IMG/VR virus record: IMGVR_UViG_3300006226_001702
Span: 139,064 to 198,648 of that record
From: a virus
Taxonomy: Duplodnaviria > Heunggongvirae > Uroviricota > Caudoviricetes
Reading direction: 5' to 3' (one strand)
Length of the DNA stretch: 59,585 nt
The position numbers and the translations under genes are program-made. Positions 1 to 59,585 of the stretch are shown here, one piece after another (the first letter of the stretch is position 1; every line of letters begins with the position of its first letter). A model generated the notes under the pieces. It was not told the DNA's origin. It saw only the letters and a program-made list of their open reading frames with translations, and did not search any database.

Positions 1-2038
1 AATAAGTATCAAATCCATCTTTTGGCATTGGAAACTTCTTAAATACGATAGAACTCACAGCCCTCATTGCTTCATAATCTTCAATTGAATTCACATGCTT
101 AAAATAATCTTCAAAAAGATGTTCGTGCTTAAGATAAACAATAACCAATTTTTTTAAATTATTTTTACCAATAAATTTATCCAAAAGTTTACCATCAGTT
201 AGTTTAAGAAGAAGCATCATATCAAGTACTTGCTGAGGACTTAATACGTTTTCTTTCTTCTCTTTTGGTTCTTTTGCGCTAACACCTTTCTTCTTTCCAT
301 TGCCTTTTGCATAAATCTCACCAGTATCAAATAGTGATTCAGCAATCTTATTTGGCTTACTAGTGCTTAACCCATCAATGAAGTCAAGCTCACGAATTAG
401 CATATCAACTAATCCATTCACTTGTGACTTATTGACGCCTTTGAAGAAGTCCTCTTTGTGTTTGATGATGAAGTCTTTTTCGTAATCTGGAATTGGCTTC
501 CACATTCCAAACTCTACGTCTAATCTGCTAATCGTTTCTAATTTGCGAACTTCAAAGTTCTGATTAGCATATGATTCAGCCAAAAGATTGTTGACATTTG
601 TGAGTGTTGGGTTGTACTCAAGAGATGCTCCAATCATTAGTGAAGCCGATATGAAAAAGATGAATGATTCTTTCCCAGGAACATACATCGCCACTCTAGC
701 ATTTGACTGCTCCATTCTGTTGATGCCCATGTTCTCTTGATCAACCAACCAAATGAGATAGTTGACATTTTTGACACTCACACCACACATTGCTCGTGAG
801 ATAGTTACGAAGATAGTTTTGTCGCCATTTGCTTCATTGTCGATTAGTACTTGATTGACTACTTCCTCAAGTGAAAGTTTTCGATATTTGGCATCTATCT
901 TAGATCTCCAGGCTGCCGTCAAATCGACTGTCTTCAACCCAATGAACCGCTCAGTGATTTTGCATAAGTTGCTGGCTGCTTCTACACTCTTGACTACTAC
1001 AAATGCGTTTTGCATCTTCTTATAGAATTGACTTTGTCTATCAAAAAGTTTCTCTAAGAAGTCAGCCTGCTCATGTGACTGCAACTTTTCCATTTCAATT
1101 TCATTGCCGTTGTAAGTGAGGTGACACATACTTAATCGGGTGCAGATTTTGTTTTGAATTAGCGTTTCATTTGAGATTGACTTAACGTGAGTTGGTGAGA
1201 TACTATCATAGATTTTAGCCGGGACATTTGGCGTGCCGGTCACGAGAATGATTTCCTTGCCAAGTTGCTGAAGAGCTGATGTGTACTTTTCGTGCCAAAC
1301 TCCCCAGTGAAATTCGTCGAGGACAATAGCATCATAATCTTGAGTGATTTCCAATAGATAGTCTAATATCGTTTTGAACTGCTCATCATCACCAACAGCA
1401 GCACCGATTCCTTGAATTGACTTGATAGCAAAATGCATATTGTGAAAGTCAAAGAACTGGTTTGGAAGCTTCTTCCATGCATCTCTCACCTCATTTGGTT
1501 TGCCGCTCACTATCAATATGCTCGTTTTGTTGCGCTTCATCAAATAGTATGAAGTTGTGATTGACTTGCCACCACGAGGTGGAATGAAGAGCGCCTTGAT
1601 GTTGTTGTCGTTCAAAGCGATGAATGAATCTATGATTTCTTTTTGGTATTCTCGATTAGTGAAGCTTACAGTGAGATAGTCTTTCTTCTTCATTAGGCGG
1701 ACATTCTTTTTGATCACCATTTCAGAAAGTCCATGAATGAAATATGAAATGATTATGTAGTCTACGATGCTGACGACTACATCTTTGTCTTTTGATATGG
1801 AATCAGCTACGAAGACTTCTGGACTAAAGTCACTTGGTACACACTCTAAGTCGACTAGAATCTTATGAATCTTTTTGTCTTGACCATAGGTGTCATCATC
1901 ATTTATGTGAATATCATCTATATGAATTTGTTGCCCTCGGCCTTTTCCTTTAGCATATCGGGCTGCCCATCCGTCCATAGCTTCACCGATGTTGATATAG
2001 TATTTTGAATAATCCCACCAAGACTTATATATTTTCAT
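1..2038 (-). CDS. SF2 (DExH, ResIII-like) helicase, 3' end outside window
   Basis: Manual translation from ATG 2038 (ATGA overlap with upstream stop): Q motif REYQ, Walker A IPPRGGKS, Walker B DEFH, motif III TGT; no stop listed before the window edge. Confidence 0.8.
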   Translation of the reverse strand, partial: MKIYKSWWDYSKYYINIGEAMDGWAARYAKGKGRGQQIHIDDIHINDDDTYGQDKKIHKILVDLECVPSDFSPEVFVADSISKDKDVVVSIVDYIIISYFIHGLSEMVIKKNVRLMKKKDYLTVSFTNREYQKEIIDSFIALNDNNIKALFIPPRGGKSITTSYYLMKRNKTSILIVSGKPNEVRDAWKKLPNQFFDFHNMHFAIKSIQGIGAAVGDDEQFKTILDYLLEITQDYDAIVLDEFHWGVWHEKYTSALQQLGKEIILVTGTPNVPAKIYDSISPTHVKSISNETLIQNKICTRLSMCHLTYNGNEIEMEKLQSHEQADFLEKLFDRQSQFYKKMQNAFVVVKSVEAASNLCKITERFIGLKTVDLTAAWRSKIDAKYRKLSLEEVVNQVLIDNEANGDKTIFVTISRAMCGVSVKNVNYLIWLVDQENMGINRMEQSNARVAMYVPGKESFIFFISASLMIGASLEYNPTLTNVNNLLAESYANQNFEVRKLETISRLDVEFGMWKPIPDYEKDFIIKHKEDFFKGVNKSQVNGLVDMLIRELDFIDGLSTSKPNKIAESLFDTGEIYAKGNGKKKGVSAKEPKEKKENVLSPQQVLDMMLLLKLTDGKLLDKFIGKNNLKKLVIVYLKHEHLFEDYFKHVNSIEDYEAMRAVSSIVFKKFPMPKDGFDTY

Positions 2039-2577
2039 TTTACACCACCAAATTGAAATTGTCCAGGAATTCTTTGTTTTGGTTTTTTGAAATAAATATT
2101 ATGGTCATTAGTGCTTGGCTTCATTTTTCCTAAACTCATTTTTGATATATATCTAAAATCTGTGCCAAGGAATTTTGCGGCTTTATTAAAAGATGTAAAA
2201 TGCGTAATTTTTAAAGTTTTTTGACATTCAACCCAACATTCTTTTGGAGGCATTGCCGGTTGGGCCTCATTTATTGATATCGGTTTTCCTGTGGCTTTAA
2301 ATAAATCTTCAAAATAACTTAAAACTTCTCTATTAAACCATTCTCTACAGATATGATTCTCAGTGTCTTTGCCCAATTTATGTAATGCTTTTTCAACAGC
2401 ATTTACATCATCAAAATCTGCGGCTAATAAGATGTTTATTTTACCAGGTGTAGCTGTTTTTAACCCTTGCATTCTCTTATTTAGAGAGACTGAAGTTTTT
2501 CCTATTTTAATTGGCTGTTTATGAGTGACTGGGTCCATTACCCATGAATCTTCATAAACATAACATGTTCCTTTCAT
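2035..2577 (-). CDS. T5orf172/GIY-YIG-like nuclease domain protein
   Basis: YVY...IKIGKT...R...L.T..P...E..LH...REWF pattern; basic C-terminal DNA-binding-like region. Confidence 0.7.
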   Translation of the reverse strand: MKGTCYVYEDSWVMDPVTHKQPIKIGKTSVSLNKRMQGLKTATPGKINILLAADFDDVNAVEKALHKLGKDTENHICREWFNREVLSYFEDLFKATGKPISINEAQPAMPPKECWVECQKTLKITHFTSFNKAAKFLGTDFRYISKMSLGKMKPSTNDHNIYFKKPKQRIPGQFQFGGVK

Positions 2578-2622
2578 GTAAACTCCTCATTATGTTTATA
2601 ATATTATATAAGATAGTTTTAA

Positions 2623-2805
2623 CTAATTTTCTTCTGTCTTAAGGCTATTCAGATATTCTTTTCTCCACTTTAAATAGTGAATTAGATCTTTAATTCCCTC
2701 GATAGAAAAGTGAATGATTAAGACAGGTATGGCTAAAATTGCATATCCCAATGCAAAGAAAAAGAACATAGAAAGTGCGTTCCATAGTTCAAGTAGATAA
2801 ACCAT
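2623..2805 (-). CDS. small membrane protein
   Basis: Hydrophobic N-terminal half, in operon orientation. Confidence 0.5.
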   Translation of the reverse strand: MVYLLELWNALSMFFFFALGYAILAIPVLIIHFSIEGIKDLIHYLKWRKEYLNSLKTEEN

Positions 2806-2813
2806 TTGATTAT

Positions 2814-3287
2814 TTAGTTTACTGTTAAAGTATGTGGGTTCTTAAATAATCCAGTTTCTTCTGCTGCTTGTAGATATTCGCCTTTTCCTAAGACAAACTT
2901 TTTTCCTTGCCAAGCTTCACAAGCATCAATCCATTCATCCCACTTTTCTTCTAAAGTCATATAAAAGTTGGACTCATAATTTCGACGTTGTGACCTACAG
3001 CTCCATTCTTCTTTTAGAGAACGATGTGGGTATATTACGATAGTATCACTCCATGATGCTGCTAAAATTTCTGGCAGGGCGTTAATGAAAACTATATCAA
3101 ACATACTCTGTAGTTGTTTATTCCGAGACATATAAGGCATGAGCCATTTATCTCTAAAATGTCTTTCCCAATCATAAAAATCATGGTCAACACAACTAAT
3201 CCTTTGACAATTTTCCAACACATAATAAGTCTTTCCACATGCTGGAAAACAAGCAATAGATCTACCCATATCTGTCTCCTTAATCAA
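2814..3287 (-). CDS. P-loop-containing hypothetical protein (kinase-like)
   Basis: FPACGKT Walker-A-like motif near the N-terminus. Confidence 0.5.
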   Translation of the reverse strand: MIKETDMGRSIACFPACGKTYYVLENCQRISCVDHDFYDWERHFRDKWLMPYMSRNKQLQSMFDIVFINALPEILAASWSDTIVIYPHRSLKEEWSCRSQRRNYESNFYMTLEEKWDEWIDACEAWQGKKFVLGKGEYLQAAEETGLFKNPHTLTVN

Positions 3288-3474
3288 ACAACTCAGAGTT
3301 ATGAATCAATAACACTTCTTCATATAATGCGAAAAATGGACAACCTTCGATGTAGCCATCATGTCTGGGCTTATTCACTGAACATGGAATCTTTTCATAT
3401 TTGTCACAACATTTATGACAGTCCCATTTCTCTCCAGTTTCCATTTTTCTAATTACAGTGTCATATTTACTCAT
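3280..3474 (-). CDS. small Cys-containing hypothetical protein
   Basis: Overlaps neighbours in a tightly packed operon. Confidence 0.45.
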   Translation of the reverse strand: MSKYDTVIRKMETGEKWDCHKCCDKYEKIPCSVNKPRHDGYIEGCPFFALYEEVLLIHNSELFD

Positions 3475-3652
3475 TTAATGATTCTCTTACTGCCTTAACA
3501 AACTTATTTGCTGAATCAATCATGCCATGAAATGCTTCCGTATATTGCTTATCTTTTTCATTTGGTTCAGGCTTAATCCCTAACACTTCTGACACTTCCC
3601 CGGCTGGCCCAATTAGAGCCGTGCCGAATTCAGTTTCCATTACGTCAACCAT
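3467..3652 (-). CDS. hypothetical protein
   Basis: Abuts pncB stop; AGGAG upstream. Confidence 0.5.
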   Translation of the reverse strand: MVDVMETEFGTALIGPAGEVSEVLGIKPEPNEKDKQYTEAFHGMIDSANKFVKAVRESLNE

Positions 3653-4891
3653 TTATTTGACTCCTTCAGCAATTACATTGCGAAGATATTTGAGATACTC
3701 TTCATCCTCACACATGCATTTGCCATTGACATCACTGAGCTTTGCAACTGGTTTACCATTTGCTCTAACCATTTTGAACACGATGTTTAATGGGTCTAAA
3801 TAATTACCAAAGTTATTAGTTAACTTAGTGCCAATCCCAAATGCTACTTTAATCTTGTCATGGAAATAGTCATTCAATTCAATTGCGCTATCAAAGTCAA
3901 GTCCATCACTATAGATGATAGTTTTAGTCATTGGGTCTATGCGCTCATTTTGATAGTGCTTAATCATCTTGTTTCCAAACTCATAAGGGCATCCACTATC
4001 ATGACGAACACCATCAAACAATTTGGCAAAATAAGCATCGAAGTCATGTTTGAGAAAATAGTCAACTCCCAAAGTATCACTCAATGCCGTTCCCAAATGC
4101 CCGCGATATTCATCAGCCCAAACTTGCATCATGTAACGTTGACTGTTTGCAATAGTCACATTATCTAATGCTTGTCCTAACTGAATGTATTCATGAGCCA
4201 TAGTTCCAATTGGAGTTAACCCAAGCTCTTTAGCAAACATCACATTAGAAGTTCCAGTAAAGACGAAGTTTAATCCATCATCTTTGCCAGGGTTTTCATA
4301 AGTCTCTTTGAGAACTTTAAGTACATTCCTTTGCCAATCTTTGCTGAACCTTCGTCTAGTTCCAAAGTCTGACACTAAAAGACGATGTTTGCTATTCTGT
4401 GCTTTTATTAGTCCTCTACGAAGATAATGCCCGCCATCTTCCATAACTTGTTGTTGATAAACTTTGTCAACTTTTGCCATTTGATGTTTGAAATAGACTT
4501 CATTGACGATAGCGAGCACATAAATCTCAAACATACTGACCGACCAAATTGGGCCTTCAGCAGAGATGCATAAGTTGTTAGCACCATACATTACGTCAAT
4601 GTAACGGCGATTAAGTTTGAACATCCTCAAGAACTCGATGAACCCATGAGCATCTTTCATGAAGTAGATACTCTTAATGTAATCAATTTCATCCTCAGTG
4701 AAACGAAGTTCACATAAAGCGTTGATGTTATCTCTAATCTCGTTAACCATTTCCTGAGTCCAAATTATTCCTTCGTTTCGGCACTTAAACTTGTAAGTCG
4801 CATTTATGTGTGGGAACTTGTGGAAGAAAACTCGCGCCATCGTGATTTTGTAGAAATCTGTATCTAACAAGCTGTGAATTATTGGTTGCAT
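3653..4891 (-). CDS. pncB: nicotinate phosphoribosyltransferase
   Basis: SLLDTDFYKITM, DFGTRRRFS, GTSNV, PIGTMAHE, GVRHDSG, SDGL, FGIGT, NIVFKM, VAKLSD..GK motifs. Confidence 0.95.
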   Translation of the reverse strand: MQPIIHSLLDTDFYKITMARVFFHKFPHINATYKFKCRNEGIIWTQEMVNEIRDNINALCELRFTEDEIDYIKSIYFMKDAHGFIEFLRMFKLNRRYIDVMYGANNLCISAEGPIWSVSMFEIYVLAIVNEVYFKHQMAKVDKVYQQQVMEDGGHYLRRGLIKAQNSKHRLLVSDFGTRRRFSKDWQRNVLKVLKETYENPGKDDGLNFVFTGTSNVMFAKELGLTPIGTMAHEYIQLGQALDNVTIANSQRYMMQVWADEYRGHLGTALSDTLGVDYFLKHDFDAYFAKLFDGVRHDSGCPYEFGNKMIKHYQNERIDPMTKTIIYSDGLDFDSAIELNDYFHDKIKVAFGIGTKLTNNFGNYLDPLNIVFKMVRANGKPVAKLSDVNGKCMCEDEEYLKYLRNVIAEGVK

Positions 4892-4892
4892 A

Positions 4893-5639
4893 TTACACTC
4901 CTTCGAAAGCTGGAATAACTTCCAACTTGTGCTGATTTGCTATATGAAGCCTACATATTTTGGCTTCAATTTCTTTGTCATCTATTTCGCCAGTTCGGAT
5001 GTAACGGTCAAGCACTTCATAAGTGAAGCCCAAGTTGTCCTCATCAGTTTTCCCGCTCAATCCATCTTCTGGAACTTTGTCAATGAACTCATTTGGAATG
5101 TCCATCACTCTGCCAATTTCCTTAACTTCGGAAACTGTCAATTTAGCAATTGGCGCAAAATCTCCAGCTGCATCTCCAAACTTGGTTGCATACCCAACCC
5201 AATCTTCACTTAGATTAGATGTGTTTGCAACCCTTCCATCGAAAACAGTTGCAACTGCATAAAGAGTTGTCATCCTAATGCGAGCCGGCATATTAGTAGT
5301 CATCTGATCATTGGTGCCAATCTTAACGGATATCATTTCGTGCATTTCGTTAAACACCGAGCCAATGTTGTACTCAATGTGAGTTATATCAAAGTGCTCG
5401 CACACTTTAATTGCCACATCACTATCATGCTGTTGAAAGCAGGGCATGCGAACTCCAATGACTCTATTTTTGCCAAGTGCTTCGATACAGAGGCCAGCGA
5501 CTATGGTGCTGTCTTTTCCACCAGATATGCCAACTATTGCACAAGAGTTGGGGCCATTCTTCTCGAACCAATTCCTAATCCATCTAACTATATGAAGTCT
5601 AGTAGTTTCAGCATTAAACATAGTGTTCCGTCCTTCCAA
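4893..5639 (-). CDS. nadE: NH3-dependent NAD+ synthetase
   Basis: GISGGKDS PP-loop, ARIRMTTLY, GYATKFGD, TDEDNLGFTY, HK; no glutaminase domain. Confidence 0.95.
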   Translation of the reverse strand: MEGRNTMFNAETTRLHIVRWIRNWFEKNGPNSCAIVGISGGKDSTIVAGLCIEALGKNRVIGVRMPCFQQHDSDVAIKVCEHFDITHIEYNIGSVFNEMHEMISVKIGTNDQMTTNMPARIRMTTLYAVATVFDGRVANTSNLSEDWVGYATKFGDAAGDFAPIAKLTVSEVKEIGRVMDIPNEFIDKVPEDGLSGKTDEDNLGFTYEVLDRYIRTGEIDDKEIEAKICRLHIANQHKLEVIPAFEGV

Positions 5640-6627
5640 TAGTTATACCGGCTGCTCTCAAGTCATTAAGTGCTTGATACCCATGTTCGGGGTTGACTGC
5701 TGCAATAGCATCTGCTACAACAGTAATTTCAGCTCCCTCAAAAAGTCTCTTTGCTCCAAGCGCAGTCATCTTAACACAGTAGTCAGTTGCCACCCCACAG
5801 ATAACGACTTCCTTAATCACTTGCTGTTTACCAATTGTATAAGCCCACAAGCCATGGTTAGTCAATTCAGCAGGGCCATCACCCTCATTGACGTACTCAA
5901 ACACCGAGTAACATTCCCTTCCAGGATGCATTCCTTTTCGCCAAATTGTGTCTGCCTTTTCTTGAAGGATTCCATCAAACACATTTGCACCATCAGTTCC
6001 TGCTACACAGTGGTTGGGCCACATCATTTGATTGATGAACTTCCCACCCTGAAAAGATTGTTTCATGGAAAATAAAGCCGTTCCATGTGTAGATGCAAAC
6101 GACTCATGGTTTTCTGGGTGCCAATCCTGCGTTATAATCTTGTTTACGAACTTGTCTTGCCCTAAAAGGATGTTGATATTGTTGCAAATATCAAGTGCAC
6201 CCTTAACCGATAGTGCACCACCTGCACTTACAAAATCAACCTGTGGGTCAACCACAATCAAAATCTTCATGTTTTCTCTCCTGTTTAGTTTGCTAAATTG
6301 TTCGTAGTTCATCGAACGTAATAGTTTGACTTTTCGACTATCAGCCGTTATGTAAGAACCAATGCTGTCTGAACGGATTATGATTTCTCCGTTATATTCA
6401 TACTCATTATAAACTCCGCCAAGTTGCTCATCGACTTCTTTTGGGAAGTACTTTAACATGTCTTCAACATTGTCAGTACAACATACGAAGTTTGGGTCCC
6501 AACCTTCAACATACTCCATATTTGGCAAAAACGATGGGACATCATCTTGCTTAATACCGCCTTTCTTGAACCAAAAACCACCTTCAGTAATTGGTCTGTC
6601 ACCTTTTTCATAATGGTATAATATCAT
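5614..6627 (-). CDS. pncA: nicotinamidase (isochorismatase family) with ~119-aa N-terminal extension; probable internal start at 6270
   Basis: VVDPQVDF..GGAL, TQDWHP, WPNHCV, RKG, YSVF, GVATDYCV motifs. Confidence 0.92.
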   Translation of the reverse strand: MILYHYEKGDRPITEGGFWFKKGGIKQDDVPSFLPNMEYVEGWDPNFVCCTDNVEDMLKYFPKEVDEQLGGVYNEYEYNGEIIIRSDSIGSYITADSRKVKLLRSMNYEQFSKLNRRENMKILIVVDPQVDFVSAGGALSVKGALDICNNINILLGQDKFVNKIITQDWHPENHESFASTHGTALFSMKQSFQGGKFINQMMWPNHCVAGTDGANVFDGILQEKADTIWRKGMHPGRECYSVFEYVNEGDGPAELTNHGLWAYTIGKQQVIKEVVICGVATDYCVKMTALGAKRLFEGAEITVVADAIAAVNPEHGYQALNDLRAAGITIGRTEHYV

Positions 6628-6648
6628 TTCAAATCCCTCCTTGGAACT

Positions 6649-7656
6649 CTAAATTAGATTCTTGATTATTTGATAGTGATCAAATGCAAATTCCCTCTTA
6701 TATTTGTCGACATCATTAAAAGACATCCACATAGCATCATTGGCGTCATCAGCCGCCTTAACAGTTGGCCAATTTTTCACATTCAAATCAAACACATGCG
6801 TGTGAGATATTGCTCTGCCTCTATCATCTCTGTTGATTGCGTCGAACACTTTAACTTGCTTAACACAATTCTCGAGGATTGGGCGGGCTACACTTATTTG
6901 AGTTTCCTCTTTCAGCTCGCGAATTGCGCTATCTCTTAAAGTTTCATGTTGGTTAACGAACCCACCAGGCAGTGCATACATATCTTTGTGAGGATTGCGA
7001 CCTCTCTTAATGACGAGCACATGTCCTCGACAAATGACGAGACTGTCAACTGTAACGAAGATTGGCGGGAAAGGAGCATCAGCCCATTTTGCTTTGTAGT
7101 TATCCACAAACTTTTGTTCGTTTGCTAATTTGCTGTAATCTTTTGTGAAAGTCCATTCTTCCATAACGGCAGCTGCCATTGGAGGAACTAGCTCTTTCCA
7201 TTTGTTGTCGCCACTAAAATAGAGCCGGCGAACATCAGTTGCATTCAGTTGGTAACGACCTTGGATATTGTCAAATTCATACTGAGGAAAATGGTTTAAC
7301 CAAAAACTGCCAGCATCTTTGTAGTAGCCAATAATTGCAGCTTTTTCTAAGCCAATTTTTCTACAATGAGAATCTATTATGCTTTGTACATTGTGTAGCC
7401 ATTTGTTGAAGTCATAAGCACTATCAGGTACTCCTGCTACAAATGGATTTTTGTCAAGAATAGAACCAGACGAGATCATATTGACTCTAGTCTGAAAGTC
7501 GAAAGGATTTCTCAGTGAGACAGGCGCCTCAGAACTACCGACTAAAACGAGAACTTGTTCATAATCGTTGATTGCTTTTTTTAAGACTTCATAATGACCA
7601 TTATGAATTGGTTGGAATCTTCCGATGAAAACTCCAAGTGTTTTTTCTTTAATCAT
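6649..7656 (-). CDS. bifunctional NMN/NaMN adenylyltransferase - ADP-ribose pyrophosphatase (NadM-Nudix)
   Basis: GRFQPIHNGH, RNPF, NATDVR; Nudix box GGFVNQHETLRDSAIRELKEET; ADDA, FDH. Confidence 0.93.
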   Translation of the reverse strand: MIKEKTLGVFIGRFQPIHNGHYEVLKKAINDYEQVLVLVGSSEAPVSLRNPFDFQTRVNMISSGSILDKNPFVAGVPDSAYDFNKWLHNVQSIIDSHCRKIGLEKAAIIGYYKDAGSFWLNHFPQYEFDNIQGRYQLNATDVRRLYFSGDNKWKELVPPMAAAVMEEWTFTKDYSKLANEQKFVDNYKAKWADAPFPPIFVTVDSLVICRGHVLVIKRGRNPHKDMYALPGGFVNQHETLRDSAIRELKEETQISVARPILENCVKQVKVFDAINRDDRGRAISHTHVFDLNVKNWPTVKAADDANDAMWMSFNDVDKYKREFAFDHYQIIKNLI

Positions 7657-7713
7657 GTTAACTCCATTTCGGGAAACTCCGTGTTACCCTATGATTATTT
7701 AGTTATGTTTATA

Positions 7714-7905
7714 TTAACTAAGTTCCGTAACACGGTACCCCAATATGTCAGAATTCTTTCCTTCAAACAAATAGCGGACATATTTAGTCAGCCACTCTTC
7801 ATTAGAATCAGCATGATTTGGAAAAAGCGTTTCAATCACATGCTGATGAATTGAAGCTTCTATTTCAATTGTAACTTTAGCCTTAACAGGTTCTCTCGTA
7901 AACAT
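7714..7905 (-). CDS. hypothetical protein
   Basis: AAGGAG SD upstream. Confidence 0.5.
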   Translation of the reverse strand: MFTREPVKAKVTIEIEASIHQHVIETLFPNHADSNEEWLTKYVRYLFEGKNSDILGYRVTELS

Positions 7906-7915
7906 TTCAATCTCC

Positions 7916-8146
7916 TTATGGTTTTGGAATTTGTTGGTCCAATTCTTTGATTAGAGGCTTCTTGAAGAACCTCTCCTTAAATGCAATCTGTCTAGCATCT
8001 TTCAAGCAGCGATTTTCCCTTGCATCGTATGTCGTGACTTGTGTGCCGCAGGACGGGCATATCGATCTACACATCACTAATCTACTATTGCTTGTAAACA
8101 CATGATCACAGTTGTTACAAGCATACCCAAATTTCCAATCAGCCAT
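7916..8146 (-). CDS. zinc-ribbon protein
   Basis: CNNC...CPSCG. Confidence 0.55.
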   Translation of the reverse strand: MADWKFGYACNNCDHVFTSNSRLVMCRSICPSCGTQVTTYDARENRCLKDARQIAFKERFFKKPLIKELDQQIPKP

Positions 8147-8148
8147 AT

Positions 8149-8358
8149 CTAAACGCTCCTAAAAGTAACTTCTTGAAGTCCAATGTTATGTTTATCCATA
8201 AGCTCTTCTGCTAATTGTTTTCGTAAATCTTCCTTTGAGCTTATGCCAGCGAAATTGAACCCAAATAAAGTGGGCACATGCATAATAAGTTTTCCTTTCA
8301 CTGGAAAACAACCATATTTCTTATACTCCAAACCAGTAAACTTTGCTTCAAAATTCAT
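8149..8358 (-). CDS. hypothetical protein
   Basis: GGAGG SD upstream. Confidence 0.5.
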   Translation of the reverse strand: MNFEAKFTGLEYKKYGCFPVKGKLIMHVPTLFGFNFAGISSKEDLRKQLAEELMDKHNIGLQEVTFRSV

Positions 8359-8370
8359 ATTCCCTCCAAC

Positions 8371-8395
8371 AAAAATAGCCCGTATTTCTACGGGC
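8371..8395 (-). terminator. intrinsic terminator after cca
   Basis: GCCCGTA-GAAA-TACGGGC followed by TATTTTT. Confidence 0.7.
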
Positions 8396-8401
8396 GTTAA
8401 A

Positions 8402-9847
8402 CTACAGTTTCAAACCTTTTGCGTGGTTCAGCAATTTAGTCCTGTCTTCTTCTCCACACAGTTGCAAATTGAAAGTGTGATACAGCCTATCCTTGAAGTC
8501 TGGGCCAGGTTTCATACCTTCCAATATCAAGTCATTGCCAGTTATGATTGGCTCAGGCAGAACAGTGCCATGAACTTTTATCAATTCCCTAACAGTTTCC
8601 TTGAACTCATTAGCCTCAACTTCATTCGGTATGACTCCATCAAAAGACGAACCCATTGTATCACAGAAGCCCAGCAGCATCATCAGTTTGAAGTCCTCAG
8701 TTGCCAGCATCCGGCGTATCTTGTGAACTTTCTTCATTTTTGGCAAGTCGTGCATGTTCATGTGCTTCTTAACCAAATGAGTTACTCTGTCCACTATATC
8801 ACCACTGAACTTCATCCTAGTCAGGATTTCTCTAGTCAGATTAGCCCCAACTACATCATGAGTGTGAAAGCGGTCAGTGCCATCGGGCTTTGCCTCTCTC
8901 ACTAATGGCTTGCCAATGTCGTGCAGTAGTGCGGCCAACATCAGTATCAGTCCCTCGTGCTCAGTCATTGCGTCATACTTCATTCCGCTTGCTACTTTCA
9001 GACTAGCAAATCTCACAACATTCAGAACATGGGCCAGGATTGTGTTGCCAAAAGGCTTCAAAGTTTCCTTGTGCCATTTACAGTTGTGTTCCTCATGCAA
9101 GCGAGTTGTCTCTGGGATTATCAGCTGCATCAGTCCAACTTCAAACATCAGTTTCACTGTTTCAAATGCATTTGGGCCGACCAAAATCTTGGACAGTTCC
9201 ATCATTATCCGCTCTTGACTAACGTTCTCAAAAGTGTGTTCACCAGCTGTCTCAACAAACCATTTGATGTTATCCAGAGATTTCCACTCAATGGAAAATC
9301 CCAACTGGCTCATGAAACGGAATGCCCTCAATATTCTCAACTTGTCTTCCCTAATGCGAGTTAGCGGGCAACCAACAAAATCAATCTCTCGGTCCATTAT
9401 GTCAACCGCTCCAGCAAAAGGGTCCCTTATGATTCCCTTGATTGGGTCAAAAGCGATTGCATTCATAGTGAAGTCTCTACGAGCGAGGTCCACTTCAACT
9501 TCGCGAACCGGCTCAACTACATCAGGCTTGCGGCCATTGCCACCAACATCTTTACGAAACTGGGCAATCTCAAAAGGCTCGCCATTCACTACGACAGTAA
9601 CTATTCCAAATGCAATCCCCATTTCAATTACATGAAAATCTTCAAAAACTTTCTTGATATCTTCAGGTGTGGCATTGGAAGCGATGTCGATATCATGAGG
9701 AACTTTCCCCATCAAGTGGTCACGAACAGCTCCGCCCACAACATAAGCCTCAAACCCGGCTGCATTCAATTTGGAGAAAATAGTCATTGCATTGCTACTC
9801 AATTTCAATTCAGTCACGATTTCCTCCTTAATAAAACTTCTTAACAA
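8402..9847 (-). CDS. cca: CCA-adding tRNA nucleotidyltransferase with HD phosphohydrolase domain
   Basis: VGGAVRD, DIDIA, DLARRDFTMNA, EDKLRILRAFRF, SQERI, LLHDIGKP. Confidence 0.9.
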   Translation of the reverse strand: MLRSFIKEEIVTELKLSSNAMTIFSKLNAAGFEAYVVGGAVRDHLMGKVPHDIDIASNATPEDIKKVFEDFHVIEMGIAFGIVTVVVNGEPFEIAQFRKDVGGNGRKPDVVEPVREVEVDLARRDFTMNAIAFDPIKGIIRDPFAGAVDIMDREIDFVGCPLTRIREDKLRILRAFRFMSQLGFSIEWKSLDNIKWFVETAGEHTFENVSQERIMMELSKILVGPNAFETVKLMFEVGLMQLIIPETTRLHEEHNCKWHKETLKPFGNTILAHVLNVVRFASLKVASGMKYDAMTEHEGLILMLAALLHDIGKPLVREAKPDGTDRFHTHDVVGANLTREILTRMKFSGDIVDRVTHLVKKHMNMHDLPKMKKVHKIRRMLATEDFKLMMLLGFCDTMGSSFDGVIPNEVEANEFKETVRELIKVHGTVLPEPIITGNDLILEGMKPGPDFKDRLYHTFNLQLCGEEDRTKLLNHAKGLKL

Positions 9848-9987
9848 TTAAACACATTATGGGAAAACTGGCAAAAGCAGCCAGCGCCAAGATACTACCA
9901 ATCATCTCAGGTGTCATACATTCCTCCCAATCCAATAGCCGCAGGCGAACATGCCAATCGCCACAATACATGCTAAAATTAACAAGC

Positions 9988-10281
9988 TCACTGAACACCT
10001 CCGAGAAAGAAAACGTTGGGCACTTTTGCTACTTTCGTATCAAAATAAGTGTTAACATTCTTTCCAAAGACGAGGTATTTCCCCTCATCATATAGTTTGT
10101 CAAGCACGAGTTCAGTCTGAGCTGCATTGAGCTTGAGCGTTTTTCGAACGATATTCCTAGCGTTGCAAATACCGATTATCTCACGATTTCCGACTGGGCA
10201 GTAGCCCTTCTCATTGGAAGCCCAAAGTGTGAATTCCACCCGGGGCTTGTGCTTGTTTACTGTTTGTACCCGCTTTCTCAT
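9988..10281 (-). CDS. hypothetical early protein
   Basis: AGGAGG SD before ATG 10281; early-type promoter motif upstream. Confidence 0.55.
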   Translation of the reverse strand: MRKRVQTVNKHKPRVEFTLWASNEKGYCPVGNREIIGICNARNIVRKTLKLNAAQTELVLDKLYDEGKYLVFGKNVNTYFDTKVAKVPNVFFLGGVQ

Positions 10282-10357
10282 TTGGTCCTCCTGGTAATAA
10301 TATATAAGATACTTAGAATTGATGTTCAAATATCTATTGAAATTCTAACTAATTTAT

Positions 10358-11284
10358 ATGAACGCTGAATTATATGAAAGGATGCAAGCCAGGGCCAGAG
10401 GTGAGACTCCAGAGATTGAACAATTAGAAGAAGGGGCTGTTGCCAGTTTTATTGGTAAACTAGCTCTTGGAGCAGCAAAAGGGATTGGCAAAAAAGTTAG
10501 TGGGGCTCTTGGTGGTAGTGGTGCTGGGCCTGAAACTAATAGCGAATTAGTAGATGACAAAGATGCTCATAATTACACTGACGTAAACTTAAGAGATGAT
10601 ATAAATTATACATTAGAGAAATTTTCATTAGTTGATTCTCCATATTCCACTAAAGTACAAAATATTCTAAAAATGTTGCTTACTACAAGTGATATAAGCG
10701 TTAATCAAATTGCTGAAGCTATTGCATTTGAAAACTTTTATTTTCAAGCCAGATTAAGAGAAGAATTGAATTTAGAAGATGAAGAAGATATTCCAGAAGA
10801 GAATGAAGATGAGAATGAAGAAACACCAAGAAGAACTTTAGGACAAAGATTTCAAGATGCTAGAGACAACATATCACAAGGAATTCAAAACGCATTACCA
10901 AAAATAGCAACAGGAGCTGCTGTAATTGGTGCTGCTGCTTTAGCAATTAAATTAGCACCATTCTTATTACCAAAGTTATTAGCATTAGGAATTACAGCAG
11001 TTAAAGCAAATTGGTTGATTAACTTAATTTCAGGATTTTTTGCTGGAGATAGTGAAGCTGGGAAAATGGATTCCGTTTGTTTAGCAAGAGTTATGGAATT
11101 TGATTTAAACACATTAAAAGAAAAAGCGGGATTTGCTAGTTCACCTTTTGGCGCAAAAGTTATTACATCTATTGACATGCTTCTTTCTAATGATGCAATG
11201 GAAGGGCTTGGTGAAGATGGGGAGAAAAAGGGTGGATTATTAAGTGGAATTGGAAACTTAATTAGTGGGGGCAGTAATAACTAA
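10358..11284 (+). CDS. putative virion/internal head protein
   Basis: First gene of + strand head operon; LxE sites; hydrophobic Ala/Leu segment. Confidence 0.5.
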   Translation: MNAELYERMQARARGETPEIEQLEEGAVASFIGKLALGAAKGIGKKVSGALGGSGAGPETNSELVDDKDAHNYTDVNLRDDINYTLEKFSLVDSPYSTKVQNILKMLLTTSDISVNQIAEAIAFENFYFQARLREELNLEDEEDIPEENEDENEETPRRTLGQRFQDARDNISQGIQNALPKIATGAAVIGAAALAIKLAPFLLPKLLALGITAVKANWLINLISGFFAGDSEAGKMDSVCLARVMEFDLNTLKEKAGFASSPFGAKVITSIDMLLSNDAMEGLGEDGEKKGGLLSGIGNLISGGSNN

Positions 11285-11329
11285 ATAATAACACACTCCA
11301 ACAAAGTGTTATATGTTTGAGGAGATTAA

Positions 11330-13510
11330 ATGGAAAGACTACGCGAGAATTATTCATTCGCACCATCATTTTATACTCGCCTAAATGAAAATCAATCTCA
11401 AAGATATCATTCACGTCTAACAGAGTCATTAAATAATTATGAAATTAAAGACGTTATTAAGTTAGCTGAAGCTTTAGGCGGAAAACTAACTGAGAAAAAA
11501 GATATTGAAATCTTTGAAAAGATACTAAAACATATTAAAGACAAATCTGACAAACAGTTCAAGATATGGAAGCTTCCAATTGGTCGTTATGGCAACATGA
11601 ATGGCAACAAGAGAATTTATCCATTGAAACTTTGGCAGAATGTTAGAGACAAGCAACAAAACACTTGGAAGGGTGTTTGTGGTTTATGTGACCATCCAGT
11701 TGCTGATAATGACCCAGGCGAGTTTAAGAATCAAGCTGTTATTTGGCATGATATTGATGTCCCAGAAGAAGGCGGACTCACATTTGGCTATGGTTCATTT
11801 GTTGGTCCATTTGGCCATTTAGCACAGGAAATTTTGGAACATGGTGGACGTGTTGGAACCTCGTCATCTGGCTTCGGAGATGTTGACCCAATCACAAAAA
11901 CTGTTGATCCAAACACTTACATAATTGAAAGATTAGCTGACTTAGTGTTGAACCCATCACAGGGAACATTTGGCACTTCAGACAATCCACATATCTCATC
12001 AGAATTCTTAAATGATATTCATGATGGAGCAACTATTGAGTTCAACAAACAGAAACCAACTGTTAGAGAACAACAATCACAAATTTTAGGACAAATAAAG
12101 GGTAAAGAAATGACAGGAGAAAACAATGTAGTTGATGCAGTTCAAATGCAACAACAGCAAAATCCAGTCGCTGCCCAAGGTGCAGACCCAAATGCGGCTG
12201 CCGGTCAAGCAGCGCAAGCGGGTGCAGCACAAGCACAACAAGGTGCACAACAACAATTACAACAATCAAAGGAAAAAGAAAGTTTACAGGAGAGAAAAAT
12301 GTCAGGAACTTTAACAAAAATAGAAGAAAAAGCATTTCGTAAATATGTGCAAACTTTTATTGAAGATGCTAATAAGATGGAAAACCCAATTCAGAGGTTA
12401 AATGAGTGCGTCGACATTCTCAACTGTTTTGAAGAAGGTAATTGCCCAGATCTAAAGGAATCTTTAGAACAGCAGCTAATTGAAGAAAAAGGAAAATTAG
12501 AGAAATTAGTTGAAACAGTAGTAACTACTGAGAAAGATTTCGGTATGCCGCTCGAAAAGTTTAGAGAGGCAGCTGAAGGCATAACAGCTCAAGGTATTTT
12601 GTTACAAGAACAAGTAACAGATTACAAAGAGCTCTGTGATGGTTTAGCAAAACGAAATGTCATTCTCAAAGAAAAGAATGACCAACTTGAGAAAATCATC
12701 AAGATGGATAGAAAACTTTCAGAGAAGAAAATCTTTGAAACTAACAAGGATGTCGTTAGCAAATCAACTGAACTTGAAAACTTACAAGAAGAAGTTGAAA
12801 AATTGACAACTAAAAACGAACATCTTGTTGAAAGAGTTAGTAAACTATCACTCAGCAACAAAAAGTTTGAAAAAGAAAATGATATGTTAACAGCCAAACT
12901 TAAAGAAGCCGGCAACATAATGAAAGAAGTTAAGAATCAGAATGCTCTTAAAGAACAAGCTGATAGTAAAACTGATAATGAAATGCTAAAACTTCATGAA
13001 AGAATTGCCCAACTTGAAGCAGAGAAAACAGAAGTTGAAAGCAACTATGCTGCACAATCTAGAAGATTCAACAAACTTCAAGAATCATTTGCTGCTTACA
13101 AAAAAGAAGTCAATGATACATACAATCCAGTTGCACACATGATGCCAAAAGCAAGTGAAAGAGTTGGAAAATATCTCAACTTAAGAGAAGGCAAAGGAAT
13201 TGAAATTGAAGCTTATTGGAATGACTTAGTTAAGAATTATGGTGAAAATGTAACTCCATTTGAAGATAAGATTCGTGGGGCCAAAACTTTAAAAGAAGCA
13301 ACATCAACATTCTTAAGATATAGAACACAAATTGACCCAGACTTCGGTGTTGGTCAACCACAAGAACATGCCTATGGAAGTAGAAACGATAGAGCAAGAT
13401 TATATGAACATCATGGCATCGTGAACCCAGTTGATTCTTATAACAACAGTTCAATTGAACAGAAAAACGAGGACTTCCTTAAGAAACTAAAAGAATCAGG
13501 TTTACAATAA
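11330..13510 (+). CDS. T4 gp21-like prohead protease fused to coiled-coil scaffold/core domain
   Basis: NGNKRIYP, CDHP, GTSSSGFG, DLVLNPS protease motifs; Q/A-rich linker; ~300-aa coiled coil. Confidence 0.8.
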   Translation: MERLRENYSFAPSFYTRLNENQSQRYHSRLTESLNNYEIKDVIKLAEALGGKLTEKKDIEIFEKILKHIKDKSDKQFKIWKLPIGRYGNMNGNKRIYPLKLWQNVRDKQQNTWKGVCGLCDHPVADNDPGEFKNQAVIWHDIDVPEEGGLTFGYGSFVGPFGHLAQEILEHGGRVGTSSSGFGDVDPITKTVDPNTYIIERLADLVLNPSQGTFGTSDNPHISSEFLNDIHDGATIEFNKQKPTVREQQSQILGQIKGKEMTGENNVVDAVQMQQQQNPVAAQGADPNAAAGQAAQAGAAQAQQGAQQQLQQSKEKESLQERKMSGTLTKIEEKAFRKYVQTFIEDANKMENPIQRLNECVDILNCFEEGNCPDLKESLEQQLIEEKGKLEKLVETVVTTEKDFGMPLEKFREAAEGITAQGILLQEQVTDYKELCDGLAKRNVILKEKNDQLEKIIKMDRKLSEKKIFETNKDVVSKSTELENLQEEVEKLTTKNEHLVERVSKLSLSNKKFEKENDMLTAKLKEAGNIMKEVKNQNALKEQADSKTDNEMLKLHERIAQLEAEKTEVESNYAAQSRRFNKLQESFAAYKKEVNDTYNPVAHMMPKASERVGKYLNLREGKGIEIEAYWNDLVKNYGENVTPFEDKIRGAKTLKEATSTFLRYRTQIDPDFGVGQPQEHAYGSRNDRARLYEHHGIVNPVDSYNNSSIEQKNEDFLKKLKESGLQ

Positions 13511-13523
13511 AAAGGAGCCAACA

Positions 13524-14327
13524 ATGAATAAATTGAATGAAGCTACAAATGTAGGTGGAGCAATAGACAAACTATATGCCAATATTGAAAAATCAATTAC
13601 TCAAATAATGAAGGCACAAGATGCAGTCCTAAGTGCAGCTACATCAATGGATGCAGTATTAGAATCAGCAAAATCAGTTGGCGGTAGTTTAGAAGGACAA
13701 ATCACAACACACATAATGAACCACATGAATCAGCTCACTAACAACATAGCAGAGAGCGAACTTGGTGGTATTATCGAAGGTGGTGGACAGGGTGCATTAA
13801 AGAGCTTATTAGAGTTGATTGAAAGCACACCAATTAGAGACGTAATGCAGCAAAGTGCAGCTAAGAACGTACAGAATGTTTCAAACATGCCAAACATGAA
13901 TCCAAACTTGTCAGGCGGACCTCAGAGTCAAATCTCTTCTTCATATGAAAAGGAAATGGCACAAACTGGTGAAGATTTAGAATCATTCTATCGACGCAAA
14001 TTACAAGAAGAAGCTGAAGGATTCCAATATGATGATAGAACATTGAACTTCAATGTGTTGCAAGAATCAAACATCTTCGGTACTCAATTTGAAACTGACA
14101 TGATGGAAGGCCTCAAAATGAAAACTGTCGCTCCAATAGCAACTAAGCAGGTACGAGAAAAGATGAGAGTTGCAGCTGATGATGATATGAGAGAGGATAT
14201 TGAAAGCTTACAAGAAAGCGGGCCTCTTGACTTCACTAAACTTAGACCAATTGGTGGTAAGGACGGAATGCCATTATCATTCAACAGTCTAAGAGAAGGC
14301 GCAAACTTAATGAGTGTTAGGAGCTAA
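13524..14327 (+). CDS. putative internal head/core protein
   Basis: Downstream of protease; LNE, LQE x3, LRE. Confidence 0.5.
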   Translation: MNKLNEATNVGGAIDKLYANIEKSITQIMKAQDAVLSAATSMDAVLESAKSVGGSLEGQITTHIMNHMNQLTNNIAESELGGIIEGGGQGALKSLLELIESTPIRDVMQQSAAKNVQNVSNMPNMNPNLSGGPQSQISSSYEKEMAQTGEDLESFYRRKLQEEAEGFQYDDRTLNFNVLQESNIFGTQFETDMMEGLKMKTVAPIATKQVREKMRVAADDDMREDIESLQESGPLDFTKLRPIGGKDGMPLSFNSLREGANLMSVRS

Positions 14328-14329
14328 AA

Positions 14330-14563
14330 GTGGGACTTCAAGAAAGTTTGAATAACATTGATGATAGAGTTGACGATATAAACAAGTTCTCAAGGGAATC
14401 AATTGATTTGCTTGAGTTATATATGGAAAAAATTGACAAAGAAGAAGTTGTTACACATGGAGAGCTTGCAAAATTGTACGCATTAGCACTTGATATTTCT
14501 AAGACTAATAAAACGATTAAAGAAGCAATTGCTAATAACTTTAATTATGTAATATTGAAATAG
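14330..14563 (+). CDS. small helical hypothetical protein
   Basis: Operon packing; LQES near N-terminus. Confidence 0.45.
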   Translation: MGLQESLNNIDDRVDDINKFSRESIDLLELYMEKIDKEEVVTHGELAKLYALALDISKTNKTIKEAIANNFNYVILK

Positions 14564-14572
14564 GAGAAAAGA

Positions 14573-15382
14573 ATGGAAAGTTTACAAGATAGAGTTAAAC
14601 GTTTAGAAATAGAAAAGGAACAACTTCAAGAAAAAAGTGAAGTTAAGACTTGGGCTGAGTTATATGAAGTCGCACGTCCAGCAATGGATAGTAAACTTTC
14701 ATTTAAAGAGTACAAAAAGTCAGCTCACCCAAGAACTTTTAGTGAAATGTTTGGTGAAAACTCACAGGACAGATTAAAAGAATCTGGCACATTTAATGAT
14801 ATTTATAAAGGACACTTAAGAGAAGATGTTGATGGCGTTTCACAAGAAGAAGCAGAGAATGAACAACTAACAGAAGGCAGAATGAAAGACATGCTCTTTG
14901 ATTATATTGAAAGTCATTTAGCTGATGATTTCTGTGAAAAAATTGGCTGTAACCCAGAAGATGTAGAAGATATGGATTATGGGGATATGGCTAGGGAATT
15001 AGGATTTGATGACGAATTTGAGTATGCTTCACATCATGTTTTGGAAGAATCAAGAAACAAATTTTCTGGTATGAAGAAACAATTAAACGAGAAAAAATTA
15101 AAAGAAATGGCAGCATCATCTGAATGGATGGATGATGAATATGAGGAAAATATAAATCAAAAATTACATAATGACATTGAGGATGTTTTAGGTAGTCATG
15201 GTATTGATATTGAACCTTATTTAAGAAAATGGGAAGCAGAGGGAGAAAAAGACGAAGCTGAACGATTTGTTAAATTTTTAACGAAAAAAACAGGCAAATT
15301 GGGAATTTATAAATATAAAAATCAGGAAAATTCTAGATTTGACCAGTTAGTAGATCTTTGTATGCAATTACTTGATGGCTAA
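14573..15382 (+). CDS. acidic putative internal head protein
   Basis: AGGAG SD; many LxE motifs. Confidence 0.5.
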   Translation: MESLQDRVKRLEIEKEQLQEKSEVKTWAELYEVARPAMDSKLSFKEYKKSAHPRTFSEMFGENSQDRLKESGTFNDIYKGHLREDVDGVSQEEAENEQLTEGRMKDMLFDYIESHLADDFCEKIGCNPEDVEDMDYGDMARELGFDDEFEYASHHVLEESRNKFSGMKKQLNEKKLKEMAASSEWMDDEYEENINQKLHNDIEDVLGSHGIDIEPYLRKWEAEGEKDEAERFVKFLTKKTGKLGIYKYKNQENSRFDQLVDLCMQLLDG

Positions 15383-15392
15383 AAATAAAGAA

Positions 15393-15884
15393 TTAAAAAG
15401 TTAGAGGCCCGTCATTTGTTGGCGGGCCTTCTGCGTCTAAGAAGAGATTATCATCAACTAATACGAGAGAAGTTTTCTTATCCTGTGCAACAATTTTAAT
15501 ATGCCATCTTCGTTCAGCAACAATTGCTTTGACTTCACAAGATAATACGTTAATGTCTGGCCATTTTTCATTTGATTCCCTAATCATTATATTACGAACC
15601 GTATCTTCATGTTCAGGCCCAAATGGAGTTCTATCATTAAGAGCACTATCAAATAATCCACCAAAGTTTGGGTTACGTACATAATCATAACGCCGTGACT
15701 GCAACCATAATCTATAGCCATTAAGAATAGCATAATCATTTCTACAGACTAACGAGCGTGTTTTAGTTGTCCAAGGATCAGATTTTGGGCGTTTAACATC
15801 ATAATCTAAGTCAACATACTTAATAGTATCATTTAATGTGTTATGTAATTTTTCTATATCTCTAACTAAAAGTGATTTTGCCAT
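15393..15884 (-). CDS. baseplate wedge protein, gp25-like
   Basis: AI.N..RLWL......Y.RNPNFGG...L pattern, size and context. Confidence 0.65.
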   Translation of the reverse strand: MAKSLLVRDIEKLHNTLNDTIKYVDLDYDVKRPKSDPWTTKTRSLVCRNDYAILNGYRLWLQSRRYDYVRNPNFGGLFDSALNDRTPFGPEHEDTVRNIMIRESNEKWPDINVLSCEVKAIVAERRWHIKIVAQDKKTSLVLVDDNLFLDAEGPPTNDGPLTF

Positions 15885-16729
15885 TATACAGCTCCCTCAG
15901 CAGGTTGATGCATTGTAGCAGAACGGGTTATTCTCACTCTTTCTAATAAAGTTTCAGATGGAGCACCACCCTCTTGAGCAAATCCCTCTGGGTCCCATAT
16001 TTCATTTCTTAACACAGATGCAGCTGGTGGTTCTTCACCCCAAATACTAGTGTTTCTACCCATACCAATTTTATCACTATAAGCCCATTGTAATAAACCA
16101 ACTTTATATTTTATTGATATCCATTGGTCATTTCCATCTTTATTATAATCAAATTCAATATCTGGAATTTTTGTTGGTACCATACCACCAATTTTAATTG
16201 CCATTATTGGCTGAATTGACGGAACTTCTATAATTGAATCAACATCATCATTTACATAATGATAACCAACTACAGTACATTGACGAAACTTACCATCAAC
16301 ACCACATCTTAAAACGTCAAATTGTCTGTTATACCAACGAGCAAACCAATCAAGATGATATTTTTTAACGGAATGATAGACATCTTCAAACCAATCTATT
16401 GTAACTTCATGAGAAAATTCAGCATCTTTAAATATTGGGGTTCTAAGTAATTTATTTTCATCTGTTTTTAATGTTGGAAGAGGAATAGTAATTTTTCTAA
16501 TTCTGTATGCAGCGTTATAGAATGGTTTAATTTGTCCACCACGAGGCCCCATTGCTTGCATAAAATTACCAACCCAAAATAAATTGAGAGATTGTGGCTC
16601 TAAATCATAAAGATAATCAATACCATCACTTTGAAAAGTATCAAGTGTTTCAATCATATTAGAGAAGTCAAGTTGTCCATCTGATTTTGGAGTTATGCCT
16701 TTTCCCCAATTTAAGTTATATATTCCCAT
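15884..16729 (-). CDS. tail tube/baseplate tube-fold protein (gp19/gp54-like)
   Basis: KITIP...EFSHEVTIDWFED...W, P..I..I.FDY pattern; next to gp25-like gene. Confidence 0.5.
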   Translation of the reverse strand: MGIYNLNWGKGITPKSDGQLDFSNMIETLDTFQSDGIDYLYDLEPQSLNLFWVGNFMQAMGPRGGQIKPFYNAAYRIRKITIPLPTLKTDENKLLRTPIFKDAEFSHEVTIDWFEDVYHSVKKYHLDWFARWYNRQFDVLRCGVDGKFRQCTVVGYHYVNDDVDSIIEVPSIQPIMAIKIGGMVPTKIPDIEFDYNKDGNDQWISIKYKVGLLQWAYSDKIGMGRNTSIWGEEPPAASVLRNEIWDPEGFAQEGGAPSETLLERVRITRSATMHQPAEGAV

Positions 16730-16734
16730 AATAT

Positions 16735-18453
16735 TTAGTCAATTTCCTTATAGTAATAATCCTGGTTAGATACATCACCAAAATGTCGTTTAAGATGATT
16801 TTCATCAATAAATCTAAGTTCAGTATCAACCAAATTCTCTTTGTTAAACTGTTCAGTCTGACCAGTTCCATGTCTAAATTGTCTATCAACTCTAATACAT
16901 CTTTTGAATATGAATGGAAAGCCCATTTCTTGAATTTCACCTTTTTCATTATTGAATTGTAAACCATCTTTTTGACCCAAGAACTTTAAGTCTTCAAACC
17001 ACCATAGTGGCATTTCTTCTGGTAATAATCCAGCATGACCAAACACTAAGTTATCAGTTGAACCATAACTACCAGTTCTACCTGTTCTCCATTGATTGCG
17101 GTACTTATCTAATAAGTCATTCTTCATTAGTTGTTGATGCTTAATGATTAAGTCAATGCGAATCTTTTTGGCAATGATGTATTCAGACACAATTCTGTTA
17201 GTTGTAAAAGGCGTGAATCCTTTTGGATGTCTGTTGTTAACTGATACTCCATCAAATACGACTCTGTTGTTGTTAGACAGCAAATTGAATATACCCATGA
17301 AATAGAGCGGCTCATCTAACAGCACCTTGAGTTCAGCTTTTCGTTCATACTTAACTTTAGTGCGAACTTTTTGAATCGTTTCAAATCCAAGTTTAACGTT
17401 GAACACATCAGACTCCATTTGGGGCACAGTAATTGATGCATTACGAACCATAAACACTGAATTAGTAACCATTGGCTCAATAGCACCCAAAAAGTCACTC
17501 TTGAAGAACAGTTCAAAAAAGTCCTCGTGTTCAGCTTCAGGCCCACCTGCACCAGCTTCTCTGTAACAGACTAGAATTGCGTCATACATGTGTTTGAGAA
17601 AATCTGCCCCTGAGTTCAAGATGTGTTGAATTGATGTTGCTCGCTTATTGTGTAACTGTTGAGTCAAATCTAGATTCAAATTCTCTGCTTCAACAAATTG
17701 TTCTACAACTTTATTTTTGCTATTATAACTATAAACATCGTCAACTGGTGGTAAAAAAGCTAATTGACGAGGTGGTCTTGAAGGACGAGGTGTTACTCTT
17801 AATGGGCCTTGCTTCGGTGACCCAGGTGGGCCCATCAATCCCCAAGGATCTCGCATAAACAATTCAGCCTCACCCCAGTCCATATCTCTAAAGTCCCAAC
17901 CAGATGTCATTTCCTCTTTGAGTTCATTCCACTTATCTATCGCTGGTCCAAATCCAAAGTAGCCGTCATTTAGTCGTTGATAAGATGGTAACTCTTCAAG
18001 TGATCTTCTCCAAGGTCCAAGCACCATTTCCCAGAAGGGGTTGAGCTCAACATTGAAGGTTGTCTTTTGAAACGTTTGTTGTACTGTTTCCCTGTGTAGT
18101 AAGTTTTCCATACGAGCGCCGCCAGCAACATAGACGCCATAGTTAAGAGTTGGCATAGCCGATTCATAGATGTTATCCTCTCCAATTTCAGATGCAAGTT
18201 TCTCAAAGAACTCAAGTGATTCAGTCATAATAGCATGACTATCTTTTATCGTATCTTCTGTGACATAATTATTGCCAATTCGTCTGTAGTCTATTTCGTT
18301 TAATCTTTCAGTATCATCAAAGTTTGTATCGTTATAAGGGGTATGTGGTTCTACAAATTGATAGTTAGCGTGCCTATTCAAATTGAAAGGTTGTGTTCTA
18401 ACATATGGAGACATTGGTACTGTAACTTTGATTGCTTCTTGTTGTACTATCAT
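16735..18453 (-). CDS. baseplate/tail-tube-fold structural protein
   Basis: C-terminal half aligns by eye with 18450..20093 (SITVP/TITIP ... KV ... LD). Confidence 0.45.
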   Translation of the reverse strand: MIVQQEAIKVTVPMSPYVRTQPFNLNRHANYQFVEPHTPYNDTNFDDTERLNEIDYRRIGNNYVTEDTIKDSHAIMTESLEFFEKLASEIGEDNIYESAMPTLNYGVYVAGGARMENLLHRETVQQTFQKTTFNVELNPFWEMVLGPWRRSLEELPSYQRLNDGYFGFGPAIDKWNELKEEMTSGWDFRDMDWGEAELFMRDPWGLMGPPGSPKQGPLRVTPRPSRPPRQLAFLPPVDDVYSYNSKNKVVEQFVEAENLNLDLTQQLHNKRATSIQHILNSGADFLKHMYDAILVCYREAGAGGPEAEHEDFFELFFKSDFLGAIEPMVTNSVFMVRNASITVPQMESDVFNVKLGFETIQKVRTKVKYERKAELKVLLDEPLYFMGIFNLLSNNNRVVFDGVSVNNRHPKGFTPFTTNRIVSEYIIAKKIRIDLIIKHQQLMKNDLLDKYRNQWRTGRTGSYGSTDNLVFGHAGLLPEEMPLWWFEDLKFLGQKDGLQFNNEKGEIQEMGFPFIFKRCIRVDRQFRHGTGQTEQFNKENLVDTELRFIDENHLKRHFGDVSNQDYYYKEID

Positions 18454-20093
18454 TTCGCTGGTACCCCGCTACTTAATGCACTAGCATGAACACTAACATT
18501 ATGCCAATCAAACATTGGAGCTTGAATTGGAATTTGAGGGATAATCATATCACCATTTCTATTCATAAAGTTGTTGGCTAATCGTTGAGTTGAATTGTTA
18601 GTTAAGCCCCAATTAGTCTCAGCATCAGCATCGGATCTCAAGAAACCATGATTGATTTGGTACTGTCTCTTAAAGATGAAGTTAACATTGATTGATTGTA
18701 AATCAGCTGATTTTCTATCATATTGGATTGCATCAGTTGTACCCAAGATGCGAATATCATCAAAGACAAAGTAAGGTAATGCTGGATGTTGATAGTTTGG
18801 GTTAACCCAATTTGATAAGTGTATCATTTTAACGATGAGTGATAATTTTGCGCTCTTTAATGGGTAACTTCCTGCGCCTTCTTTTGGCCAAGATTTTGCT
18901 AACGTCTTTAATATGACTCGCCAACTGTATAGCTTGTCAGCATTTGCATTTGATGAAGTCTTTTCTTTCCCCTTGAAGTAAGGATGTGATTTTTGATGTA
19001 ATGGAAAAGTTTCATCAATGCCATTCTTTCTGTTTGCTAGTTCATTAATCTTGTCTAGCCAAAAAAGATGTTGATCTAACCTAAGAGAAAATGTTGCTTT
19101 ATTCTCCATCTTTTTAGTTGATTTAACTTTGAGGATTTCCGTCTGTAAAAACGGAACTTTGAACTCTTCATTAGTAACTGGTGGAATTGTGATTGTTCCA
19201 AAACGAACAGCAAATCCATTGCGACTCAAGATGTACTTTTCATAGTCAGTTAGCCAAGAATCATCATTTCCCATATTGTCTAACATGCCATTGAAGTCAA
19301 ATGGGTTGCCACCTTCAAAATCCCAAACGAAAAATGCATCAAACTTGTGCTGCATAAAGTCAGGACCAATGGCATGAATGAGTTGAGTTACTGTCTTGCT
19401 TGATCTGTTTGGCCTATTTGGATGCGGGAGATTAGAAGCCGTTTCACTAGCACCTTCTCCTCTCATGTGGTTTGTGCCCATCATTCTATATGAATTGAAA
19501 TGTCTTTGTGCATTTTGTAAAAATTTTACCGTATTATAGAAGTCTTCCCATTTAGATTTGTCAGTTGGCCATAAACCAAACCTATCATTCTTATCAAGAG
19601 CTTCATCTTTGTAAAGGAATGCTAATGAAATTGGCAACATTGGATTTCTCATACCAGCCAACACATATTGTTCCCACAACTTTTCTAATGGGTCCTCTCC
19701 AGCTTTTCTCCATTGGGGATTAAAGATGCCTTCCATAACAGTTCGAAGAATATCCTCTCCAAACTTTTTGATTTCATCTTTAACACCACCCCAAAAATCT
19801 TTGAAGCTATCTTTTACGTTGTCCATAAATTGACCGGCTGATGGAAGAATTGAACCATCATCTCTTCCCCACCTGTCTAATGTGATTCCGTTGTTATTGC
19901 CATGAATGTCAATGGCTGGGCTAATGCGAACTGCTCGCCTATTACGAGGACGAATATGAATGGGGTCAAACAACTCACCCTTAGTCTCAAACTCTTCAAA
20001 ATCCAACTCATGATAATCTACCATGATTTGATTGCTTGAGATATTTGGGTTATTGTATGATTGCACAACTTTCGTAGTGTTCACTATTGCCAT
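18450..20093 (-). CDS. baseplate/tail-tube-fold structural protein
   Basis: Paralogous to 16735..18453; late-type motif directly upstream. Confidence 0.45.
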   Translation of the reverse strand: MAIVNTTKVVQSYNNPNISSNQIMVDYHELDFEEFETKGELFDPIHIRPRNRRAVRISPAIDIHGNNNGITLDRWGRDDGSILPSAGQFMDNVKDSFKDFWGGVKDEIKKFGEDILRTVMEGIFNPQWRKAGEDPLEKLWEQYVLAGMRNPMLPISLAFLYKDEALDKNDRFGLWPTDKSKWEDFYNTVKFLQNAQRHFNSYRMMGTNHMRGEGASETASNLPHPNRPNRSSKTVTQLIHAIGPDFMQHKFDAFFVWDFEGGNPFDFNGMLDNMGNDDSWLTDYEKYILSRNGFAVRFGTITIPPVTNEEFKVPFLQTEILKVKSTKKMENKATFSLRLDQHLFWLDKINELANRKNGIDETFPLHQKSHPYFKGKEKTSSNANADKLYSWRVILKTLAKSWPKEGAGSYPLKSAKLSLIVKMIHLSNWVNPNYQHPALPYFVFDDIRILGTTDAIQYDRKSADLQSINVNFIFKRQYQINHGFLRSDADAETNWGLTNNSTQRLANNFMNRNGDMIIPQIPIQAPMFDWHNVSVHASALSSGVPAK

Positions 20094-20113
20094 AATAGTT
20101 AGTAGAAAATGAA

Positions 20114-20905
20114 CTATCTCTGGAGACTTTCTAACAACCTATTATGTAACTCTAATTGGAATAATTGAACTAAATCGTACTCTTTTTTGTCAACAGTTAT
20201 GTGTTTCAAAAACATTGGTAGAATATGCTTATTCTTTGGCTTTCGTAATAGTATCTGCATATAAGTCAAAATCTTGAATTGTAGCTTTTCATCTTTGACT
20301 TCAGCATTGAACTCTCTAATTAGTGATGACATCGTATCCTTAAGAGATATCCTGTTGATAAAATCGCCGGGCTGTTCATAAGTTGTGTCATAAATAGATT
20401 GGAAGTTCATGCTCTTTTGCATGTCTTCAAGTTCTAAATTACTGTCACCTAATTGATTTGAAAGTGAATAAGTTTCTTCGTTCTTATCCTTTTTGTAGAT
20501 AGATTCCAACACTTTTGGATTGATCATACCAGCAAATGATGCACCAACTCTGTAACCTGGACGATTAATGTATTGGCTCATAAATGCTAATGCCGTTTGT
20601 GTTGACTTATCCTCGACTTCTTCTGGTTGCTTAAACTTATGTCCCTTAACTTTCTTGAGGATTAGCGACCTAGAATATCTTTGGACTAACACAAACATTT
20701 CTGACCATATTTTCTGCTGCTTAACTTTATTTTTCGTTTTGTAATATTGTTCCTGTAATGAAAACAATTGTTGTTCAATTTCTGGCTTTGAACTCAAGTC
20801 ACCGAACCATTGTACTCCTTCATCAGAGAAAACAACTGGGACTTTCACTTCGTTATAACTAACTGGCTCCATCATTCTCCTTTGGTGGTTTAACCCATTT
20901 CTCAC
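20114..20905 (-). CDS. hypothetical protein, possibly divergent phage sigma factor
   Basis: Helical, basic; EDKSTQTALAFM...ASFAGMI loosely resembles sigma region 2; weak. Confidence 0.3.
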   Translation of the reverse strand: MRNGLNHQRRMMEPVSYNEVKVPVVFSDEGVQWFGDLSSKPEIEQQLFSLQEQYYKTKNKVKQQKIWSEMFVLVQRYSRSLILKKVKGHKFKQPEEVEDKSTQTALAFMSQYINRPGYRVGASFAGMINPKVLESIYKKDKNEETYSLSNQLGDSNLELEDMQKSMNFQSIYDTTYEQPGDFINRISLKDTMSSLIREFNAEVKDEKLQFKILTYMQILLRKPKNKHILPMFLKHITVDKKEYDLVQLFQLELHNRLLESLQR

Positions 20906-21476
20906 ATCGTTGCTTTGGCCATTGTGACCAAACGTTACACTTCTCTTCGCAATCTTTTGCTATTTCACACGAGTCACATAAGTTACCATAATAACGATAA
21001 TCATATGCTCGTTGGTAATCTAATTCCCACTTATCACATAATTCGTTTTTTTCACATGCATTCACAAAATGTTTGTTTGATAGATGACAGTTAGTACATT
21101 TTTTCTCAAAGCTATCAGGAACTCCACCTAATGCTTTAATTGCCATGTAAAAGCCATATCTGAACCAAGTATTGTAATCTGCCTGCGGGTCCCATGGAAT
21201 AATCTCACCACTTTCAGTCTTTAGCCAATGAGCGACAGCACCACAATCATGTGGGCCCCAACCAAATAGCTTTTTAGTAGTTGTGTAACCTTTGCATTCT
21301 GCTGCTGTTTCTTCTGGTCCTGGTGGCTTCTCACCATCATACCATTGTCTTCTTTCTTCTGTATCTTCAAACATCTCAGGACAGCATAAGTTCGGTCTAT
21401 TATTCAAGTACCAATAACGAAGAACTTCATCATAGCTCTTTACGAATCTATTGCATTTATAGCAAGTCTTTTTCAT
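20859..21476 (-). CDS. Cys-rich hypothetical protein
   Basis: Several CxxC motifs. Confidence 0.5.
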   Translation of the reverse strand: MKKTCYKCNRFVKSYDEVLRYWYLNNRPNLCCPEMFEDTEERRQWYDGEKPPGPEETAAECKGYTTTKKLFGWGPHDCGAVAHWLKTESGEIIPWDPQADYNTWFRYGFYMAIKALGGVPDSFEKKCTNCHLSNKHFVNACEKNELCDKWELDYQRAYDYRYYGNLCDSCEIAKDCEEKCNVWSQWPKQRCEKWVKPPKENDGAS

Positions 21477-21499
21477 ATTTTAGTATATTAACATGAGAC

Positions 21500-21523
21500 A
21501 AAAAAGCCCCTCCGTCGAGGGGC
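21500..21523 (-). terminator. intrinsic terminator closing the RNA array
   Basis: GCCCCTC-GACG-GAGGGGC-TTTTTT. Confidence 0.85.
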
Positions 21524-21524
21524 G

Positions 21525-22054
21525 CAAGATGCATTTAAAAATTAATTAACCAGATTTAATTTGTTTTAAGTAATTGCAGTTTCGCATCTTAAACTTAACT
21601 TCAATAAAAAACAAGGCGCTGACAATTTTTAGAGAATTGCCAAACTCATCCGGACTTACGTCGCGGTGTGGATTTCGAAGTCCACTAAAAAAATTTTAAA
21701 AGAATTTTTCATTACCATTTAAGTATTATTGCTGATAATGCGCCTTAACTTCTCCTTATTCACCGCCCGTCAGGCAGTTATTTTAAATAAAACAAGATAC
21801 GCTTGTGGCCTCTTTTACGTAGACACCACTAAAATCGGTGTTTTTTTACTTGAACATTTCTAAACAAGTCATTACTTTAATTGTAATATCCAGTAGATTT
21901 TTTGTGTTGCTGTTTACGTACCTTAATATAATTCACGATTCGCTTTTTACCAATCCGCAGGTTATTAATTGCTGCATGAACCGTAGTTTTTCTCTAAATA
22001 AAACACGATGCGCTTTATCATACCAATTGATATTTAATTGCTGTTATGCACCGT
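21525..22054 (-). ncRNA. array of five Y-RNA-like structured units (22004-22054, 21934-21984, 21793-21924, 21612-21746, 21525-21590)
   Basis: Each unit: 7-bp terminal stem with compensatory changes, CWGCAA 3-5 nt after the 5' strand, variable interior, unpaired 3' G; immediately downstream of the TROVE-like/vWA gene. Confidence 0.75.
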
Positions 22055-22122
22055 AAATATAAATTTCAGGGCATCAGGCGTTAAGGGAGGTATTGGCCCT
22101 CAGCCCCTACTTAATATAATTT

Positions 22123-22131
22123 TATATTAAC
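22123..22131 (-). promoter_or_regulatory. GTTAATATA putative phage promoter upstream of the RNA array (one of 11 copies)
   Basis: Same 9-mer upstream of ten other - strand genes/RNAs. Confidence 0.55.
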
Positions 22132-23638
22132 CAATTAGTTTAATTGGCTCATATCTCTTTGAAAGAAGTGTCTCTTTGAGACACTCAAATGGGTCAAGTT
22201 GTCCACTCATCACCATCTTTGCAATATGTACACTGAAGCCAGAAACTAATGCTACTCCCAAGTCGTTTTCAACCATTGGAACTGCTCCAGTTCTACTATT
22301 CACATTCCAGAATATGCATCTTGGAATCTTATAGCCAGCATCTTCATACTCGGCTTTTATCTCATCGAAGAGCTTCATGTCAAGTCTTGCGCCTTGGTTA
22401 AACTCCATGTCAGAAATTATGAGAATGTTCTTCACCATTTCTTCCTGTGTCATGTTGTTTTTCTTAGCTGCATTAAGAATTAACTTGAACACTTTCACTA
22501 TGTCAGTTGATGCTACTTCACAGTGAGTGAGCGCAATCTTTAACTTAGCAAGCAAGCTCTTTGCCTTACTGAAATCTACAAACTGTGGTCTATCACTGAA
22601 TGTGATGTACTTGTCTTTGAACTCACCACTGTTTCTTTCTGAGCAATAGATAGCCAACGCATTTGCTATGTCAAGAGCCATTGCCTTTGTGCCTGGTAAG
22701 TTCATTGTCATTGAGCCGCTTCCATCTGCTACAACTAAAGTGTTGCTTATGTCATAAGTTGGAAGAGCCTTCCACATTGCTTCAATTGCTGCGTCTTCTG
22801 TTGATGCTAAACTTCTGTCCCACATACTTTCAGTAACGGCATATTGGCAAACGATATCATGTGGGAATGCAGTTGATGCGTTGATCTTTGCTTCACCTTT
22901 TTCAAGCTTAGCAAGATACTCATTATATCGGCTCATATCATTTCTCTTGAATGCATTTCTGTACTTCAAGTTAGCTTGAGTTGGAACCTTTTCATAGTCG
23001 ATATTTGCCCAATCACCCTTGCTTGCCTTAACTTCAATAACGTCAAGATAAGCTCTCAATGCTGATAACTTCTTTCGGTACTGCTTTTCTGTCAAATTCA
23101 AAGCCTTAGCAAGAGCTCTACCCATGTTACGAACACCCTTATCAGATGTGTTAACAGATGGCATCCACTTTGCACAAATTGAAACGGCTTTGCCCTTTTC
23201 CATATTTGCAGTATCTTCAGCTAATTGTGCAGCAACCATCTCAACAATTGCAGCATCAACTTTCTTTGACAAGCCCCAAAACACTGTCCAATCGTCCCAT
23301 CTTCCATACTCAGGTATGTACTTGATTAAGTCAATTGCTCCATCGTTTAACTGTAAAAGTGATGTGAAAGTTCTTCTGAAAAGATCTCTCTCACCTAATC
23401 CCTCTCGTATGTCACGAGCGAAGAATATCCACTTAGCAGCTAAATCAGGTGTGTCAGCAAAGGCTTTTGTGAAATCTGAAATAAGTTGATTTTTCATTGT
23501 GCCCCTATATGAAGCGACATGAAAGTTCATATCTAAAAGGGCCTTGCCTGTAGTAGCATGTACTCGGGCATTATTTTCCGTATAAGCATCTCGAGACTTT
23601 TCTTGTCTTGAGATTTCGTTTTTGATCTGGTTCATCAT
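22127..23638 (-). CDS. DUF2828-family TROVE-like + vWA protein (Ro60/Rsr-like architecture)
   Basis: TEN, FFARDIREGLGER, EYGRWDD, AKWMPS, YRK.LS.LR, vWA MIDAS DGSGSM, ITFS, ISDMEF, FWNV, VSGFS. Confidence 0.85.
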   Translation of the reverse strand: MMNQIKNEISRQEKSRDAYTENNARVHATTGKALLDMNFHVASYRGTMKNQLISDFTKAFADTPDLAAKWIFFARDIREGLGERDLFRRTFTSLLQLNDGAIDLIKYIPEYGRWDDWTVFWGLSKKVDAAIVEMVAAQLAEDTANMEKGKAVSICAKWMPSVNTSDKGVRNMGRALAKALNLTEKQYRKKLSALRAYLDVIEVKASKGDWANIDYEKVPTQANLKYRNAFKRNDMSRYNEYLAKLEKGEAKINASTAFPHDIVCQYAVTESMWDRSLASTEDAAIEAMWKALPTYDISNTLVVADGSGSMTMNLPGTKAMALDIANALAIYCSERNSGEFKDKYITFSDRPQFVDFSKAKSLLAKLKIALTHCEVASTDIVKVFKLILNAAKKNNMTQEEMVKNILIISDMEFNQGARLDMKLFDEIKAEYEDAGYKIPRCIFWNVNSRTGAVPMVENDLGVALVSGFSVHIAKMVMSGQLDPFECLKETLLSKRYEPIKLIG

Positions 23639-23695
23639 AATACAAATCTCCTCTGGTTATTATTATTTAGTTATATTAACATCAAATTAAAAATC

Positions 23696-23767
23696 CATAC
23701 CCGGAAAGAATTGCACTTTCATCGCTGCCTTCGCAGAGCAGAATATTATCTATTATACTACGGATAT
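23696..23767 (-). tRNA. tRNA-Arg(GCG)
   Basis: ATATCCG/CGGGTAT acceptor; CTGCT-CTGCGAA-GGCAG; T-loop TGCAATT. Confidence 0.8.
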
Positions 23768-23961
23768 ATTTGTCGGCCATGCTTTTCTTCATGTTTGAAT
23801 TTGAATAGCAATGCAACAACTGCAGGCCATCCAGTCAACATAAAAGCAAGCTCTAAAATAAACTCTGGAATAGATTTGTTTATCCCATTCTTAACTACAA
23901 ATCCAATTGCAAATAAAACGCCTATTACGAAATAGACTCCTAATAAAATGACACCTACCAT
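23758..23961 (-). CDS. small two-TM membrane protein
   Basis: Hydrophobic, WP motif. Confidence 0.5.
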   Translation of the reverse strand: MVGVILLGVYFVIGVLFAIGFVVKNGINKSIPEFILELAFMLTGWPAVVALLFKFKHEEKHGRQIYP

Positions 23962-23967
23962 AAATCC

Positions 23968-24360
23968 TTAAAGTTTTGGAATAAAGATAATTGCAGATGC
24001 AGTGAATGCGCTTAAAGACATTAGAAGAACAGCTCCTGCACACATATCTTTGATTATCTTAATCTCATTTAAAAGCCATCCTTGTGAAAAAACATCGCAC
24101 ACTCTTTCAATAACAGTGTTTAACATTTCTAAAACTAAGGCCATAACACAGAACAGGATAATGATCATCCATTCCATGCTTTCTATTTTGAATATAATTC
24201 CCATAGCCAAATTAATGACTAGAAATAATGACAGAATTCTAAAGGTGGATTCTGAGAAAAATGTAAACTTAATTCCATCAAAAGCATATTTGAACTTCTT
24301 TAACATAAACCGACCTTGGAGCGATTTGAACGCCCGACCTACAGTTTCGAAGACTGTCAC
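23968..24360 (-). CDS. dgkA: DgkA-family diacylglycerol/undecaprenol kinase
   Basis: FKYAFDGI...E, EMLNTVIERVCD, IKDMCAGAVL; three TM helices. Confidence 0.85.
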   Translation of the reverse strand: MTVFETVGRAFKSLQGRFMLKKFKYAFDGIKFTFFSESTFRILSLFLVINLAMGIIFKIESMEWMIIILFCVMALVLEMLNTVIERVCDVFSQGWLLNEIKIIKDMCAGAVLLMSLSAFTASAIIFIPKL

Positions 24361-24390
24361 TCTATTCCGCTGAGTTACAAGGCCCGAAAT

Positions 24391-24462
24391 TACCCGGTGA
24401 GGGAATCGAACCCCCGGAATGAGTTTAGAAGACTCATGTATTATCCATTATACGAACCGGGC
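24391..24462 (-). tRNA. tRNA-Arg(TCT)
   Basis: Cloverleaf; TGAGT-CTTCTAA-ACTCA. Confidence 0.92.
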
Positions 24463-24860
24463 TATTCTTCTAATCTCTTCTTTAGATAGATTAACTCGTT
24501 TTCTGCTTCTTTAATTCGTTGCTTTAAATCTCTCTTCTTTTCGAGGTCCTCAGCAATCTCCCTTCCCTTTTTTAGACTGTCTTTTACATGGACAAGTTGT
24601 TCATCATCCATATCAAGCCAATCTAAGTTTATGCTAAAATCATAATCATAATGACCATCACCATAATCTCTGTTCCAAAAATTGATAGTGTCGCCTTCTA
24701 ATGAAGAACCATTATGTGATATATTACGCTCGTGGCAAAAGTCACCATTTGTCCATTCAAGCTTTTTTGATATTGCTACGGCTCTATTGAAAAGTTTGTA
24801 CTCTTCATTCTCCACATGTTCTTTTGTCGCATATAAAGTAACGACTTCATCTCTCGTCAT
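24462..24860 (-). CDS. hypothetical protein
   Basis: ORF with SD, coiled-coil C-terminus. Confidence 0.55.
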   Translation of the reverse strand: MTRDEVVTLYATKEHVENEEYKLFNRAVAISKKLEWTNGDFCHERNISHNGSSLEGDTINFWNRDYGDGHYDYDFSINLDWLDMDDEQLVHVKDSLKKGREIAEDLEKKRDLKQRIKEAENELIYLKKRLEE

Positions 24861-24861
24861 T

Positions 24862-25104
24862 TTAGAATCCTTCTTTAATTTCCTTAATTGACTTAATTTG
24901 ATTTCTCACTAAGTTCAAAAAAGTGAGCGCGAGTGAAGACCATGCTGCTACAGATACGATGTTCAAAATGGGTACGCCATCTTTCAAAATGGCAAAGGCT
25001 ATGATGAATAGGACTGTCGCTCTAAACAAAAACTCTCCAACTAATTTAGCAACTGATGCAATCTCTGTCTTCAATTCTAACTCCTTTTTCCAGATAGGAA
25101 CCAC
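24862..25104 (-). CDS. small membrane protein
   Basis: Two hydrophobic segments; start uncertain. Confidence 0.4.
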   Translation of the reverse strand: MVPIWKKELELKTEIASVAKLVGEFLFRATVLFIIAFAILKDGVPILNIVSVAAWSSLALTFLNLVRNQIKSIKEIKEGF

Positions 25105-25316
25105 CCAATACGCTAAGCGATGGGCGCCGGCAAGTCGTAGTTGCCAGGGAGGCCTTCAGCAGTTGGCGCAGCCTCAAATTAAAGTCCGTTTCCCATTCCA
25201 TTTTCCAACTTTACGGACGATACTTTTCAAAAAATGCAGGGCTTCCAACCTGCTGGCTCGATTCCTATCGCATTGTTTTGCGAAGCCATCCTTTTAGCAG
25301 ATGACATTGTGAAGAG

Positions 25317-25391
25317 TGGAGCTGACGGAGACTCGAACCCGCATATCACTGCTTGCAAAGCAGGACGATAACCAATTATCGTAACAGCCCC
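25317..25391 (-). tRNA. tRNA-Ala(TGC)
   Basis: GGGGCTG/CAGCTCC with G3.U70; loop TTTGCAA. Confidence 0.88.
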
Positions 25392-25501
25392 ATAAAAGTG
25401 TAAGTAGTCGCAAAGTGTGGGTCTCCGACCTTTATTGAACGACTATATCCTCGGCCTTACTTACCGGACCTGGCGTCATTAAGCCCAGGCTACATTTTTC
25501 A

Positions 25502-25572
25502 CAAGCGCTGAAGGATTTGAACCCTCACCAAAGCTTTTGGAGAGCTGTATGCTACCATTACACCAAGCACCT
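25502..25572 (-). tRNA. tRNA-Trp(CCA)
   Basis: Cloverleaf; loop CTCCAAA. Confidence 0.9.
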
Positions 25573-25578
25573 ATGTAG

Positions 25579-25651
25579 TCAGATAGGTTGGATTTGCACC
25601 AACGGTCTCTTGGTTCCAAACCAAGCACGATACTAACTTCGCCACCATCTG
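25579..25651 (-). tRNA. tRNA-Pro(TGG)
   Basis: CTTGG-TTTGGAA-CCAAG; T-loop TGCAAAT. Confidence 0.88.
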
Positions 25652-25654
25652 ATA

Positions 25655-25728
25655 CTCCCGGTCCAGGGCTCGAACCTGGGACAATCTGGTTAACAGCCAG
25701 ACGCTCGTACCAACTGAGCTAACCGGGA
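25655..25728 (-). tRNA. tRNA-Asn(GTT)
   Basis: TCCCGGT/ACCGGGA-G; TCTGG-CTGTTAA-CCAGA. Confidence 0.95.
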
Positions 25729-26104
25729 TTAAAATGGGTTAGTGGGGCGGAACCCGCAGACCAAGCGTCAATTAAGCGCTTACAGTCCGGATAAATAGTA
25801 ACCCCACTACCCTATAAACTATTTAGCGTCCGGTCGACTCGGAACTTGTTTTTGACGCACGGAGCTACCGCCGTCTTACCAGGAAACATTCAACCTGCTG
25901 GCTGCCAAACTAAGGGCATTTAAAAGGGCTACCTTACCAGAATTTCTCTAATGCCCGCGCATTCGCGGAGGCTTCTTTCTTCTCGCCCGGGGAGCACCGT
26001 GGCGCTTTGACTATGCGATCTCTGCTAGACGCCCGCTATAGTCCGTTCCGTCTTGGCGCGGCAATGGTTGGCCCGTCTGCCGGGGAGTCCACTCTACCGC
26101 AATT

Positions 26105-26248
26105 TCACTTATAAATACCTAGTAAATCTTCCAAAGCAAACTCAACGTCAGCAATCTCATCGAACATCATGTTAATGTCTGCCTGTTCCAAGCGATCTTT
26201 TACCTGTCGGATAAAAGCCAACTTTTCTTCTTTCGATAACTTGTCCAT
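26105..26248 (-). CDS. 47-aa acidic microprotein (MDKLSKEEKLAFIRQ...)
   Basis: Manual translation; GGAGG SD; AT-rich island among GC-rich RNAs. Confidence 0.55.
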   Translation of the reverse strand: MDKLSKEEKLAFIRQVKDRLEQADINMMFDEIADVEFALEDLLGIYK

Positions 26249-26261
26249 AATATCCTCCATA

Positions 26262-26720
26262 CCACTGGGGGATAATCTGAGTCTACCACTCCTGGCTTTC
26301 TCAGGATGACAGTTTTCTTTACTTCCCGTATGGCCTAGCGGCTGTCACCATCATACGGAGTCCTAAACTTTTCCCCACCGACACCGGCTTTACGGATTAG
26401 GCCTAACATTGGGAGGCACCTTCCCACTTACACTATGGGATGGAGGTCTCAGGGCGACCTTTTTGAGCATTCACCTACTCAAGCGTGTGTAAGATTTGCA
26501 CTTACCACCAGCAGTGGCTGGTCCTAGTCACGCTCGGGAATACACTTCCGTCATTTGGAGGATTACAGCAAGCTCCGTCCTCCGTCTGTCACATCCCTAG
26601 AATCGTTAACGATGAGTGAGCGCAGTAGTACTTCCTCACCGGGGCTCATGCTTAGGCAGCATGGATTATCGCCGCTGTTACGGCTGGCAGCGCCCGTTCC
26701 TCACTCATGAAGGAAGTTTC
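26262..26720 (-). ncRNA. large GC-rich structured RNA candidate (GOLLD/ROOL-like context)
   Basis: ~460 nt without a credible ORF, many hairpins and an embedded acceptor+T-arm module at 26481-26535; boundaries approximate. Confidence 0.45.
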
Positions 26721-26724
26721 CGCT

Positions 26725-26796
26725 AATGAACCAGGGAGTTGAACCTCTGGATCCGATGCCATACCGGCACCTGCATCACCCTTAATGCTTCTCATT
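26725..26796 (-). ncRNA. tRNA-like RNA with 5-nt anticodon-position loop
   Basis: AATGAG/TTCATT stem, GCAT/ATGC D-arm, GTGCC-GGTAT-GGCAT, T-loop TTCAACT. Confidence 0.55.
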
Positions 26797-26803
26797 TCCG
26801 ACA

Positions 26804-26908
26804 AGTCAGAGTGGGGATCGAACCCACATTCCCCGCTAGGGAATCTCGCATCCAGCTACCTGGTGGCATCTCTAGCGAGCGGCACTTTCCAATCGTGCTC
26901 GTCTGACA
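26804..26908 (-). ncRNA. tRNA-like RNA with expanded anticodon arm
   Basis: GTCAGA/TCTGAC, D-arm GCAC-GATTGGAAA-GTGC, T-arm GTGGG-TTCGATC-CCCAC; no 7-nt anticodon loop. Confidence 0.65.
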
Positions 26909-26911
26909 AAA

Positions 26912-27065
26912 TTAAGGTTTCCAAGTGGCCCGTACCAATAGGGCTCTTCTTGCAGCCGTAAGCTTAAATTAAGTCCCCGATCCAGATATTCACCACCTCC
27001 AGCGGCCTATTGGCAACTCTCAGCTTGTTATATCCGCTAGCGGGAGCGGCTCTCAGTTACCTTAA
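26912..27065 (-). ncRNA. ~150-nt rod/pseudoknot RNA candidate
   Basis: Nested stems TTAAGGT/ACCTTAA, AGCCG/CGGCT, AGCGG/CCGCT plus 8-bp CCAATAGG/CCTATTGG cross-pairing. Confidence 0.5.
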
Positions 27066-27205
27066 AGAATAACCAAATCCTCAGGGATAAAGTTTCCGAC
27101 AGTTCCATCCTCGTCGATACGAATAAGAATCTCGTTGTTCTCATACCCGATAACCGTTGCGGTCTCGCCTGAAAAATCAATTTTAACTCTTGTTCCAACT
27201 GCCAT
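27062..27205 (-). CDS. 47-aa beta-rich microprotein (MAVGTRVKIDFSGETATVIG...)
   Basis: Manual translation; early-type promoter upstream. Confidence 0.55.
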   Translation of the reverse strand: MAVGTRVKIDFSGETATVIGYENNEILIRIDEDGTVGNFIPEDLVIL

Positions 27206-27327
27206 TCTCTTATCCCTTCCTTATAATATTATATAAGAACGGCAGATATATCGTTCAAAATCTTTTTGAACTTCTTTTCCCCTCACTCGGGTCTTGCACC
27301 TTCACCTGTTTTGCTTGTACTTCGCTT

Positions 27328-27522
27328 TCAGTCTTTGCTTCTTTCGTTTCCGCTCCCGTACTCCGCCAAGCCTGGGGGTTGTATTTTCGTTAATGCTTTT
27401 CTAATTGCTGAGGCCATATTATGCACATCTTCGATAGTTTCATTTGACTCTAGCATCTTCCTCATTTGCTCTGTAAGTTTGTATAGAGCAACCAATTCGA
27501 TCTGCTTCTTCTCGTGTTGCAT
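27328..27522 (-). CDS. hypothetical protein
   Basis: AAGGAG SD. Confidence 0.5.
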   Translation of the reverse strand: MQHEKKQIELVALYKLTEQMRKMLESNETIEDVHNMASAIRKALTKIQPPGLAEYGSGNERSKD

Positions 27523-27541
27523 ATCGACTCCTTTAGAGAGA

Positions 27542-27647
27542 TTGGGTAGTCCGGAGTTGAACCGGAGTACCCTTCATGGGCTTCACCTGGCACTCCTACC
27601 GTAGCGGCGTCACCCGTAGAAGGTATGTCTCGCTGCATCACTACCCA
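27542..27647 (-). ncRNA. tRNA-like RNA with long branched arm instead of anticodon arm
   Basis: TGGGTAG/CTACCCA-A acceptor; TCCGG-TTCAACT-CCGGA T-arm; own GTTAATATA motif upstream. Confidence 0.65.
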
Positions 27648-27664
27648 GTGTAATTTATATTAAC

Positions 27665-27862
27665 TTACCAAACTATTTTCTTTTTGTTAGAGTCAACTTT
27701 TCCCATTGCTATTTCCAGCATATGCATTTCATATAGAAGGGCGTTTTCTCGATGTCTGTTTCTTTCCTGCCTAGCAAATGTTAACGATTCAATTTTTCTT
27801 CTATATATCTTATACAAATCATTTTGTGATAATCCATCATAAGTTCCAATAGTTGTCTCCAA
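27665..27862 (-). CDS. hypothetical protein
   Basis: ORF in operon orientation. Confidence 0.4.
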   Translation of the reverse strand: METTIGTYDGLSQNDLYKIYRRKIESLTFARQERNRHRENALLYEMHMLEIAMGKVDSNKKKIVW

Positions 27863-27993
27863 TCATTTTAATAGTTGAATCACGAAGTTCCCCACATTGC
27901 CAAGCATAATAATGACAGTCATGCCAATCATTATCCATTCATATAGACCCCAACGTTTTTCATTGGGAAAACATTCTGCCATATAACAGCTCC

Positions 27994-28287
27994 TTAATAT
28001 GTGTTACAAAGAGTCTTAAGAGAACGCATTGCTTGCGTTAGTCCTTTCCATCCTTGTTTTGGTACACCTTCACTAAAAGTCCATGGACAGCATCCACAAC
28101 ATCTTCCTGGTTGTTCTTGAGAAGCAGTCATTGTTGACTTCCACTTTTCATATTCTTGTAAGAAAAAGTCTCTCATTAACATACCTTCACCTTCGTACTT
28201 AACTTTAGATGTCGGACGTTGTATCACTGGTGGCGGGCACCATTTCTTTAAATGTTTATGTTTACTAAAAAAGTTTTGATGTTTCAT
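27994..28287 (-). CDS. hypothetical protein
   Basis: ACTAACTA-AT-ATG motif at start. Confidence 0.5.
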   Translation of the reverse strand: MKHQNFFSKHKHLKKWCPPPVIQRPTSKVKYEGEGMLMRDFFLQEYEKWKSTMTASQEQPGRCCGCCPWTFSEGVPKQGWKGLTQAMRSLKTLCNTY

Positions 28288-28308
28288 ATTAGTTAGTAAA
28301 CTAAAAAT

Positions 28309-28380
28309 GGTGACTTACGGGAATCGAACCCGTGTAGCAAGATCCACAATCTTGTGCCTAAACCACTCGGCCAAAGCCAC
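28309..28380 (-). tRNA. tRNA-His(GTG)
   Basis: CAAGA-TTGTGGA-TCTTG; C73 discriminator; no encoded G-1. Confidence 0.92.
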
Positions 28381-28381
28381 A

Positions 28382-28422
28382 TACCTCATTGGGGGACTCG
28401 AACCCCCACAACCATTTGAGGT
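28382..28422 (-). ncRNA. tRNA minihelix-like RNA (acceptor stem + T arm only)
   Basis: ACCTCA-AATGGTTG-TGGGGG-TTCGAGT-CCCCCA-A-TGAGGT-A. Confidence 0.6.
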
Positions 28423-28823
28423 TACTCTTCAAACTCTAAGTCAGATGCTGCATCACTTGCTCTTGCACTAGCAGTTCCAACTTGTGCTGTTCTTCTAGTT
28501 ACAGCTGATGTATCAGTATGATGTACTCTTCCTCTAATTTGAACTGTTCTATCCATTCTAGAGTTATAACATAAATCTTGAATTGACCCATAGTCTGGCC
28601 TATTCAATGTAAAAATGTCACCACCATGATGAGCATCCCTGTACTCAACAACCATTCTTGAACCAATGTTCATTCTAATGTTACTGTTGTGTCTCAAAAT
28701 GTCACCCACTCTTAATTGTGCATCTTCACACATTATAATTCCAGATATTTCTAAAACTGTGTAAGTTTGAGCGAACATTATCATTGGTACTAATAGTAAC
28801 AATATCACTAACGCCTTTTTCAT
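28422..28823 (-). CDS. exported protein with signal peptide
   Basis: MKKALVILLLLVPMIMFA-Q Sec signal. Confidence 0.65.
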   Translation of the reverse strand: MKKALVILLLLVPMIMFAQTYTVLEISGIIMCEDAQLRVGDILRHNSNIRMNIGSRMVVEYRDAHHGGDIFTLNRPDYGSIQDLCYNSRMDRTVQIRGRVHHTDTSAVTRRTAQVGTASARASDAASDLEFEE

Positions 28824-29212
28824 TCTTCTTCCTTCTCCTTTAATCGTTTTCTAACATATTCATTCAAACTGTCTTTATTTATTTCAGCCCATTCTTCTAC
28901 GATAGAATTGACTAACTTTTCATGTGCGTTTTCTTCACCCTGTTCTTTAATCCATTTAATTGGGCGGCCTTTTCCATAAACTATAGCCATCATGAAAAAG
29001 ATAATTGACCCCATTAAGATTAGCCCCACAAACAATGCTGTAACGGCTCCAACCATCCAAAATGAAACTTTGAAGACATGCATTATAGCAAATGGCTCAA
29101 CCATCATCCATCTTAAAACAAAGCCCATAAACAATGAAAATGCCCAAACACATACTACAAACTTTAGATATGTCTTGAACCCCGGCATCAATTCTTTTAT
29201 CCAATATTTCAT
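28820..29212 (-). CDS. membrane protein
   Basis: Hydrophobic helices; start moved to 29212 to avoid tRNA-Gly. Confidence 0.55.
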   Translation of the reverse strand: MKYWIKELMPGFKTYLKFVVCVWAFSLFMGFVLRWMMVEPFAIMHVFKVSFWMVGAVTALFVGLILMGSIIFFMMAIVYGKGRPIKWIKEQGEENAHEKLVNSIVEEWAEINKDSLNEYVRKRLKEKEEE

Positions 29213-29215
29213 ATA

Positions 29216-29287
29216 AGCGGCAGGACGGTAATGCTCCGTCACCTCTGATTTGGCAAACCAGCGTACAGCCTTCTATACTACAACCGC
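29216..29287 (-). tRNA. tRNA-Gly(GCC)
   Basis: GCG/CGC-T acceptor end; loop TTGCCAA; atypical T-loop AGCATTA. Confidence 0.8.
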
Positions 29288-29439
29288 ATAAAGAGAGAAG
29301 GCAGGTAGTAGTCGCGTTCTACCATACTGCTCACACCATCCGTTTTCTGGTCCTAGATCTCCACTAGTTAATGACCCTACTTACTGGCTAGCTAGTCTTT
29401 ACTGTTACTTGATTCACAGTTTATCGGTGTTCTCTCTAT

Positions 29440-29510
29440 TACCCAGTGAAGGATTTGCACCCTCGCGAAAACGGTGTAAACGTTCCATGCTCCTGTTACA
29501 TCAACCGGGC
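29440..29510 (-). tRNA. tRNA-Val(TAC)
   Basis: GAACG-TTTACAC-CGTTT; T-loop TGCAAAT. Confidence 0.85.
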
Positions 29511-29683
29511 TTAATTAACGATGTGAATTCTTCATCACTTCGTTTGTTTATCTCATCAGCAAAATAGTTATCAATATAGTCATTAATTATGCATTGCTCT
29601 TCTTCAGTCCAAATTTTCTTGAAGAGTTCATCTCCATATTTTTGTCCTGCTTCTGTTAGAACAAATGAATTATATGACTTCAT
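29501..29683 (-). CDS. hypothetical protein
   Basis: Coupled to upstream ORF. Confidence 0.45.
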   Translation of the reverse strand: MKSYNSFVLTEAGQKYGDELFKKIWTEEEQCIINDYIDNYFADEINKRSDEEFTSLIKPG

Positions 29684-30036
29684 TTTTCTATTTCCTTAAT
29701 CTTCTGTTTGAGCCTTTCAAAATGTTCGCTCATATTATTTAGTGGGGCATTTTCTATTACTAAGATTTCCTGATGTCCATAAGCTGTTGCTAATATGAAA
29801 CAATCTTCTGGTTCATCAAAATCATAGTTAAAAGTGTACTTGCCATTTTTAACTGCTGCTCCACATGGATAATAACAGAAGTAATATTCAATATCCTGTC
29901 CATCTCTATGTCTAATATCTAAATCAAACACTGCCTTGAAAAAGTCATTTGCTGCTGGATATAGCGTCTCTTCATTTCGATACAGAGACTTAAATCTAAC
30001 TGTTGCCTCTTCAATCAATTCATCTAATGTTTTCAT
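29680..30036 (-). CDS. hypothetical protein
   Basis: Start moved to MKTLDE (30036) to avoid tRNA-Leu. Confidence 0.55.
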   Translation of the reverse strand: MKTLDELIEEATVRFKSLYRNEETLYPAANDFFKAVFDLDIRHRDGQDIEYYFCYYPCGAAVKNGKYTFNYDFDEPEDCFILATAYGHQEILVIENAPLNNMSEHFERLKQKIKEIEK

Positions 30037-30037
30037 A

Positions 30038-30118
30038 TACCAGATAAGGGACTTGCACCCCCACACCTTTCGGCACTAGTTCCTAAGACTAGCGTGTCTT
30101 CTATTCCACCAATCTGGC
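30038..30118 (-). tRNA. tRNA-Leu(TAG)
   Basis: CTAGT-CTTAGGA-ACTAG; long variable arm. Confidence 0.9.
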
Positions 30119-30183
30119 AAGAATGGCTTGCATCACTCCTGACCAAGTCCGGCAGTTTAAGGGAGCTTACTGCTAACCACATC

Positions 30184-30267
30184 TACCGAAAGTGGGACTT
30201 GCACCCACATACTCTTTCGAGCGCTGCCCCCTCAAGACAGTGCGTCTTCTAATTCCGCCACTTCGGC
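30184..30267 (-). tRNA. tRNA-Leu(GAG)
   Basis: CTGTC-TTGAGGG-GGCAG; long variable arm. Confidence 0.9.
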
Positions 30268-30271
30268 ATGA

Positions 30272-30346
30272 AGTCCCAGGAGGGAATCGAACCCTCTATT
30301 CTATGGCTTTGCAGGCCAAGCACCAGGCCACTGATGAGTCCGAGAC
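30272..30346 (-). tRNA. tRNA-Cys(GCA)
   Basis: Loop CTGCAAA, U73, T-loop TTCGATT; irregular D arm. Confidence 0.8.
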
Positions 30347-30556
30347 ATAAAGTGTCGTTTTACTCCAGTCGAGTTCTCCATCGAGCCGACACTGACATTG
30401 GTTTTTAACGGAGTTACCAACCTCTTCTCCGGGGTCATAAGCGAGCTTTCTCCAATCACTAAGGTCCTTCTTTTTCAGGGACGTGGTTACCTCACTCTCT
30501 GTATTCCCATAGGGGCACTCGGCCCTCCACCATCCGTTTTAATCGAAACGGAAAAT

Positions 30557-31129
30557 CTAAAATCCAAAAAGTTTCCATTCTGGATAGTAAGTCGTAACTG
30601 AAGCCTTCAATTTCTGTATGTTAGACCGTGCTGGTCTGTAAGGTAGAAACTTTGGCTTCCATTTTAGTTCCTCTAAAGTTTTATCACCTTTCAATCCGTT
30701 ACATTTTTTGCAGCAAGTTACTAAGTTTTCCCAAGTTGATTGTCCGCCTTTTGATAACGGTTTAACATGGTCAACTGATAGTTTACCTTCACCATAATTT
30801 TCACCACAAATGTAACAAGTGTGATTATCTCTTTCATATATGCCTTTTCTTGTGAGCTTAAGTGAAACTCGTGGCACCTTATCATAATTCAAATAACGAA
30901 TGACTTTTGGAAGAGCAACTCTTTGTGTTACTGAATTGATGAAGTCAGTTCCTTCTGGCCAAACATCTTGCTTTGAGAGTTCAAGCCAATCAGCCCAGTT
31001 AAGAGGTCGATATGAACCATCCTTAATGAAGAAAGACTCTACGGCGCCAGTGTACATCTTTCCAATTGTAGCAAACTTACTACATATTCTTATGGGAATA
31101 TAGGATTTATTGATAGCTAACACTTTCAT
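30557..31129 (-). CDS. HNH endonuclease (McrA-like)
   Basis: RDNHTCYICG, DHVKPLSKGG, WENLVTCCKKCN..KG. Confidence 0.92.
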   Translation of the reverse strand: MKVLAINKSYIPIRICSKFATIGKMYTGAVESFFIKDGSYRPLNWADWLELSKQDVWPEGTDFINSVTQRVALPKVIRYLNYDKVPRVSLKLTRKGIYERDNHTCYICGENYGEGKLSVDHVKPLSKGGQSTWENLVTCCKKCNGLKGDKTLEELKWKPKFLPYRPARSNIQKLKASVTTYYPEWKLFGF

Positions 31130-31165
31130 TTTTCTTTCTCCTTTTAATTATTTTTATCAACCTAT

Positions 31166-31239
31166 TACTCGTGTAAGGAGTTGAACCTTCTTCAACAGGA
31201 TATAAGCCTGCCGCTTCGCTACCCGCCGGCCTCACGAGC
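31166..31239 (-). tRNA. tRNA-Ile(TAT)
   Basis: GCTCGTG/CACGAGT-A; GCAGG-CTTATAT-CCTGT; T-loop TTCAACT; weak D arm. Confidence 0.7.
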
Positions 31240-31485
31240 ACAGTGAACTATATCCCGTGGAGGATTGTCCGCAAATAACAGGGTGACTCCTTTATCCATC
31301 TTTCAATAGTTCTTTAGCTACTGTGGCAACTCCTGCATCACATTAGTAGCATCAATGGGCTTTTCGTTCGGTGTTCCGTTACAAAGTTCCCATTTCGTGG
31401 ATTTAACCGGGCCACATTCCTTCTAGCCCCGTACTATTTGCCGACATAAAGACTATGACGACTTTAAGTTGATAGCTCAACGCTT

Positions 31486-31569
31486 CGGAAGGAAGAGGAC
31501 TCGAACCTCCAATGCCTTTCGGCACACACAGTTTAGCAAACTGGCCGACTACCATTATCACATCCTTCC
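31486..31569 (-). tRNA. tRNA-Ser(GCT)
   Basis: GGAAGGA/TCCTTCC-G; loop TTGCTAA; long variable arm. Confidence 0.9.
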
Positions 31570-31577
31570 ATAGTATA

Positions 31578-34505
31578 TTAACTACGATGTTTTTTGATTA
31601 TGCTTTCTAATTTTTCTATTTCGATTGGTTTTGGCATAAAGTCATTGAATCCATTGTTTAGAAACTTATGCTCTATGTCAGCATCTGATGCACTTAATGC
31701 AATGATTGGAACAGTTTTGAGATAACAGATCTCTTCACCAGTTTCTCTTAATCTCTTAGTTGTTTCAATTCCGTCCATTTCAGGCATTTTGTAATCCATA
31801 AAGATCATATCATACTTGTCAAGAGCTGCCATTTCAATTGCAATTTCTCCACTCTTAGCAATTCCAACTTTAGCGCCAAGTGATAATAACATACTTTTTG
31901 CTATCTTTAAGTTGACTGAAACATCATCTACTACTAATATGTTGAGATTAGTTCCAATGCCATCAATTTTGGCTTTCTTATTTATGAGAGCAGAAAGTTC
32001 AGATATAAACCTTGGAGTGTTTATCTTGATGAAATTGATATCATGGTCATTGCCCGCTTTTTCTAATTGGAGTGCTAAATTGGATAATTCTGTTTCACCA
32101 ATGTTTGCTAAAGCGCTCTTTAATCCATGTATCGTTATTATGTACTTTTCTAAGTCACCATTGTGTAATAAGTTCTCTTTACTTAAAAGCTCATCAATAA
32201 TCATAATGGCTTCTTCTGAATCATAGATGAATAAGTCTTCAACACTCATGTTATCAATATTCACTGAAGTCACTTTAGCTGCTTCTTCCAACATTTTTTG
32301 CTTTTCTTTTCTAGCAGCTTCACGAGTCTCTATTGGATATTTGTCTCTAATGAAATTGTTTAATACTACATTTAAGTTTCTAGTATCAATTGGCTTGCTT
32401 AAGAAGTCATCAAATCCATTATTTAAGAACATGTCTTGTTGACCAACGAATGCGTTAGCAGTCAATGCAACTATTGGTTTGTTGTAACCCATTTTTCGTA
32501 ATGTTGCTACTGTTTCAACACCATCCATGTATGGCATCATATAATCCATGAAGATTATGTCATACACTTTTCCAGAATTGATTAAGCTAATTGCATCATA
32601 ACCACTAAAAGCAGAGTCAATGTTCAAGCCATAAGTTGACAAGATGTTTTTTGCTACATACAAGTTTGATTTAACATCATCAACAATTAGAACCTTACCA
32701 TAAGGCATGTGCTCTTTAATGAACTGCGCTTGTTTTGTGATGTTAAAGTGCTTGAAGCTTGTTTCACTTAATTGATTAGTGAATGTTGTGCCACATACTT
32801 CATTTCCAACTCGTTCTTGTGGAATCTTAACAGTAACACTAGTACCTTTGCCAACTTTGCTTTCAATAGAAAGTTCACCATTTAATAAGTCAACTACTTT
32901 TTTGCAAATTGCCATTCCTAATCCAGTACCTGGAACTGTTCGTGCTGCACCAAAATTAAAGCGGCTATATTCATTGAAGATATTCTTGACTTGTTCTTCG
33001 CTCATACCAACACCAGAGTCTCTAATAGTGATAATCAAGTTTGAAATAGTGTCATCAACTTTTTCTGAGTTAATTGAAAAATCAATAGCACCTTCATTTG
33101 TGTACTTAAATGCATTAGACAAGATGTTGTTAATGATTTGCTTAATTCTAATAGCATCACCATTTAACTTCAATGGAGTGTTTTCATCAATGTGTAATAA
33201 GAACTCAATTGGTTTATTGTCATATCTAATTGCGTTAAGTTGTGCTGTATCATTTATTAAGCTTGGAATATCATACACATAAGGATTGACTTCTAATTTG
33301 TTTGCTTCAACTTTTGATAAGTCCAAAATATCGTTTATGATGTTTAATAACAAGCTTCCAGAATCATAAATCATCTCAAATGATTCTCTCATATCTTTAT
33401 TCAAATGATTTTCATGTAATTTTAATTCGGCAATGCCCAAAATTGCATTCATTGGAGTACGGATTTCGTGACTCATATTAGTTAAGAAAGCCGTTTTATA
33501 GATGTTTGCTTGTTCAACTTTCCAAGATTTTTTCTCAATAGCATCTGATCGTCTGTATATGATCACTATTGTGATACATAAAACTGTACAAATAATTAAG
33601 CTAATAACTATTAAGAAGCCCAACATATTGTCTAATGTTGATTTGAAAATTTCTCGTGGAAAGAAAATGCATAAATACCATTCATTTTCAAGTTGTCTAA
33701 TTGACAATAAACTTGCTTCACCAGAATAACTTATGTAATCTTCGTTTTCAATTGTTTCGCCATCTTTATATCTTTCAAAATAGTTGTAAAACTCAGGTGA
33801 TATTTCTCCAATGTTTTTTCCAAGAAAATCTTTGTTGTAATGAGTTAAGATTAGTCCGTCTTCATTTATAAGCATCCAGTTTACTACTGCATTAGAAGCT
33901 CTTGAAGATAAGTCTAACATTCTAACTAACGAGATGTGAGCCGCAATAATTGCTAATAATTCCCCATCATCACAAAAAAGTGCTTGAGTGTAAGTCATAA
34001 CATAATCATTAACAGTTACACTAACGTATGGAACAGTTACAGCAATTTCACCATTTGCTTCAATGGCAGTTGTGTACCATAATCTTCCAGTTGCGTCATA
34101 ATCACTTGCTAAAGATTGGTCCCAACCAACTCCCCAACCTGAAATTGATAATCTGTTGTAAAATGGTGCATAAACGAAAAGAACTTCAAAACCAGAAATG
34201 CCATTTCTATTTCTTTCATGTTCATTTATTTGAACTATATAATCTTCAAATACATCCATGCTAATATCATCCAACATCATTTGGCGAACTGTTGTTCCCA
34301 TGATGCTTATGATAGTTTCGAGCTCACGAATGTCGAGACTTAAATGATTTTCTATTGAATAAAACGTTTCATTTGTCACAATGTGAGCAAACTCCCGCTC
34401 TCTGTTAACTCCAAAATTGTAAGTTACCATAGTCATGATTGAAAAAGACACAATTATGAATAGAACTAACATGATTGGTGTCTTAACTAACTGATTTATT
34501 TTCAT
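31578..34505 (-). CDS. hybrid sensor histidine kinase (TM-dCache-TM-HisKA-HATPase-REC-Hpt-REC)
   Basis: RLWY...TVPY Cache; MSHEIRTPMN; NILSNAFKYT; DSGVG; GTGLG; two REC domains (VDD...FMDY.MP.MDG...KP); IHGLKS Hpt. Confidence 0.93.
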   Translation of the reverse strand: MKINQLVKTPIMLVLFIIVSFSIMTMVTYNFGVNREREFAHIVTNETFYSIENHLSLDIRELETIISIMGTTVRQMMLDDISMDVFEDYIVQINEHERNRNGISGFEVLFVYAPFYNRLSISGWGVGWDQSLASDYDATGRLWYTTAIEANGEIAVTVPYVSVTVNDYVMTYTQALFCDDGELLAIIAAHISLVRMLDLSSRASNAVVNWMLINEDGLILTHYNKDFLGKNIGEISPEFYNYFERYKDGETIENEDYISYSGEASLLSIRQLENEWYLCIFFPREIFKSTLDNMLGFLIVISLIICTVLCITIVIIYRRSDAIEKKSWKVEQANIYKTAFLTNMSHEIRTPMNAILGIAELKLHENHLNKDMRESFEMIYDSGSLLLNIINDILDLSKVEANKLEVNPYVYDIPSLINDTAQLNAIRYDNKPIEFLLHIDENTPLKLNGDAIRIKQIINNILSNAFKYTNEGAIDFSINSEKVDDTISNLIITIRDSGVGMSEEQVKNIFNEYSRFNFGAARTVPGTGLGMAICKKVVDLLNGELSIESKVGKGTSVTVKIPQERVGNEVCGTTFTNQLSETSFKHFNITKQAQFIKEHMPYGKVLIVDDVKSNLYVAKNILSTYGLNIDSAFSGYDAISLINSGKVYDIIFMDYMMPYMDGVETVATLRKMGYNKPIVALTANAFVGQQDMFLNNGFDDFLSKPIDTRNLNVVLNNFIRDKYPIETREAARKEKQKMLEEAAKVTSVNIDNMSVEDLFIYDSEEAIMIIDELLSKENLLHNGDLEKYIITIHGLKSALANIGETELSNLALQLEKAGNDHDINFIKINTPRFISELSALINKKAKIDGIGTNLNILVVDDVSVNLKIAKSMLLSLGAKVGIAKSGEIAIEMAALDKYDMIFMDYKMPEMDGIETTKRLRETGEEICYLKTVPIIALSASDADIEHKFLNNGFNDFMPKPIEIEKLESIIKKHRS

Positions 34506-34507
34506 AT

Positions 34508-34515
34508 TAGTTAGT
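34508..34515 (-). promoter_or_regulatory. ACTAAHTW-NN-ATG putative late promoter (example upstream of the hybrid kinase)
   Basis: Same motif and 2-nt spacing to ATG at nine ORF starts on both strands. Confidence 0.55.
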
Positions 34516-34702
34516 AGAATCGGTCAGTCAAATAGCAATTCGGATCTCACTCTGTCTTGTGTTCTTCTTCTAACGAATTCTTGCCACTGTGGATTTTTTC
34601 GAATGTACATATAATAGTGTGACAACCAAACGGCATCTTTTTGTTTGCAGGCCTTCATCACATGTGCAGGCGTCAATTTTCTAACATCATCCATTGCTTT
34701 CA

Positions 34703-34942
34703 TTAGTCAAATAACTCCTCATAATATCCACATTCTTGAATAACTTTCATTGGTAATCTCATTAGAGTTGTTTTATGCTTTAGACAATAATCTCTTGCTT
34801 CTTCTTTGCTAAGATAACTACCAAGAAATCCATTGTAATTCGTTTGATAATTTTCACACTCTTTACACCAGTAAGGTACTACTTGTTCCGTCATGTACTT
34901 GAGTGTTGCTCTTTTTCTGTCAGGTGGAGTTATGTCATACAT
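34703..34942 (-). CDS. small Cys-rich protein
   Basis: CKEC...C.KH; ends LFD like neighbour. Confidence 0.5.
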   Translation of the reverse strand: MYDITPPDRKRATLKYMTEQVVPYWCKECENYQTNYNGFLGSYLSKEEARDYCLKHKTTLMRLPMKVIQECGYYEELFD

Positions 34943-35166
34943 TAGTCAAACAAATCCAAAAACTCAATATCAGAAGTTACTTGTATTGATTTGCCAGTGG
35001 CTAAGTCATAAAGATCCATCTTATGCATTTTACAATGGTCAGTCGCAAGGATTGGCCCCGAAGGAAACTTCATTCCTCTTTTTGAATAGTGTTCACAAGT
35101 TGTGCATATTAGAGGGGTCTTCATATTGTTGGCATATTCACCAAAGTCGAAACAATTCATAATCAT
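34942..35166 (-). CDS. small Cys-rich protein
   Basis: CTTC...CKMH; ends LFD. Confidence 0.5.
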   Translation of the reverse strand: MIMNCFDFGEYANNMKTPLICTTCEHYSKRGMKFPSGPILATDHCKMHKMDLYDLATGKSIQVTSDIEFLDLFD

Positions 35167-35176
35167 AGATTAACAA

Positions 35177-35258
35177 CGGAAGAGACAGGACTCGAACCTG
35201 CATGTCTTTCGATCACTGGTTTTCAAGACCAGCGAGCTCCCTACTGCTCAACTCTTCC
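35177..35258 (-). tRNA. tRNA-Ser(TGA)
   Basis: GGAAGAG/CTCTTCC-G; CTGGT-CTTGAAA-ACCAG. Confidence 0.92.
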
Positions 35259-35695
35259 TAAATATGTTGTTTACCCTTAAATCTATAATTATCAGTTTGT
35301 TCATGACAATTAGGACATAAAAGTTCACAATTTTCTCTTAACACATTTTTTCCATTTCCATCAATGTGATGTAATTCTAAAGTTATTGGAATTCCCCTCC
35401 ATTCAACATTATTACATCCTTCACATTTATAGCCTCTTTCAATTAAAAGAAACTTCTTAATTGTTCTTTTATCTGTGCAACCCCTATTTACAGCATCATC
35501 ATATGATTCATATTTTTGAGCTATACCTGGTTTACGTTTATGATTATTTATATAAATCATTCCATTTTTTTCTATAACCCTTTTTACTGTCCTCCAAGTA
35601 CAACCAAATTTTGAAGCTATATCTGATATTGAAGTATCAGCAGCTAATAATTCTTTTAACTCGTCTACTTTATTATGTAATTTATTTTTTCTCAT
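35258..35695 (-). CDS. HTH + HNH homing-type endonuclease
   Basis: IASKFGCTWRTV HTH; CEGC, LELHHIDGN, LLCPNCH; free-standing between tRNAs. Confidence 0.88.
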   Translation of the reverse strand: MRKNKLHNKVDELKELLAADTSISDIASKFGCTWRTVKRVIEKNGMIYINNHKRKPGIAQKYESYDDAVNRGCTDKRTIKKFLLIERGYKCEGCNNVEWRGIPITLELHHIDGNGKNVLRENCELLCPNCHEQTDNYRFKGKQHI

Positions 35696-35824
35696 AATAA
35701 TTAGTACATTAATTAAGTACATCTAACATAATTAGCTGCCTATACTTGGCTCTTCCAAATTGCGTTCAATTTCATTTTAGCCTATTGACTGGGTAGAAAT
35801 ACCACGCGGGACCTAAGACCTCTT

Positions 35825-35946
35825 TACAATGGAGAAGGATTCGAACCTTCGACCCGGGGATTAACATTCCTAATTTGATTTGCAGTATTAAGCCGTTAGC
35901 ACGACTCTATTATTTACCTGCTCTACCAACTGAGCTATCCATTGTA
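35825..35946 (-). ncRNA. tRNA-Asn-like RNA carrying the array stem/CWGCAA module between D arm and anticodon loop
   Basis: Canonical D arm (GCTC-AGTTGGTA-GAGC) and T arm (GAAGG-TTCGAAT-CCTTC), 9-bp acceptor, ~45-nt insertion, GGA-ATGTTAA-TCC hairpin. Confidence 0.75.
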
Positions 35947-35950
35947 CGAT

Positions 35951-36026
35951 TGAGCCCGGGAGGACTTGAACCTCCGACAACCTGATTAAAAGTCAGGTAC
36001 TCTAAAACCACCTGAGTTACGAGCCC
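35951..36026 (-). tRNA. tRNA-Lys(TTT)
   Basis: CCTGA-CTTTTAA-TCAGG. Confidence 0.95.
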
Positions 36027-36031
36027 TTAAA

Positions 36032-36141
36032 AGCGGTAAGCTGGAATCGCACCAGTTGGGTGGCACAGGGACCTGCGCAGGGTTTATCCACCGGTCTAAA
36101 GAAACGGAGTGACGGCGCTTTGTCATTCCCATTCTACCGCT
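36032..36141 (-). ncRNA. acceptor-stem/T-arm RNA with non-tRNA interior
   Basis: AGCGGTAG/TTACCGCT stem; CTGG-TGCGATT-CCAG; two interior hairpins. Confidence 0.55.
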
Positions 36142-36143
36142 AG

Positions 36144-36217
36144 TGCTGCCTATCGGAATCGCACCGATGACAACTAGATTTTCAGTCTAGTGCTCTACTG
36201 GGCTGAGCTAAAGCAGC
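36144..36217 (-). tRNA. tRNA-Phe(GAA)
   Basis: CTAGA-CTGAAAA-TCTAG; T-loop TGCGATT. Confidence 0.9.
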
Positions 36218-36329
36218 ATGTGTGCAATCCCCGATGGTACAGCCACTCGTTTGATAGCATTATCCATTATCCGTTTCATGCACTGCAACATTTCTGTCGC
36301 TGTGGGAGCAACGAGCTTCCCACTCCGGA

Positions 36330-36700
36330 TGGACGTAACGGGAGTCGAACCCGTGTCCAAAAGAGTTCCAAATAAAAAGTGTTCTTACAAGGTTAGCTGA
36401 TTCATGCGACCTAACCGAGATATCTTTAACCAGCCATGCGTATCTCCAGTTGCACCCTCCGTTCCAATGTCCGCGCAAACCCGTTAGGACTAATTCACGC
36501 GTTAGGTTCTAAGCGTCGCCACTTTGAATGACCGAACCACTATCATTCAGTGACGGATTATGCTGCTAAGAGCGCGGCTGCTCTGTTGCCAGAGAAACCA
36601 TAATCGTATTCGTAACCGTTGCCGTTTACAATTTGATGGACTACCATCATCTTCCTTGACTCTCTATCCTTCGCTAATCTGTCGAAACCATTGTACGCCC
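36330..36700 (-). ncRNA. ssrA: tmRNA; tag reading frame 36623-36558 encodes GNGYEYDYGFSGNRAAALLAA*
   Basis: GGGCGTA/TACGTCC-A with G3.U70, GGTTTCGAC 5' motif, T arm ACGGG-TTCGACT-CCCGT, tag ending LAA-stop. Confidence 0.93.
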
Positions 36701-36706
36701 ATAATT

Positions 36707-36889
36707 TTATAAAAACTCTTCAACAAATTCGTCAAAAGTCTTTCCGCTTTGTTTGAAACGAGACCAAGTTTCTTCAGCTTGTGCTCGATCCATAATTGGT
36801 CCCCATCTATTTTCGTCATCAATTAAGATGCGATATTGTCCAGCATAAGGACCTTCTCTAATCACTTCAAAGAATTCGTGCTTTTCCAT
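36707..36889 (-). CDS. hypothetical protein
   Basis: AAGGA SD before MEKHEF. Confidence 0.5.
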   Translation of the reverse strand: MEKHEFFEVIREGPYAGQYRILIDDENRWGPIMDRAQAEETWSRFKQSGKTFDEFVEEFL

Positions 36890-37167
36890 ATTCAATTTCC
36901 TTTCAAAAAAATTCCACCCCATCCACTCGAATGGGGATGGAATCAGTTTACCTAATTTTTCCCATCCATCCCTATTGCCAAGATTTTACTCCGGCTTTTC
37001 ATGTCAAAGACCACTTCCATGCCACCGACTACTCGGGTCACTGTCAAGTTTGAAGCTTTTCTTTCCACATCTATCACAACGATAAAATGGGTAAGGCACT
37101 CCAATCATTCCGTAAAAGAATGACAGTACATATTTATGTATGCCAATTTTACATAGAAAATTCATAG

Positions 37168-37249
37168 TGGGCAGAGTGGGTGCCGACCCCACTACCCCCG
37201 AAGGGAAGAGTTTTACAGACTCCCGCGTTTGCCGATTCGCTATCTACCC
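37168..37249 (-). tRNA. tRNA-Tyr(GTA)
   Basis: GGAGT-CTGTAAA-ACTCT; variable arm; T-loop GTCGGCA. Confidence 0.88.
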
Positions 37250-37296
37250 AAATGCCGTGTTCTTTTATAGACCGTCGTACGGCTTGCCAACGGTTT

Positions 37297-37371
37297 TGCA
37301 GGAGGGAAGATTTGAACTTCCGACCGCCTCCTTATCAGAGAGGAACTCTAACCAGACTGAGTTACCCCTGC
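37297..37371 (-). tRNA. tRNA-Ile(GAT)
   Basis: CCTCT-CTGATAA-GGAGG. Confidence 0.92.
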
Positions 37372-37462
37372 ATTAATGCTTGGCTGAACAGTCATGAGGG
37401 TGGTACATCTAAACTCATGTCCTTCTCTGTTCCTCCGCCTCCGGGAGTGCCAAGCTATAGTA

Positions 37463-37536
37463 CGGAAGTGACGGGACTCGAACCCGCAATCCCCGCCGTG
37501 ACAGGGCGGTGCCTTAACCAGTTAGGCCACACCTCC
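37463..37536 (-). tRNA. tRNA-Asp(GTC)
   Basis: CCGCC-CTGTCAC-GGCGG; G73. Confidence 0.95.
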
Positions 37537-37625
37537 TTATTTCTTTCTAATAAAGTCTCCAATAATCATCGCAACTGGAACACCAATAATAAGTGCGCCA
37601 AAAATTATGCTCAGATTTAATGGCA

Positions 37626-37964
37626 TCATTCCATATTCCTCGCAGCTTCTAATTCAATATTTCGCTGCCTTTCACTAAGATCAAGCTCTAACTTCTTCAT
37701 AGTCATTTCCAAAAAGAACTCTTCAAGAGCTGCCTTAGTGGAAAGCTTAATAGTTTGTCTGATGCAGCTTCCTCCAATGAGAAAACATGCGATACTGATA
37801 ACGATAAAACTGAACTTAAATTCTGCCTGTCCAGTAAACATCGCACCGACCATAATCAAAGATAAAAGTGCAAATATTGAAAAGATTATCGCACAAGTTG
37901 GAGCCAACCAATTATCAATCTTCCTAAGCATATTCGCAATTTTCTCTAACACTTTTAATGACAT
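37626..37964 (-). CDS. two-TM membrane protein
   Basis: AGGAG SD before MSLKV; start moved off tRNA-Thr. Confidence 0.55.
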   Translation of the reverse strand: MSLKVLEKIANMLRKIDNWLAPTCAIIFSIFALLSLIMVGAMFTGQAEFKFSFIVISIACFLIGGSCIRQTIKLSTKAALEEFFLEMTMKKLELDLSERQRNIELEAARNME

Positions 37965-37979
37965 ATTTAATCTCCTAAA

Positions 37980-38053
37980 AGCTGGAGACAGGAGTCGAAC
38001 CCGTGACCTACGCATTACAAGTGCGTCGCTCTAGCCAACTGAGCTAATCCAGC
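37980..38053 (-). tRNA. tRNA-Thr(TGT)
   Basis: ACGCA-CTTGTAA-TGCGT. Confidence 0.95.
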
Positions 38054-38104
38054 ATATTTCCTTATACCATATTAACTGATATAAGACAGTTTCAAAAATC
38101 GTCC

Positions 38105-38142
38105 AAAAAAAAGGCGACTGGAACATTTCTGCCAATCGCCTT
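38105..38142 (-). terminator. intrinsic terminator
   Basis: AAGGCGATTGG...CCAGTCGCC-T8. Confidence 0.75.
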
Positions 38143-38236
38143 AATCACCTTCTTATTTAAAGATCATTAAGGCCCCGTATCATTATATGATGTAAAGAGG
38201 ACGGTTGATTTACTATGGGCGTTAATTCTATTCATA

Positions 38237-38605
38237 TTAGTTAGTATCTTCTTTTTTTTCTATTACATCCATTACGATGCCGCCCTTACCATCACAACCA
38301 ACTTTCATCATGACAGGCTTACGAAATTTCAATCCAAGCCAATTGATAAATCTAATTGGCGGAAAACCTAATATTGCATTTAACACAATAATTGCTTGAT
38401 AATCTTCATCAGTAAAAACGTTAGCCCCACATTTTGGACAAGGTTGATTTCTCCATGACGGCCATTCTTCTGGTCCATCTATCTCAACCATCCAATCACA
38501 ACCTTCAGCATCACATTTCATCCATGGTTTAACACCAGGCTTTCCATATTTTGCAATCCACCAAGTTTTCGGCACATAATTAGCTAACATTTCAGTAGTC
38601 GTCAT
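38237..38605 (-). CDS. zinc-ribbon hypothetical protein
   Basis: CDAEGC...CPKCG. Confidence 0.6.
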   Translation of the reverse strand: MTTTEMLANYVPKTWWIAKYGKPGVKPWMKCDAEGCDWMVEIDGPEEWPSWRNQPCPKCGANVFTDEDYQAIIVLNAILGFPPIRFINWLGLKFRKPVMMKVGCDGKGGIVMDVIEKKEDTN

Positions 38606-38826
38606 TTAGTTAATCCTTCGGTGTTATTAGCAGATTCAAGAGGAACAGCATGAGTCCCGCCGATAGGAGGAAGATTAGTATCCTTAGTCCCAGTGACAGG
38701 TTGCCAGGCTCTATCAGCATCAAGTTTTGCCTCGCTCATTTCTTTCCAATCTTTAACCCACCCTCTATCAAATCCTCTCATTACGAAAAAACTTTTAACG
38801 TCTTCCCATCTTTTACTACTCATCAA
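38602..38826 (-). CDS. hypothetical protein
   Basis: ATGA coupling to downstream ORF. Confidence 0.45.
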   Translation of the reverse strand: MMSSKRWEDVKSFFVMRGFDRGWVKDWKEMSEAKLDADRAWQPVTGTKDTNLPPIGGTHAVPLESANNTEGLTK

Positions 38827-39514
38827 ATAATCCTGGCTGGTCTACATCATCAAGTGGTTCAATACTTACAACGTCCAACCCTGGCAGATCAAAATATTCT
38901 AATGCTTGGACTTCTGCATGAGTCTCATCATTAGCCTCCACATCAATAGTTACAGATAAAACTACTCTATATTTCATATAACTATATTAACTCCTATACG
39001 TACATATCAAGATTATTGCCGCAATATGATGGGAGAGGCGGCTTAACTTCAATCTCCTCATCTTTCTTTTCTTCAACTGTTTTTTCTCTGGGCTTCATAT
39101 TTCTCTTGTAGATGTTCAGCACATCATTTATGTTGTAAGCCCCAGCAATTTTCTCTACCATAAATCCCCCGCTGATTCTTTGTATCTTCTTCTTGCGATT
39201 TCTTCATCACTTGGTTCTGGCACTAATGTCCAAATACAATCAGTAGTTTGCTGTCTCTTTTTTAATGGACAGTTTGGCACCTTATCAAAAGTGCATTTTC
39301 TATTAGTACAACTATCACCAAGGAAATAATCAATATCGTCATCTGACCCCACTAAATCAATCACGTTCTGCAGCTCTAAAAGCAATCGTCAAGCCAAAAA
39401 ATGCAAGTGATAAGCTGAACCAAACAAAGTCACCTTCTGGATTTAGCAGCAAATTCTTTAACGTAAAACCAACTGCAGAAGCACTGACACCAATTAGTAA
39501 ACACAAAACATACT

Positions 39515-39886
39515 TCATTTATATCTCCACTTAAATTGTTTTGAACCATCAGCATTCCAAAGAACTACAAGCACTTTGCCTTGCTTGTCATAGTTATCAA
39601 ATTCCTTTCCCTGGTTTTTCCATTGTGCTTCAGTCGGTGTAAAGAAAAACCATTCACGAGGTTTGATCGTTGGTTTTGGAAATAGATGTGAAAAATCCTT
39701 AGGCGGCTTTTTCTCAACAATCTTTCCACCATTGTTTATGACTCTGATTACTTCCCGCATTTGGTCTGGGTCTAAATCCTTTGAGGACCTCACTTGAAAA
39801 GTTCGAAATAAGATGTCACGATATTGTGCATCATTTATACCGGCTTCTTTTTTGGCAATATGAATTGCTGCAAATGGATTAGCCAT
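39515..39886 (-). CDS. Mu gp16/GemA-like (DUF1018) protein
   Basis: IHIAKKEAGINDAQYRDIL....VRSSKDL signature. Confidence 0.75.
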   Translation of the reverse strand: MANPFAAIHIAKKEAGINDAQYRDILFRTFQVRSSKDLDPDQMREVIRVINNGGKIVEKKPPKDFSHLFPKPTIKPREWFFFTPTEAQWKNQGKEFDNYDKQGKVLVVLWNADGSKQFKWRYK

Positions 39887-40124
39887 TAGAAAAACACTCC
39901 ATTACCACCACGAAGGCGGTCAGCCGATTCAACAATCACAATTATCCCAAGCAAAGTTCCGAGAACTAAAAGTGAGCCGTTGGATAAGTTTATCCATGAT
40001 GGAACAATTTCACACCAATCTAAAAATCTGTCAAACATATAATATTCTCCCTTAATAATATTATATATGATGTTATAATGTAGTAATTCAAAATCAAACA
40101 GCTTTTTGAATTCTACCAGTAGAA

Positions 40125-40202
40125 TAGCTGGGCCCGGAATTGAACCGGGTTCACGACCTAGCTTATGAGACTAGTGAGCCAACCGTTGCTTCGATCCCAG
40201 CG
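40125..40202 (-). tRNA. tRNA-Met(CAT), initiator-like acceptor
   Basis: CGCTGGG/CCCAGCT with unpaired C1; loop CTCATAA; lacks the three G-C anticodon-stem pairs. Confidence 0.75.
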
Positions 40203-40206
40203 ATGT

Positions 40207-40277
40207 TAGCACGATAGGGAATTGAACCCTATTTCAATCGGATATGAGCCGATGACCGTAGCCCGTACGTTCGTGCT
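40207..40277 (-). tRNA. tRNA(CAT), Met or Ile2
   Basis: AGCACGA/TCGTGCT-A; ATCGG-CTCATAT-CCGAT; weak D arm. Confidence 0.72.
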
Positions 40278-40644
40278 ATTCAATAATATGTGCGGGTACA
40301 ACGACCCATGCACCCTTATCAAATTTCTTGTATTCGGGCACTAATAATTTAGTAACTCTGGAGCCATTCTGAATTCCAGAATAAACTCTTTTCATGTAAT
40401 TTTCCCAAGTCTTTACATCAGTCTTGAAAAACTTATTTTGATGAATCGTTTTTAATCCAAGTTTCGTATCAAAAGTTGCAGGACTTAAAACATCTTTTCG
40501 ATAATCAAAAAGCTCCATTTTAATCTTGATACTTTTGGCATTGACTTCTTTGACTTGCTTGACGTAATGCATGTTGCCGATGTTGCAAATAACGAAGTCA
40601 TCTACACTGACGTAATTGTCAAAACAATCTTTAACAGCTGTCAT
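40276..40644 (-). CDS. hypothetical protein
   Basis: GGGAG SD. Confidence 0.55.
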   Translation of the reverse strand: MTAVKDCFDNYVSVDDFVICNIGNMHYVKQVKEVNAKSIKIKMELFDYRKDVLSPATFDTKLGLKTIHQNKFFKTDVKTWENYMKRVYSGIQNGSRVTKLLVPEYKKFDKGAWVVVPAHIIE

Positions 40645-40666
40645 AATTTTCTCCCTTAAAATTGTC

Positions 40667-40740
40667 TAGGGCATCCCGGACTCGAACCGAGCGTCTCTAC
40701 CTTGAAAGGGTAGCGATTTAACCACATAATCTAATGCCCC
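40667..40740 (-). tRNA. tRNA-Glu(TTC)
   Basis: CTACC-CTTTCAA-GGTAG. Confidence 0.9.
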
Positions 40741-41151
40741 AAAAAAATCGTTGGTAGGTGTTTCCTGGAAACCTTAGTGAGGCCGAACCCACCAACGACT
40801 GTTTCTAACTTTTCTTTTTTGGAGCGGTACACCTCCGGCCCATACTCCATTCTAGCATCTTAATATAAAACTTTAATATAAATTAGTCGATCTTATGCGA
40901 CTCTTCAAATGGTTTGCCGCTTCATAGAATCCACAGCTCTCAGTTTAACCATTTGGTAATAACTACCAGGGCGGTGCTCTTGGCATTATTTACTCCTTAT
41001 CCGAGTGGCTTCACCGTTACTGGCGTGGTGGCCTTTTACAGGCGCCATGGCAACTGACGGTTCCTTCACCAGACACTACTTCTTTTACTCGGCGGCGGTC
41101 CTTCTATCCGCGTTCAGTTTTCGCAAGCAGGCTCCCCCAACTTGCTGTTTC

Positions 41152-41370
41152 TCACTCGTCCCGTTCAAAAACTGACAGGAACTTTCCATCCGTTTGTTCA
41201 ACACACGACACCGTTGCGAAGTTGAAGTCTTTATGCAATGTGTCGCAAAATCCAATAGATGGTGCTTTGCCTGACTCAATCGTAATTCGATGGACACTTT
41301 CATCAATCAACGCATCCACCAAATTTGCACCGTTTACATCTTCTCCAGAATAACTGACACTAATCGCCAT
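41152..41370 (-). CDS. hypothetical protein
   Basis: AGGAGG SD, coupled to upstream stop. Confidence 0.5.
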   Translation of the reverse strand: MAISVSYSGEDVNGANLVDALIDESVHRITIESGKAPSIGFCDTLHKDFNFATVSCVEQTDGKFLSVFERDE

Positions 41371-41645
41371 TAAGGCCTCCTATTTGCTCTTAATGAACAG
41401 GCTATGATAATGAGGCTTATTATCGAAACGATAGTATGCCAAGTGAACATCGGTAAGCCTGCGAAGAAATAGAAGAATATGCCCAATCCAATAGCCAGAA
41501 TGTTGATGAATAGACAAACCCACAACATCGGCTTCAGAATCTTTCTCAAGAAAACTGTAATCGTCCCGTCTGGTTGCCAAGGCCTTCCCTCAACTAATCG
41601 GTCTGGCCCTTCAACATGAAGACTGATTAATGAATATTTCAGCAT
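41370..41645 (-). CDS. two-TM membrane protein
   Basis: GGAG SD; early-type promoter upstream. Confidence 0.55.
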   Translation of the reverse strand: MLKYSLISLHVEGPDRLVEGRPWQPDGTITVFLRKILKPMLWVCLFINILAIGLGIFFYFFAGLPMFTWHTIVSIISLIIIACSLRANRRP

Positions 41646-41702
41646 ATTATCTCCGTTTCCGTTATTATCATATAAGACTGAATTGGATTAATGTTCAAAT
41701 AT

Positions 41703-42299
41703 CTAATTTAATCCAGTACCTTCCCCAAAGCCCTTATCACCACGATCACTATCATGTCCAGCATAAAAATCATCTCTGGATACGAAGTTTTTGTATTCCT
41801 TAAATGTTTCAATTTGGTTGTCATAAAAGATTTCGATTTCTTGATCGTCAAACACTTGAGGAATCATCTGAGCAAGTTTCTGCCCAAACTCTACGAAACG
41901 AAGTGTGTTTGATGGATTAAAGACATGAATGTAAATAATCCCTTGATAAGAACTATCAATAACATCTGCTCCAACAACCAATTTCTGATTAGTACATACT
42001 CCACTTTTGTTGTTCATAATTAAAACTACATTTTCTGGTATGCGGGCAGAAACATAAGTTGGAATTAGAATGTCTTCTCCCTGTGGAACGTAGAGATAGA
42101 CTCCTTTTGCTATATCAGATGTTGGGTCCATTCTCGAACCAAGCAAGCCCCATCTAAAAGGTTGGCCTGGGTTCTTTTCTGCCAAATCCTTGATAAGTTG
42201 TTCAGACAAGTTTGGCATGAACAAATCTATTCCAGCATCTCCTCGTTTTCTTTGTGGGGCCTTTGTATCGCCCTGCACAAACAATTTTACATGATCCAT
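41703..42299 (-). CDS. dut: trimeric dUTPase
   Basis: DAGIDL, NKSG, VIDSSYQG, KLAQ, RGDKGFG. Confidence 0.92.
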   Translation of the reverse strand: MDHVKLFVQGDTKAPQRKRGDAGIDLFMPNLSEQLIKDLAEKNPGQPFRWGLLGSRMDPTSDIAKGVYLYVPQGEDILIPTYVSARIPENVVLIMNNKSGVCTNQKLVVGADVIDSSYQGIIYIHVFNPSNTLRFVEFGQKLAQMIPQVFDDQEIEIFYDNQIETFKEYKNFVSRDDFYAGHDSDRGDKGFGEGTGLN

Positions 42300-42321
42300 T
42301 TATTCTCCTATTCTTTATATA

Positions 42322-42543
42322 TTAACTTCTGTCGTTTGGATTTTGTCCGCCGGTAGACTGGATTAAACCTGCCAACTCAGCTGCTCGAACTAAAGTTTGA
42401 AAGTTAACGTCTGAGTAATGCTCTCTATCATAAGCAATTACGTTTGCTAAATCTCTGGCTCTAGACTCATAAATGTTGTCATCATCAATTAAGGATTCAA
42501 AATCCCATTGTGGTCCGTTTTCTTCATAAATAGTGAAGTTCAT
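42322..42543 (-). CDS. hypothetical protein
   Basis: AAGGAG SD. Confidence 0.5.
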   Translation of the reverse strand: MNFTIYEENGPQWDFESLIDDDNIYESRARDLANVIAYDREHYSDVNFQTLVRAAELAGLIQSTGGQNPNDRS

Positions 42544-42554
42544 ATTGTTTCTCC

Positions 42555-42953
42555 TTAATAGAGCTTAAATTGAGATAACCAATCAACTAAACTCTTATAT
42601 TCTTCGTTTGTAGTATCAAATGGGCCAATCGCTAATGTTGCTGCTTCTTCATCTTTTTGAGTAGCACCACTGTCTTCTATATATGCAAAATTAACGTGAC
42701 ATAATTTAGCTGTTCTATAGCCATTCTTTAATTGCTCTTTATTACTTGCTTTCAAAATAACTTTGGCAAATGCTGTATTTAACCAAATCCTCTCATCATC
42801 AGAAGGACGATATAACCAAACGCCATCTAAAGTTTTGTCGAATTGATTAGAAAAAACAGCAAGAGAAGCGTGCGCAACTTGAGATGTAATTTTCCCATGT
42901 GTCCAACCTCCCTTACATACTAAAATGTATTGCTTTATATCATAATTTCCCAT
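42555..42953 (-). CDS. peptidyl-tRNA hydrolase, Pth2 family
   Basis: KQYILV, GKITSQVAHAS, W...AKVILK, IEDSGATQ, TLAIGP, KLY. Confidence 0.88.
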   Translation of the reverse strand: MGNYDIKQYILVCKGGWTHGKITSQVAHASLAVFSNQFDKTLDGVWLYRPSDDERIWLNTAFAKVILKASNKEQLKNGYRTAKLCHVNFAYIEDSGATQKDEEAATLAIGPFDTTNEEYKSLVDWLSQFKLY

Positions 42954-43011
42954 TTGGTTTATATTAACTATAAGCTTTAACTAATTATTATAGAAAGAAA
43001 GGAGACTTTTA

Positions 43012-43815
43012 ATGAGTGATAAACTTTTTAGTAAGATATACGAAAACAGCAGAAGAGACTATAATGTTAAGTATGCTAAAGGAGATGTAGATTTAGAAGA
43101 TATACAAGAAGCTCCTGAATTTCGTAAGGGAAATGGAAACATACAGGGACCAGTTGATGGTCTTCCTAATTTTGAATATAATGATGGTGGTTATGGCCCA
43201 ATTCCAACTACAGGTGTTGGCAGAAGAGATTACAATGCTAAATATAGCAAAACGGGTAATTTAGTTGAATCATTCGAAAGGATTTACGAAGAAACTTGTG
43301 ATGAAGAAGAATGTGATGACGATGGTGCTCCACCTCAAGTAGCTAATTTAGATGAATCATTCCCAACTCATACTAAGAGCGGGAAACTTATTGAACAAAG
43401 AGTACCAAAAGGAACAGTTAGCCCAGCATTAAGAGAATCAGTTGAAAGACAGAGACTTATTGAAAGTGGTTTAATTGACAAAGAAGATTTAGACTTACTA
43501 AATGAAGATTTTGAAGATGGCCCATCTATTATGTTGGATGAAGATGACTGGGATTATGATGAATATGAAGATGACCCAGATGCTTTTGGATTAGAAGGAC
43601 CAACTCATGAGATTGGTGAAGATGGAATTGACCCATTTGATGATGACGATGATTATGAATTAGAAACTACTGACATGGATGTTTCATTAGATGACGAAGA
43701 TTATGAAGCTGAAACTGATGAAGAGTTTGATGATGATTATGAAGTAGAAGATGGCCCATATCTTTTTGATGAAATGAATGATGAAGATATTTACGATGAA
43801 GAGGATGATTTTTAA
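43012..43815 (+). CDS. highly acidic putative head core protein
   Basis: D/E-rich C-terminus; repeated (I/L)xE; RRDYN.KY.K repeated twice; late-type motif upstream. Confidence 0.55.
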   Translation: MSDKLFSKIYENSRRDYNVKYAKGDVDLEDIQEAPEFRKGNGNIQGPVDGLPNFEYNDGGYGPIPTTGVGRRDYNAKYSKTGNLVESFERIYEETCDEEECDDDGAPPQVANLDESFPTHTKSGKLIEQRVPKGTVSPALRESVERQRLIESGLIDKEDLDLLNEDFEDGPSIMLDEDDWDYDEYEDDPDAFGLEGPTHEIGEDGIDPFDDDDDYELETTDMDVSLDDEDYEAETDEEFDDDYEVEDGPYLFDEMNDEDIYDEEDDF

Positions 43816-44510
43816 TGGTTAGCCGATCTGTTTGGCACGAGATGGTGCAAGAGGTTGATGACCTCGTTGAAAAAAATCATGAACAAGCTCAAGACATTTA
43901 TAGACGATGTGCTATGAATGATTATAAGAACTCCAAAGAAGAAATCAAAAGAGCAGCAAATAATATCCTATTAACTAATCAAAAGATTTACAGAATTCTC
44001 GTTTCAATGAAAGATGCTAGAATTGATGATGATACTTTTCCATTAAGTGAAAGCACTTTACGAGAAAAGAATTCAATGGATGATTTTGATTCGTTTTTAA
44101 GTTCAGAAAGATTGGAAAGCTTTTTGGCTAAATCCCAATGTTTGATTAAGTCAACATCTCGCCAATTAGATAACGGCACATTAGTGTTATTGACTCCTGG
44201 TAAAAAAGAAGTTCAGCTTTCAAAAGCAGGCTATTTAAGAGTTCCAAACGAAACTGGGGAAGGTAACCATCTTCTCAATAAGCAGGAAAAAGGTGGAGCT
44301 GTTAAAATGACTTATGACCAAATGTTGGATAAGTTAAGTCGAATGTATGATATTAAACCAAACTGGTTTGAAGGTGCATTTAATAAGCGTCCAAATTGGA
44401 ACTGGGAAATTGAGCCAATTCAAAAATATCGAAAGAAATATGGATTAGAAGATGTCAATTACAGAAGAAGTGATGACTCTCTAGTTACTGAGATAGACGA
44501 AGATTACTAA
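43815..44510 (+). CDS. hypothetical (possibly virion) protein
   Basis: Coupled to upstream ORF. Confidence 0.5.
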   Translation: MVSRSVWHEMVQEVDDLVEKNHEQAQDIYRRCAMNDYKNSKEEIKRAANNILLTNQKIYRILVSMKDARIDDDTFPLSESTLREKNSMDDFDSFLSSERLESFLAKSQCLIKSTSRQLDNGTLVLLTPGKKEVQLSKAGYLRVPNETGEGNHLLNKQEKGGAVKMTYDQMLDKLSRMYDIKPNWFEGAFNKRPNWNWEIEPIQKYRKKYGLEDVNYRRSDDSLVTEIDEDY

Positions 44511-44716
44511 ATCGTTCCAAAATGATATTGCCCATTTTTAGCTATTATTCTGTATGACCAAAGTTTTGGGATAAATTTCTCTTTTGGGTACATTCGATAT
44601 TGTTCAAAAATAGATAAGTCAATTCTATCAATTCTAACATCACTTTCAAAATAGATTTTTATGTATTCACATATTTCATCAAAAGTGTCACATGATTCAA
44701 TAATATCAAGCTTCAT
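44507..44716 (-). CDS. hypothetical protein
   Basis: Abuts upstream ORF. Confidence 0.45.
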   Translation of the reverse strand: MKLDIIESCDTFDEICEYIKIYFESDVRIDRIDLSIFEQYRMYPKEKFIPKLWSYRIIAKNGQYHFGTI

Positions 44717-45514
44717 TTAATCCCATAAGTTTTGGAAATAATGCGCAAAAGTTTCAATTCCAATTTGTACACAATGTTCAGCATAATTTATGAGCTCAAA
44801 GTTTATGTATGATATTGATTCTTTTACCCACTCACATTCATCCAAATTTGGTTTTTGGTCACTCATTATTTGACCAACGTGAGGCCCAGCATTATATGGC
44901 TTGTAATAGTATTTGATTTCTTTATTTCGTTCATCACCGTCTAGATATGGGTCCATTCCAAAGTACTTGATAAACCATTCAGTTTGCTTTTTGTGATGGC
45001 CTTCCCAGTTTAGATATTCAAATGCCATTAACATAATATCAAGCACTTTTTCCCAAGCTTCAGCACCGCCACCTATTAGTCTTCCTTCAGCAATAGCCTC
45101 GTTGTATTTCTCAATAGTTCCCCATTCATTCTCGTTATATTCACTGAAGATACCAGGATAACCAGAGCGGTCATATTTCTTATATGCGACTAACACTTTG
45201 TAGATAAAAGAAGATAATGTTGATTTAGCATCCCATATTTCAACGTTAGATAGTTTATTCTTGCGGAACTTTCTTTGAAAGAACCACTTAATTCTGTGCC
45301 AGTGTAAAACGTTATAAAGAGTTTTCTTATAAAAATTATAGAGGAATAATAAGAATGATGGTTTTGGATAACTATCACCTTCTGGGTCAAGCATTTCTTC
45401 TACTTGTTGTCCTCTATTCCAATGATATTCGGAACAATAATAGCGGTACCATTCCTTGAAAGTCTTATTTTTATAGTCAGGTTCTACACCTTTTAACATA
45501 ACTCCATCAAACAT
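44717..45514 (-). CDS. hypothetical phage protein
   Basis: 265-aa ORF with SD and GTTAATATA motif. Confidence 0.6.
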   Translation of the reverse strand: MFDGVMLKGVEPDYKNKTFKEWYRYYCSEYHWNRGQQVEEMLDPEGDSYPKPSFLLFLYNFYKKTLYNVLHWHRIKWFFQRKFRKNKLSNVEIWDAKSTLSSFIYKVLVAYKKYDRSGYPGIFSEYNENEWGTIEKYNEAIAEGRLIGGGAEAWEKVLDIMLMAFEYLNWEGHHKKQTEWFIKYFGMDPYLDGDERNKEIKYYYKPYNAGPHVGQIMSDQKPNLDECEWVKESISYINFELINYAEHCVQIGIETFAHYFQNLWD

Positions 45515-45552
45515 ATTTATCTCCTATTATTGAGTTATATTAACTAAATATT

Positions 45553-46212
45553 ATGGATTTAAGAAAGAAGCAAGTCTATGAAATGATGACTGCAATAATC
45601 AATGCAAATCAATTTAAGTTTGACCACGAAAAAGAGAAGATATCATTAAAGCTTCCTTACACTGAAGATATGATAAAAGATTTTAGAAGGATAGTTCTAA
45701 CTTTATTTGGCAATCCTCATATTGCTTATCATGAATTTGGTGATGACCCAAGACATGCTGAATATAAGTTTGACAGTCATTTTATTGAAATAGATGAGCA
45801 GACGATTAAAGTTAACAAATATGGAAGGCTATGCGTTAATTGGGATGATGTTAAATATGGCATTGAACAAGCCATTTTGAAAGACGAAGAATTCTTAGAT
45901 CGATTATTAAGAGCAGCATTAAAAAGATGGGATAAACCAAAAATGTTGAACTTACCTCCAGTTAAAAAGCCTGGCAAAATGCCAATTCACTTTCACCACA
46001 CTCCTGGTAAACCTTGGTTTTCTGAATGGCCAAAGAAGCCAATTAAAGAGGAAGAGCCACCAATAGAAGAAGAATTTGAAGATGAGGAAGAAGAGGAAAT
46101 CATTATTCCAAATCCAGGTGGCACATTACCAATTGAAGAGGATGATGATGAAAAAGAGCATGAGCCAATTTCACCACCAAATCCACCAATTATTCCTCCG
46201 TTTGGTCCCTAA
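45553..46212 (+). CDS. hypothetical protein with Pro/Glu-rich tail
   Basis: ACTAAATA-TT-ATG start. Confidence 0.55.
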   Translation: MDLRKKQVYEMMTAIINANQFKFDHEKEKISLKLPYTEDMIKDFRRIVLTLFGNPHIAYHEFGDDPRHAEYKFDSHFIEIDEQTIKVNKYGRLCVNWDDVKYGIEQAILKDEEFLDRLLRAALKRWDKPKMLNLPPVKKPGKMPIHFHHTPGKPWFSEWPKKPIKEEEPPIEEEFEDEEEEEIIIPNPGGTLPIEEDDDEKEHEPISPPNPPIIPPFGP

Positions 46213-46499
46213 TCAACTTGTCTATTTTCAAAAATTGATGTTTCTAAAGTTTGTTCACCATCGTTAATTACAAGTTGTTTTCCATATTTAATGTGAAATT
46301 CTTTAACATTGTCAACTTTACAGTGAGCCTCTAATTCTGGATAATATGAAAGCTTCATATTTATTAGACCTTGTGCGTAACCTCTAAAGTAATCCGTTTC
46401 AGGTTTCATAATCATTGGTCTCATGATATTATTTTCAATATCCTTTGCAAAATTATCAAACTGTTCTCTAGTCCAATTTACACTATTCATCAGTTTCAA
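46209..46499 (-). CDS. hypothetical protein
   Basis: Overlaps recA 3' end. Confidence 0.45.
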   Translation of the reverse strand: MKLMNSVNWTREQFDNFAKDIENNIMRPMIMKPETDYFRGYAQGLINMKLSYYPELEAHCKVDNVKEFHIKYGKQLVINDGEQTLETSIFENRQVD

Positions 46500-47592
46500 T
46501 TTCTCCCGCTGGTTCTTCAGTTTCTATAAACTCTTCGCCTAATGCATCAACTAAATCCGTTTCAGCAATAGCTTCATTATTTACGTCAAGTTTATTTTCT
46601 GATACGAGCATTTCATCAACTCGCTTTTTCATATCATCATAAGCAGTGAGATTATTATTTAACCAGTCTTGTAGTTTAACTCTTCCCTGTAATGATTTTT
46701 CCTCATTTGGTACATAAAAATAAGCACCCTTCTGTTTAACGATATCAAATGCGATTAAGAAGTCAATGTATTCTTCTTCTGGCTTAAAGCCGCCATTGTA
46801 ATAGAGGTTCATATTTGCGTCTCTAAAAGGAACGCCCGTTTTGTTCTTGTAATTACGTACTCGAATTGAGATACCAATAGTTCCATCAGCATCTTTTAAT
46901 TGGTCAGTTTTTGTTACTCTGTTTACAACTGATGCGTAGAATTTTGGTGCTTCGCCACCAGTTACAGATGGTAAGTGACTCATTGGTTGCATGTTAACTC
47001 GTTCTTGTGATATCCAAAACATTGTCGTGTTATAGTTTGCATTGAGAATGTTGATCTTGCGTAAGAACTCACTTAATGCTTTTGCGCTACCACCAAATGA
47101 AGCTTTTCCTGCAACGTCTGCCATTTGTGCTCTAGAGCCTGCTGCTGCATCACTGTCTAAAATGATACAAGCTATCTCATCCGTTTTGATTAGTTCAACT
47201 AAAGTATCACAAGCTGATTCTACATCGTCTGGTAGTAAGTGAATGAACTTCTTTGGGTCAGTGTCTATTCCAACTTGTGATGCGAATCTACCCTCAAAAG
47301 TGCGCTCGAAGTCAACATATACAACTACATTCTTATCTGGTTGTCCGAGAAAATCGGGTAACTTTTTCTGTAACTGAGCTGCACAATAGCAGGATATGAT
47401 TGACTTGCCGCTGGATTCTGGGCCTCTGAAACGAATCATTCTACCAATTGGAATGCCACCTCCAAATAGGTAACTTAATTGTGGACTATCTACCTTAACT
47501 TTTCTAATTGAAGCTGATGTGACGATATCTCCGAAGATTTTTGGTTGTTTTTTTGCTATTCCAGTAATGATACTGTCTAATTTCTTTGACAT
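46483..47592 (-). CDS. recA: RecA/UvsX recombinase
   Basis: GGGIPIGR, GPESSGKS, VDFE, ILDS, SQER, TGGEAPKFYAS, KNKTGVPFR, KQKGAYF. Confidence 0.93.
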   Translation of the reverse strand: MSKKLDSIITGIAKKQPKIFGDIVTSASIRKVKVDSPQLSYLFGGGIPIGRMIRFRGPESSGKSIISCYCAAQLQKKLPDFLGQPDKNVVVYVDFERTFEGRFASQVGIDTDPKKFIHLLPDDVESACDTLVELIKTDEIACIILDSDAAAGSRAQMADVAGKASFGGSAKALSEFLRKINILNANYNTTMFWISQERVNMQPMSHLPSVTGGEAPKFYASVVNRVTKTDQLKDADGTIGISIRVRNYKNKTGVPFRDANMNLYYNGGFKPEEEYIDFLIAFDIVKQKGAYFYVPNEEKSLQGRVKLQDWLNNNLTAYDDMKKRVDEMLVSENKLDVNNEAIAETDLVDALGEEFIETEEPAGEIETDE

Positions 47593-47613
47593 ATAACTCC
47601 TATTGGAATTATA

Positions 47614-48651
47614 TTAACTTCTCACATTTATTATTGCGTTGCAAGTCCATGGGGCATTACTCCAATGTTCCCAAATTTGGCCATTAACAGTATGCCAAAT
47701 AGCAGTTGTTGATCTGCCACACATTAAAGCAAATTCTTCATTATTATCTATTTGTTGCCAGTTTCCAGTGGAAGGTGGCATTAATGGCGCTGTGATGATA
47801 CTTGAAAATGTTCTAGTAGATGATGTAAAAACTCTACAACCTTGGTCACCAGAATATATTGGACAAATATGTATTCCCTTAAAAGCAGTAGCAGCCCAAA
47901 GAGCTCGAGTATTTGGACTCTCATTAACAATAGTCCAACTTTCTCCATTTAATGACCAAGCATATCCAGTTTGATTATGACCAATAGCTAAGAATACACC
48001 ATCCTCATAAGTTACTGATGTTATAGCAGATGGCTGAGTTACAGTTCTATTTGTCCAAGTTGTACCATTCGTTGTTGTCCCAATTCTCCCACTTGTATCA
48101 GCTCCATGAACTAAAATATCAACGTTATGCGCAAAACCATTTATTCTTTCTACCCCAGACCCAGTATTAAAATTACCAGCTGCTGACCAATTTAAACCAT
48201 CTACAGATCTAAAAACTAAGGCATTACCAGCTAATCTTTGTGTAAGATAAAAGTATCCTTTCCAAAAATGACAAAGACATGGACCTGTTGTTGGCATAGC
48301 ATATAATGTCCAGGTTTGTCCAAAATTTGTTGATCTACTATAAGCACTTCCTGTACTACCAACTGCTATAACTATTCCGTCATTTCCAGAAGCAAATTTA
48401 TTTACTCTTGATCCTATATTTAAATTAGAAACAGTTGTCCAAGATTTTCCATTATCAGTTGATCTTGCTATTCTTGGTTCTGATTGTGAACTTATTAGCC
48501 AATATGGTGTTGGATCACCTCTACCATAATTCGATAAAAATGATGTTTTCTTTTCATAAAACACTTCACCATTAATCCAGGCTTTATTTACCTTTTCACC
48601 ATTAATGAACATGTCATTTACTTTTTCGCCATTTATGAAAGTTGTTGCCAT
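47614..48651 (-). CDS. beta-propeller (Asp-box/BNR) receptor-binding-type protein
   Basis: STDNGKSW, STNFGQTW, SVDGLNW, TTNGTTW, SLNGESW repeats; N-terminal (F/W)INGE x3. Confidence 0.7.
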   Translation of the reverse strand: MATTFINGEKVNDMFINGEKVNKAWINGEVFYEKKTSFLSNYGRGDPTPYWLISSQSEPRIARSTDNGKSWTTVSNLNIGSRVNKFASGNDGIVIAVGSTGSAYSRSTNFGQTWTLYAMPTTGPCLCHFWKGYFYLTQRLAGNALVFRSVDGLNWSAAGNFNTGSGVERINGFAHNVDILVHGADTSGRIGTTTNGTTWTNRTVTQPSAITSVTYEDGVFLAIGHNQTGYAWSLNGESWTIVNESPNTRALWAATAFKGIHICPIYSGDQGCRVFTSSTRTFSSIITAPLMPPSTGNWQQIDNNEEFALMCGRSTTAIWHTVNGQIWEHWSNAPWTCNAIINVRS

Positions 48652-48659
48652 TTTATATC

Positions 48660-51347
48660 CTAAACTGTGTAATAAATAATGCCAGGATTATTTGCTGATA
48701 AAGTTGCATTTGCTGAATCTGTACCAGTTACTTTTGTGGCCATTGTTCTATCAAATGTTGGATTTAATAAATCATATTGAGTTCCATTAAATCTAAATAA
48801 CATTGGTCTATTTGGTAAAAAGAATCCTTCTCGACCAGTTGTTCCAACAATATTATTACCATTAACTCTAATTGCTCTTGCTGTTCCACCAGAAGCTGAA
48901 GTCCTAATATTTAACGTTGGAGATGCAGCATTATTACCAACGGTAAAGTTTACTACAACTAATTCACCAGCAACAGGCACTCTGGCCGCATCGTTTACTA
49001 CTTTTGCAGCTGTTCCAATTGCAGTAGTACATTCAAGAACCATCACCTCTTTTGGAAGCGTTGGGAGTGGATGCCTATGATCACTTCTAGCAAAAGTTGT
49101 TGCACTACCATGAGCAATAGTTTGTCCAAACTCTGCACCAGTATCACCTAAGTTCGCTCCAATTGGAAGCGGTTCAGTCCCAGTGCCTAATCCTAAATCA
49201 TTTCTCAATGAAGTGGCACCAGTCATATTTCTCCAAGCGGGGACAGTAGCAACTGCTCCAGTGTGAACTAATGCTTGTGTCACGTTTGCTGTTGGGGCTG
49301 CTACAACTCCTGTTGCTGTTGCTGATGTTGCATAGTTTATGTTACCAGCAGCTTGTGATGTTCTGTTAGTTCCCCCTCTTGCTACTGGAAGAGTCCCAGT
49401 TACATCAGTTGTTGCTAAACCGTGGGAGTGAGTTGCGTTTGCTTTATCATCATGAGTGTGCACTGTGTCTGCCTTATCAGGATGGTTATGTTCAGTTTGA
49501 GCTGCATCAATTGCTGTTCTGATGGAAGCAGAGTCTGACCCAGTTCCTAAACCTAAATCGTTTCTTAATGATGTTGCACCAGTCATGTTTCTCCATGCTG
49601 GAACTGTTGCAACTGTGCCAGTATGAGCCAACACTTGAGTTACATTAGCAGTCGGTGCTGCCACTACTCCTGTTGCAGTAGTAGATGTGGCATAATTTAT
49701 ATTACCCGCTGCCTGTGAAGTTCTATTAGTACCGCCTTTATTTACTGGAAGTGTGCCCGTTATATCTGTTGTTGCTAAACCATGAGTGTGAGTTGAATCG
49801 GCTTTACCATCTATTGCAGTTAAAATACTATCAATAATAGCTGGGTTGTTTTTTAGCGCGGCGGCAATTTCTTGAAGAGTGTCAAGAGCTTCTGGAGCTG
49901 CCCCAACTACTTTTGCTATTTCAGTATCAATTGCAGCGATTAAACCTTCAATATCAGTTGCATTATGTATATGAGTTATTAAAGCATATTTTAAGTCAGC
50001 ATTACTATTTATAGAAGCTACTAATGCATCAATATCGCTAATATCAGATGCAACATGAGTGTGAATAGTTTGAGCTGCATCAATAGCAGTACGTACTGAA
50101 GCTGCATCTCCACCATTACCTAGTCCCATTCTCCACATTAGTGAATTATTACCTCGTAATGGAGACCATGCAGGTTTATCTGTAACATTACCCACATGTA
50201 CTAATGCTTGGTCAACACCATTCATTGGAGGTTCTATAATTTCCATTGCTGAAGCAATGATGTAAGGCATACTTCCATTTGACCAAGCAGTTCTGTTAGT
50301 TCCACCTCTATTAAGAGGAAGTGTACCAGTTGTTTCACTAATACTATGAGTATGTTCATTTGTAGCAAATTGAGCTAAATCAGGTTGATCAACTAAACTG
50401 TTATAACTGATTTGTCCGCCACTATAATCATTTTCATGAGCATGTGGCAATAGGGATGATATTGGGAAAAAGCCTAATACACCACCTTGCCGACTTTCAA
50501 CACTACCAAAGAAAAATAACATTGGAGCATTTGTTTTATTATTTCTTAATTCTTGAATTGTGTAAGTTTCATAATGGAATTCTTCACCACCCCAAGATGC
50601 TGGTATAACTGACCATGATTTAATTATTGGAATTCCCCAACCGTCTGGACCACCAAAGTTTTCGTCTAAAATCCAAAATTTATCAGTATCAATTTCATCA
50701 AACTCTGGGCTCATTAGATGATTAATTACACAGAATGATCTTTCTTGAAGAGTTCTATCTGCCCTATCTATATCAAGGGCTACAATTTTTTCACTTGGAT
50801 TTTTTGGGTTATCAACAACACTTGCATTATATTGCATTGTGACTCGTCTAATGAAAAACATGTCAAAAAATTCTTTATAATTTATATAATTTACAGCAAT
50901 AAAATCAGTTGTATATGTTCTATCTCTACTAGAAAGAATGCCAAATTCATTTGTTAATAATTGGCCAATAATTACTTCAAATTCTGCTTCATAAATGTTT
51001 TTAATATAAAAATGAAGTTTATCATCTTCTTGTTCATAAAAAATAATGTTAATGTCATCCCATTGATTTTCATATGAAACCCAATTATCAAAAGCAGTCG
51101 TTAAAAATATTTCATGAATATCATTTCCACTTTTAATTAAAGTACCAGTATAAGCAATATGATTAGTGTTAACTGAGATATTTAGCATAGCGCCAGTGTT
51201 TGCGCCTAACGAAAATAAATATTTGAAGGGCTCATTTGGTTCTACTTTTATTTTAAATAATCTATTTGATGCTGATTCTTGATGCGTTTTAAATTCACCA
51301 ACAAATGCATCTGTGTTTTTTAATTCTACCATCGATCTCTCCCCCAT
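48660..51347 (-). CDS. tail fibre protein
   Basis: HxH motifs, TGTLP..GGT repeats, APEALDTLQEIAAAL, FARSDHRHP. Confidence 0.85.
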   Translation of the reverse strand: MGERSMVELKNTDAFVGEFKTHQESASNRLFKIKVEPNEPFKYLFSLGANTGAMLNISVNTNHIAYTGTLIKSGNDIHEIFLTTAFDNWVSYENQWDDINIIFYEQEDDKLHFYIKNIYEAEFEVIIGQLLTNEFGILSSRDRTYTTDFIAVNYINYKEFFDMFFIRRVTMQYNASVVDNPKNPSEKIVALDIDRADRTLQERSFCVINHLMSPEFDEIDTDKFWILDENFGGPDGWGIPIIKSWSVIPASWGGEEFHYETYTIQELRNNKTNAPMLFFFGSVESRQGGVLGFFPISSLLPHAHENDYSGGQISYNSLVDQPDLAQFATNEHTHSISETTGTLPLNRGGTNRTAWSNGSMPYIIASAMEIIEPPMNGVDQALVHVGNVTDKPAWSPLRGNNSLMWRMGLGNGGDAASVRTAIDAAQTIHTHVASDISDIDALVASINSNADLKYALITHIHNATDIEGLIAAIDTEIAKVVGAAPEALDTLQEIAAALKNNPAIIDSILTAIDGKADSTHTHGLATTDITGTLPVNKGGTNRTSQAAGNINYATSTTATGVVAAPTANVTQVLAHTGTVATVPAWRNMTGATSLRNDLGLGTGSDSASIRTAIDAAQTEHNHPDKADTVHTHDDKANATHSHGLATTDVTGTLPVARGGTNRTSQAAGNINYATSATATGVVAAPTANVTQALVHTGAVATVPAWRNMTGATSLRNDLGLGTGTEPLPIGANLGDTGAEFGQTIAHGSATTFARSDHRHPLPTLPKEVMVLECTTAIGTAAKVVNDAARVPVAGELVVVNFTVGNNAASPTLNIRTSASGGTARAIRVNGNNIVGTTGREGFFLPNRPMLFRFNGTQYDLLNPTFDRTMATKVTGTDSANATLSANNPGIIYYTV
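49178..49800 (-). repeat. internal ~88-codon duplication in tail fibre (copies offset by 360 nt; degenerate third copy near 50100-50360)
   Basis: HGLATTD.TGTLPV..GGTNRTSQAAGNINYATS...RNMTGATSLRNDLGLGTG twice, with synonymous divergence. Confidence 0.85.
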
Positions 51348-51408
51348 ATAATATCTAATAATCTAGTCTCATTATCTCTGAGCCATCTATGAATCATTCT
51401 CTATCTCC

Positions 51409-51615
51409 TTATAGTCTAATTTTTATCTGTGAATTTGGTTGACTCCAACCACTCAATATTTTCTCATCTGCTTTGAATACAAATTCAGCTGGGTCATTTA
51501 ATTCATCAAATCTATATTCAATATCATTAATTCTGAAAGTTTCTTTTAATTCAGCACCCTTTGGAATTTTAGCTTCCCATTGACCACTTTCATTTGCAGT
51601 TGTCAATATTTTCAT
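51409..51615 (-). CDS. small tail-associated protein
   Basis: Coupled to upstream ORF. Confidence 0.45.
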   Translation of the reverse strand: MKILTTANESGQWEAKIPKGAELKETFRINDIEYRFDELNDPAEFVFKADEKILSGWSQPNSQIKIRL

Positions 51616-52478
51616 TAAGCTCTCCTTTCTACTGAAACGAGGAACTTTAATCTTCCATTAGTTGGCCACATAATAACTTCCCACCATTTATCTTCTACTG
51701 GGTTGTCATGATCTAAAATGTGGTACATGATAGTTTCATTTGAGTTAGTGTAAATAACGGAATCAATAACTACTGGAGTGCTTGACAAGTTTAATGATGT
51801 GTTAGTTTCATGTTCAATGCTTGAATTATAAATTGACACTCTTCTAACTACTACATTTTTGTTATTACCAGTTGTTGAACGAATTGTGCACCTTAAATCA
51901 CTAGAGCCCTGCTTTGTTATAGTTAATTCAATTCCATCAAAAGAGATATAAAAATCGTTATCTACTAGATTAGCAATTGCTGATCTTCTTAATGGTGTGA
52001 ATGTGCTATTCTTTAAGTTAGGTGAAAATGATACTTCATTTGGTAACTCTTGTGGTGGGTCATCATTTAACACATAAACCCTACCATATTGTGGCTCGAG
52101 GAAAAATAAATAATATCTATCATCTCTAACAGTGAATGATTTAGTTATATTAAATGTCCCCATTGAATTACCTTCAAATGTATATGAGAATGCATTTATA
52201 GATTTACCAAACATTGTTGAGTTAAATTGAACTGCAACAAAATAGACGTCTTCATCAATATAGGGATGTGCATTTACATCTTCATAACGTAATGTATAAC
52301 GATCATTATTAATGTTTAAGTCTTCAGTGCCACGATTTTCCCAATATGGAAATTGTCTCAAATGAGTTGGTTTATTTAAGATGTATGCCTTATCACCAGG
52401 TTTGGCATCCCAATTAGCTTGCTCGCTAACATCGGCTAAAATTTGTAATGTGCCATCTTCTAATTTCTTTACTATCAT
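51615..52478 (-). CDS. tail fibre-associated protein
   Basis: QANWDA......YILNKP fibre motif; start at MIVKK after ACTAATTA-TT. Confidence 0.65.
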   Translation of the reverse strand: MIVKKLEDGTLQILADVSEQANWDAKPGDKAYILNKPTHLRQFPYWENRGTEDLNINNDRYTLRYEDVNAHPYIDEDVYFVAVQFNSTMFGKSINAFSYTFEGNSMGTFNITKSFTVRDDRYYLFFLEPQYGRVYVLNDDPPQELPNEVSFSPNLKNSTFTPLRRSAIANLVDNDFYISFDGIELTITKQGSSDLRCTIRSTTGNNKNVVVRRVSIYNSSIEHETNTSLNLSSTPVVIDSVIYTNSNETIMYHILDHDNPVEDKWWEVIMWPTNGRLKFLVSVERRA

Positions 52479-52497
52479 AATAATTAGTTCCCAATGC

Positions 52498-52527
52498 AAA
52501 AAAAAGAGGGAACTTGACGTTCCCTCT
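52498..52527 (-). terminator. intrinsic terminator
   Basis: AGAGGGAAC-GTCAA-GTTCCCTCT followed by T tract. Confidence 0.85.
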
Positions 52528-52547
52528 GTAATAATTTCTAAATCAAA

Positions 52548-53585
52548 TTAGACTACTGTTACAATGTCTTCTTCAACAATGAATAATTCGCCAGGTGCGC
52601 CAGTTACTGCTGCTACTGTTGCGAAAGATTTGATATCCAATTTTAATCCATTTGCTGATGTTGATAAGTTTGGTCCATCAACCTTAACTGAAATAACATT
52701 AGCTTCATCAATTTCAATACCATTACCTGCAGCTGATTTTTGAATCAATGCAGTAACGTTTGCCATTGTGATATCTTTTGGTTTTGCGCCTGTGTTTGGA
52801 CCAGATGGGTCATAAACTATAACGAGGTAAGTACCTTGTACGTTTCCAACTGGATTTGGTAATGCTACATCTGCTGGTTGTGTTGCCCATGCTGTGCCAT
52901 TAAACACATAAAGTCCAGCATGTTCTAATGCTGATTCTAAGTCTAAGTTAACTTCTGTTAAAATAGCACCTTCACCGTCTTTTAATTGAAGTTTATGGCT
53001 TGCATAATCTAATGTTAAGTCAATGCCTTCACCATTTTCAAGTGCATCTAGTCTTCCATTTACAGTTGTAATTGCTGTGTCAATATATGGCTTAATAAAT
53101 GCAGATTCTGGATTATTTTCAATTCTAATTGTATTACCATGAGTTGGAATTTGTAATGGGGTTGAAGCATTTATTCTTGAAACAGTTATTGATCTACCAT
53201 TAAAATCAACATCAGTTACAAATTGTCCTTCAGCAAAAGTTTCAAGAGTTTCAACTCTATCAAGAAGTGATTCACCTGGTTCAGTTGTTCCAGTTCCAGT
53301 TCCTAAGATTTCATTAATTGCTTCAATAGCTTCATCAATGTAATCTTTAATAGATGTACTATCATCATCAGTTATATCTATTGTGTCACCATAAAGGTCA
53401 CCAATAGCTTCAGTTACATTAGTTGTAACATTAGTTATATTAGTTTCAATAGTTGTAAGTTGATCTTGTAAATCGCCAATGTCAGCAATATCGAGAACTA
53501 CAACACCAGTTTTTCCATTTACACTGCGTACTGGGGAAACGTCCGCTATAACTTTCTTTTGTCCGTCAATAATTTTCACAATCAT
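52548..53585 (-). CDS. tail fibre/appendage protein
   Basis: VRSVNGKTGVV motif, AGNGIEI; acidic, Thr-rich. Confidence 0.7.
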   Translation of the reverse strand: MIVKIIDGQKKVIADVSPVRSVNGKTGVVVLDIADIGDLQDQLTTIETNITNVTTNVTEAIGDLYGDTIDITDDDSTSIKDYIDEAIEAINEILGTGTGTTEPGESLLDRVETLETFAEGQFVTDVDFNGRSITVSRINASTPLQIPTHGNTIRIENNPESAFIKPYIDTAITTVNGRLDALENGEGIDLTLDYASHKLQLKDGEGAILTEVNLDLESALEHAGLYVFNGTAWATQPADVALPNPVGNVQGTYLVIVYDPSGPNTGAKPKDITMANVTALIQKSAAGNGIEIDEANVISVKVDGPNLSTSANGLKLDIKSFATVAAVTGAPGELFIVEEDIVTVV

Positions 53586-53608
53586 TTATTTTACTCCTTC
53601 TAATGATT

Positions 53609-55327
53609 TTATGGTTCTAGCGGGTCTAAGATTTCCGCATCGTCTGTAATATAATAAACACCATCGAAACTTTTATCGTTTTCTTCTGGTTTTATATCCT
53701 CTTGGAATTTTTCTAATGTGTCGCACCAAGTAGTGTACTTTAAGCCTTGGCGTGATGTTGATAATTCATAAGTTGAGTTAGGATCTCTGTTGATAGAGAT
53801 AATGTTGCTTTCAACTTTTCCATTAACTGTTCTTTCATGAATCTTAATACCCCAACCTGCATGGAAAGCTTCAAAAATCTTTGCTAAGCAAGTAAATGAA
53901 TATTGTAAATTATCATGAGCATCTAAAAAGCCTAATACTAAGTACTGACCTTTTGCTGGTGTTGTGCCAAGGAATTGTTCTGCTGCACCAATGATATCAT
54001 CTTTCTTAATGCCTTCTGGAAGGTGTTCATCATCTGGAATGTCCCATGCACCATGTTCGTTTAATACACAAACTTGAGCATATGCTAATGTTGAACCTAA
54101 AGTTAAGTTTACAGTTCCTAAGTTTGCTTTTGTTACGACTGGATTTTCTGGGTCAGTTGTATCAGTAACTTCTTTACCAAAAAGTGTAAGTACATCTGGG
54201 CCAGTTTGTTCGAGACTTAATTCAGTTCGAAGTCCATTATCTTCCCAAACAAGCACTTGGTCTTCTGGGCGAACTACTGTTTTTCTATTTAAGTTATCAA
54301 TTTGACCTGTTACAAATTGATTTGGTCTACCTGGTGCTAAAGCAATATCATTACCAAAAATTGATATATGGCCGCCATTCTCTAAGCTACCAGCATGAAT
54401 CTTATAGTTGGCATTTCCTTGAACACCACCAGTGTGAATGCTTCTAATTGCTTCAGCATTTAACTGACGAATCATTGCAGCATATTCATTATGAATGATA
54501 ATTTCTGGTTTAAGTTTTGGTGTTGCACCATCATCTTCTAAGAAGTCGTAGTCAAATTTAATTCCATCACCGCCAACTAAAGAGACTTGTGCAATTTGTG
54601 GCTGGCCACTATCGACATCAACCATGTGCATTGTTAAGTCAATCTTATCTTCTGAGCCTCTTGCGAAGTCAGGTTCAACTGCTGTTACAATGAATCTCTT
54701 GTCTTTGAATTCAGGAAGTGGGTGTTCAGACTTAGTAATAATTGATTTTCCAATGTAGTCATCTTCTAAATCTTCAACTCTACCAATAAATGATTTTGAA
54801 ACATTAAGAAGGACATCTGGATTATGACTTGCGCCAGCTTCTAAACTGAACTCAATTTCGTCGCCAGCTTTAATTGTGAAAGTGTCTTCCTTTGTACCTG
54901 CTGCATCATCAACAAAGCTTGTGAACTGTGTTATTGTGATTTCAGTTGGTTTTGCTGGGGAATCTACACCCACTGCTAATGCGTTAAGAAGAGCTTTTCT
55001 AGTGTGTCCACCTTGAATAGCAATTCTATCCATTCTAACGTAATCGAGATTATTTGTTCTTTCATCAAGTTCTGCTAAATCATCTCTTAAGTCATCAATA
55101 TAATCTCTAACACTTAAGCCTCTAGAATCTCCTTCACTATCAACATTCCAATCTTTGTCAACTGTTGTTACTTCAGCTAAATCAAATGGGATGTTGCTAG
55201 CATCTAAAACTAAGTTTTTTAGATTATCTTCAGTCTTATTTCCAGTATATTTTTTGAAGTTAACTGCTTCGAGTTTATTTACTTCAGCAAAAAGTTTTTT
55301 CTCGCCATTAATAATTCTAAAAATCAT
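53609..55327 (-). CDS. tail fibre/appendage protein
   Basis: C-terminal third paralogous to 52548..53585. Confidence 0.6.
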   Translation of the reverse strand: MIFRIINGEKKLFAEVNKLEAVNFKKYTGNKTEDNLKNLVLDASNIPFDLAEVTTVDKDWNVDSEGDSRGLSVRDYIDDLRDDLAELDERTNNLDYVRMDRIAIQGGHTRKALLNALAVGVDSPAKPTEITITQFTSFVDDAAGTKEDTFTIKAGDEIEFSLEAGASHNPDVLLNVSKSFIGRVEDLEDDYIGKSIITKSEHPLPEFKDKRFIVTAVEPDFARGSEDKIDLTMHMVDVDSGQPQIAQVSLVGGDGIKFDYDFLEDDGATPKLKPEIIIHNEYAAMIRQLNAEAIRSIHTGGVQGNANYKIHAGSLENGGHISIFGNDIALAPGRPNQFVTGQIDNLNRKTVVRPEDQVLVWEDNGLRTELSLEQTGPDVLTLFGKEVTDTTDPENPVVTKANLGTVNLTLGSTLAYAQVCVLNEHGAWDIPDDEHLPEGIKKDDIIGAAEQFLGTTPAKGQYLVLGFLDAHDNLQYSFTCLAKIFEAFHAGWGIKIHERTVNGKVESNIISINRDPNSTYELSTSRQGLKYTTWCDTLEKFQEDIKPEENDKSFDGVYYITDDAEILDPLEP

Positions 55328-55355
55328 TTACTACTTACTCCTTATATTATATAGT

Positions 55356-55895
55356 TTAATTTTCAACAAAATATGTGCCAATGTTTTTATCGTCCTTGGC
55401 ATCTAAATTATCAAATTGGTATGACTGTAATACGATAGCCCCAACTTGCCTATTTGCATATTCATTTACGGACATTCCATAATGTGGAAGATGTTCGTTA
55501 AGTGTAGCCATGATAGTTTCACCACTTAAAGTTTCAATCATGTCTTTATGTGCTTCAACCAATTCTCTGACTTCTACAACCGCACGAATAATGTTGACAT
55601 ATTTAGTTTTGAGTGTTACCCAATCTTCTTTGTCCTCATTATCTTCATTTCCAATTACTCTATTAAATCTCTCAGTAAAATTATCAACAGTACCCAAAAT
55701 GCCATTAACTTTGTCAGCTATTTCATTTATTGCTTGATTTACATTTTTTCTAATAGTTTTTAGTTGATAATTCCTACTAGTAGATGTATGACTTGGAACT
55801 AATGGGTTTAAGTCTGAGTTATCAACTATAGAGAGTTTCTGTAATAAGTGTTTCTCACCTTGTGTTAAAGTTTGACCAAATAATGTTTCAACCAC
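55356..55895 (-). CDS. virion appendage protein
   Basis: LKT..KNV.QAINEI fibre-type motif. Confidence 0.5.
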   Translation of the reverse strand: MVETLFGQTLTQGEKHLLQKLSIVDNSDLNPLVPSHTSTSRNYQLKTIRKNVNQAINEIADKVNGILGTVDNFTERFNRVIGNEDNEDKEDWVTLKTKYVNIIRAVVEVRELVEAHKDMIETLSGETIMATLNEHLPHYGMSVNEYANRQVGAIVLQSYQFDNLDAKDDKNIGTYFVEN

Positions 55896-55897
55896 TT

Positions 55898-58800
55898 TTA
55901 TTTCTCCTTCCTAATTTTCATTGCTCTATGATTAGATGGTCCTCTTCTAAACCATATTAAGTTGTCACCATAATACTCAAAGCCACCAATTTCTCTTAAT
56001 GCATTTGGAACTGAGTTATCTGACTGTTGAATTTCTTCTTCAAACCAGATGTTTGGTACTTTAATACCTGGGTCAGTCCAAGTCATGTTCTCACTGCTTG
56101 ATATATAAATCTTGACATTTTCATCATGATTTTCAAAATGCTCATCTGTTAGTACCTTATCAAATGCTGGAATATCATTTAAGTTAAACATGAATGTGCC
56201 GCCTGGTAATGTAAAGTCATATTCCCAAGTGCCTTCTTCTATTTTAATCACTTCATCCCATTTTGCATAAAGAATCATATCACCTTCTACTACATCAAAG
56301 TTAAAGTCCCACTTGTGTAAGAATTCTGAATCTTTGTACCAACCACCAAATGTGTGGCCTTCCATTGTTATTTCAACATATGACATAGTTTGACCAACAT
56401 CAACTTCCTTCTTGTAATACACTTGTGCATTAGTTACGAATGACACAGTTGCTTTTGGTTTAGTTGGTGGGTTTGGATCATTTTCCCATTTTGCATAGAG
56501 GATTAAATCACTAGTTACTTTATCTTCTTCAAAGTCCCAGAAGTTTTCAAACCATGGGTCCTTAAACCAACCAACAAATATCAAGTCACCCTTAGTCATT
56601 AAAGTTGGTTCTGACACTAATTCGCCTTCTGTTATTGTTCGTGATGGAGGCATTGGAATACCACCATTTGGAGCAAACTTAACTTCAAATTCTTTGAGTT
56701 CTGGAATCTCTTCTTCCTCTAAAACCCATTTGGCAAATAGAGTCATATCCTTCTTAAGTGTGTTATTTATGAAGTCCCACTTATTAGTTAAGCCTGGGTT
56801 TGTGTACCAGCCTTCTAATTCGTAGCCCTCTAATGTTATACCAGTTGGTTCTTCAACTCTTTCACCTTGAGTTATCCAAATTGTGTCAAGTTGTGGGACA
56901 CCACCATTCATTTCCCATTTAACGAAATGTTCTGGGTCTGGCCATGGGTTTGGTTTTCCTGGGTCTGGATATTCTGGTGGAATTGGCTCAACTGGTGGAT
57001 TACAAATTGGGCAATGACCACAATGACATTCTGGCTTACTTAATTTTGGTACTGTGTTTTCTGATGTGTAAGTGTAACCAAAAATAGCAGCACCATTTTT
57101 AGCGTTATTAGTTTTAGCACAAACATCAACACCAAAGATTCTAGCATTATTTCTAACGTTAAGTGAACCTTGGACGAAGAATACACCACCACCTTTTTCA
57201 GTAGCAGTGTTACAAGCTATGTTAGAGAAGTCTCTCATTGATAATACACCAGCTTTAATGTAAATACCACCACCATTTCTAGCGATGTTGTGATGTATGC
57301 TTGAGTCTCCTTCCATATTTACTGTACCACCATCATTGTAAATTGCACCGTTAAGACAGTTCTTAATTGCAGCAACTCCTCTCATTGTGATAGTTCCTCT
57401 TACGAGATAGAATGGTACATTGCATTGAGGTGAAGTTTGTTGTGCATGTGCATTTCGTTCACCTTCAAATATTACGTTGTTTAATACGACATTTTGTTTC
57501 TCTCTCAATGTAAATACTCGGCAGCAGCAAATTAAAGTTATCGTATGATTTCCTCTTAATTCTACTGTTAAGTTTTGTACATTTGGGAATGTGAAATTGT
57601 CGCCTTTTAAGTTTAATGTGAAACTTTCAAGAATGTTAACGAGATATCTTCTGTTATTTCCACCAACATTAATTTCAGCCATTGCTCGTTTCCAAGTTAG
57701 CTCATCTCTTACTGTTAGTATGTCGTTAAATAGTGATTCTTCTCTTTCGTCAACACCACATGAATGGTCAGGAAGTTCTGGCTCTGGGTCGCCTGGGAGG
57801 ATATATTCGCCGTCGCAATCTTCATCTTCATCATCCTGGTCAGGTCTACCATGTTTTCCATCGAGCCAATCTTGAAGTCTCTCACCCCAAGGATCTGGAC
57901 CTTCATTAAAGTTTGTTAAGAAGTAGCTAATACCATGTTCCCAAACATCTGCTCTAATTGCAACTTTGCCTTGGAACTTTGTTACTGCTATTTCATATTT
58001 AGTGAAGTTAGTTTTGTTTCTAGCAACTTCTTCATCATCTGATAATGGTCTTGGAATATCATCAATTGATTTTTGAAGTTGTGGAACTCTTTCGCCTAAT
58101 CTATTAAAGAATGATTCATTGTCTTCAACTGTTCTTTCTTCTGGATTTCGGCTGCCTAATTGGCGAATTTTATTATCATTTATTTGTAACTTTTCTTGTA
58201 AAGTTATTATCTTGTCTCTAATATCTAAGAGCTTGTTATAGTTATCTTGAATTACTTCTAATTCATCAGGATTATCTTCTAACTTGAATCTCTTAAAGAA
58301 CCTTTCAATTGCTACAAGCTCTTTTTTAAGTTCTTCAATTCTCTGTTTTTCAACTTCACGAGATTCAGCAGTTGAAGTCATTGGCCATTGATTTGAACGC
58401 CAATGTTTTTGTACTGAATTTATGCGCTGTTTTAATCCCAAGTTTTTAGAATTTCTGTTAACGAAATCAACCAATGAATAAAGATAATCATGTAACTCTT
58501 TGAATGTGTTAAACTTTCTAATTACTGAATTGCTAACATAATCAATAGTCGCAAATGAATTACCTCTAAGCATATTAGTCATTTCAACATCTCTTCTAAT
58601 GAGAATGAGATTATGTTTAACTGGTATGCGAATAAGTTCTGGACGCATTGTTTCAAACCATGGGTCGCCAACGAGTCCTTTGTTATTGATAATACCAAAA
58701 TATTTTGACATATCATAGAAGACTTTTCTGTCAAAGTCAGCAAACTTAACATAATTAGTTTTGCTAAATTCTACAATGTCGATAAGTTTCTTAAATACTT

Positions 58801-59251
58801 TCTGGTCAACTGGTCTCATTCTGTGAATGAATGTGTCCCATACTAAGTTTTGATTTCTATATAATTTGATTTGGTCAAAGGCAGCAGCATAATTATCTTT
58901 TGGAGAAACTCTTTCAGAAGCTTTGAATGATGTGAATACTGAAACATATCCAGTAACCATATCAATTTTCCAAAATGTCCAAGCAAATGGACGGAAGTTT
59001 GCTAAACCAGTGATATCACCAGTCATGTGATATTCATCAGCCTCTGCTAATGTTAAGTTTTTAATTCTACCTGTTCTACTGTTTATTACTTGATGTAACA
59101 TTGAAACATAGAGAACCGTTTTATCAACTTGACCCAAGAACGTAATGTACTTGAATCTGTTCATTACACGTTCCCAGTCTTTTCGGATATTAAAAAGCTC
59201 CTCATACCGTTCTTGCACGTGTTCAAATAGTTCTTCAATAACTGTTTGCAT
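55898..59251 (-). CDS. large adhesin-like protein: coiled coil, beta-helix (GGGIY/GGGVF) and three InlB B-type (Flg_new) repeats
   Basis: Three GW(Y/F).....KWDF/FWDF......L(F/Y)AKW repeats. Confidence 0.8.
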   Translation of the reverse strand: MQTVIEELFEHVQERYEELFNIRKDWERVMNRFKYITFLGQVDKTVLYVSMLHQVINSRTGRIKNLTLAEADEYHMTGDITGLANFRPFAWTFWKIDMVTGYVSVFTSFKASERVSPKDNYAAAFDQIKLYRNQNLVWDTFIHRMRPVDQKVFKKLIDIVEFSKTNYVKFADFDRKVFYDMSKYFGIINNKGLVGDPWFETMRPELIRIPVKHNLILIRRDVEMTNMLRGNSFATIDYVSNSVIRKFNTFKELHDYLYSLVDFVNRNSKNLGLKQRINSVQKHWRSNQWPMTSTAESREVEKQRIEELKKELVAIERFFKRFKLEDNPDELEVIQDNYNKLLDIRDKIITLQEKLQINDNKIRQLGSRNPEERTVEDNESFFNRLGERVPQLQKSIDDIPRPLSDDEEVARNKTNFTKYEIAVTKFQGKVAIRADVWEHGISYFLTNFNEGPDPWGERLQDWLDGKHGRPDQDDEDEDCDGEYILPGDPEPELPDHSCGVDEREESLFNDILTVRDELTWKRAMAEINVGGNNRRYLVNILESFTLNLKGDNFTFPNVQNLTVELRGNHTITLICCCRVFTLREKQNVVLNNVIFEGERNAHAQQTSPQCNVPFYLVRGTITMRGVAAIKNCLNGAIYNDGGTVNMEGDSSIHHNIARNGGGIYIKAGVLSMRDFSNIACNTATEKGGGVFFVQGSLNVRNNARIFGVDVCAKTNNAKNGAAIFGYTYTSENTVPKLSKPECHCGHCPICNPPVEPIPPEYPDPGKPNPWPDPEHFVKWEMNGGVPQLDTIWITQGERVEEPTGITLEGYELEGWYTNPGLTNKWDFINNTLKKDMTLFAKWVLEEEEIPELKEFEVKFAPNGGIPMPPSRTITEGELVSEPTLMTKGDLIFVGWFKDPWFENFWDFEEDKVTSDLILYAKWENDPNPPTKPKATVSFVTNAQVYYKKEVDVGQTMSYVEITMEGHTFGGWYKDSEFLHKWDFNFDVVEGDMILYAKWDEVIKIEEGTWEYDFTLPGGTFMFNLNDIPAFDKVLTDEHFENHDENVKIYISSSENMTWTDPGIKVPNIWFEEEIQQSDNSVPNALREIGGFEYYGDNLIWFRRGPSNHRAMKIRKEK

Positions 59252-59342
59252 TCCAACTCCTACGAGAAATATGTAGTCTCAATCGTCTTCATATCAGAAT
59301 AAGTCTTTATTATAGATTTTCATCTGTCAAACTTCATCATAT

Positions 59343-59585
59343 TTAGATGTCTGATTGATTGGACTCTCCTACGTTGCCGTGGTTTTTCATCGAAGAGTGT
59401 TTCCCTTTCAACTTATTATTTAGTTTTGATTGTTGTTCTATTTGCTTAATCTCTATTGCAAGCTTTACAGCAATGTCTTTTAATTCAATTGCTACATATC
59501 TTGAACGTATCTGAGGGAGTGCTTTTTTGATAACTTTTAATAGTTTGGGTGTTAATAATACGATTTTTTCTTGAGGTGTTTTCAT
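59343..59585 (-). CDS. hypothetical protein, possibly 5'-truncated
   Basis: ORF at window edge. Confidence 0.35.
   Translation of the reverse strand: MKTPQEKIVLLTPKLLKVIKKALPQIRSRYVAIELKDIAVKLAIEIKQIEQQSKLNNKLKGKHSSMKNHGNVGESNQSDI

What the first reader, a model, noticed from the sequence alone, without database searches (positions are those of the whole stretch)
35825..35946. The array module reappears circularly permuted inside a tRNA body 14 kb away
Seen: a tRNA with canonical D and T arms and a 9-bp acceptor helix has ~45 nt inserted after the D arm. The insertion contains GAGTCGT-G-CTA-ACGGCTT-AATA-CTGCAA (35880-35908): the 3' stem strand plus G, a short loop, then the 5' stem strand plus CWGCAA of the array units, i.e. 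the same module with its ends joined. A GGA-ATGTTAA-TCC hairpin (Asn GTT loop) follows. An intact tRNA-Asn already exists at 25655. Established: bacterial YrlA RNAs combine a Ro-binding module with a tRNA-like domain. Inference: the module is a portable protein-binding handle independent of RNA ends, and this gene tethers a tRNA mimic (or a splice/repair substrate) to the Ro60-like protein; it would likely be mis-annotated as an intron-containing tRNA.
Basis: partly seen in the sequence, partly recalled or inferred. Interest (0 to 1): 0.86.

Follow-up and report, generated by a model that had tools for sequence, protein, structure and literature searches.

The report
tRNA-shaped partner RNA of Ro60-like protein
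This phage gene makes a complete tRNA-shaped RNA with an extra arm, and that arm is the "handle" also found on five small RNAs next to the phage's Ro60-shaped protein gene. The same design recurs in many unrelated phages beside that protein gene, so it is most likely the protein's RNA partner and not a working or intron-bearing tRNA.

Summary
At 35826-35944 (- strand) lies a 119-nt RNA with a full tRNA body. A 46-nt insert sits in the 5' strand of its anticodon stem. The insert is a 7-bp hairpin whose loop starts with G, then 4 nt, then CUGCAA. This is the circular permutation of the stem + CWGCAA ... stem + G units downstream of the DUF2828 gene at 22127-23638.

It is not chance.
- A pattern scan found more than 117 such tRNA-like genes in viral contigs and 120 loci in bacterial assemblies.
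- The hairpin covaries strongly.
- A covariance model built without this window scores it at 90 bits; ordinary tRNAs score 40 or less.
- A DUF2828 gene is present in 19 of 20 near-complete viral records. It lies within 3 kb, always on the same strand, in 69 of 117 loci.
- Long-insert tRNAs without CWGCAA almost never sit near DUF2828 (1 of 93).
- The predicted DUF2828 structure matches Ro60.

Best reading: a non-decoding tRNA mimic docked to a Ro60-like ring, a new variant of the Ro60/Y-RNA theme. Binding and function are untested. I found the family in neither Rfam nor the papers searched. This scan has already noted the same family on other genomes.

The parts
35826..35944 (-). Whole tRNA-shaped RNA: 119 nt, made of a 73-nt tRNA body plus a 46-nt insert
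   Evidence: Rfam tRNA 42.8 bits. Family model R1, built without this window, scores it 90.3 bits, E 2e-24, full length.
35938..35944 (-). Acceptor stem, 5' strand. It pairs with 35827-35833. The flanks at 35945-35946 and 35825-35826 can extend the helix to 9 bp.
   Evidence: Sequence, fold, ARAGORN drawing after the insert is removed.
35920..35935 (-). Canonical D arm: 4-bp stem and 8-nt loop with GG
35871..35916 (-). 46-nt insert that interrupts the 5' strand of the anticodon stem between positions 28 and 29
   Evidence: The split 5-bp stem is found in 59 of 68 relatives, against 6.9 in permutations.
35890..35907 (-). Handle hairpin: 7 bp with a central U-G wobble, and loop GCUA whose first G is the conserved G
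   Evidence: All 7 pairs covary in relatives, and the first loop nucleotide is G in 49 of 50.
35880..35885 (-). CUGCAA motif, 4 nt after the hairpin
35856..35870 (-). Upper anticodon-like hairpin: 3 bp plus the 7-nt loop AUGUUAA (GUU, U33, A37). Its 3' strand continues and pairs with G27 and G28 at 35917-35918.
35834..35850 (-). Canonical T arm: 5-bp stem with a UUCGAAU loop
22127..23638 (-). Gene for the 503-aa DUF2828 + DUF7788 protein, a Ro60-shaped ring plus a vWA domain with a MIDAS motif. It is the presumed protein partner.
   Evidence: Pfam 5e-35 and 1e-41. PHROG 850 'RNA-binding protein'. AF2 model pLDDT 86; the top 13 PDB matches are all Ro60/TROVE. MIDAS residues are invariant.
21525..22054 (-). 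Array of five open-form units: 22054-22004, 21984-21934, 21924-21793, 21746-21612 and 21590-21525. Each has a 7-nt 5' strand, 3-5 nt, CWGCAA, a variable core, a 7-nt 3' strand and a G. A terminator follows.
   Evidence: Arm weights learned from closed modules of other phages score these units 5.7-9.9, against -6.4 +/- 5.9 for random paired stems.
35951..36026 (-). tRNA-Lys(UUU), which ends 6 nt upstream of the tRNA-shaped RNA. The two are probably transcribed together.

Best explanation
The gene encodes a stable tRNA-shaped RNA that does not decode. It is a member of an uncatalogued RNA family that partners the Ro60-shaped DUF2828/vWA protein.

The proposed mechanism has four steps.
1. The RNA is transcribed with the tRNA cluster. 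This is inferred.
2. Its intact acceptor, D and T elements let the tRNA-processing enzymes cut its ends. This is inferred from the anatomy.
3. The extra arm is the docking site for the DUF2828 ring. The arm is a hairpin with a G-first loop, a short spacer and single-stranded CUGCAA. It is the same handle that the five array RNAs form from their 5' and 3' ends. The sequence equivalence and the genomic linkage are shown here; binding is inferred.
4. The protein then carries a tRNA look-alike with an Asn-type anticodon arm. By analogy with Ro60/Y-RNA particles, this could gate the ring or tether it to enzymes that recognise tRNA or to nucleases. In a phage that most plausibly serves RNA surveillance or counter-defence. 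This step is speculative.
For: - The closed handle matches the array units in pairing, the central wobble, the trailing G, the spacer and CWGCAA. Arm weights learned only from other phages score it like the array units.
- Independent occurrences exist. Cyanophage B23 has the same design right after its DUF2828 gene. There are more than 117 viral loci and 120 bacterial loci.
- Features the search did not require are conserved: a 7-bp hairpin with compensatory changes at all 7 pairs and 90% pairing, against 35-45% when the partners are slid; a G-first loop in 49 of 50; and the split anticodon stem in 59 of 68, against 6.9.
- Model R1, built without the window, scores it 90.3 bits, against 39.7 or less for the window's real tRNAs.
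- Linkage to DUF2828 is strong. The closest relative, L001, has a tRNA-like gene, two open units and DUF2828 in tandem.
- DUF2828 has the Ro60 fold and a MIDAS motif.
- Several points argue against decoding. A normal tRNA-Asn exists. U33 is kept in only 42 of 66 relatives, some clades have 6-nt loops, and in 12 of 68 the module replaces the loop. The discriminator here is U, whereas the phage's own tRNA-Asn has G.
- There are precedents. Ro60 binds tRNA-like YrlA (PMC4201824). Phage phiLo Ro60 binds Y-like RNAs and PNPase (PMC12135203). Bas63 gp130, which I show to be a DUF2828 protein followed by four open units, counters the Ppl defence (preprint 10.1101/2024.10.10.617714).
Against: - No binding, expression or processing data exist for this RNA or for any family member.
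- Here the gene lies 12.2 kb from the DUF2828 gene. In 69 of 117 relatives the distance is 3 kb or less.
- Removing the insert gives a flawless tRNA-Asn(GUU) cloverleaf, and the split stem is well conserved, so a spliced or decoding form is not excluded.
- The family search required the D loop, the T loop and CWGCAA, so their conservation is partly by construction.
Confidence: 0.7

Rival explanations
1. It is an intron-bearing tRNA-Asn(GUU). The 46-nt insert is cut out by an unknown phage or host activity, possibly guided by the DUF2828 particle and sealed by an RNA ligase, to give a working tRNA.
For: Removing the insert in silico gives a perfect cloverleaf that ARAGORN calls tRNA-Asn. A 5-bp stem is restored in 59 of 68 relatives. 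The loop keeps U33 and A37. The record encodes an Rnl2-type ligase domain far away.
Against: The same handle sits on free-standing RNAs, where nothing could be spliced. The site, 28/29 or 29/30 inside a stem, and the size fit no known bacterial tRNA intron, and there is no group I intron match. A canonical tRNA-Asn already exists. Anticodon loops drift in relatives, with 6-nt loops, non-U33 and missing loops. There is no RtcB.
Confidence: 0.12
2. It is a working five-armed tRNA that keeps the insert, is charged and decodes AAY codons. The handle lets the Ro60-like protein store, protect or deliver it.
For: All tRNA core elements are intact. Eleven of 69 relatives encode CCA after the discriminator. 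The closest relative, L001, also has a GUU loop.
Against: The discriminator is U, not the G of the phage's own tRNA-Asn; from general knowledge, G73 is an Asn identity element in E. coli. It would be redundant with the normal tRNA-Asn. A 46-nt bulge in the anticodon stem would probably clash with the ribosome (inference). Loop constraints are relaxed across the family.
Confidence: 0.08
3. The handle is real but is read by something other than DUF2828, such as a host protein, a processing nuclease or another phage factor. The linkage would then reflect a shared operon only.
For: Binding has never been measured. In this genome the tRNA-like gene is 12 kb from DUF2828. The Dictyostelium Class I RNAs, which have the same stem + CAGCAA layout (PMC5054030), are reported to bind an RRM protein (PMC7919456).
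Against: Linkage holds across very different phage groups and gene orders, always on the same strand, and is absent for inserts that lack the handle. The partner has the fold of a protein family known to bind stem-plus-bulge RNAs.
Confidence: 0.08
4. It is a decaying tRNA pseudogene that resembles the array by chance.
For: A permuted hairpin + CWGCAA of any sequence is expected 1.8 times per genome by chance.
Against: With the array's strand consensus required, only 1 of 60 shuffles gives a hit. All stems are intact. An independent model scores it 90 bits. Dozens of covarying relatives exist.
Confidence: 0.02

Closest known systems
Rsr (Ro60) with YrlA Y RNAs of bacteria and mycobacteriophages (Rfam RF02553; Chen et al. 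2014, PMC4201824)
   Same: A ring-shaped Ro60-fold protein with a vWA/MIDAS domain is encoded near small RNAs that join a protein-binding stem module to a tRNA-like domain with D and T arms.
   Different: The protein belongs to Pfam DUF2828/DUF7788, not TROVE. The handle is stem + G / CWGCAA, not the YrlA helix. YrlA is a permuted tRNA with a capped acceptor and ends in the Ro-binding stem. This RNA keeps the native tRNA ends and an anticodon-like arm and carries the handle as a capped side arm. RF02553 scores only 21.6 bits against a threshold of 69, and that match spans two genes.
Thermus phage phiLo Ro60 with Yrl1/Yrl2 (PMC12135203; PDB 9KOP, 9L5Y)
   Same: A phage-encoded Ro60-fold protein with adjacent partner RNAs. 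These structures are the top structural matches of this window's protein. A complex with host PNPase was shown in vitro.
   Different: The phiLo RNAs are described as stem-bulge-stem with a CGAA motif. No tRNA body and no CWGCAA are reported.
Bas63 gp130 of Escherichia phage JohannRWettstein (PhageMaP preprint 10.1101/2024.10.10.617714)
   Same: gp130 is a DUF2828 protein lying directly upstream of a tRNA cluster. The preprint reports that it counters the Ppl defence and suggests that some neighbouring tRNA genes may be Y RNAs.
   Different: In Bas63 I find four unannotated open stem + CAGCAA units between the tRNA genes, and no tRNA with the handle. The preprint does not describe the handle.
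Class I (type-I) ncRNAs of dictyostelid amoebae (PMC7919456; search pattern in PMC5054030)
   Same: A short stem joins the 5' and 3' ends. A conserved single-stranded motif ending in CAGCAA lies right after the 5' strand, followed by a variable core. This is the same layout as the open array units.
   Different: These are eukaryotic RNAs with no tRNA body, and the reported binder is an RRM protein. Whether a DUF2828 protein is involved was not tested here. The resemblance is a lead, not homology.
Intron-containing tRNAs (bacterial group I, archaeal bulge-helix-bulge)
   Same: A tRNA gene is interrupted by extra sequence, and removing it restores a cloverleaf.
   Different: The insert is 46 nt long and sits in the anticodon stem's 5' strand. 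There is no group I match. The same element also exists on non-tRNA RNAs and is linked to a Ro60-like gene.

Membership tests
tRNA (Rfam RF00005) | Score at or above the gathering threshold, with acceptor, D and T arms | tested here: met
   42.8 bits against a threshold of 29. The arms are visible.
tRNA (Rfam RF00005) | Uninterrupted 5-bp anticodon stem with a 7-nt loop | tested here: not met
   61 nt lie where the model expects 15. ARAGORN finds the gene only after the 46 nt are removed.
tRNA (Rfam RF00005) | Aminoacylation and decoding | not testable with these tools
   Indirect evidence only: U discriminator, redundancy with tRNA-Asn at 25655-25728, and relaxed loop constraints in relatives.
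YrlA Y RNA (Rfam RF02553) | Score at or above the gathering threshold of 69 bits | tested here: not met
   21.6 bits, E 0.031. The match joins the T arm of tRNA-Lys to the D arm of this gene.
YrlA Y RNA (Rfam RF02553) | Permuted tRNA topology, with the RNA ends in the Ro-binding stem | tested here: not met
   The ends are in the acceptor stem and the handle is capped by a loop.
DUF2828-linked tRNA-like RNAs with the CWGCAA handle (uncatalogued; model R1) | Full-length match to a model built from other genomes | tested here: met
   90.3 bits, E 2e-24, model positions 1-121. Real tRNAs score 39.7 or less.
DUF2828-linked tRNA-like RNAs with the CWGCAA handle (uncatalogued; model R1) | 6-9 bp hairpin whose loop starts with G, then 0-5 nt, then CWGCAA | tested here: met
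   7 bp, loop GCUA, 4-nt spacer, CUGCAA.
DUF2828-linked tRNA-like RNAs with the CWGCAA handle (uncatalogued; model R1) | Insert splits the 5' strand of a 5-bp anticodon stem at 28/29 or 29/30 | tested here: met
   5 of 5 pairs with the split after 2 nt.
DUF2828-linked tRNA-like RNAs with the CWGCAA handle (uncatalogued; model R1) | DUF2828 gene in the same genome, on the same strand | tested here: met
   Gene at 22127-23638 on the - strand.
DUF2828-linked tRNA-like RNAs with the CWGCAA handle (uncatalogued; model R1) | Lies within about 3 kb of the DUF2828 gene (typical, not universal) | tested here: not met
   The distance here is 12.2 kb. The space next to the gene is taken by the five open units.
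Ro60 / TROVE proteins (for the partner gene) | Ring of helical repeats plus a vWA domain with MIDAS | tested here: met
   The top Foldseek matches are all Ro60/TROVE, E 2e-9 to 7e-7, over the full length. D-x-S-x-S, T and D are invariant in 32 homologues.
Ro60 / TROVE proteins (for the partner gene) | Sequence-level match to TROVE or to solved Ro60 chains | tested here: not met
   Pfam gives only DUF2828 and DUF7788. phmmer against PDB sequences finds nothing relevant.
Group I tRNA intron | Match to a group I intron model, with an insert over 200 nt in the anticodon loop | tested here: not met
   No intron family appears in the Rfam scans. The insert is 46 nt and lies in the stem.
Archaeal-type bulge-helix-bulge intron | 3-nt bulges separated by a 4-bp helix at both junctions | not tested
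   No formal search was run, and no such motif is evident in the predicted fold.

The most novel reading that the evidence does not exclude
The stem + G / CWGCAA element may be an ancient, portable address tag for DUF2828-type Ro60-like proteins. It would be shared by phages, bacteria and the so far unexplained Class I RNAs of social amoebae. Phages would graft it onto whole tRNA bodies, mostly with Lys, Asn, Thr or Ile-type anticodon arms, to build particles that sense, sequester or decoy tRNA-directed host defences, in line with Bas63 gp130 countering Ppl.
Probability: 0.2. Interest if true: 0.92.

Novelty: new variant of a known kind. Interest (0 to 1): 0.78.

Why it matters
Ro60/Y-RNA particles are a classic but poorly understood RNA-surveillance system. 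This finding points to a second, much larger phage branch with three distinguishing features: a different protein family (DUF2828 homologues are found in 695 of 50,697 phage records), a different RNA handle, and a full tRNA in its native topology that carries the handle as a fifth arm.

It has several practical consequences.
- It explains 'undetermined' or missed tRNA calls and spurious small ORFs in phage tRNA clusters.
- It gives the Ro60-like anti-defence protein Bas63 gp130 concrete candidate RNA partners.
- It defines a compact RNA element that works in two circular permutations, which is a directly testable protein-RNA recognition problem.

Tried and rejected
- Nucleotide search of the phage collection with 35000-37000 found only generic tRNA similarity.
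- An exact 18-mer of the handle has no match in viral contigs.
- Rfam, at gathering and at permissive thresholds, names nothing in the insert or the array. The weak YrlA match is an artefact of two adjacent genes.
- phmmer of the protein against PDB sequences gave nothing useful; only the fold comparison worked.
- The 9-bp acceptor helix was tested as a family trait and rejected. My ARAGORN-based control for -1/73 pairing was unreliable and I do not use it.
- Two further candidate modules elsewhere in the record, look like coding sequence.
- RtcB and Rnl1 were sought in the record and not found. The Rnl1 control rang nowhere, so that negative is uninformative.
- Pairing of CUGCAA with the D-stem 3' strand, seen in a sub-fold, is not conserved in B23, so I dropped it.
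- Many Nostocales hits to the pattern have CTGCAA but no hairpin and no DUF2828. I treat them as a different RNA.

Full report
**What is there.** The window is the last 59.6 kb of a 198,648-bp virus record. It holds about 20 tRNA genes and a tmRNA gene on the - strand.

At 35826-35944 (-) Rfam's tRNA model scores 42.8 bits, but 61 nt sit where the anticodon arm's 15 are expected. ARAGORN does not call the gene.

Read from the sequence, the RNA has these parts:
- a 7-bp acceptor stem, which reaches 9 bp with the flanks
- a standard D arm
- A26, then G27 and G28
- a 46-nt insert
- a 3-bp hairpin with loop AUGUUAA, whose 3' strand runs on to pair with G27 and G28
- a 5-nt variable loop
- a standard T arm
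- a U discriminator

The insert therefore splits the 5' strand of a 5-bp anticodon stem. When I cut the insert out in a script, ARAGORN draws a clean tRNA-Asn(gtt). The body is at most 71% identical to any tRNA of the window, so it is not a recent copy. A normal tRNA-Asn lies at 25655-25728.

**The module.** The insert holds a 7-bp hairpin with loop GCUA, then 4 nt, then CUGCAA. Downstream of the 503-aa DUF2828 + DUF7788 gene at 22127-23638 lie five units. Each consists of a 7-nt strand, 3-5 nt, CWGCAA, a variable core, the complementary strand and a G. A terminator follows.

The tRNA insert is the same thing with the strands joined by a loop whose first base is that G. The two forms also share the central wobble pair and the spacer length. 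In the whole record this permuted arrangement occurs once. Shuffled genomes give 1.8 such hits for any sequence, but a hit appears in only 1 of 60 shuffles when the array's strand consensus is required. That statistic is post hoc, so I looked for independent copies.

**Independent copies.** The DUF2828 gene of Synechococcus phage B23 (37% identity) is followed by stem + CAGCAA RNAs and by a 110-nt gene annotated 'tRNA-Undet'. That gene has the same layout: D arm, three stem bases, a 7-bp hairpin with a G-first loop, 3 nt, CUGCAA, an anticodon-like hairpin and a T arm.

It also found 120 loci in bacterial assemblies. Nearly all viral hits are complete tRNA-like genes: 68 distinct sequences have at least 6 of 7 acceptor pairs, all but two of them 7 of 7.

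**Features the pattern did not demand.**
- A 6-9 bp hairpin sits just before CWGCAA, and its sequence varies freely while it stays paired.
- On a structure-blind MAFFT alignment, RNAalifold predicts the acceptor, D, insert-hairpin and T helices.
- In the insert hairpin all 7 pairs show changes on both sides, and 90% of cells pair. The whole structure pairs at 96.5%, against 35-45% when the partners are slid, and no shuffle of 500 reaches the covariation score.
- The first loop base is G in 49 of 50 sequences.
- A split 5-bp anticodon stem forms in 59 of 68 sequences, against 6.9 (maximum 15) when the 3' strands are permuted among sequences.

A covariance model built from 50 of these sequences, without the window, scores the window's gene at 90.3 bits (E 2e-24, full length). 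The window's real tRNAs score 39.7 or less. No second copy exists in the record.

**Open and closed forms are the same element.** I learned position weights for the two hairpin arms from the closed modules of other phages only. Applied to every stem + CWGCAA candidate in this record, these weights score the five array units 5.7-9.9 and the tRNA insert 8.5. Four units and the insert take the top five places; the fifth unit ties for seventh. Random paired stems average -6.4 +/- 5.9, with a 99th percentile of 7.4.

Open units of the same form lie next to DUF2828 in several other phages:
- the closest relative L001, which has a tRNA-like gene (69 bits), two open units and DUF2828 in tandem
- Shigella phage ESh19
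- Escherichia phage Bas63
- Bacillus phage PK-3
- cyanophage B23

**Link to the protein.**
- PF11443 is present in 39 of 50 viral records that hold such a tRNA-like gene, and in 19 of 20 records that are at least 90% complete. As a rough baseline, 695 of 50,697 phage records have a DUF2828 homologue by tblastn.
- In 69 of 117 short viral loci a DUF2828 homologue lies 54-2987 nt away, always on the same strand.
- In bacterial assemblies the figure is 59 of 120, again always on the same strand. Among pattern hits with no detectable hairpin before CWGCAA, only 4 loci have a DUF2828 gene nearby.
- An unbiased scan for any 52-82-nt gap between the D and T words gave 107 distinct inserts. Thirteen have CWGCAA, against 2.6 by chance. 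DUF2828 is nearby for 5 of those 13, but for only 1 of 93 loci without CWGCAA.

**The protein is Ro60-shaped.** An AlphaFold2 model built on 32 homologues has pLDDT 86 and pTM 0.85. Its best PDB matches are exclusively Ro60/TROVE structures over the full length: phiLo phage Ro60, Xenopus and human Ro60, and Deinococcus Rsr. The vWA MIDAS residues are invariant. Sequence methods alone do not see this relationship.

**Decoding or not.** Several observations argue against decoding.
- The RNA is redundant with a normal tRNA-Asn.
- Its discriminator is U, whereas the phage's own tRNA-Asn has G.
- U33 is kept in only 42 of 66 relatives.
- One clade has a 6-nt loop, and in 12 of 68 the module replaces the loop altogether.

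Other observations keep a spliced or charged form possible. The cloverleaf restored by removing the insert is perfect. A37 and A38 are kept in 54 of 66 relatives. Loops of Lys, Asn, Thr and Ile type recur. L001 also has a GUU loop. Eleven of 69 relatives encode CCA.

I read these as a preserved anticodon-arm mimic, but a spliced or charged form is not excluded. The strongest argument against an intron is that the same handle sits on free-standing RNAs.

**Comparison with what is known.** Ro60 with tRNA-like YrlA is established (PMC4201824). YrlA, however, is a permuted tRNA with a different handle, and RF02553 fails here. Phage phiLo Ro60 binds two Y-like RNAs and host PNPase (PMC12135203).

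A preprint reports that the Ro60-like gp130 of Bas63 counters the Ppl defence, and guesses that neighbouring tRNA genes may be Y RNAs (10.1101/2024.10.10.617714). I show that gp130 is a DUF2828 protein. The candidate partners there are four unannotated stem + CAGCAA units between the tRNA genes.

Neither Rfam 15 nor the papers I could search describe this handle or a tRNA carrying it. Earlier agents of this scan reached the same reading on other genomes. My tests were run independently of their notes.

**Limits.** Nothing here shows expression, processing, binding or function. The family searches fixed the D-loop, T-loop and CWGCAA words, so divergent members are missed and those words are conserved by construction.

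Noticed in passing
window 7710-47618, - strand (11 sites, e.g. 22123-22131, 21484-21492, 23672-23680): The 9-mer GTTAATATA occurs 11 times, all on the - strand, against 0.78 expected. It looks like a phage promoter-type motif. One copy precedes the array. None lies directly before the tRNA-like gene; the nearest upstream copy is at 38983-38991.
   Followed up: partly
L243 (Bas63, MZ501086) 2273-3108; L134 (Shigella phage ESh19) 5751-6601: Four open stem + CAGCAA units lie between the tRNA genes just after the DUF2828 gene. They are unannotated, or are overlapped by tiny 'hypothetical protein' CDS calls that are probably spurious.
   Followed up: partly
window 35884-36007, - strand: There is a weak YrlA match (21.6 bits). 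It arises because the T arm of tRNA-Lys followed by the D arm of the next gene imitates YrlA's permuted order. This is a trap for Y-RNA searches in tRNA clusters.
   Followed up: yes
L028, L052, L055, L064, L079, L081, L101, L105, L112, L116, L124 (IMG/VR): A second class has a D arm, a longer insert that ends in a U-rich run before CAGCAA, and a T arm, but no matching acceptor 3' strand. Some members lie near DUF2828 (L064, L112). It may be a different scaffold for the same handle.
   Followed up: no
L244-L250, L252, L256, L257, L263, L267, L274-L278, L284, L288, L295, L309, L315-L318 and others (Nostocales chromosomes): Many Nostoc and Anabaena genomes have a tRNA-like gene with a roughly 45-nt insert that holds CTGCAA, but with no hairpin and no DUF2828 nearby. 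This seems to be an unrelated interrupted tRNA class.
   Followed up: no
L141, L153, L156, L160, L175, L184, L189, L200, L206, L209, L213, L217 (IMG/VR, some from giant-virus bins): These tRNA genes have 25-35-nt inserts that begin right after an anticodon-loop-like ACUGUAG or AUUGUAG. They look like short canonical-position introns and have nothing to do with the CWGCAA handle.
   Followed up: no
Literature: PMC5054030, PMC7919456: Dictyostelium Class I RNAs are searched for with a 5' stem strand directly followed by a motif ending in UUACAGCAA, and a complementary 3' strand. This is the layout of the phage open units. I checked only the published pattern.
   Followed up: partly
G000:C1:60275-60730, - strand (outside the window): The record encodes an Rnl2-type RNA ligase domain (PF09414, 80 bits) and no RtcB. 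This is possible RNA-repair context for the Ro60-like system.
   Followed up: no
It has no CWGCAA handle.
   Followed up: no
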